From IMG/VR virus record IMGVR_UViG_3300037851_001237, positions 1 to 27,611 of that record: 27,611 nt of DNA; one strand, written 5' to 3'. The DNA is from a virus. Taxonomy: Duplodnaviria; Caudoviricetes. The number at the start of each line of letters is the position of its first letter. Position 1 is the first letter of the stretch. Both the position numbers and the translations under genes were made by a program. The notes below the pieces were generated by a model. The model did not search any database and was not told the origin of the DNA. It worked only from the letters and a program-made list of their open reading frames with translations. Of the stretch, positions 1 to 27,611 are shown in pieces.

Positions 1-1283
1 ATGGAGCCGTCGAGCTGGGACACCCCCACCTCCACCTCCGGCAACCGGTAGGGGTTCCACCGCACCTGCACCTTCTCCTTCGCCAACACCCCATCCATGT
101 CGCGCAGGTCGTAGGTGCGCGAGGACCGGTTGCGGGTGGGGGCGAATCGGATGCGCAGCGCCGGGTCCACCGTGGGCGTCGCCACCTCGGAGGCCACCAG
201 GGCGCGCAGCAGGTCCGGCTCCGCCGTCCGCAGCTCCCCGGCGCGGATGGTCAGCCAGGCGGAATCGCGGGTCTTGAGGTGGCGGGAATGCTTAGCGCGG
301 GAGCAGTAGTGCAGCCGCCAAAGGTCCGCCTCACGGTTGAGAGACGAGAAATCGGTTGCCTTGGTGTGAAAGCGCAGGCGGGACTCGAATCCGCGCTCGA
401 TAACTTGCTGATGACTCTCGGCTGATCCGTTCGCCCTCGGGTTTTTGAGGTGCTCCACCAGCTTCACCCCGAGCCGCTCTATCCAGGCGGAAAACAGTTT
501 CTTGGCGGCCAGGCCGGCATCCATCCCTAGCACGAACGGCACCCCGTGCATCACCTCGCCCTCGCGGCGGGTCATCGCCTCCACCATGAATTCGATCGCG
601 TTCTCCGCCGACTCGCCGCCGGGGAGATACCGCAAATGAAACGCCCCGCTCGCCTTGTCCACCACCACCCAGCGGTTCACCAGGTCCGGCTCCGCCTTGA
701 TGATGTTCTCCAACTTGTTCTTGTAGAACTTGTCCGCATCCATCACCGCCATCTTTCCGCCCGGCAGATAGAACAGGACGCAGCGCGACACGTCGATTTG
801 CCACGCCCAGTTCGGATGCTTGCTCGCCTGCGGCGTTACCGGGTGCGCCTGGCGCAACTGGTCCGGATGCAGCCGGGCCTGGCGCAGCGCGCGGGCCACG
901 GTGGAGGGGTGGGGGGCGACGATCTCCCCCGTCGCCTCATCCACCCGCCCCAGCCCCTGGGCAGCGGCGATCTCCGTCGCCGCCTTCAGGGTGGTGATCC
1001 GCTTGCCGTTGGCGCGGGTCCCGACGTGGGTCATCGCCGACGCCGCCAGCAACGTCTCCTGCATCACCGAACTCTTCCCCTTGTCCGCTCGCGTCTTCCG
1101 CGGGGCCATCAACCCCAGCCCGCCCATCTGGCGATAGAGCCATTGCCGGGGGCGGGACAGCGTGCGCTCCGCCTCCGCCAGCAGGGCATCCTTGCCCCCC
1201 TTCGGCGTGGCCGCCAGCTTCTCCGCCAACGCCCGCAGATAGTCGTGAGTCGCGAGGTCCATAGGTTCCAGCTCGGTGGTCAT
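1..1283 (-). CDS. Mu-like phage DDE transposase A (3' part truncated by window edge)
   Basis: Not in the ORF track (no stop in window). Manual translation from ATG 1283: MTTELEPMDLATHDYLRALAEKL...RKTRADKG...SKHPNWAWQIDVSRCVLFYL...FYKNKLEN...GVPFVLGMDAG...NPRANGSAE...; open to position 1. Motifs typical of B3/BcepMu-type transposases. Alternative start at 1262. Confidence 0.9.
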   Translation of the reverse strand, partial: MTTELEPMDLATHDYLRALAEKLAATPKGGKDALLAEAERTLSRPRQWLYRQMGGLGLMAPRKTRADKGKSSVMQETLLAASAMTHVGTRANGKRITTLKAATEIAAAQGLGRVDEATGEIVAPHPSTVARALRQARLHPDQLRQAHPVTPQASKHPNWAWQIDVSRCVLFYLPGGKMAVMDADKFYKNKLENIIKAEPDLVNRWVVVDKASGAFHLRYLPGGESAENAIEFMVEAMTRREGEVMHGVPFVLGMDAGLAAKKLFSAWIERLGVKLVEHLKNPRANGSAESHQQVIERGFESRLRFHTKATDFSSLNREADLWRLHYCSRAKHSRHLKTRDSAWLTIRAGELRTAEPDLLRALVASEVATPTVDPALRIRFAPTRNRSSRTYDLRDMDGVLAKEKVQVRWNPYRLPEVEVGVSQLDGS

Positions 1284-1291
1284 GGGGGGGC

Positions 1292-2272
1292 TCAGTGGGC
1301 GCGGTCGCCGTCGCCGTCCGCGTCCATCGCCGTCAGCCAAGGCGGATTCACCACCTCCTCGAAGCTCACCTCCACCCCGTAATCCACCGCCACCTGGTTG
1401 ATGCGCTGAAACAACCACCGCACCGTCTCATTGCGCAGGGTCTCCACCGGCTCCGACTGCATCATGGTGCTGTCCGCGATCGCCTTGGCAAACCGCATCA
1501 CCGAGGCGTGCATCAGCTCCGCCGCGGTCTTGATCGACTTCACCACCATCTCCTCTTGCGCCCGCTCCAGCGCCGCCGCCTCGTGGGGCGCCGGGTTGCG
1601 CAACTGGGCCACCTGCTCCCGCAGCGACTGCACCTCCGCTCCCTGCTGATCCAGCAGCGTCTTGCGCGCCTCGTAACGGGCTTTCGCCTCGTCGCGCTCC
1701 TGGGTGAGCTGGGTTTTCTCCTTGGCGTGGCGTGCGGTCAGATCCTCGATCAGCTCCATCAGGGCATCCTTGTCTCCGGTCTGGATCGCTTCGTTGTTGA
1801 GCACCAGGGCGCGCTCATCGTCCGGCAGCTTGCGCAGGGCGCGGAGCTGGCGGTAGCCGAGGCCGAGGGATTGGGAGTCTTCCAGAAACGCCTCGCCGAG
1901 CACCGAAAGGTTGCGAATGCTTTCGTCAACGATGCTCACAGAAAGGCCGATGGCCGCGCACACCTCCTCCCAAGTCCCGACGCGTCGGGACAATTTGCCC
2001 GGACCGTTGACAAGCATCCCTTTGTATTGCTTGGATTCCTTCAATTCCGCGAGCATCTTGACTCGCGACACGTTAAGGAATTTTTCGTTGATCATCGCCA
2101 TCTTGATGGCGCCGATCATCTCGGAGAGGCGCACCTGCTCTTCGCTCACCATGCCCACCAACGCGCTCGCCTCCACCTGCATCTGCGCCCCCACCACCAT
2201 GCCGGTCTCGCCCAGCGGGTTGGCCCGCGCCTGGATCGCCGCCACGTCCGTCGTTGTTGCCGTTCTCGCCAT
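1292..2272 (-). CDS. Conserved Mu-like phage early protein upstream of transposase (often annotated DUF3102-like), 326 aa
   Basis: Start reassigned to ATG 2272 (MARTATTTD...). GTWEEVC..IGLS...VDESIRNL..LGE..L.....LGLGYRQLRALRKLP...HAKEK pattern, coiled-coil C-terminus, and position directly before the transposase. Confidence 0.75.
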   Translation of the reverse strand: MARTATTTDVAAIQARANPLGETGMVVGAQMQVEASALVGMVSEEQVRLSEMIGAIKMAMINEKFLNVSRVKMLAELKESKQYKGMLVNGPGKLSRRVGTWEEVCAAIGLSVSIVDESIRNLSVLGEAFLEDSQSLGLGYRQLRALRKLPDDERALVLNNEAIQTGDKDALMELIEDLTARHAKEKTQLTQERDEAKARYEARKTLLDQQGAEVQSLREQVAQLRNPAPHEAAALERAQEEMVVKSIKTAAELMHASVMRFAKAIADSTMMQSEPVETLRNETVRWLFQRINQVAVDYGVEVSFEEVVNPPWLTAMDADGDGDRAH

Positions 2273-2276
2273 TGCT

Positions 2277-2591
2277 CTACTCCGGTCGGTACTGGGCGGC
2301 CACGCTGGCCACCCGTTGTTTGATCTCGTGCAGCCGCTGGCTGGCATCCGCCAGCTCGTCGGCATGCGCCACCGCCATCCCCAGCAGCCGCGAACCGGGG
2401 GCATAGCGCCCGGTCTCCAACCGCGTCGCCAGCCCCTTCGTCACCAGCACATCGATATAGCGGCTCACCTGCGGCGGGCTCAGCCCGGACGCGGCCGCCA
2501 GCTCCTTATTGCTCAGCCCCTGGAGCGCGTGCCCAGGCAACAGCGCCAGCAGGTCCAGGGTGTTGCGCACGGGGGAGAGGGTGTCTTTCAC
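2277..2591 (-). CDS. IclR-type helix-turn-helix DNA-binding protein, 104 aa
   Basis: GTG start at 2591 overlaps the upstream stop (GTGA); GLSNKELAAASGLSPPQVSRYIDVLVTKGLA...TGRY wHTH; typical of B3/BcepMu early operons. Confidence 0.85.
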   Translation of the reverse strand: MKDTLSPVRNTLDLLALLPGHALQGLSNKELAAASGLSPPQVSRYIDVLVTKGLATRLETGRYAPGSRLLGMAVAHADELADASQRLHEIKQRVASVAAQYRPE

Positions 2592-3151
2592 GGCTGCATC
2601 GCCTCCGGCAGGGGCAGCCAGCCCATGATGGCCTGCGGCACAGGCAGCTCGTCGCAGCCGGTGAGCAGCCAATCCTCGTTGGTGCGGTAGGCCATGTGCG
2701 TAACCATCCCATCCTCGGGATCTTCATAGCTGATCAGCACGTCCTGGAGCACCGGGGGCACCTCCTCGCCGGGGGAAATCCAGCACTCGCGCAGGGTGAG
2801 CAGGGTCTCCTCCAGAATGCGCATCCGCTCGCTGGGCTCCAGGGCGCGGATCATCCGCCCCGTCTCCGCCAGCAGCCGCGCCTCGGACTCAGCGATCATC
2901 TCCTCGGCGCGCTGTTCGGTGCGGTGGATCGGCTCCAGGTACTCGATAAACTGCCCGCGCTCGGTGGTGAATACATGCTCAGCGTGGATCGCCTCCGAGA
3001 CGCTCCGGGCCAGGCCGTTCAGCACCTCGTCATTCAGGTGGGCCAGGTAGTCGCACAGCCCCGCAACGGCGTTGCGGGTATTGCCGCGCAGGGTGGGCAG
3101 CAGGTCGCCCGCGTAGGGTGCGGCGGGTTCGATGGAAAGGAGTGCGTTCAT
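2588..3151 (-). CDS. Hypothetical phage protein with C-terminal DUF551-like domain
   Basis: C-terminus WISPGEEVPPVLQDVLI...IMGWLPLPEAMQP resembles the DUF551 pattern (WIS..E.LP...V..W.PLPE); translationally coupled to the next gene. Confidence 0.7.
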   Translation of the reverse strand: MNALLSIEPAAPYAGDLLPTLRGNTRNAVAGLCDYLAHLNDEVLNGLARSVSEAIHAEHVFTTERGQFIEYLEPIHRTEQRAEEMIAESEARLLAETGRMIRALEPSERMRILEETLLTLRECWISPGEEVPPVLQDVLISYEDPEDGMVTHMAYRTNEDWLLTGCDELPVPQAIMGWLPLPEAMQP

Positions 3152-3162
3152 GGTTGTTCTCT

Positions 3163-3186
3163 AGGGTTAAGGGTTAAGGGTTAAGG
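3163..3186 (+). repeat. Short tandem repeat (AGGGTTA) x3.4
   Basis: agggtta agggtta agggtta agg read directly. Confidence 0.9.
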
Positions 3187-3192
3187 CTCCTA

Positions 3193-3242
3193 TCGTTCCC
3201 ACGCTCCAGCGTGGGAATGCGTTCCCGCCCGCTCCAGCGGGC
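3193..3242 (+). repeat. REP-like palindromic element, family A, copy 1
   Basis: TCGTTCCCACGCTCCAGCGTGGGAATGC hairpin plus second hairpin GCCCGCTCCAGCGGGC; exact 28-bp reverse complement at 6259-6286. Confidence 0.85.
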
Positions 3243-3310
3243 CGTATTGGGCGGGGCCTGCCCCGTGCTAGAGTTGGATTCCCCAACCACAACCCCAGCC
3301 GGGAGGCCCC

Positions 3311-3865
3311 ATGAAAAACCTATCCGATACCCTGTCCGCCGCGGTGGACCGGGCCGCCAACTCGGTTGGCGTCATCACCCTGCTGCTCGCCATCGGCGCC
3401 TTCGGCATCGCCTTCCCCTTCGTCGGCCCGGCCAATGCCCTGGGTCCAGCCTTGGCCGTATTCGGCCTCATAGGCGCGCTCGAAGTACTCCAGCGAAACC
3501 TGCACGCCCAGCGTGAGCAGCAGCGCGATCTGGTCCGGCAATTTGAGCGGATCTTCGAGCAGAGCTTCGCCGCCCATCCCGACTGGCATCCCAAGCGGTT
3601 CAAATCCCTGCGCTACCGGGGCGTCTGCTTCAACGCGGTGGGCTTCGAGGAGCTGCCGCTCCCCCTCGCCATCGCCGGTCCGCTCTGCCCCCGCTGCCAG
3701 GCGAAGCTCGCCGCGACGCAGCTCCACCCATTTCCCTTCCTCCATCGCGTAGAGCTTCGGTGCCAGGACGCCTGCGGCTTTGCGCTGGCAACCCCTTATG
3801 GCCCGTATGAGCTGCTGTTTCAGGTTCATCAGATGGCAAACTCCATCAAGATCGACGCGGAATAA
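3311..3865 (+). CDS. Accessory membrane protein (two N-terminal TM helices, C-terminal Cys-rich putative Zn ribbon), antisense to the early operon
   Basis: GGAGG SD before ATG; hydrophobic segments GVITLLLAIGAFGIAFPFV and ALGPALAVFGLIGALEVL; CPRC...CQDACG. Confidence 0.7.
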   Translation: MKNLSDTLSAAVDRAANSVGVITLLLAIGAFGIAFPFVGPANALGPALAVFGLIGALEVLQRNLHAQREQQRDLVRQFERIFEQSFAAHPDWHPKRFKSLRYRGVCFNAVGFEELPLPLAIAGPLCPRCQAKLAATQLHPFPFLHRVELRCQDACGFALATPYGPYELLFQVHQMANSIKIDAE

Positions 3866-4045
3866 TCAGTAGGTCAGTTGCAGCCGCAGTTCGTCGAGCG
3901 CGGCGGTCAATTCCTTCCGCGTCTCCGGCTCCCAGTCCGGACGCAGCGAAGGGCCGTCGTAGGCCAGCAGGGCGAGGCGGATCAACTCCGCCTGCTTGGG
4001 GTCGAGGCGGACGGTCACGGCGCGGGGTTTCAGGCGTTTGGTCAC
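3866..4045 (-). CDS. Small early protein, 59 aa (below ORF-track cutoff)
   Basis: GTG start overlaps the Ner-like stop (GTGA); MTKRLKPRAVTVRLDPKQAELIRLALLAYDGPSLRPDWEPETRKELTAALDELRLQLTY; its stop abuts the stop of 3311..3865. Confidence 0.65.
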   Translation of the reverse strand: MTKRLKPRAVTVRLDPKQAELIRLALLAYDGPSLRPDWEPETRKELTAALDELRLQLTY

Positions 4046-4284
4046 AGCGGCGCTCTCATTTTTTCCAGGTGGGTGAGTTTGGTGATCGTTCCGGTCTTGA
4101 GCCGGAAGAACACCGCCAGGTCGTGCGCCCGCCCGCGGCGGCCCTTGTGGCGCCCGTGCAGCATGTCGCTCAATGCGGTGCGCGGGACCCCAAGCCGTTC
4201 CGCCAGGCCGGCCACGGTGAGCCCAGACTCCTCAAGCGAAGTGAGAAGCTGGTCACGGGTGCGCAGTTGTCGGACTTTTCCCAT
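4042..4284 (-). CDS. Ner/Cro-like DNA-binding protein (BcepMu gp16-like family)
   Basis: HTH GLTVAGLAERLGVPRTALSDMLHG followed by RHKGRRGRAHDLAVFFRLKTG; divergent from the repressor. Confidence 0.85.
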   Translation of the reverse strand: MGKVRQLRTRDQLLTSLEESGLTVAGLAERLGVPRTALSDMLHGRHKGRRGRAHDLAVFFRLKTGTITKLTHLEKMRAPL

Positions 4285-4328
4285 TGGGGCTGCTTTCGTA
4301 TTGCGTTAAAGTGGGCTTGTGTGGGTTT

Positions 4329-4357
4329 AGTATGGTGCCGAATTCGGCACCTGTCAA
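4329..4357 (-). promoter_or_regulatory. Early lytic promoter (sigma70) driving the ner-transposase operon
   Basis: Minus strand TTGACA (4357-4352), 17 bp spacer, CATACT (4334-4329). Confidence 0.75.
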
Positions 4358-4380
4358 TGAAAAAGTGCAGAAATCGGCAT
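4334..4380. promoter_or_regulatory. Operator sites for repressor/Ner
   Basis: Perfect 18-bp palindrome GGTGCCGAATTCGGCACC (4334-4351) filling the promoter spacer; degenerate copy GTGCAGAAATCGGCAT (4365-4380) overlapping the repressor start. Confidence 0.75.
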
Positions 4381-4765
4381 GAGCGAGATTGGCGACCGGA
4401 TTAAAGAGGAGCGCGAGCGCCTGGGGCTTACGCAGCCTCAGTTTGCCGAGGCGGCCGGGGCGGCTAAGCGGACGCTCATAGAATGGGAAAAGGGGGCTAC
4501 TGCCCCAACCGCGGTGCAGCTTTCGGCACTCGGCAAGATTGGCGTAGACATGCTCTACATCCTCACCGGGCAGCGGACGGGGGGAACGGGCGGAGGGCCT
4601 TCGACAAGCTCAGGCTCCGCAATCACCCCGCGCGAAACGGCGTTGCTGGACAACTACCGCGCCTGCGCGGAGGAGGATCAGCGGGCCATAGATCGGGTGG
4701 CCCTGTGCGCCGCGGAGGCGCAACGGATCGCGGGCGAACTCAAGGACGTGAAAAAGCGGGCGTAG
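4379..4765 (+). CDS. Prophage repressor, XRE/HTH_3 family
   Basis: IGDRIKEERERLGLTQPQFAEAAGAAKRTLIEWEKG...L..LGKIGVDMLYILTG, C-terminal E..LLDNYR motif; divergent from ner. Confidence 0.92.
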   Translation: MSEIGDRIKEERERLGLTQPQFAEAAGAAKRTLIEWEKGATAPTAVQLSALGKIGVDMLYILTGQRTGGTGGGPSTSSGSAITPRETALLDNYRACAEEDQRAIDRVALCAAEAQRIAGELKDVKKRA

Positions 4766-4786
4766 TGGAGCCCGGCCCTGGGGCCG
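4766..4786 (+). repeat. 21-bp direct repeat / REP-like palindrome, copy 1
   Basis: TGGAGCCCGGCCCTGGGGCCG, identical at 5512-5532. Confidence 0.85.
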
Positions 4787-4853
4787 TTCCGAAGGATTCG
4801 GTGAGGAAGAAGGCGGGATAACCATCCCAACCATAAACCGTGGAGAGAGACCT

Positions 4854-5381
4854 ATGAACATCAATGACCGAATCGACGCGCTTGAGGAGCAGCTCCAGCG
4901 CATCGCCGCCATGCTGACGCAGAGCGTAGAGATCGGCGAGGCGCGAGGCGACCTCCATCATCGGCATCTCATGTCGATCCACGAGCAGATTGACGCGGCG
5001 CTTCCCGTGCTTGAGGTGGTCGGCCAGCGTGTCGATGCGGTCTGCGTTCTGGTCGATAAGCTGAAGGTCAAAGTGGAGGCTGACGCCAACCTGCGCGGGA
5101 CTACGGATCGCTACATTTTGCAATTGCTGATGAAGCATCTGGGGGCGTCCAGAAGCGGCTTCATCTTCCTGCTCGAACAAGAAATCGCCAAAGCTGGCGA
5201 ACTCGCGCCGCTGCTGCGGAAGCAATTTCAGCCATACATCGACGGCAGCCGGGAAGCGCTTTTCTCCGACTTTCCGGAACAATCAGTTGGGCTGCCTTCG
5301 CCCGCCAATCGGCCATCCTGGTTTCGTGGCGTGATTGAAGGAGGGCTGACTCCAGCATCAGACGACGAGACTTCGTCCTAG
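4854..5381 (+). CDS. Hypothetical accessory protein, 175 aa, helical, lower GC
   Basis: GGAGAGAG upstream of ATG; protein-like composition; no family recognised. Confidence 0.65.
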   Translation: MNINDRIDALEEQLQRIAAMLTQSVEIGEARGDLHHRHLMSIHEQIDAALPVLEVVGQRVDAVCVLVDKLKVKVEADANLRGTTDRYILQLLMKHLGASRSGFIFLLEQEIAKAGELAPLLRKQFQPYIDGSREALFSDFPEQSVGLPSPANRPSWFRGVIEGGLTPASDDETSS

Positions 5382-5457
5382 CAGACTCAAGCGCCTGCCG
5401 GAGTACTTCAAAATCCGTTGCGCTTAAGTAGGCATCTGGTTTGGTTTTATTGTTCAT
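5161..5457 (-). CDS. Possible small protein, 98 aa, overlapping 4854..5381 tail-to-tail
   Basis: GGAG SD upstream of ATG 5457; the ~220-bp antisense overlap makes it doubtful. Confidence 0.3.
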   Translation of the reverse strand: MNNKTKPDAYLSATDFEVLRQALESARTKSRRLMLESALLQSRHETRMADWRAKAAQLIVPESRRKALPGCRRCMAEIASAAAARVRQLWRFLVRAGR

Positions 5458-5511
5458 TCGATACTCCGGCAGCTGGAGCAGTTCCAGCGGGTAGGTTTCG
5501 GTTACAGCCCC

Positions 5512-5535
5512 TGGAGCCCGGCCCTGGGGCCGGGC
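5512..5535 (+). repeat. 21-bp direct repeat / REP-like palindrome, copy 2 (complete hairpin)
   Basis: TGGA GCCCGGCCC TG GGGCCGGGC. Confidence 0.85.
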
Positions 5536-5550
5536 GTGAAGGCGGCGGGG

Positions 5551-5733
5551 CTACAGCACCAGCAGGGCGAAGGTCCACAAGATGGTCGCGAAGTCCAGCA
5601 ACGCCCCGGCGATCTCCTCGCCCAGGGTGGTTGGTCGCGGCTGCTGCGGGTATTGGCCCTTTCCGATGCGCCGCAGCGCATTGGCGAAGGTAAAAAAGAA
5701 AAGAGCAAACATTGCGTAGAGGTAAATCGTCAT
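5551..5733 (-). CDS. Small two-TM membrane protein, 60 aa
   Basis: MTIYLYAMFALFFFTFANALRRIGKGQYPQQPRPTTLGEEIAGALLDFATILWTFALLVL; weak SD; start shares CATG with the plus-strand gene. Confidence 0.4.
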   Translation of the reverse strand: MTIYLYAMFALFFFTFANALRRIGKGQYPQQPRPTTLGEEIAGALLDFATILWTFALLVL

Positions 5734-6052
5734 GGCGGATTCCGAAGTGGGGTTTTGGGTTGTGTTGGCTAAACAGGCCCTGGACGTGATGAAGGCGGCC
5801 AAGGAGTTGATCCCGGTGGATCGCCGGCCCGAAATGGACCGCGCCATCGAACAGGCTGACCAGCAACTGCGGAGATCCGACGCGGCCCTGGCGCAAGCGC
5901 TTGGTTACCCCCTCTGCCGCTGCACCTTCCCGCCCCAGGTCATGTTGGCGAACGGCCGCGACGGCTATTACTGTCCAGGGTGCAAGCGGGATACCGGCCC
6001 GCAATACGCCGAGGTAGCGCCCCGCGATGATCGGTTCGATGGGTTCATTTAG
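5732..6052 (+). CDS. Hypothetical Cys-rich (putative Zn-binding) protein, 106 aa
   Basis: GAGG SD; helical N-terminus then LGYPLCRCTFPPQVML...YYCPGCK. Confidence 0.7.
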   Translation: MADSEVGFWVVLAKQALDVMKAAKELIPVDRRPEMDRAIEQADQQLRRSDAALAQALGYPLCRCTFPPQVMLANGRDGYYCPGCKRDTGPQYAEVAPRDDRFDGFI

Positions 6053-6219
6053 TTGGGCGTGCTGCACTTAATCATGTCGTAAAGCGCCGCACAGGAAGCG
6101 CCAAGACCGAGCGCGATCCCGACATACAGGCACGGGGCGACGTTGGCGGCCTGGAGCGCCATTGACGCGGTGCCGGTATAAAGCCCCATTACGCTCACAA
6201 ACCTGAGAGCTTTAAGCAT
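6049..6219 (-). CDS. Small two-TM membrane protein, 56 aa
   Basis: GAGGTGG SD before ATG 6219; MLKALRFVSVMGLYTGTASMALQAANVAPCLYVGIALGLGASCAALYDMIKCSTPN; stop overlaps the stop of 5732..6052. Confidence 0.5.
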   Translation of the reverse strand: MLKALRFVSVMGLYTGTASMALQAANVAPCLYVGIALGLGASCAALYDMIKCSTPN

Positions 6220-6235
6220 AACCACCTCTATCCAC

Positions 6236-6286
6236 GCGCCGCTGGAGCGGCGCACTCTGCATTCCCACGCTGGAGCGTGGGAACGA
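6236..6286 (-). repeat. REP-like palindromic element, family A, copy 2
   Basis: GCATTCCCACGCTGGAGCGTGGGAACGA (6259-6286) is the exact reverse complement of 3193-3220; second hairpin GCGCCGCTGGAGCGGCGC. Confidence 0.85.
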
Positions 6287-6362
6287 GAAGAGCCAAATAA
6301 GCGCCCCTCAGACGCTCCCGGCGCCCCACCCGCTGCCATCGCCCGCCGAAGCGCCTAGACCC

Positions 6363-6505
6363 CGTTTATAAACGTTCTCCGGGGGCTTGCCGCCCCCTGG
6401 AAGCTCCGCTTCCAGGCTCGCATCCTACCTTTCCTCTTTTTGCCCAAGTCAGGCGGAATCCATTCCGCCTGCAACGCCTTCGCGCGACCCGGCATCCTGT
6501 GCACC
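6363..6505 (+). promoter_or_regulatory. Putative late promoter region of the head/tail operon, with dyad sites
   Basis: Palindromes CGTTTATAAACG (6363-6374), CCTGGAAGC-TCC-GCTTCCAGG (6396-6416) and CAGGCGGAAT-CC-ATTCCGCCTG (6450-6471). The last is positioned like a Mor/C-family activator site; no consensus -35 seen. Confidence 0.5.
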
Positions 6506-7579
6506 ATGAACCGGACGCCACTCAGCCAGCTCTCCTCTCCCAACGTCGCCGCCTGCACGGTGGAACTCCCTTCGGCAGGCTCAGGGACCGACCCTTCGAC
6601 GGGGCGGCCCCATCGCCCGTCGATGGGCGCGTTCCAGATCTTCCCGTCGGGTGAGTTCCGCGCCAGCCAGGGGGCGCTGCTGGGCTCCGGCCCCTGGCGC
6701 TGTTCCGCTGATTCCGCCGCGCGGGTGATCGCCGCCGCCAGGGGGCGGGGGCTTAAGATCGCCATCGACTACGGCCACCAGACCCTGCTTGCCGAGAAGA
6801 ACGGCCAGCCCGCCCCCGCGGCGGGGTGGATCGATCCCGCCCGCCTCGTCTGGGACGAAGGTCGCGGCCTGTTCGACCCGGCGCCGGAGTGGACCGCCAA
6901 GGCCGCCGCCGCCATCGACGCCGGAGAGTTCCGCTACGGCTCGCCGGTGTTCCGCTACGACCCCGCTTCGGGCGAGGTGCTGGAGCTGCTCCACGTCGCC
7001 CTGCTCAATACCCCGGCCATCGACGGCTTCAAACCCGTCGGGGCCGCTTCCGCTTCACCCACCTCAGAGGATGCGCTGCGCATGAAATCGCTGCTGAAAC
7101 CCCTTGGTCTGCCCGAAGACGCCGATGAGCTGGCGGCCCTGGCAGCCCTCTCCACCCTGATCACCGAGCGCGACGGGCTGCGCTCCCAACTGGATCAGGC
7201 CCAGACCGCCGCGGCCTCCGCCGCCCCCCTGGCGCTGGTAACACAGCTCCAAGGCGAAATCGCCGCCCTCAAGGCGGGCGAGACCGCCCGCGAGGTGGAC
7301 GGCCTGATCGCCGCCGGCCTGGCCGACGGGCGCATCCTGCCGACGATGGAGGCCTGGGCGCGCGGCCTGGCCGCCACCAGCGTCCAGTCGCTGCGGGACT
7401 ATCTGGCCCAGGCCCAGCCCATCGCGGCGCTGACCGCCAGCCAGACCGGGGGCAAGCAGCCGGCCGGGGTGGGCGGGGGTTCCCCGACCCTCAACGCCGA
7501 TGAGCTGGCGGTATGCAAGGCGATGGGCTACAGCCCGGACGATTTCATCAAGGCCCGCATGGCCGAGCAGGAGGGTTAA
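6506..7579 (+). CDS. Mu-like prophage I protein (head maturation protease/scaffold), 357 aa
   Basis: Start moved to ATG 6506; FQIFPSGEFRA, IAIDYGHQTL...GQPAPAAGW, WT.KA...I.AGEFRYGSPVF, LLHVALLNTPAIDG motifs. Confidence 0.95.
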   Translation: MNRTPLSQLSSPNVAACTVELPSAGSGTDPSTGRPHRPSMGAFQIFPSGEFRASQGALLGSGPWRCSADSAARVIAAARGRGLKIAIDYGHQTLLAEKNGQPAPAAGWIDPARLVWDEGRGLFDPAPEWTAKAAAAIDAGEFRYGSPVFRYDPASGEVLELLHVALLNTPAIDGFKPVGAASASPTSEDALRMKSLLKPLGLPEDADELAALAALSTLITERDGLRSQLDQAQTAAASAAPLALVTQLQGEIAALKAGETAREVDGLIAAGLADGRILPTMEAWARGLAATSVQSLRDYLAQAQPIAALTASQTGGKQPAGVGGGSPTLNADELAVCKAMGYSPDDFIKARMAEQEG

Positions 7580-7582
7580 TCG

Positions 7583-8011
7583 ATGGCTGCACTCAGCGCC
7601 GCGCGCAATACCAAGGAGTCCGGCAACGCCGGGCGAAGCCTCCACGAGCTGCCGGTGGACGCCGGCAAGGTCTGCCATCAGGGCGGCATCGGTTGCCTCG
7701 ATCAGGCCGATGGCCTAGCCAAGCCGGGCGTAACCGCTACCACGCTGGTGGCCCTGGGCCGGATCGAAAACACCGCCGACAACTCTGGCGGGGCCGATGG
7801 CGCCGTGAAGGTGCTGATCAAGGAGGGCGACTTCTGGTGGGGCAACAGCGCCTCCTCGGACGCCATCGCCGCCGACGACATCGGCAAGACCTGCTACATC
7901 GTGGACGATCAGACGGTCGCCCTCACCGATGGCACCGGCACGCGCTCCGCCGCCGGCAAGGTGGTCAACGTGGACGCCAGCCTCGGCGTCCTGGTTCGCA
8001 TGGGTCTGTAA
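7583..8011 (+). CDS. Head decoration/cement-like protein
   Basis: DNSGGADG...DIGKTCYIVDDQTVA.T.G..TRSAAGKV motif; lies between protease and capsid as in Mu-like phages. Confidence 0.8.
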   Translation: MAALSAARNTKESGNAGRSLHELPVDAGKVCHQGGIGCLDQADGLAKPGVTATTLVALGRIENTADNSGGADGAVKVLIKEGDFWWGNSASSDAIAADDIGKTCYIVDDQTVALTDGTGTRSAAGKVVNVDASLGVLVRMGL

Positions 8012-8025
8012 GGAGGGCCTGAAAG

Positions 8026-8937
8026 ATGGTTATCAACAACACGGTTTTGGCCGCCCTGCGGACCACCTTCCGCAACGATTTCCAGCGCGGCCTGGAGTCC
8101 GTTCCCAAGTTGCGAGAACGGGTATCCACGATGGTCCCCAGCACCACCGCCCTCAACACCTACGGCTGGCTGGAGGGAATGCCGGGGATGCGCGAATGGA
8201 TCGGCGAGCGGCTGATTCACAACCTGAAGGAGCGCGCCTACCAGCTCAGCAACAAGACCTGGGAGAGCACGGTCGGGGTGCGCCGCGAGGACATCGAGGA
8301 CGACAACCTGGGCATCTACGGCCCGACGATGCAGATGCTGGGCGCGGAGGCCGGCGAACACCCCGAGCTGCTGGTGTGGGACCTGCTGCTGGCCGGCTTC
8401 GCCGCCACCAAGGGTCTGGCGTGGGACGGGCAGTATTTCTTCGACTCCGACCATCTGACATGGGACGCCAACGGGGCCGAGACGACCTTCTCGAATACCG
8501 GCGGCGGCAGTGGCGCGGCCTGGTTCCTCGCCGACCTGAGCAAGCCGCTCAAGCCGGTCATTTTCCAGGAGCGGCGCAAGCTGGCCTTCACCGCCAAAGA
8601 CCGGATGGAGGATGACAACGTATTCGAGCGCAGCGAGTACCAGTACGGCTGCGACGCCCGTTACAACGCCGGTTTCGGGCTGTTCCAGACGATCTACGGC
8701 AGCAAGGACACCCTGAGCGAGGCCAACGTGGTGGCCGGGCGCACCGCCTTGATGGGGCAGCGCAAGCCGAGCGGGGCGAAGCTGAACCTGAACCCCAACA
8801 CCATCATCTGCGGGCCGTCCAATCTCGCGGCGGCGCTGAAGATAGCCGACGCCCAATTGGTGGCAAGCGGCAACGCGGGGGTGAGCAACGTCTGGGCCGG
8901 TCGCTTCCAGGTGCTGGAAGTGCCGTATTTGACTTGA
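8026..8937 (+). CDS. Mu-like major head subunit gpT
   Basis: VPSTT..NTYGWL..MPGMREWIGER, NKTWESTVGV.REDIEDDNLGIY, DGQYFFDSDH, KPVIFQER, YGCDARYNAGFG; AAGGAGG SD. Confidence 0.96.
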   Translation: MVINNTVLAALRTTFRNDFQRGLESVPKLRERVSTMVPSTTALNTYGWLEGMPGMREWIGERLIHNLKERAYQLSNKTWESTVGVRREDIEDDNLGIYGPTMQMLGAEAGEHPELLVWDLLLAGFAATKGLAWDGQYFFDSDHLTWDANGAETTFSNTGGGSGAAWFLADLSKPLKPVIFQERRKLAFTAKDRMEDDNVFERSEYQYGCDARYNAGFGLFQTIYGSKDTLSEANVVAGRTALMGQRKPSGAKLNLNPNTIICGPSNLAAALKIADAQLVASGNAGVSNVWAGRFQVLEVPYLT

Positions 8938-8946
8938 TGAAAGGAG

Positions 8947-8973
8947 GCGGCCATCTCGAACCGAGATGGCCGC
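8947..8973. terminator. Perfect 12-bp hairpin between capsid gene and mini-array; likely terminator or RNA stabiliser
   Basis: GCGGCCATCTCG-AAC-CGAGATGGCCGC; U-tract weak on both strands. Confidence 0.6.
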
Positions 8974-9063
8974 TTAGAAATCCCCGCTGACGCGGGGAAC
9001 ACCCGACGATGATGGTTTTGGGCTTGATGGGCAGCGGTTCATCCCCGCGAGCGCGGGGAAAAC
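8974..9063 (-). CRISPR. Type I-E mini-CRISPR array: 2 repeats, 1 spacer, no cas genes
   Basis: Minus strand: GTTTTCCCCGCGCTCGCGGGGATGAACCG (9063-9035), 32-nt spacer CTGCCCATCAAGCCCAAAACCATCATCGTCGG (9034-9003), GTGTTCCCCGCGTCAGCGGGGATTTCTAA (9002-8974). The 29+32 geometry and sequence match the I-E consensus GTGTTCCCCGCGCCAGCGGGGATAAACCG. Confidence 0.92.
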
Positions 9064-9075
9064 ATTGGCAAAACG

Positions 9076-9103
9076 ATATTACCACTGGATACCAACATGC
9101 CAA
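9076..9103 (-). promoter_or_regulatory. Predicted sigma70 promoter for the mini-array
   Basis: TTGGCA (9103-9098), 16 bp, extended -10 TGG-TAATAT (9084-9076), 12 nt upstream of the first repeat. Confidence 0.65.
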
Positions 9104-9282
9104 AAGACGAAACAAAGATCGAACCCGCGAAGCTGTGCGTCATCGCCCGCTCCGAGGGTTTCCGCCGCGCCGGCCGCGCCTGGAGCGTCGCCCCAACCGA
9201 GGTGGAGACCAAGGAGTTCTCCGCCGATCAGCTCGCCGCCCTGCGCGCCGATCCGATGCTGATCGTCCAGGACGTGAAGTAA
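9097..9282 (+). CDS. Mu gp35-like / FluMu N-terminal (HI1506-related) protein
   Basis: EGFRRAGRAW...FSADQLAALRADPML.V motif; position after the capsid gene. Confidence 0.85.
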   Translation: MPKDETKIEPAKLCVIARSEGFRRAGRAWSVAPTEVETKEFSADQLAALRADPMLIVQDVK

Positions 9283-9288
9283 GCCGCG

Positions 9289-9714
9289 ATGGCCTACGCC
9301 ACCCAGGCCCAACTGATCGACCACTGCGGCGAGCTGGAGTTGATCCAGCTCACCGATCGCGAGGCCGGCGCGGTGCTCGATACGGGGGTGCTAGAAACCG
9401 CCCGCGCGGGGGTGGAGAGCCTGATGGACGGCTACATCGGCCGCCGCTACGCGGTGCCGGTATCGCCAGTCCCGGATCTGCTGGTGTGGATCTGCTGCGC
9501 CCTCACCCGCCATCGGCTCTGGAAAGATGCCGCGGATCCAAAAGTGACCGCCGACGCCAAGCTGGCCGAGGAGCGACTGGCCGCCATATCCAAGGGCGTC
9601 ATCGACCTGCCGGGCTGCGCCTGGGCGGTGCAGCCGGCGGCGGAACAAGCCCATATCGAAATGACCAACGGCGGGGATGCGCTGTGGAGTAGGGGACGCG
9701 GAGGGTTCCTATGA
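9289..9714 (+). CDS. Mu gp36/J-like head-tail connector (DUF1320)
   Basis: MAYAT...L....GE.ELIQLTDR...MDGYI..RY.VP....P..L..ICC.L.R.RL...L.AISKG.I.L. Confidence 0.92.
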   Translation: MAYATQAQLIDHCGELELIQLTDREAGAVLDTGVLETARAGVESLMDGYIGRRYAVPVSPVPDLLVWICCALTRHRLWKDAADPKVTADAKLAEERLAAISKGVIDLPGCAWAVQPAAEQAHIEMTNGGDALWSRGRGGFL

Positions 9715-10145
9715 ACCTCCTCGCCCTGGAACCGCTGCTGGTGGCCCGGCTGAAAGCCGAGCTACCGTCCACGATCAAGGTGTTGACCCTGCCGGACATC
9801 AAGGCCGCCACCGATGGCACGCGCCCCGTCCCGGCGGTGGACGTGATCTACGGCGGCTACACGGTGGAGGAAGACAAGGGCGGGATGATCAAGCTGACCC
9901 TGAAATGGCTCACGATGGTGGCCGTCAGGAATCTCAAGGAGGTGCGGGAAGGCGCGGGGGCGAGAGATGAGGCGGGGCCGCTGACCGATACCGTGTTCGA
10001 AGCCCTGCACCGCTGGAAGCCGCCGTTGGAAGGCTACGGAACGCTGCGCCTGGCCAATCCGATTCCACCCATATATGTCCTGGGAACACTGCATTTTCCA
10101 CTTGTCTGGACCGTAACCCTAACCGAGATGACCCCATGCGCGTGA
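9711..10145 (+). CDS. Mu gp37-like tail terminator/completion protein
   Basis: ATGA coupling; PAVDVIYGGY...W..MVAVRN...A...AGPL...V..AL..WKP; synteny. Confidence 0.75.
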   Translation: MNLLALEPLLVARLKAELPSTIKVLTLPDIKAATDGTRPVPAVDVIYGGYTVEEDKGGMIKLTLKWLTMVAVRNLKEVREGAGARDEAGPLTDTVFEALHRWKPPLEGYGTLRLANPIPPIYVLGTLHFPLVWTVTLTEMTPCA

Positions 10146-10306
10146 AGCTACTGAAACCCCATACCCACGCCGGGCGCGACTACCCCGCCGGCGCGGAACT
10201 CGACCTGGCCGACGCCGACGCCCAATGGCTGGCCGGCATCAAGGTCGCCGAACCCGTAACCACCAAGCCGGCCAAGCCCGGCAAGACCGAAGAGGTGAAT
10301 AACTGA
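10136..10306 (+). CDS. Small virion-associated protein, 56 aa (below ORF-track cutoff)
   Basis: MRVKLLKPHTHAGRDYPAGAELDLADADAQWLAGIKVAEP...; TGATG coupling to the tail tube gene. Confidence 0.75.
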   Translation: MRVKLLKPHTHAGRDYPAGAELDLADADAQWLAGIKVAEPVTTKPAKPGKTEEVNN

Positions 10307-11082
10307 TGGGCGCGCAAATGCTTTGGAACGGGCAAGGCCCGATCTACTTCGGCGACTTCGACGCCGTCAACGGCACTCCCGAAATGGGCTACCTGGTCAA
10401 CCTCAAGAAGGTGGGCTGCGCCAACCGCTCCCTCACCTGCACCCCCGCCCGCGAAGTGGGCACGGTCAAGGAGACCTGCTCGGGGCAGCGCTTGGATATC
10501 TCGGAATACACCAAGTCCAAGAGCCTCAAAATCAAGCTGGAGATGGTGGGCTGGGACCGCGACATGCTGGCCGCGGCCTTCTACGCCGAGAGCGTGCTCA
10601 AGCCCGCCGGCACGGTGACCGGCGAGGTGTTCCCCACCGTGGCCGCGGGCGACTACCTGTTTTTGAAGCACCCCAAGGCCAGTTCCATCGTCGTCACCGA
10701 CAGCGCGGGCACCCCGGCCACCCTGGTGGCGGGAACCAACTATGCGGTGGAAGACGCCGCCCAGGGGCGTATCAAGGTGCTGGCGCTGGGTTCGTTCGTG
10801 CAGCCGTTCAAGGCCGCCTACAGCTACGCCGAATACGGCAACATCGCCGCCTTCAGCTCCTCCGGCATCCGCAAGGGGCTGGTGTTCAACGGCAAGAACG
10901 AAGAGGGGCAGACCGCGCGCCTGTGTATTCCCAAGCTGAGCCTGGCGATGTCCGGCGACTTCTCCTGGATTAGCGACGATCCAAGCCCGCTGACCCTGGA
11001 AGGAACGGCCTACTACGTGGAGGAGTTCCAGAGCGACACCGACTTCGGGCCGTTCATGCGCATCGACGCGCTGCCGAACTAA
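10306..11082 (+). CDS. Major tail tube protein (siphovirus type)
   Basis: GQGPIYFG...KETCSGQR...L.LEG; 258 aa; synteny; no sheath gene present. Confidence 0.8.
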   Translation: MGAQMLWNGQGPIYFGDFDAVNGTPEMGYLVNLKKVGCANRSLTCTPAREVGTVKETCSGQRLDISEYTKSKSLKIKLEMVGWDRDMLAAAFYAESVLKPAGTVTGEVFPTVAAGDYLFLKHPKASSIVVTDSAGTPATLVAGTNYAVEDAAQGRIKVLALGSFVQPFKAAYSYAEYGNIAAFSSSGIRKGLVFNGKNEEGQTARLCIPKLSLAMSGDFSWISDDPSPLTLEGTAYYVEEFQSDTDFGPFMRIDALPN

Positions 11083-11091
11083 GGCATCAAC

Positions 11092-11445
11092 ATGGCCCAG
11101 CTAAACGCCCACGCCTCCGCCCCGCCCACCGGGATCATCACCATTCAGGCGGGGGAGACCTTCGACTGGAGCGCGGTGTGGAAGCCGGGCGGCCTGCCGC
11201 TGGACTGGACCGGTTACGCGGTGGAGTGCCGCATCACCTACGGCAGCGGGCAGTCCTACCTCCTCACCAACGCCAACGGCAAGATTCTGCTGAACGCCGA
11301 TGGGGTGCAGGGGCGGCTGCGGTTCTGGCTGGAGGATGAGGAGACGGCGGCCCTGCCGTTCGCCGCAGGGGCCTTCAAGATGTGGCGCACCGATCCGGCG
11401 GGTAAACGCAAATTGATCTGGCGCGGCCAGGTGAGGGTGCAATGA
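11092..11445 (+). CDS. Beta-rich virion accessory protein (BppU/LtfC-like fold suspected)
   Basis: ITIQAGETF.W...W...G.PLDWTGY.....I...G.L...L....TAALPF...G.V.V pattern. Confidence 0.6.
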   Translation: MAQLNAHASAPPTGIITIQAGETFDWSAVWKPGGLPLDWTGYAVECRITYGSGQSYLLTNANGKILLNADGVQGRLRFWLEDEETAALPFAAGAFKMWRTDPAGKRKLIWRGQVRVQ

Positions 11446-12059
11446 GCGACGGGATCTACACGACTGAGGAGCCCACGCTGGTAACGCCGGACGGGGCATC
11501 TCTGGAAATCGTCCCCGATGCCGAGGGGCTGGCGATCGAATCCTCCGACGACCGGGTTACGGTGGCCGTGGAGCCATCGCCGGGCGTGGAGGTGGTCACC
11601 GCCGACGCGGCGGGGGAGACGGTGGTGGTCGGCGAGCAGGTCACCGAAGTAATCACCGAAGGGCTGCAAGGCCCGATGGGGCCGCCGGGTCCGCCCGGCG
11701 GGCTGGTGGATGCGCTGGCGGTGAAGCTCGCCGGCGAGTACATCGGCGGCCACCGGGTGGTGGTGGTGGGGGCGGACGATCGGGCCATGCTGGCCGATCC
11801 GGACAACGCGGGGCACGCCGATCTCATCTTCGGCGTCGCCACGGGGGCGAGCTACGCCGGGGAGGCGGTCACCATCCGCCGCGCCGGCGAGATGCGGGAG
11901 CCTTCCTGGGCCTGGGAGGCGGGGAAGGTGGTGTTCGCGGGGGCGGGCGGCGTGCTGACCCAGACCCCGCCAAGCGACGGGGCGTACCTGGCCGAAGTGG
12001 GCCGGGCCATCGCGCCGAATTTAATCGACATCAAGATCGAGCGATCGATCCGGAGATAA
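11442..12059 (+). CDS. Virion decoration/fibre-base protein with short collagen-like linker
   Basis: GLQGPMGPPGPPGG; C-terminal cement-like domain (AGEYIGGHRVV...W.W..G..VF.G..G.LTQTPP...VGRA). Confidence 0.65.
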   Translation: MSDGIYTTEEPTLVTPDGASLEIVPDAEGLAIESSDDRVTVAVEPSPGVEVVTADAAGETVVVGEQVTEVITEGLQGPMGPPGPPGGLVDALAVKLAGEYIGGHRVVVVGADDRAMLADPDNAGHADLIFGVATGASYAGEAVTIRRAGEMREPSWAWEAGKVVFAGAGGVLTQTPPSDGAYLAEVGRAIAPNLIDIKIERSIRR

Positions 12060-12062
12060 GAC

Positions 12063-12569
12063 GTGGCGAAGTTCATCAAGCTCAATAGCAATGGCCGGAT
12101 GCAGGAAGAGGCGGCGCTGGTCACCAGCGCGGGGGCCGGCAGCGCGGGTGCCATCCCGGCCTTGGACTCCAACGGGCGGCTCGACATCTCGATGATGCCC
12201 GCCGGGTTCGGCGACGACGCCTCCACCCTGGTGGCCTCCGAGGCCCTGGTGGCCGGCCCGGTCAACATCTGGGACGACGGCGGCACCATCAAGGTGCGCA
12301 AGGCGGATGCCACCGCGGCGGGCAAGGAGTGCGACGCCTTCGTGGATCAGGCCTACGCGGCGGACGATCCCGCCACGGTCTACTACGAGGGGTTGATGAG
12401 CGGCCTCACCGGGCTCACCCCCGGCGCCCGCTACTACCTCAACACCACCGCCGGCCAGGTCACCACCACCCCGCCCACCGGCGCGGGCAACGTGGTGCAG
12501 TACATCGGCCGCGCGGTATCGGCGACCGATATCGCCTTCGAGGCCACCGACGGCGTGATCCGGGCCTAA
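12063..12569 (+). CDS. Cement/decoration-like virion protein
   Basis: GTG start; ASEAL.AG.VNI...VRKADA...GLTPGARYYL.TTAG..T.TPP...G..VQ.IGRA. Confidence 0.7.
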   Translation: MAKFIKLNSNGRMQEEAALVTSAGAGSAGAIPALDSNGRLDISMMPAGFGDDASTLVASEALVAGPVNIWDDGGTIKVRKADATAAGKECDAFVDQAYAADDPATVYYEGLMSGLTGLTPGARYYLNTTAGQVTTTPPTGAGNVVQYIGRAVSATDIAFEATDGVIRA

Positions 12570-12572
12570 GCC

Positions 12573-12848
12573 GTGGCGGTGCGCCGTCCCCTGGTGCTCA
12601 GCTTCTCCGGACGGCTGGAGGAGCTGCCGCCGGGGGACGGGGTCGGATTCCATTTGCGGGCGCTGGCCAACCCGGCGCTCGCGGATGTAGAGGATGGGGA
12701 GCTGGCGGCGGATGCCGCCAGCGGCCACCTGGTGCTCAGGCTCGGAAACCTGCTCCACCGCTTCGCCCCGATGGGGGCGCAATCGTATCCAGGGCAGGCG
12801 GATTTCTCCGCCGCCCGTAATTCGCACTGGTTGGGGGTCATGGCCTGA
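12573..12848 (+). CDS. Hypothetical virion protein, 91 aa
   Basis: GTG start 3 nt after the previous stop; MAVRRPLVL...G.LEELP.GD; TGATG coupling downstream. Confidence 0.65.
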   Translation: MAVRRPLVLSFSGRLEELPPGDGVGFHLRALANPALADVEDGELAADAASGHLVLRLGNLLHRFAPMGAQSYPGQADFSAARNSHWLGVMA

Positions 12849-13405
12849 TGCACCCGGTACTCGACGGCAACGGCGACCTCAAGCAGGTATTCAGCCTGGG
12901 CGCTGGTTCCAGCGGCGACCCGCTGCGGCTGGTGATGCAGGACTACCGCTCCGCCCTGGTGGACGCGGGGCTGGTCTACGGCATGGCGTCGCGGTTGACG
13001 CTGGCGAACAACGCCACCCTCGACATGCTGCTGGTGACCCCGGCGACCCCGGCTCATATCGAGCTGTTGACGATGGAGTGTTCCACCACCAGCGCGCCGG
13101 TCTACATCGACCTCTACGAGGGGACCATCGTCTCCGCCAACGGCACGGCGGTTACCAACATCAGAAACTACAACCGGCAGTCGAACCGCGCCAACGGACT
13201 GGCGATCTACCAGGGGGCGACCGTCACCGATACCGGGATCTCCGTGGACGCCATGCTGCTCGCTGGCGACAAGACGATTGGCGGCGGCAACGGACAGGAT
13301 GGGCGGTTCATTCTGAAGCCGTCCGAAAAGTATTTGGTGCGGGTGCAGAACGTCTCCGGGGCCTCGGCTACGCTGGGGTTCCGGCTGGTGTTTGGGGAGG
13401 ACTGA
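12848..13405 (+). CDS. Hypothetical beta-rich virion protein, 185 aa
   Basis: Coupled on both sides (TGATG); IRNYNRQS...ILKP..KYLVRVQN.SG. Confidence 0.7.
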   Translation: MHPVLDGNGDLKQVFSLGAGSSGDPLRLVMQDYRSALVDAGLVYGMASRLTLANNATLDMLLVTPATPAHIELLTMECSTTSAPVYIDLYEGTIVSANGTAVTNIRNYNRQSNRANGLAIYQGATVTDTGISVDAMLLAGDKTIGGGNGQDGRFILKPSEKYLVRVQNVSGASATLGFRLVFGED

Positions 13406-13710
13406 TGTCCTACCAGTTGACCGATCCGCTGCATATCGAGATTCACTCGGTACGCATCCTCCGAATCACGACCGATCTGGAAGGCGACGCCCATATCGTC
13501 CAGCTCGCCGATCTGGACGCGGCGGGTGGGGAGGTGCGGCGGCGCACCCTCTCATATCCGATCCACGACAGCGCGGGGAATATCATCCTGGCGGGCGACT
13601 GGCCGGCGGAGTACCCCACCGGGGAGCAGCTTTATGGGCTGCTGCAACTGGCACATTTCGGGCGCTTGCGGGAACTGCCGGATGGGGTTGGCGCTGGGGT
13701 GGTGGTGTAA
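13405..13710 (+). CDS. Hypothetical protein, 101 aa
   Basis: True start is ATG 13405 (GGAGG SD, TGATG) inside track ORF 12694..13710; MSYQLTDPLHIEIHSVRIL... Confidence 0.65.
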   Translation: MSYQLTDPLHIEIHSVRILRITTDLEGDAHIVQLADLDAAGGEVRRRTLSYPIHDSAGNIILAGDWPAEYPTGEQLYGLLQLAHFGRLRELPDGVGAGVVV

Positions 13711-13713
13711 GAC

Positions 13714-16700
13714 ATGGCCGGCCAAACCATCGAAACCGGCGTCCTGATCAAGGCGCGCGTAGAGGGCCAGGGGCAAATCTCCGGTCTCTCCGCCGAGGTG
13801 GAGAATCTGGCCGGCGTCTCCGATGAAGCCGCCGCGGCGGCCGGACCGCTCGCCCGCGAACTTCAGCAGCTCGCCAAACAGCAGGCCGCCCAGGCCGCCC
13901 TGGTCGCCGTCTCCGAGGCGGCCGATCAAGTCGCCAAGGCCCTGGCCAACGCCGAACAGGCCCAGGCCGACCTATCCCAAAAGTTCGCCGCGGCGGAATC
14001 CGCCCTGGCCGATGCCGAGCAGGGGTATCGCGCCAGTTTCGACGCCGTGGTCCGTCTGGCGGAAGAGCAGACCGCCCTTAAGACCGCCCTCGCCGGGGCC
14101 TCCGGCGAACTGGACGCCGCGGCCGACGCCCTCAAGGCGGCCAAGGCGGAGATGTCGCGGCTGGAACAGGCCGCCTCCGCCAATGGATCGGCCCTCGGCA
14201 AGGCGCGCCAGTCCGCCGCCGATTACGCCGATGACATCCAGGCCACCAAAAACCAGATCGCGGAACTGCGGGCGGAGTTCGCCCGCCAGCTCGATGCGGT
14301 CAACAAGCTGGGAACCCGCCAGCAGACCTTCGCCACCGAAACCCGCAACCTGGAGTCCGCCTATGCCGAGGCCCAGGGGGCCGTGGCGGAGTACCGGGGC
14401 GAAATGGACGCGCTTCAGGCCGCGTACCGGTCGGACAAGTCAAAGATTAAGGAGGCCATTGAGGCGGAGCGCGCCAAACTGGGCGAGGCGAAGGATGCCG
14501 CGGCCGGCTATGCGTCCGAGGTCAAGGCGTTGCAGGCCGCCTATCGGGCCGATAAGAGCGACGCCAACGCCCAGGCCTTGGAAGCGATGCGGGCGAAGTT
14601 GGCCGGGGCCAAACAGGAGACGGCCAGCTACGGCGGGGAGATCAAGCGGCTCCAGGAGGCCTATCGGGCCGATCCCTCCGAGGAGTACACCCAGGCGCTG
14701 GAGGCGACGCGCGCCAAGCTGACGCAGGCGGAGCAGGCGGAGGCCGAATACGCCAAGCAGCTCAATCTCACCGGCGTCGCCTCGGCGGAGAACCAGCGCC
14801 AGACCGATGCCGCCTGGAAGGGGCTGGCCAAGACTCAAGACGCCATCACCGAGGCCGAATCCAAGCTCCAGGATTACCGGGGCGAGATGGGGCGCTCCAA
14901 CGACGCCGCCCGCCAGCTCGAAAAATCGGAGCGGGAGCTGGCCGCGGCCATCGACCAGGCCGGAAACGAGGTAAAGAGCGCCGGCGCGGCCTACGACCAG
15001 GCCCAAGCAAAACAGGCTGGGTTGAAGGCGGCGGTGCAGACCACCGGCAAGGCGATCGAGCAGGCGAATGCCGATCTCTCCCGGCAGGGAGCGGCGGTTA
15101 AGGAGGCGACATCCGAGTACGGACGGGCCGAAACCGCCCTCAAACTACAGACCGATCGCACGGCGGAACTGGGGACCAAATCCGCCTCCCTCGCCGGGGA
15201 GCTGGACAAGGTCCGAAACCGCGCCAAGGCGGCGGGGCTGGATACCGAGAACCTCACCCGCAACAGCGTCAACCTCTCCGGGCGGCTGGCGGAGCTGAAG
15301 CAGCGCATCGCCGATACCTCTGCCCAGCACCAGCAAGCGGCGCAAAAGGCCAAGGAGAACGCCGAGGCCCAGCGCCAGGCCGGACGGGGCGCCCAGGAGG
15401 CGGCCGGCGGGTTCGACTCCCTGAAGCAGGCGGGGGGGCTGGCGGCCATCGCGATGGTCGCCAAACAGATGTTCGACGCCGCCACCTCCGCCGAAACCCT
15501 CTCCCGCGGCTTGACCGCCGCCACCGGATCGGCCGAGGCGGGGGCGGATGCGCTCCAGTTCGTGCGCGCCGAGGCGCAGCGGCTGGGGGTGGGCATCGAT
15601 GAGGCGGGACGGGCCTATGTGGGGCTGGCCGCCGCCGCGCGGGGGGCGGGCGTCTCTACCGAAGACACGCGCCAAATCTTCTCCGCCGTGGCGGGGGCGA
15701 TGGGGGCGCTTGGCAAATCGACCGCCGATACCGAGGGGGCGCTACAGGCCGTTGGCCAGATGCTCTCCAAGGGCACGGTATCCGCCGAGGAGCTGCGCGG
15801 GCAGCTGGGCGAACGGCTACCGGGGGCGATGAGCGCGGCTGCCAGGGCGGCGGGTGTGACGGAGGCGGAGTTCTCCAAGATGCTGGAGTCCGGGCAAATA
15901 CTCGCCAAGGACTTCCTGCCCAAGTTCGCCGAAGAGCTGCAAAAGATGGGCGGCGGGACGGGGGAGATCAAAGGGCTATCCGCTGAGTTCACCCGGTTGA
16001 TGAACACGGTCACCGCCGCCTTCGCCGCCTTGGGCAACGCGGGTGGCGGGGAGGCCGCCACCGAAGTATTCAGAAACCTCCGGGAGGCCGTCGCTGGGTT
16101 AGGGGTGGGGCTGGCTGGGGTAACGGGCTACGCCAAGGCCACCATTGATTCAATGGGCGTGCTGGCGGCGGCGCTGGCAACCGGCAACTGGGCGGATGCG
16201 CCACAGGCGCTGCGGGATGAATTCGAGCAGGCGGCGGAACAGGTCCGGGATGCCGCCGATTCGCTCTATGGGTTGAACGACGCGGGCAAGGGCGCGGCCT
16301 CCGGGCTGAAGGAGACCGCCACGGCGGCGGAGAAGGCGGCGGACGCCTCCCAAAAGACCGCCGCGGCCATCACCACGGTGGATGCGGCGATCAAATCCGC
16401 AGCCGAACAGAACAAGACGCTGGGCGAGTCGAACCTGGCCGCCGCCGAAGCGGCCCAGCGGGTGGCGGATGCCAGCGGCAACGAGGCGGCGGCCCTCGCC
16501 GCGGCGGTGGAGGTGGCCCAGCGCAAGACCGATCTCGCGGTGTTGCAGGCCGATGCCGAAGAGGCCCAGCTGACCACCGCCAGACAGAGGCTGGAGGCGC
16601 TGCAAGCGGAGGCCAAGGCGGTGGGCGGTTTGACCCCCGAACTGGCCAAGAAAATCGAAGCGGCGGCCAAGGATGTGCAGGCGATGGAGGCCCAACTGGA

Positions 16701-18852
16701 GGCGTCGGATAGGCTGCTCGAATCTCAGCGTGATCAGGAGCTGCGGGCGAAGGTCGCCGCCGAGATGTATGGCGACCAGTCCAACCGGGTCAAACAACTC
16801 GCCGCCGAATACCAGGCGGCGCAGCAGCGGCTGAAGGAGTTGAACGCGGCCCAGGAGCTGGGGGCCAGCGTCGCCAAGCGCCGGGCCGATGCCGAGGCGG
16901 AGCTGGCCCAGGTGGAGGACCGGCTGGAGGGGCTGACCATCCTGCTCAAGGCCGGGCAGGAGAACGTCCGCGAGGAGCACGAGCGGCTGTCGCTGAGCGC
17001 GATTCAGCTCCGCGACAAGCTGAAGGAGTTGGAGGCCCAGGAGCTGGCAGGGAAGGAGGCTACACAACAGGTGGCGGATGCCACCGAGGCGGCCAAGGAG
17101 GCCAAGTTGCGCTATGCCGACGCGCTCCAGGATGTCATCAAGGCCCTGGAGCTGGAACGCGCCCAGCAGCAGCGGGATCACGATCTCAATATGCAGATCG
17201 TCGAAGGCAAGAAGGCGCAGCAGGAACAGGTCAAGAAGCTGGCGGAGGCGCGCCAGGATGAGGTAACGGCGTCGCGGGCGGCCTACGAAATCGCGCGGCT
17301 GGAGGCCGATCAGGCGCGGATTACGGCGGCGGACAAGGAGAAGGAGGCGCGCAATGCCCTCGATGCGGCCCGGCGGATCAAGGAGGCGCTGATTCTTCAG
17401 GCGGGCGGGGTCAAGAACCTCACCGCCGAACAGAAAGATCAAATCGCCGCGGCGGAACATGCGGCGAAGATGGCGCGGGAGGAGTCCTACGCCCTCAACG
17501 ATGCGGCCAGGGCGGCTAAGCAGATGGCGTCCGATGTTTGGCGGGCGGCCACCAGCAATGACGAGCTTGCGGATTCCGCCAAGCGGGCGGCCGATGAGGC
17601 GGCTCGCCTCGCCGAGGAACAGGCCAAGCTGGCGGATCAACAGCGCCGGGCGGCGCAGGCGGCGCGGGTGGAGGTCACCTCCCTGGACGACCTGGCCCGG
17701 CGCTGGGGCATCGTGGCCGATGGCTTGGGGGAGTATGCCGAGGCGGCGGCCAAGGCGACCCAGGCGGATTATCTGGAGGCCCAGCGGCTGGAGGCCCTGG
17801 TGGGCGGCGGCGGGTTTTTGGAGCAATACAACAAGCTGCTGGTGGAGACCGCCGCGGCGATGCGCCGGGCGGCGCAGGCCGGGGAGGAGTGGCATCCGGG
17901 CGGCGGGCTCCGGGAGGCTGTCGCCCTCACCGATGAGCTGGCGGCCGCTACCGAGAGCGCGGCGGAGCGGCTGGCGCGGGTGACGGCCGAGGCGGAAGCG
18001 GCGCATCAGGGGTTCGTGGCGCGGTCGGAGGCGATCCGAAAGGAGTTCGAGGCCACTTCGAAGGCGGTTGAGGAGCGCGGCCAGGCCAGCGCGGCGGCCT
18101 ACGCGGCGACGGCCCAAGAAAGTATCGATGCGGCGGCGGCGGCGCTGGCGGATGCCGGCGGGGCCTCCGAGCGGGCGCTCGGCTGGGCGGATTCGCTGCT
18201 GCGGCGCTATGCGGACCTCGACGGGGTGAACCTGTCGAACCTCTCCCAGGCGTTGGAGCGGGTGCGTCAGCAGCAAATGGCGTTGCTGGAGTCGGCGAAG
18301 GCGACGCGGGAGGCGTTGCAAGATCAACTTGACGAGATGGACGGCAACCAGGCCGCCATCGAGGAGCGGCGCTATGCCGGCCAGGTGGCGGATCTGGAGG
18401 CGCAACTGGCGGAGGCCAAGCGGGCCGGGCAGCGGGAGGCGGAGACGGAGCTGAAGGCGTCGCTGAAGCTGGCGGAGGAGTTTCATAAACGGACTATCGA
18501 CCGGATCAAGGCCGATGCCGACCAGGCCAAGACGAATGCCGAGGCGGCCCGACAAGAGGCGGCGCGGCGGGAGGAGGAGACGATTCAGGCGGCCAGGGAG
18601 TCGGCGACGGCGGTTGACCGGACGCTTGGAGTGGCGGATTCGCGAACCCGCGCCACCGATGTAGCGCGGGAGACGATCCGGCCGGCCGCGGCGGTGACGC
18701 CGGAGCGGGTAGCGGCGGCGCCGGCGAAGGTAGTGGAGATCAAGTTTGTCGCGCCGGGCGGGGGGCAGTCGGTATCCCTCTGGGGCGATGGCGATGGGGC
18801 GGCGGATGGGCTGCTGCGGATTCTAGAGCTGAGCGGGGCGGTGATGCGATGA
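13714..18852 (+). CDS. Tail tape measure protein, 1712 aa
   Basis: Ala/Glu/Gln/Lys-rich coiled coil; tape-measure domain ...ALQAVGQMLSKGTVSAEELRGQLGERLPGA... Confidence 0.95.
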   Translation: MAGQTIETGVLIKARVEGQGQISGLSAEVENLAGVSDEAAAAAGPLARELQQLAKQQAAQAALVAVSEAADQVAKALANAEQAQADLSQKFAAAESALADAEQGYRASFDAVVRLAEEQTALKTALAGASGELDAAADALKAAKAEMSRLEQAASANGSALGKARQSAADYADDIQATKNQIAELRAEFARQLDAVNKLGTRQQTFATETRNLESAYAEAQGAVAEYRGEMDALQAAYRSDKSKIKEAIEAERAKLGEAKDAAAGYASEVKALQAAYRADKSDANAQALEAMRAKLAGAKQETASYGGEIKRLQEAYRADPSEEYTQALEATRAKLTQAEQAEAEYAKQLNLTGVASAENQRQTDAAWKGLAKTQDAITEAESKLQDYRGEMGRSNDAARQLEKSERELAAAIDQAGNEVKSAGAAYDQAQAKQAGLKAAVQTTGKAIEQANADLSRQGAAVKEATSEYGRAETALKLQTDRTAELGTKSASLAGELDKVRNRAKAAGLDTENLTRNSVNLSGRLAELKQRIADTSAQHQQAAQKAKENAEAQRQAGRGAQEAAGGFDSLKQAGGLAAIAMVAKQMFDAATSAETLSRGLTAATGSAEAGADALQFVRAEAQRLGVGIDEAGRAYVGLAAAARGAGVSTEDTRQIFSAVAGAMGALGKSTADTEGALQAVGQMLSKGTVSAEELRGQLGERLPGAMSAAARAAGVTEAEFSKMLESGQILAKDFLPKFAEELQKMGGGTGEIKGLSAEFTRLMNTVTAAFAALGNAGGGEAATEVFRNLREAVAGLGVGLAGVTGYAKATIDSMGVLAAALATGNWADAPQALRDEFEQAAEQVRDAADSLYGLNDAGKGAASGLKETATAAEKAADASQKTAAAITTVDAAIKSAAEQNKTLGESNLAAAEAAQRVADASGNEAAALAAAVEVAQRKTDLAVLQADAEEAQLTTARQRLEALQAEAKAVGGLTPELAKKIEAAAKDVQAMEAQLEASDRLLESQRDQELRAKVAAEMYGDQSNRVKQLAAEYQAAQQRLKELNAAQELGASVAKRRADAEAELAQVEDRLEGLTILLKAGQENVREEHERLSLSAIQLRDKLKELEAQELAGKEATQQVADATEAAKEAKLRYADALQDVIKALELERAQQQRDHDLNMQIVEGKKAQQEQVKKLAEARQDEVTASRAAYEIARLEADQARITAADKEKEARNALDAARRIKEALILQAGGVKNLTAEQKDQIAAAEHAAKMAREESYALNDAARAAKQMASDVWRAATSNDELADSAKRAADEAARLAEEQAKLADQQRRAAQAARVEVTSLDDLARRWGIVADGLGEYAEAAAKATQADYLEAQRLEALVGGGGFLEQYNKLLVETAAAMRRAAQAGEEWHPGGGLREAVALTDELAAATESAAERLARVTAEAEAAHQGFVARSEAIRKEFEATSKAVEERGQASAAAYAATAQESIDAAAAALADAGGASERALGWADSLLRRYADLDGVNLSNLSQALERVRQQQMALLESAKATREALQDQLDEMDGNQAAIEERRYAGQVADLEAQLAEAKRAGQREAETELKASLKLAEEFHKRTIDRIKADADQAKTNAEAARQEAARREEETIQAARESATAVDRTLGVADSRTRATDVARETIRPAAAVTPERVAAAPAKVVEIKFVAPGGGQSVSLWGDGDGAADGLLRILELSGAVMR

Positions 18853-19001
18853 GTCGGCCGAATGAAGTTTTGACCACGGAACACACGGAAAAGACGGAAG
18901 GGCGGATGCCAAAAGGGCGATCCGCCAAGCTCCAATCGGATTTGTTTTCCTCTACTTCCGTGTCTTCCGTGTGTTCCGTGGACGACTCTTTAGGGCGGTG
19001 A
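18849..19001 (+). repeat. MITE-like element with 9-bp-periodic inverted arms, open as a 50-aa ORF
   Basis: Arms CCACGGAACACACGGAAAAGACGGAAG (18874-18900) and CTTCCGTGTCTTCCGTGTGTTCCGTGG (18955-18981), 25/27 complementary; ORF MSRPNEVLTTEHTEKTEG...SVSSVCSVDDSLGR starts at the ATGA overlap with the tape-measure stop. Confidence 0.8.
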
Positions 19002-19005
19002 TGCG

Positions 19006-19218
19006 ATGAATCAGCCGAATGAAGATTTGACCACGGACCGCACGGAAGACACGGAAAAGACGGAAATCGCCCGGTTGCGTCGCATCGTCCAGGAGCAGGA
19101 GGAGGAGCTGTCCAACCTATCCAGCCGCCTGGCGCGCGTGGAGGGGGCGCTGCGCACCGATGCCGGTTTCGCGGCGCGGCTCACTGAACCGCTGCCCCGC
19201 TCGCTGGTGCGCCGCTGA
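19006..19218 (+). CDS. Small coiled-coil protein with repeat-derived N-terminus, 70 aa
   Basis: LTTDRTEDTEKTE from the repeat arm, then EIARLRRIVQEQEEELSNLSSRLARVEGAL; TGATG coupling. Confidence 0.55.
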   Translation: MNQPNEDLTTDRTEDTEKTEIARLRRIVQEQEEELSNLSSRLARVEGALRTDAGFAARLTEPLPRSLVRR

Positions 19219-19598
19219 TGGCTATCACCCTCGACACCCTCACCCTGCCCGCCGATCTGGCCTGGCCCGACGAGTGGTCCTGGTCGCCGGTGGCCCAATC
19301 CGCCGAGTACGGGGTGGAAGGGGCGCTGGTGGTGGAGTCGTCCGCCAAGCTGGCGGGACGCGAGATCACCCTGGAGTCGCCGCCGGATCAGGCGGTGGTG
19401 ACGCGGGCGACGCTGGATACGCTGCGCTCCTGGGCCGCCGCGGCGGGGAAGGAGATGACCCTGACCCTGCGCGGGACGCCGCGCACGGTGCTGTTCGACC
19501 ACGCCCGCGTTGCGCTGGAGGCAACGCCGTTGCAATCCTGGTGCGATCCGCCGGCGGATGCGCTGTACACCGTGAAGCTACGTTTTATTCAGGTTTAA
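19218..19598 (+). CDS. Tail protein following tape measure (distal-tail-like)
   Basis: ITL..L.LP.DL.W.DE..WSPVAQS......GALVV......AGR.ITL motif; synteny. Confidence 0.8.
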   Translation: MAITLDTLTLPADLAWPDEWSWSPVAQSAEYGVEGALVVESSAKLAGREITLESPPDQAVVTRATLDTLRSWAAAAGKEMTLTLRGTPRTVLFDHARVALEATPLQSWCDPPADALYTVKLRFIQV

Positions 19599-19608
19599 GA
19601 GGTTTTCA

Positions 19609-22600
19609 ATGCCGATCACGGACCAAGACATTCGTTTGATGGCCTCCTCGGGCCTGGACGATTCCGAGTACGGCGGCGGGCCGATGTCGCCCAACGAGGT
19701 GATGGACGGGGTTTCCAATAACCTGTTCCCCGACATCTCGGAGCTGGACCGGACGATGGGCCGGGTGAGCCTGCGCAAGGCGTTCGCGGCGGTGACGGCG
19801 GATAACCGGGAGGCCTATTACGGGTCCGGGGCGATCATCGATCAACTGCCGGAGGATCCGCTGGTGGGCGTGGCCCTGTTCTCCACCCGCGATTGGGACG
19901 ATATGCGGCCGGCGGCGCAGTCGCGGCTGGAGGCCTATCTGGCGCGGGGGCCGAAATTCGAGGCCTATTTCTATGACTGGCACACCGCCGGGCAGAAGGC
20001 GGCGCTGCTGCTGGCCCATCCGGCGATCGAGATGCCGGCGGTGGGGGAGACGCTGGTGATCCTCTACGACGGCGGCCTGGTCACGCAAGAGGAACAGTTC
20101 GTCCGCGTCCTCGCCAGCGAGTCGGTGGTGCGCGACTTCGTGGAACAGGGGGGGACGGCGTTCCAGCAGCAGGTCATCACCCTCACCCTGTCGGACCCGC
20201 TGGAGCGGGACATCAACGGCGGTTCGCCTTCGCTTTATGGGGAGCGCGGGCAGACCCACAGCATCATGGCCCAGGTCCACAAGACCATCGTGGCGGATGC
20301 GGCGCGCTATTACGGGATGACCCTGCTCACCAGTCCGGCGGCGCTGGGAGACATGGCGGTGCAGGTGGCGGACATCTTCACCAAGATCGTTCCCACCAGC
20401 CAGGCGGAATCCGCCATCGCCGACGCCAAGCCCCACGCCGATAGCGCCCCCCTGGCGGTGTGCGGCGCGCCGGTGACGCTGAGCTGGTACGGGACTTGGG
20501 ACGCCACCCACCCCTTCTATCTGGGCCAGGGCTTTCTGCCCGGTTCGCTCTCGGTGGCGGTGAATGGGGTGACGGTGACCGATCGCGGCGGCAAGCTGCT
20601 GGTGAACGGGGCCGAGGTGGGGGCGGCGGATTACGCCGGCGGGGTGTTGACCCTGACCGCCTCCAGCCTGAGCGGCTCGCACACGGCGGACTTCACCCCG
20701 GCGGCGGCCCCGTCCCGGTCGCCCCGGACCCGGCAGATTCCGGTAACGCCCGAGGGGCGCTCGGGGACCATTTCCACCATCCTGGTTCCGCCGCCGGCGC
20801 CGGGGGGCTGCGCCCTGCACTACATGGCCCAGGGCAAATGGTATGTGTTGCGGGACGACGGGAGCGGTTCCTTGAAGGGGGCGGATACCTCCTTCGGGGC
20901 GGGCTCCATCAACTACTCCTCGGGCTCGCTGGTCTGCACCCTGGGGGCGCTGCCCGACGTGGGGAGCGCGATTCTGTTGGTGTGGGGTTCGGCGGTGACG
21001 GATGTGGACCGCTCCGGCGGTTCCGCGCCGGTGGGGTTGGCGGTGCAAGGCTCGCAGCCCGGCGGCGCGCCGGGCACCTATACCCTGACCTGGTCGGATG
21101 GGACCGCCACCCGGACGGCGACGGATGACGGGGCGGGCAATCTGGAAGGCGACGCGGTCGGCGAGGTGGATTACTCCGCCAACCGGGTGTTGTGGTATCC
21201 CAAGTATCTGCCGGCGGGCGGGGCGGTGTTGACCCTGGCCTATTCCCACGGAACCCCCTTGGCCGCCAGCTTCGCCAGCCCAGGGCGCAACCCGGACGGC
21301 ACGATCACGCTGACCCTGCCGGATACCCAGGTGCTGCCGGGCACGGTGAAGGTGAGTTGGACGGTGTCCCATGCCCCCTACGGTTCGCGCCAGTTGACGG
21401 CGCGGGATGACGGCGTGGGCGGGCTGGTGGGCGTTGCCGGGGCGGTGGTGAACTACGCCGCGGGCACGGTCACCTTCCAGCCGGATGCGTCGCGGGAGGT
21501 GCGGACGCCGGTGATCGAGTACGCCAATCGCACCGCCCAGGGGGACGGCGGGCCGGTGGAGTACATCGAACAGAACGTGGTGTCCTACACCGCCCAGAAC
21601 CTGCTGTTCACCCTCTCCGGCACGGTGGGAGTCGCCTATCGGGTGTCGGATGGGCCGCAGGCGGCCAGCGATACCGCGACCATTTCCTATCTGGAGGCGG
21701 ACCTGACCCCGGAGTTCGCGGAGGCGATCGTGTCCGGTTCCGCCCGCTTGAACTACGGCGGGGAGGTGCTGGTGGAGCGCTATGGGCGGCTGGATATGGA
21801 TATCGACCACGCCACCGGGGCCGGGACCCAGGCCGGGACCCTGGATCGGGCCACCGGGTTGGCGCGCCTGACCCAGTGGACGCCGGGGGCGCAGACCACG
21901 GGCTATGCCGAGGTGGCCTCGCTGTTGACTTCGTTGGGGGTGTCGCCGGTGGATGCGGTGACGGCGCGCACGGCGGCCGCGCCGATCCGCCCCGGTTCGT
22001 TCCTGCTGGTGTACCAGATGGAGGGCGATCCGGAGATCTACACGGCGCAGTCCACCACCGGGGGGGAGATTTCCGGCGACTTCGTGCGCGGCTGGATCGA
22101 TAGCGAGACCGGGGTCTGGTCGGTGCGGTTCGGGGAGTGGGTGACGCCCGCTGGACACGAAGCGGAGCCTTGGTACGACGCCGATTTGATCGAGCCGGAC
22201 GGCAAGATTCGGAGCCCGATGCAGGCGGTGGGCGATTCGCTGCGCTATACGGCGGTGGCCTACTCCTATTTGCCGTTGGATGCCTCGATTCTTGGCCTCA
22301 ATCCGGTCAGATTGCCATCCGATGGGCGGGTGCCGATTCTGCGGCCGGGGGATGTCGCCGTGGTCCACCACGAGGCGACCATTACCGTGGCGACGCCGGC
22401 GGATGATCAGGTGATCGACTGCGGCCGGGTGCGCCTGGCGCGGGTGGAGGTGCGGGACGGCGACGGGGCGAAGGTGGCCACGGCGAAGTGGTCGGCGGAT
22501 TTGGACGCGGGGCTGGTGACGCTGTTGGACGTGGCGGGGCTGCCCATCCCCTGGACGGTAACGCACCGGGTGGAGGATATGGCCCTGGTGAGCGATGCGC

Positions 22601-23136
22601 AGATCTCGGGCCAGGTGACCTTCACCCGGCCCTTGTCGCACGACTTCCCGGCGGGGTCGGGCTGTTCCTCGGAGCTGCTGTTCGGGGATTTGCAGGCCCG
22701 CGTTACGCCCCCCTTCGACCAGCAGACCTGGACCGGGGTCTGGTCGGATACCCTGATCGGCAACGCGACGGGCACGGCCAGCTTCAACCATGCGGTTTAT
22801 CCGATCACGACCACGGATCGGGGGGCGGCGCAGCAGCGGTGGATGCTGCTATTCACCTCGCCGACGATGGTGCGGATCGTGGGGGAGACGGCGGGCGTGG
22901 TCGGGGAGATGCCCATCGCCGACGAGATCGGCCCCCTGAACCCGGCCACTGGAGCGCCCTATTTCGTGGTCGATCCGTTGGGGTGGGGGACGGGGTGGTC
23001 CACCGGGAACCTGCTGCGGTTCAACACCGTGGCGGCGAATTACCCGGTGTGGGTGGCCAGGACGGTGCAGCAGGGGCCGGCTTATGCCGGGAGTGATTCT
23101 TTCAGGTTGCAGGTTAGGGGGGATGTCGATGCGTAA
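19609..23136 (+). CDS. Large tail tip/baseplate protein, 1175 aa
   Basis: DI.L.AS..L.D...GGG......V.DG.SNNLFPDISELDRT.GRVSLRK.F N-terminus; YLPLDA.ILGLNPVRLPSDGRVPI; repeated DDG.G...G.V.Y..G modules. Confidence 0.85.
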   Translation: MPITDQDIRLMASSGLDDSEYGGGPMSPNEVMDGVSNNLFPDISELDRTMGRVSLRKAFAAVTADNREAYYGSGAIIDQLPEDPLVGVALFSTRDWDDMRPAAQSRLEAYLARGPKFEAYFYDWHTAGQKAALLLAHPAIEMPAVGETLVILYDGGLVTQEEQFVRVLASESVVRDFVEQGGTAFQQQVITLTLSDPLERDINGGSPSLYGERGQTHSIMAQVHKTIVADAARYYGMTLLTSPAALGDMAVQVADIFTKIVPTSQAESAIADAKPHADSAPLAVCGAPVTLSWYGTWDATHPFYLGQGFLPGSLSVAVNGVTVTDRGGKLLVNGAEVGAADYAGGVLTLTASSLSGSHTADFTPAAAPSRSPRTRQIPVTPEGRSGTISTILVPPPAPGGCALHYMAQGKWYVLRDDGSGSLKGADTSFGAGSINYSSGSLVCTLGALPDVGSAILLVWGSAVTDVDRSGGSAPVGLAVQGSQPGGAPGTYTLTWSDGTATRTATDDGAGNLEGDAVGEVDYSANRVLWYPKYLPAGGAVLTLAYSHGTPLAASFASPGRNPDGTITLTLPDTQVLPGTVKVSWTVSHAPYGSRQLTARDDGVGGLVGVAGAVVNYAAGTVTFQPDASREVRTPVIEYANRTAQGDGGPVEYIEQNVVSYTAQNLLFTLSGTVGVAYRVSDGPQAASDTATISYLEADLTPEFAEAIVSGSARLNYGGEVLVERYGRLDMDIDHATGAGTQAGTLDRATGLARLTQWTPGAQTTGYAEVASLLTSLGVSPVDAVTARTAAAPIRPGSFLLVYQMEGDPEIYTAQSTTGGEISGDFVRGWIDSETGVWSVRFGEWVTPAGHEAEPWYDADLIEPDGKIRSPMQAVGDSLRYTAVAYSYLPLDASILGLNPVRLPSDGRVPILRPGDVAVVHHEATITVATPADDQVIDCGRVRLARVEVRDGDGAKVATAKWSADLDAGLVTLLDVAGLPIPWTVTHRVEDMALVSDAQISGQVTFTRPLSHDFPAGSGCSSELLFGDLQARVTPPFDQQTWTGVWSDTLIGNATGTASFNHAVYPITTTDRGAAQQRWMLLFTSPTMVRIVGETAGVVGEMPIADEIGPLNPATGAPYFVVDPLGWGTGWSTGNLLRFNTVAANYPVWVARTVQQGPAYAGSDSFRLQVRGDVDA

Positions 23137-23497
23137 GCTGGACGAAGAGCTGACCACGGAATACACGGAAGACACGGAAAAGATGGAAAAGACGGAAGGC
23201 GAATCCCCCTGCTCTCGTTCCCACGCCTGTCGCGAGCCGGCCGGAGTGTCGGCCGGAGTGTCGGCCGGAGTGTCGGCCTCCAGGCCGACACCCAGCCGCG
23301 AAAGCGGCTTGTTCTCCGCCGGTGGGTGGCGGATGTGTCGCCCTGGAGGGCGACACTCCCGGCTCCAGGCCGTGCCCCCGCGCCATGCCCTCGATACCGT
23401 AAAAGCAGACATCCTTTCCTCTTCTTCCGTGTCTTCCGTGTCTTCCGTGGTTCCCTCTTCGTCCGCGTCTTCAGCGGCAACTCCACCTGGAGCCTAA
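23129..23497 (+). repeat. Composite repeat insertion (MITE-like arms enclosing a REP fragment, 12-bp tandem and REP doublet), open as a 122-aa ORF
   Basis: Arms 23153-23199 and 23424-23451; CTCGTTCCCACGC (23214-23226); (GGCCGGAGTGTC)x3 (23239-23274); GGAGTGTCGGCCTCCAGGCCGAC ... GTCGCCCTGGAGGGCGACACTCC. Confidence 0.8.
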
Positions 23498-23499
23498 AA

Positions 23500-24636
23500 A
23501 TGACCTTCCCCGTTAAGTGGTTCCACTCCGGAATGGGCGGCGCTCCGCGCTGTTCCGGCACGGCGGGCGATTTGATCGCCCTGCTCGATGGCTGTTTGAT
23601 CAACGGCTTCAACCTGCTGGCCCCTTCCTCGGTGGTGGTGGCCTCTGGGGTGGCCACGGCCAATTTCGCCGCGCCGCATGGGTTCGTTCCGCATCAGGTG
23701 ATCCGGGTGGCGGGGGCCTCCCCCAACGAGCTGAACGGCGAGGCGCGGGTGGTTTCCGTGGCCTCCAATAGCCTGACCTTCGCCACTACGGCGGCGGATG
23801 GGACGGCCTCGGGGTCGATCTCCATCAAGGCCGCGCCCATCGGCGACTGGGAGAAGGTGTTCAGCGGGACCAATAAGGCGGTCTATCGCTCCTCCGACGT
23901 CACCGGAAACCGCGCCTGGCTGCGGGTGGATGACTCGGCGACCACGACGGCGCGGGCGCGGTTCTACGAGTCGATGACCGATGTCGATACCGGGGAAGGC
24001 CCGATGCCGACCGTGGCCCAGAGCGCGAATGGCGCTTGGTGGCCGCGCTCCGATACGGCGGGCACGACGGCCCGAAGCTGGGCGCTGGTGGGGGATGGCA
24101 AGCTGTTTTTCCTGGGAGTCAGGCCGGCGGCGGCGGATAGCTCCTATGCCTGTAGCTGGTGGGTGGCCGGGGAGATCGTCTCCTACAAGACGGCCGATGG
24201 GTACGGGGCGGTGCTGCTGGAGGCGATGGATTACTACGGCTATAACTCCCGGCTGGCCTATTTCGACGGTTCGATTGGCAACGGCTTCTACGTGCAGCGG
24301 ACCCATACCCAGCTCGGCTCGGCGGTGGGCTGTGGCATCTATGGCTGCCGTCTGGGCATGTCATCCGGGGTCAACGGTCTGGCCTATCCGAGCCCGGTGG
24401 ATAACGGGCTGATGGTCCATCGCGGGATTTTGCTGGTGGAGTCCGGGGCGATCCGGGGGGAGCTGCCGGGGTTGTTGCAGATCCCGCAGAATGTGGGGAC
24501 GGCGTTGCCGCAAGCGACGGTGGATGCGGGTTTCGCGGGTTTCGATGGGCGGCTGGTGGGGGTGTTCCGGATGGCTACCCCTGGTTGGGGTACCGGGGCG
24601 ATCGGGTTTGACCTTACCGGGCCGTGGAGGTCGTAA
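23500..24636 (+). CDS. Tail fibre/receptor-binding-type virion protein, 378 aa
   Basis: Start reassigned to ATG 23500 (GGAG SD); VKWFHSGM.GAP..SG.AG.LI.LLD.CL.NGF, WEK.FSGTNKAVYRS, LRVDD, FDLTGPWR. Confidence 0.8.
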   Translation: MTFPVKWFHSGMGGAPRCSGTAGDLIALLDGCLINGFNLLAPSSVVVASGVATANFAAPHGFVPHQVIRVAGASPNELNGEARVVSVASNSLTFATTAADGTASGSISIKAAPIGDWEKVFSGTNKAVYRSSDVTGNRAWLRVDDSATTTARARFYESMTDVDTGEGPMPTVAQSANGAWWPRSDTAGTTARSWALVGDGKLFFLGVRPAAADSSYACSWWVAGEIVSYKTADGYGAVLLEAMDYYGYNSRLAYFDGSIGNGFYVQRTHTQLGSAVGCGIYGCRLGMSSGVNGLAYPSPVDNGLMVHRGILLVESGAIRGELPGLLQIPQNVGTALPQATVDAGFAGFDGRLVGVFRMATPGWGTGAIGFDLTGPWRS

Positions 24637-24938
24637 TGGGCCGGCTGTTGGGTGGCGGTGGCGGGGCGTTCGCGGCGCTGGCCCGAAGTGATCGGGTGGA
24701 CGGCGGTTCGCGCCGGATCGAGGGGCTGGTAACGGTGGATGGGGTGCCGGCGGCGCGGCGGGTGCGGTTGCATGATCAGCCCTCGGGCCGACTGCTGCGC
24801 GAAGGGTGGAGCGGGGCGGATGGGGTCTATGCGTTCAACTACCTTCGCGCCGGGACCTTCTATGTGGTAGGGCTGGATCATACCGGGCAATTCGATCCGG
24901 AGGCGAAGTCCGATCTTGCCTCGGAGCCGATGCCATGA
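24636..24938 (+). CDS. Small Ig/carboxypeptidase-regulatory-like domain tail protein, 100 aa
   Basis: TAATG coupling; I.G.VTVDGVPA.RRVRL.D..SG.L..E.WS.ADG.Y.F..L..G.FYVV..D. Confidence 0.8.
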   Translation: MGRLLGGGGGAFAALARSDRVDGGSRRIEGLVTVDGVPAARRVRLHDQPSGRLLREGWSGADGVYAFNYLRAGTFYVVGLDHTGQFDPEAKSDLASEPMP

Positions 24939-25324
24939 TTTGGGTCCGCTCGCTGGCGGTGCGCAATGCGCGGGCCTCCGCCGCGGCGGCCCTGTTGGCG
25001 GGGGGCGAGTTGCGCCTCTACGCGGGGTCGATGCCGGTGAACGGCGAGGCGGTGACGGATCAGACCCTGTTGGCGGCCTGGCCGCTGGCGGACCCGGCGG
25101 GGACGGTGGCGGATGGGGTGTTCGAGCTGACCCTGCCGGAGACGGTGATGGCGGCGGGGAGCGGTTCGGCGACCTGGTGCCGGTTCGTGGATTCCGCCGA
25201 TGGGTGGGTGATGGATTTGGACGCCGGCGGCGCGGGGTCCGGGAAGGCGGTGACGGTGTCGCCGGTTGAAATTTACGCGGGTGGCCAGGTTCAGGTGTTG
25301 GCGTTTCGCTGGACCGAGCCCTGA
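24935..25324 (+). CDS. Tail-associated protein, 129 aa
   Basis: ATGA coupling (MIWVRSLAVRNARA...); LRLYAG..P...LLA...L..P.G.V..G.......G.ATW.RF....G..VMD.D.G. Confidence 0.75.
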   Translation: MIWVRSLAVRNARASAAAALLAGGELRLYAGSMPVNGEAVTDQTLLAAWPLADPAGTVADGVFELTLPETVMAAGSGSATWCRFVDSADGWVMDLDAGGAGSGKAVTVSPVEIYAGGQVQVLAFRWTEP

Positions 25325-25339
25325 TGCAGGGGGGCGTGA

Positions 25340-27427
25340 ATGGCGGTTGAACTGCGATTTCACGCCCAGCGGGTCGGCGGCGATGCGGACCTGGCGCTGG
25401 GGGAGGTGCGGCCGAGCTGGCCCCGTTCCCTGGCGGCCGATTTGGTCTGGCCGGAGGCGACGCTGGAGGCGTCCATCGGCAATCTGGCCCTGGTGGGGGC
25501 GGATTTGGCCTGGCCCGACGCGGTGGTGGAGGGGGATTTTTCCTATCGCGCCGATGTACTGAGGGGGCCGCGCGGCGGGGTGGCGGCGGGGCATGGGGCG
25601 GCGCTGGCGGTTCCGCTGGCGCGGGCTTCCGGGTGGAATGCCGGGATGGCGGTGCGCCCGCTGGCGGTGGGGCCCTGGGAGGCGGCCAGGGCGTTGCCGG
25701 TTGATCAGGGGCTGGGCTGGGAGGCGATGGCGCGGCTTCCGCGTCAAGCCGCTCCGGCTTGGGAGAAGGCGGTTCCCGTTCCCGGTTCCGGGTCCATCCC
25801 TTGGGTGGCGTTGCGGGGCCGCCCTTCGGCCCGGCGAGAGCCCTGGGAGGCGGGGCGGGCGGTTCCCTTGGCGGTGGCCTCGCCTTATATCTATTTGGTC
25901 CGCCGGCATGATCGTTCGTCTCAGGGGTGGGAGGCGGGGGCCGGCCGGGCGCTGGCGGTCGGGTTCGTCTATTCGCCCCTGCCCCCGCGCCATCGCCAGA
26001 CCAGGCGGATTCCTTGGGAGGAGGGGGCGCATCTGGCGGCGCTTTGGCCCCGTCCCATCGTGCCGTTGCCGCCTCCCCCGCGTCCCGCTCCGACGGCTGA
26101 TTTGGATTTTCGCTGCCCCGCTTCAGGCGGGGCGCGCTTGCCCTTTGGTCGGCGCTGCCCGGCCTATCCTCCCCCTCGTTATCGCATCCCCATTCGGAGG
26201 ATCTACCTGATGTTGCACGACGTGACCGTTACCCGGTTGGGCGATGGCTATCCGGTGCGCTGTTCGCGCCTCTCCCTGGGTCTGGACGCCGATAGCTGGG
26301 GTTGGACCTGGCAGGCGACGGTGTTGGGGCGGCCCTCGCTGGATGCGGTGATGCCGGAGCAAAACGGCGAGCCGGTAACGCTGGAGGTGCAAATCAACGG
26401 CCATGTCTGGCACCTGCTGGCGGAGGAGTGGGAGGAGTCCCGCCAGTTCGGTCAGCGGGGGGTGACGGTGCGCGGGCGGGGGCTCAATGCCCTATTGGCG
26501 GAGCCGTTCCGGCTGGTGGGGGATGGGGTGTCGGACTCGACCATGACGGCGGCGCAGCTTGCCGATGCGCATCTGCCGCTGGGGGAGGGATGGGCGCTGA
26601 CCTGGGGCGGGCTGGATTGGCTGGTGCCGGCGGGGGCCTGGAGCTGGCAAGGCAAGAGTCCGATGGGGGCGATCCACGAGATTGCCCAGGCGGTGCGCTA
26701 CCGGGTCAACCCGGCCAAGACCGGCCGGGCGCTGGCGATCGTTCCGCGCTACCCGGTGTTGCCCTGGAACTACGCCACGGCCACGCCTGACCTGGTGGTT
26801 CCGGCGGCCGCTACGGTGCAAATCACCCGGCGGCAGTCGCTGCCATCCGGCATCGATGGGGTGTTCGTGCACGGCGGATCGGTGGGGGGCGTGCTTGCGT
26901 TTGTGCGCCGCGACGGCACGGCCGGGGCTGACCTCGCCCCAACCCAGAGTCACCCGCTGATTACCCACGTGGACGCCGCGCGGGCGCTGGGAGAGGGCAT
27001 CCTGGCCGGCTACCACCAGCAACCCCTGGTGCGGTCGCTATCCATGCCGCTGGGAGGCGCCCACCCGCTGGTGGAGGTCGGCCATTTGCTACGGGTGGAC
27101 CTGGACGGCGCGGCCGTCTGGGGCATCGCCAGCGCCGTATCGGTGGCGGTGGATTGGTCCAACGGGGTGAAGGCGCGGCAGAACGTGACCCTGGGGGAAG
27201 AGACCAGCAACCCGTTCAACCGCTTCAAGCGGCTGACTCCAACCGCCCGGACGCTGATGGGGCGGATTGAAGCGGTGCTAGGCGGTGGCAAGGTGCTGGT
27301 CAGCCTGACCGGAGGCGGGACGGCGCAGGCGGTGGGAGAGGGGGAGATCGGGGGTATGGTGTTCGTGAAGGATGGGCGGGTGGCGGGGGAAGCGCCGGAG
27401 ATGGCGCGGGTGGAGGTGGGTGTTTAG
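25340..27427 (+). CDS. Tail tip/hub protein, 695 aa (last phage gene)
   Basis: Trp-periodic N-terminal repeats; IP.RR.Y.M...V...R..D, L.LDADSW.W.W.A, DWLVPAGAWS.QG..PM.AI..IA.A, PRYP..PW. Confidence 0.8.
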   Translation: MAVELRFHAQRVGGDADLALGEVRPSWPRSLAADLVWPEATLEASIGNLALVGADLAWPDAVVEGDFSYRADVLRGPRGGVAAGHGAALAVPLARASGWNAGMAVRPLAVGPWEAARALPVDQGLGWEAMARLPRQAAPAWEKAVPVPGSGSIPWVALRGRPSARREPWEAGRAVPLAVASPYIYLVRRHDRSSQGWEAGAGRALAVGFVYSPLPPRHRQTRRIPWEEGAHLAALWPRPIVPLPPPPRPAPTADLDFRCPASGGARLPFGRRCPAYPPPRYRIPIRRIYLMLHDVTVTRLGDGYPVRCSRLSLGLDADSWGWTWQATVLGRPSLDAVMPEQNGEPVTLEVQINGHVWHLLAEEWEESRQFGQRGVTVRGRGLNALLAEPFRLVGDGVSDSTMTAAQLADAHLPLGEGWALTWGGLDWLVPAGAWSWQGKSPMGAIHEIAQAVRYRVNPAKTGRALAIVPRYPVLPWNYATATPDLVVPAAATVQITRRQSLPSGIDGVFVHGGSVGGVLAFVRRDGTAGADLAPTQSHPLITHVDAARALGEGILAGYHQQPLVRSLSMPLGGAHPLVEVGHLLRVDLDGAAVWGIASAVSVAVDWSNGVKARQNVTLGEETSNPFNRFKRLTPTARTLMGRIEAVLGGGKVLVSLTGGGTAQAVGEGEIGGMVFVKDGRVAGEAPEMARVEVGV

Positions 27428-27445
27428 CGCAATTTCGTTGCGCTA
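27425..27445. terminator. 8-bp hairpin at the end of the late operon
   Basis: TAGCGCAA-TTTCG-TTGCGCTA; no clear U-tract. Confidence 0.35.
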
Positions 27446-27460
27446 GGCGCAACCTGAAAA

Positions 27461-27508
27461 GGTGCCAAATATCGCGCATTTTGGTGCCAAATATCGCGCG
27501 CCGCTACA
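27461..27508 (+). repeat. Prophage right end (attR): two transposase-binding repeats and terminal CA
   Basis: GGTGCCAAATATCGCGC at 27461-27477 and 27483-27499 (22-bp period), then GCCGCTACA ending at 27508; Mu-family ends are 5'-TG...CA-3'. Confidence 0.85.
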
Positions 27509-27611
27509 TTCACCATGCGATGCCTCCCCTCCACATCCTTGGCGAAGAAGACCGCCGGCAGGCTCTCGATGATGGTCTCCATCTCGCGCCGGGCGGTATC
27601 CGCCGCCTGCC
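27509..27611 (-). pseudogene. Host PAS-domain signalling gene interrupted by the prophage (5' part lies beyond the window)
   Basis: Minus strand reads QAADTARREMETIIESLPAVFFAKDVEGRHRMVN, the start of a PAS fold, and runs straight into the phage TG end. Confidence 0.75.

Follow-up and report, generated by a model that had tools for sequence, protein, structure and literature searches.

A single-spacer, apparently cas-less type I-E mini-array beside the major capsid gene of a Mu-like phage, and its candidate target in a sister lineage

The stretch of DNA analyzed here (the window) is a single virus record of 27.6 kb (27,611 nt), a contig that is incomplete at both ends. An earlier note on this sequence had described it as a prophage, which is not borne out by a record that consists of one virus contig. 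Comparison with PHROGs, Pfam and NCBIfam identified Mu-like genes for a transposase, divergent HTH regulators, a protease, the major capsid protein gpT, an adaptor and tail proteins, and from the transposase and the repressor-like genes we infer a temperate lifestyle. Of the 151 listed window ORFs, on a contig with incomplete ends, the scans covered 32 with PHROGs, 19 with Pfam and 26 with NCBIfam and gave no cas match; no acr model matched among 26 window ORFs. Four small ORFs upstream of the protease gene (4854–6339) have no Pfam, PHROGs or NCBIfam match; Mu-like phages of Pseudomonas keep acr genes near the equivalent position. The regulator region, together with several orphan ORFs, lies between two REP-like palindromes in inverted orientation (3185–3220 and 6259–6294), and families of short direct and inverted repeats of the CACGGAA type (18836–19065 and 23116–23465) flank small ORFs that are inserted among the tail genes.

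Past the gpT gene, the minus strand carries, in order, a promoter-like site, a first repeat, a 32-nt spacer, a second repeat and a hairpin (Table 1). The array itself comprises two repeats, 61 nt apart, with one spacer between them; the range given for it in the earlier note was too short and left out repeat 1 and the promoter. A promoter scan of positions 8700–9400 returned two sites where 0.1 were expected. Relative to the commonest host repeat, repeat 1 differs solely at position 3, and repeat 2 at positions 13–15 (the loop) and 24–29. The parts that a crRNA would need are intact and decay is confined to the unused tail of repeat 2. The 7-bp stems of both repeats are predicted to fold on their own, and the 90-nt array alone is predicted to be able to fold repeat against repeat as well. 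The two loops read GCTC and GTCA, the latter falling outside the eight commonest host loops listed. With loops that differ, the repeats did not arise as plain copies of each other in a single acquisition.

Table 1. Features of the array, the adjoining genes and the matching segment of gpT (window positions)
Feature	Position	Strand	Basis or remark
Mu-like major capsid gene gpT, 303 aa	8026..8937	+	PF10124 (E 6e-102); phrog_371
AAG (Lys252 codon), canonical I-E PAM	8779..8781	+	Lys in 8/8 members of the clade (tree)
Own ortholog of the protospacer, 24/32	8782..8813	+	Seed mismatches at 4, 5 and 7
AAGGAGG, ribosome-site-like, just past the gpT stop, no start codon after it	8941..8947	+	Sequence
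Perfect 12-bp hairpin after repeat 2	8947..8973	-	Fold; U tract weak
Repeat 2	9002-8974	-	Stem intact, loop differs (positions 13-15), last 6 nt decayed
Spacer, 32 nt, sense to gpT	9034-9003	-	Reads LPIKPKTIIV(G)
Repeat 1	9063-9035	-	28/29 to host I-E repeat; 8-nt handle intact, ends in G
Sigma70-like promoter, TTGGCA-16-TAATAT with TG extension	9103-9076	-	Points into repeat 1; consensus match 9/12
Next late gene, FluMu_N domain	9097..9282	+	PF17891; start overlaps the -35 box

The hairpin behind repeat 2 is likely a terminator, judging from its modeled fold; a terminator scan called none, this hairpin included. The AAGGAGG motif is possibly the point at which the cassette was inserted. The gap between gpT and the next gene measures 159 nt, compared to a median of 32 nt in 117 distant relatives (as long in 7 of the 117, by a crude ORF rule), a length that fits insertion of a cassette. 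A contig from a second study covers positions 9009–9159 with zero differences, which rules out an assembly artefact for repeat 1 and the greater part of the spacer. Run X1 may itself be the source of the window.

The repeat pattern of the array was found at 26 GTDB loci in 20 genomes, six of which we take to be Chromatiaceae from their title or genus. At the Thiobaca locus, the only one scanned for such genes, we found cas3, cse1, cse2, cas7, cas5, cas6e and cas1. The earlier assignment of the repeats to type I-E is supported both by this full operon and by the 28/29 identity to the arrays. The spacer has the length seen in host arrays (32 nt). Like repeat 1, 644 of 661 host repeat units have G as their last base, in line with a PAM that ends in G. 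The 28-mer of the REP-like palindromes occurs in 51 copies in Lamprocystis purpurea, whereas Thiocystis violacea has a single copy and the other three Chromatiaceae and the five non-Chromatiaceae genomes tested have none. The runs X1 and X2 are both of freshwater origin. Together, the repeat matches, the palindrome and the freshwater runs suggest a host among the Chromatiaceae. Host prediction from spacers failed, with best matches of 26/32 lacking AAG. These concern a Thiobaca spacer (L174) that matches positions 7283–7314 of the minus strand, in the protease gene, and a Tepidiphilus spacer (L183) that matches positions 9338–9369 of the plus strand, in the adaptor gene. Either spacer could derive from a related Mu-like phage or match by chance.

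The spacer matches a segment of the phage's own gpT gene, 160 nt from the array, at 24 of 32 positions. It keeps the gpT reading frame (residue 253); as had been noted before, AAG directly precedes it and the mismatches are at spacer positions 4, 5, 7, 9, 12, 18, 28 and 29. Three of these eight mismatches lie in the seed, of which only positions 1–3 pair. In type I-E targeting every sixth position is flipped out, and the mismatches at 12 and 18 fall on such positions. The runner-up site in the window reaches 21/32. None of 1000 base shuffles reached 24 matches and 15 of 1000 codon shuffles did, a figure that is inflated because the spacer itself stayed inside the searched window. We judged a control with 565 distinct, real 32-nt I-E spacers to be better than the shuffles: at least 24 matches anywhere in the window were reached by eight, 24 with any of four PAMs by one, and at least 22/32 with AAG by none, no spacer exceeding 21 in that last comparison. 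That a few control spacers attain 24/32 somewhere in this GC-rich window would allow the gpT match to be fortuitous and the spacer to derive from something else. This is highly improbable, as PAM, reading frame and a better-fitting homolog coincide at the same column. A family profile, which included that homolog, P0006, likewise puts the spacer in the correct frame and at residue 253, but with 2 of 565 control spacers scoring higher it is a weak test on its own. The homology of the spacer extends over gpT residues 253–263.

We scored 264 of 272 gpT proteins against the spacer peptide, eight being dropped for gaps or X. The best was P0006 (62% identical to the gpT of this phage), which reads K-LPIKPDTLIVG and agrees with the spacer peptide at 9 of 11 residues, followed by homologs with 7/11; the phage's own gpT scores 6/11. 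P0006 fits the seed better than the carrier's own protein does, and it alone among the 264 combines a PAM-capable preceding residue with a seed that can be clean. At the nucleotide level the protein sequence of P0006 would allow 29/32 at most, since no choice of codons removes the mismatches at 16, 18 and 22. Two observations count against reading this lineage as the target: P0006 differs from the spacer peptide at 2 of 11 residues, and Lys258 of the spacer is rare (1 of 119 homologs). In addition, as P0006 is just 62% identical, a host shared with the phage studied here is an assumption.

P0001 to P0008 form one clade (support 100/99 in a tree of 27 rows). Lys precedes the site in all nine proteins of at least 55% identity, Pro in 178 of the 264 overall, and AAG was present at 0 of 133 aligned sites in the fetched loci; the AAG PAM is thus seen only within this clade. 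Another homolog, P0121 (81%), has the distal TIIVG in common with the spacer. The carrier's own seed residues, LNLNPN, are common to P0002 (84%) and P0121 (81%). The seed mismatches to self therefore look like an old divergence between lineages, and we reject recent escape mutation in the seed of the carrier as the chief explanation.

Searches with exact and degenerate spacer patterns gave no match in IMG/VR, a spacer search of GTDB gave none, and no protospacer with up to three mismatches was present in 301 genomes of the Thiobaca family. Among GenBank phages the spacer gave chance partial matches only (E ≥ 0.9), and in runs X1 and X2 (75% and 92% of contigs read) only the array itself. The earlier proposal that the spacer stems from the gpT gene of a related phage therefore held at the protein level, through P0006 and the clade-wide Lys, whereas the near-perfect DNA match it expected in phage databases was found neither in IMG/VR nor among the GenBank phages. 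As no protospacer was found at the DNA level, we infer targeting from the protein comparison. The closest gpT matches were at most 53% identical in IMG/VR, below 60% in GenBank, at most 38% in the Thiobaca-family genomes and at most 44% in metagenomes, apart from one piece of 22 residues. With the C-terminus of P0006 as query no closer protein was obtained, 166 loci of gpT relatives held no repeat like that of the array (best 21/29), and Rfam returned nothing at threshold. The clade is thinly sampled, with nine proteins of at least 55% identity.

On these grounds we consider it likely, at a probability of roughly 0.72, that the locus is a cas-less, single-spacer I-E mini-array, set within the phage's head operon, whose crRNA would act with host Cascade and Cas3 on gpT in a sister lineage from the same phage clade, while the carrier's own allele would escape. 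Cas6e cuts at the repeat stem. Antisense transcription from the putative promoter would yield a precursor that Cas6e would cut at both stems, giving a canonical crRNA of 61 nt, made up of the 8-nt handle, the 32-nt spacer and a 21-nt hairpin. Because its tail has decayed, repeat 2 would not give rise to a further, spurious guide. Loaded into host Cascade, the crRNA would direct Cas3 to the gpT gene of an incoming sister phage, which would be destroyed, and the own allele would be spared through the three seed mismatches. In E. coli, according to the available text of PMC5904413, Cascade binding needs at least five seed base pairs (positions 1–5), and interference or priming needs 18–25 bp from the seed. 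Set against these requirements, pairing at positions 1–3 only predicts that self is spared.

The lack of a perfect target in IMG/VR, GenBank phages, GTDB, the 301 family genomes and runs X1 and X2 could also mean that the array is a former weapon whose target has drifted, now a relic or even a liability if the partial self-match primes host adaptation or nicks the lysogen. The own allele does retain AAG and 24/32 matches, an I-F spacer with five mismatches is described as harming lysogens of the Mu-like phage DMS3 (PMC11406979, in part), and priming is reported to withstand many mutations (PMC6212716, in part). We regard such a relic as unlikely, since decay has struck unused parts and left the promoter, the handle, the two stems and the length of the spacer intact, since self pairing at positions 1–3 falls short of the E. 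coli seed needs (PMC5904413), and since the clade, with nine proteins, is thinly sampled.

Quite unlikely, in our view, is a role chiefly in inhibiting host CRISPR, either as a Racr-like Cascade decoy or as a Cracr-like silencer of the cas promoter. A strong promoter of its own could let the RNA flood Cascade, and the available texts describe such competition for Cracrs (10.1101/2024.10.29.618823) and raise it elsewhere (PMC7099407). The array, however, has a full 32-nt spacer and two repeats, whereas the I-E Cracr spacers described in the accessible part of that first source measure 24 and 21 nt. Across 361 kb around 26 repeat-matching proxy loci, just three PAM-proximal runs of 9–12 nt were found (15–16/32), that of Thiobaca falling inside cas5. 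The best of 624 host spacers matched at 15/32, and the missing acr matches also speak against this reading.

The array and gpT are strikingly adjacent, and the late mRNA carries the complement of the spacer 190 nt downstream of the gpT segment, so that the two plus-strand segments are predicted to pair over about 24 bp (duplex -37.5 kcal/mol). The spacer might accordingly regulate the phage's own gpT, through weak Cascade binding or by pairing inside the late mRNA. Such pairing arises automatically, however, because a sense spacer sits in an antisense array. For regulation of self the seed would be expected to be kept, yet positions 4, 5 and 7 mismatch self and fit P0006, and off-target binding by Cascade in E. 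coli is described as being without effect on local expression (PMC5904413, in the part available). We therefore hold self-regulation to be very unlikely.

Targeting of a sister lineage, the reading we prefer, also bears on why targets adjoin the arrays directed at them, a proximity noted as unexplained in the available text of Medvedeva 2019 (PMC6858448). It is plausible that guide and immune allele are tightly linked here. With considerable doubt, we raise the idea of an RNA-guided, homing-like element, in which Cas3 would act at the gpT gene of a sibling and repair from the carrier would move array and immune capsid allele together. If true, homing would spread guide and immunity as one linked module and explain why target and array are close. 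Among 16 viral I-E loci, eight have two repeats (seven distinct, two at contig ends), and one phage among the seven distinct loci had a self-homolog within the flanks covered, at 31/32 and a distance of 309 nt; this sample is too small to generalize. Its single-spacer I-E mini-array (L209/L213, the same as L199 and L200; IMGVR_UViG_3300042282_000008 and 3300042276_000213) lies in the head module, flanked by a gene for a scaffold and one for a dCMP deaminase, with the major head gene coming next. The self-match, inside the deaminase ORF, has its one mismatch at position 14 and a non-canonical PAM, ACG, on which self-sparing there would rest.

Virus-borne mini-arrays are known from the interviral conflict of SPV1 and SPV2 (Medvedeva 2019, PMC6858448) and from phages (Faure 2019, as cited in PMC7099407 and PMC11656645). 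The available parts of these sources (PMC6858448, PMC7099407, PMC11656645) describe arrays of one or two spacers against related viruses, with spacers similar but not identical to the carrier, and 835 two-repeat viral mini-arrays have been catalogued (10.1101/2023.03.03.530964, in part). The cassette described here likely belongs to this class, as judged from its sequence: it has one spacer, a repeat like those of probable hosts, a predicted promoter of its own and no cas genes that we found, its spacer is similar without being identical to the orthologous locus of the carrier, and the presumed target is close to the array. It differs in being a bacterial type I-E array carried by a Mu-like phage whose host is probably a purple sulfur bacterium, its target is deduced at the protein level only with no reciprocal targeting seen, and its two repeats differ in the loop. 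Its leader, by eye, is unlike the listed host leaders. Our literature searches listed neither this phage nor a Mu-like I-E case nor homing by mini-arrays, although supplementary tables of the bioRxiv papers might list Mu-like cases.

Similarities extend to two further kinds of RNA. RNA anti-CRISPRs (Racr) are reportedly phage-encoded solitary repeat units that mimic host repeats; the array resembles them as a phage-encoded repeat mimic with no cas genes found, and differs in having two repeats around a spacer with a recognizable target. With Cracr and crlRNA, as far as the available texts go (Liu et al., 10.1101/2024.10.29.618823; Shmakov et al., 10.1101/2023.03.03.530964), it shares a cas-less repeat-spacer-repeat layout, decayed outer repeat parts and loading on host Cascade, here predicted. 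Cracr spacers, however, are shortened and match cas promoters, whereas this spacer is not shortened and its match lies in a capsid gene. The case for competition by way of viral mini-arrays rests mainly on archaeal viruses, the bacterial cases in the sources available resting on sequence matches. Among the latter, the present locus would be an unusually legible I-E example: the predicted expression cassette is complete, a target lineage can be identified, and a self control is built in. Mu-like phages of freshwater bacteria, probably Chromatiaceae, would thereby join the class.
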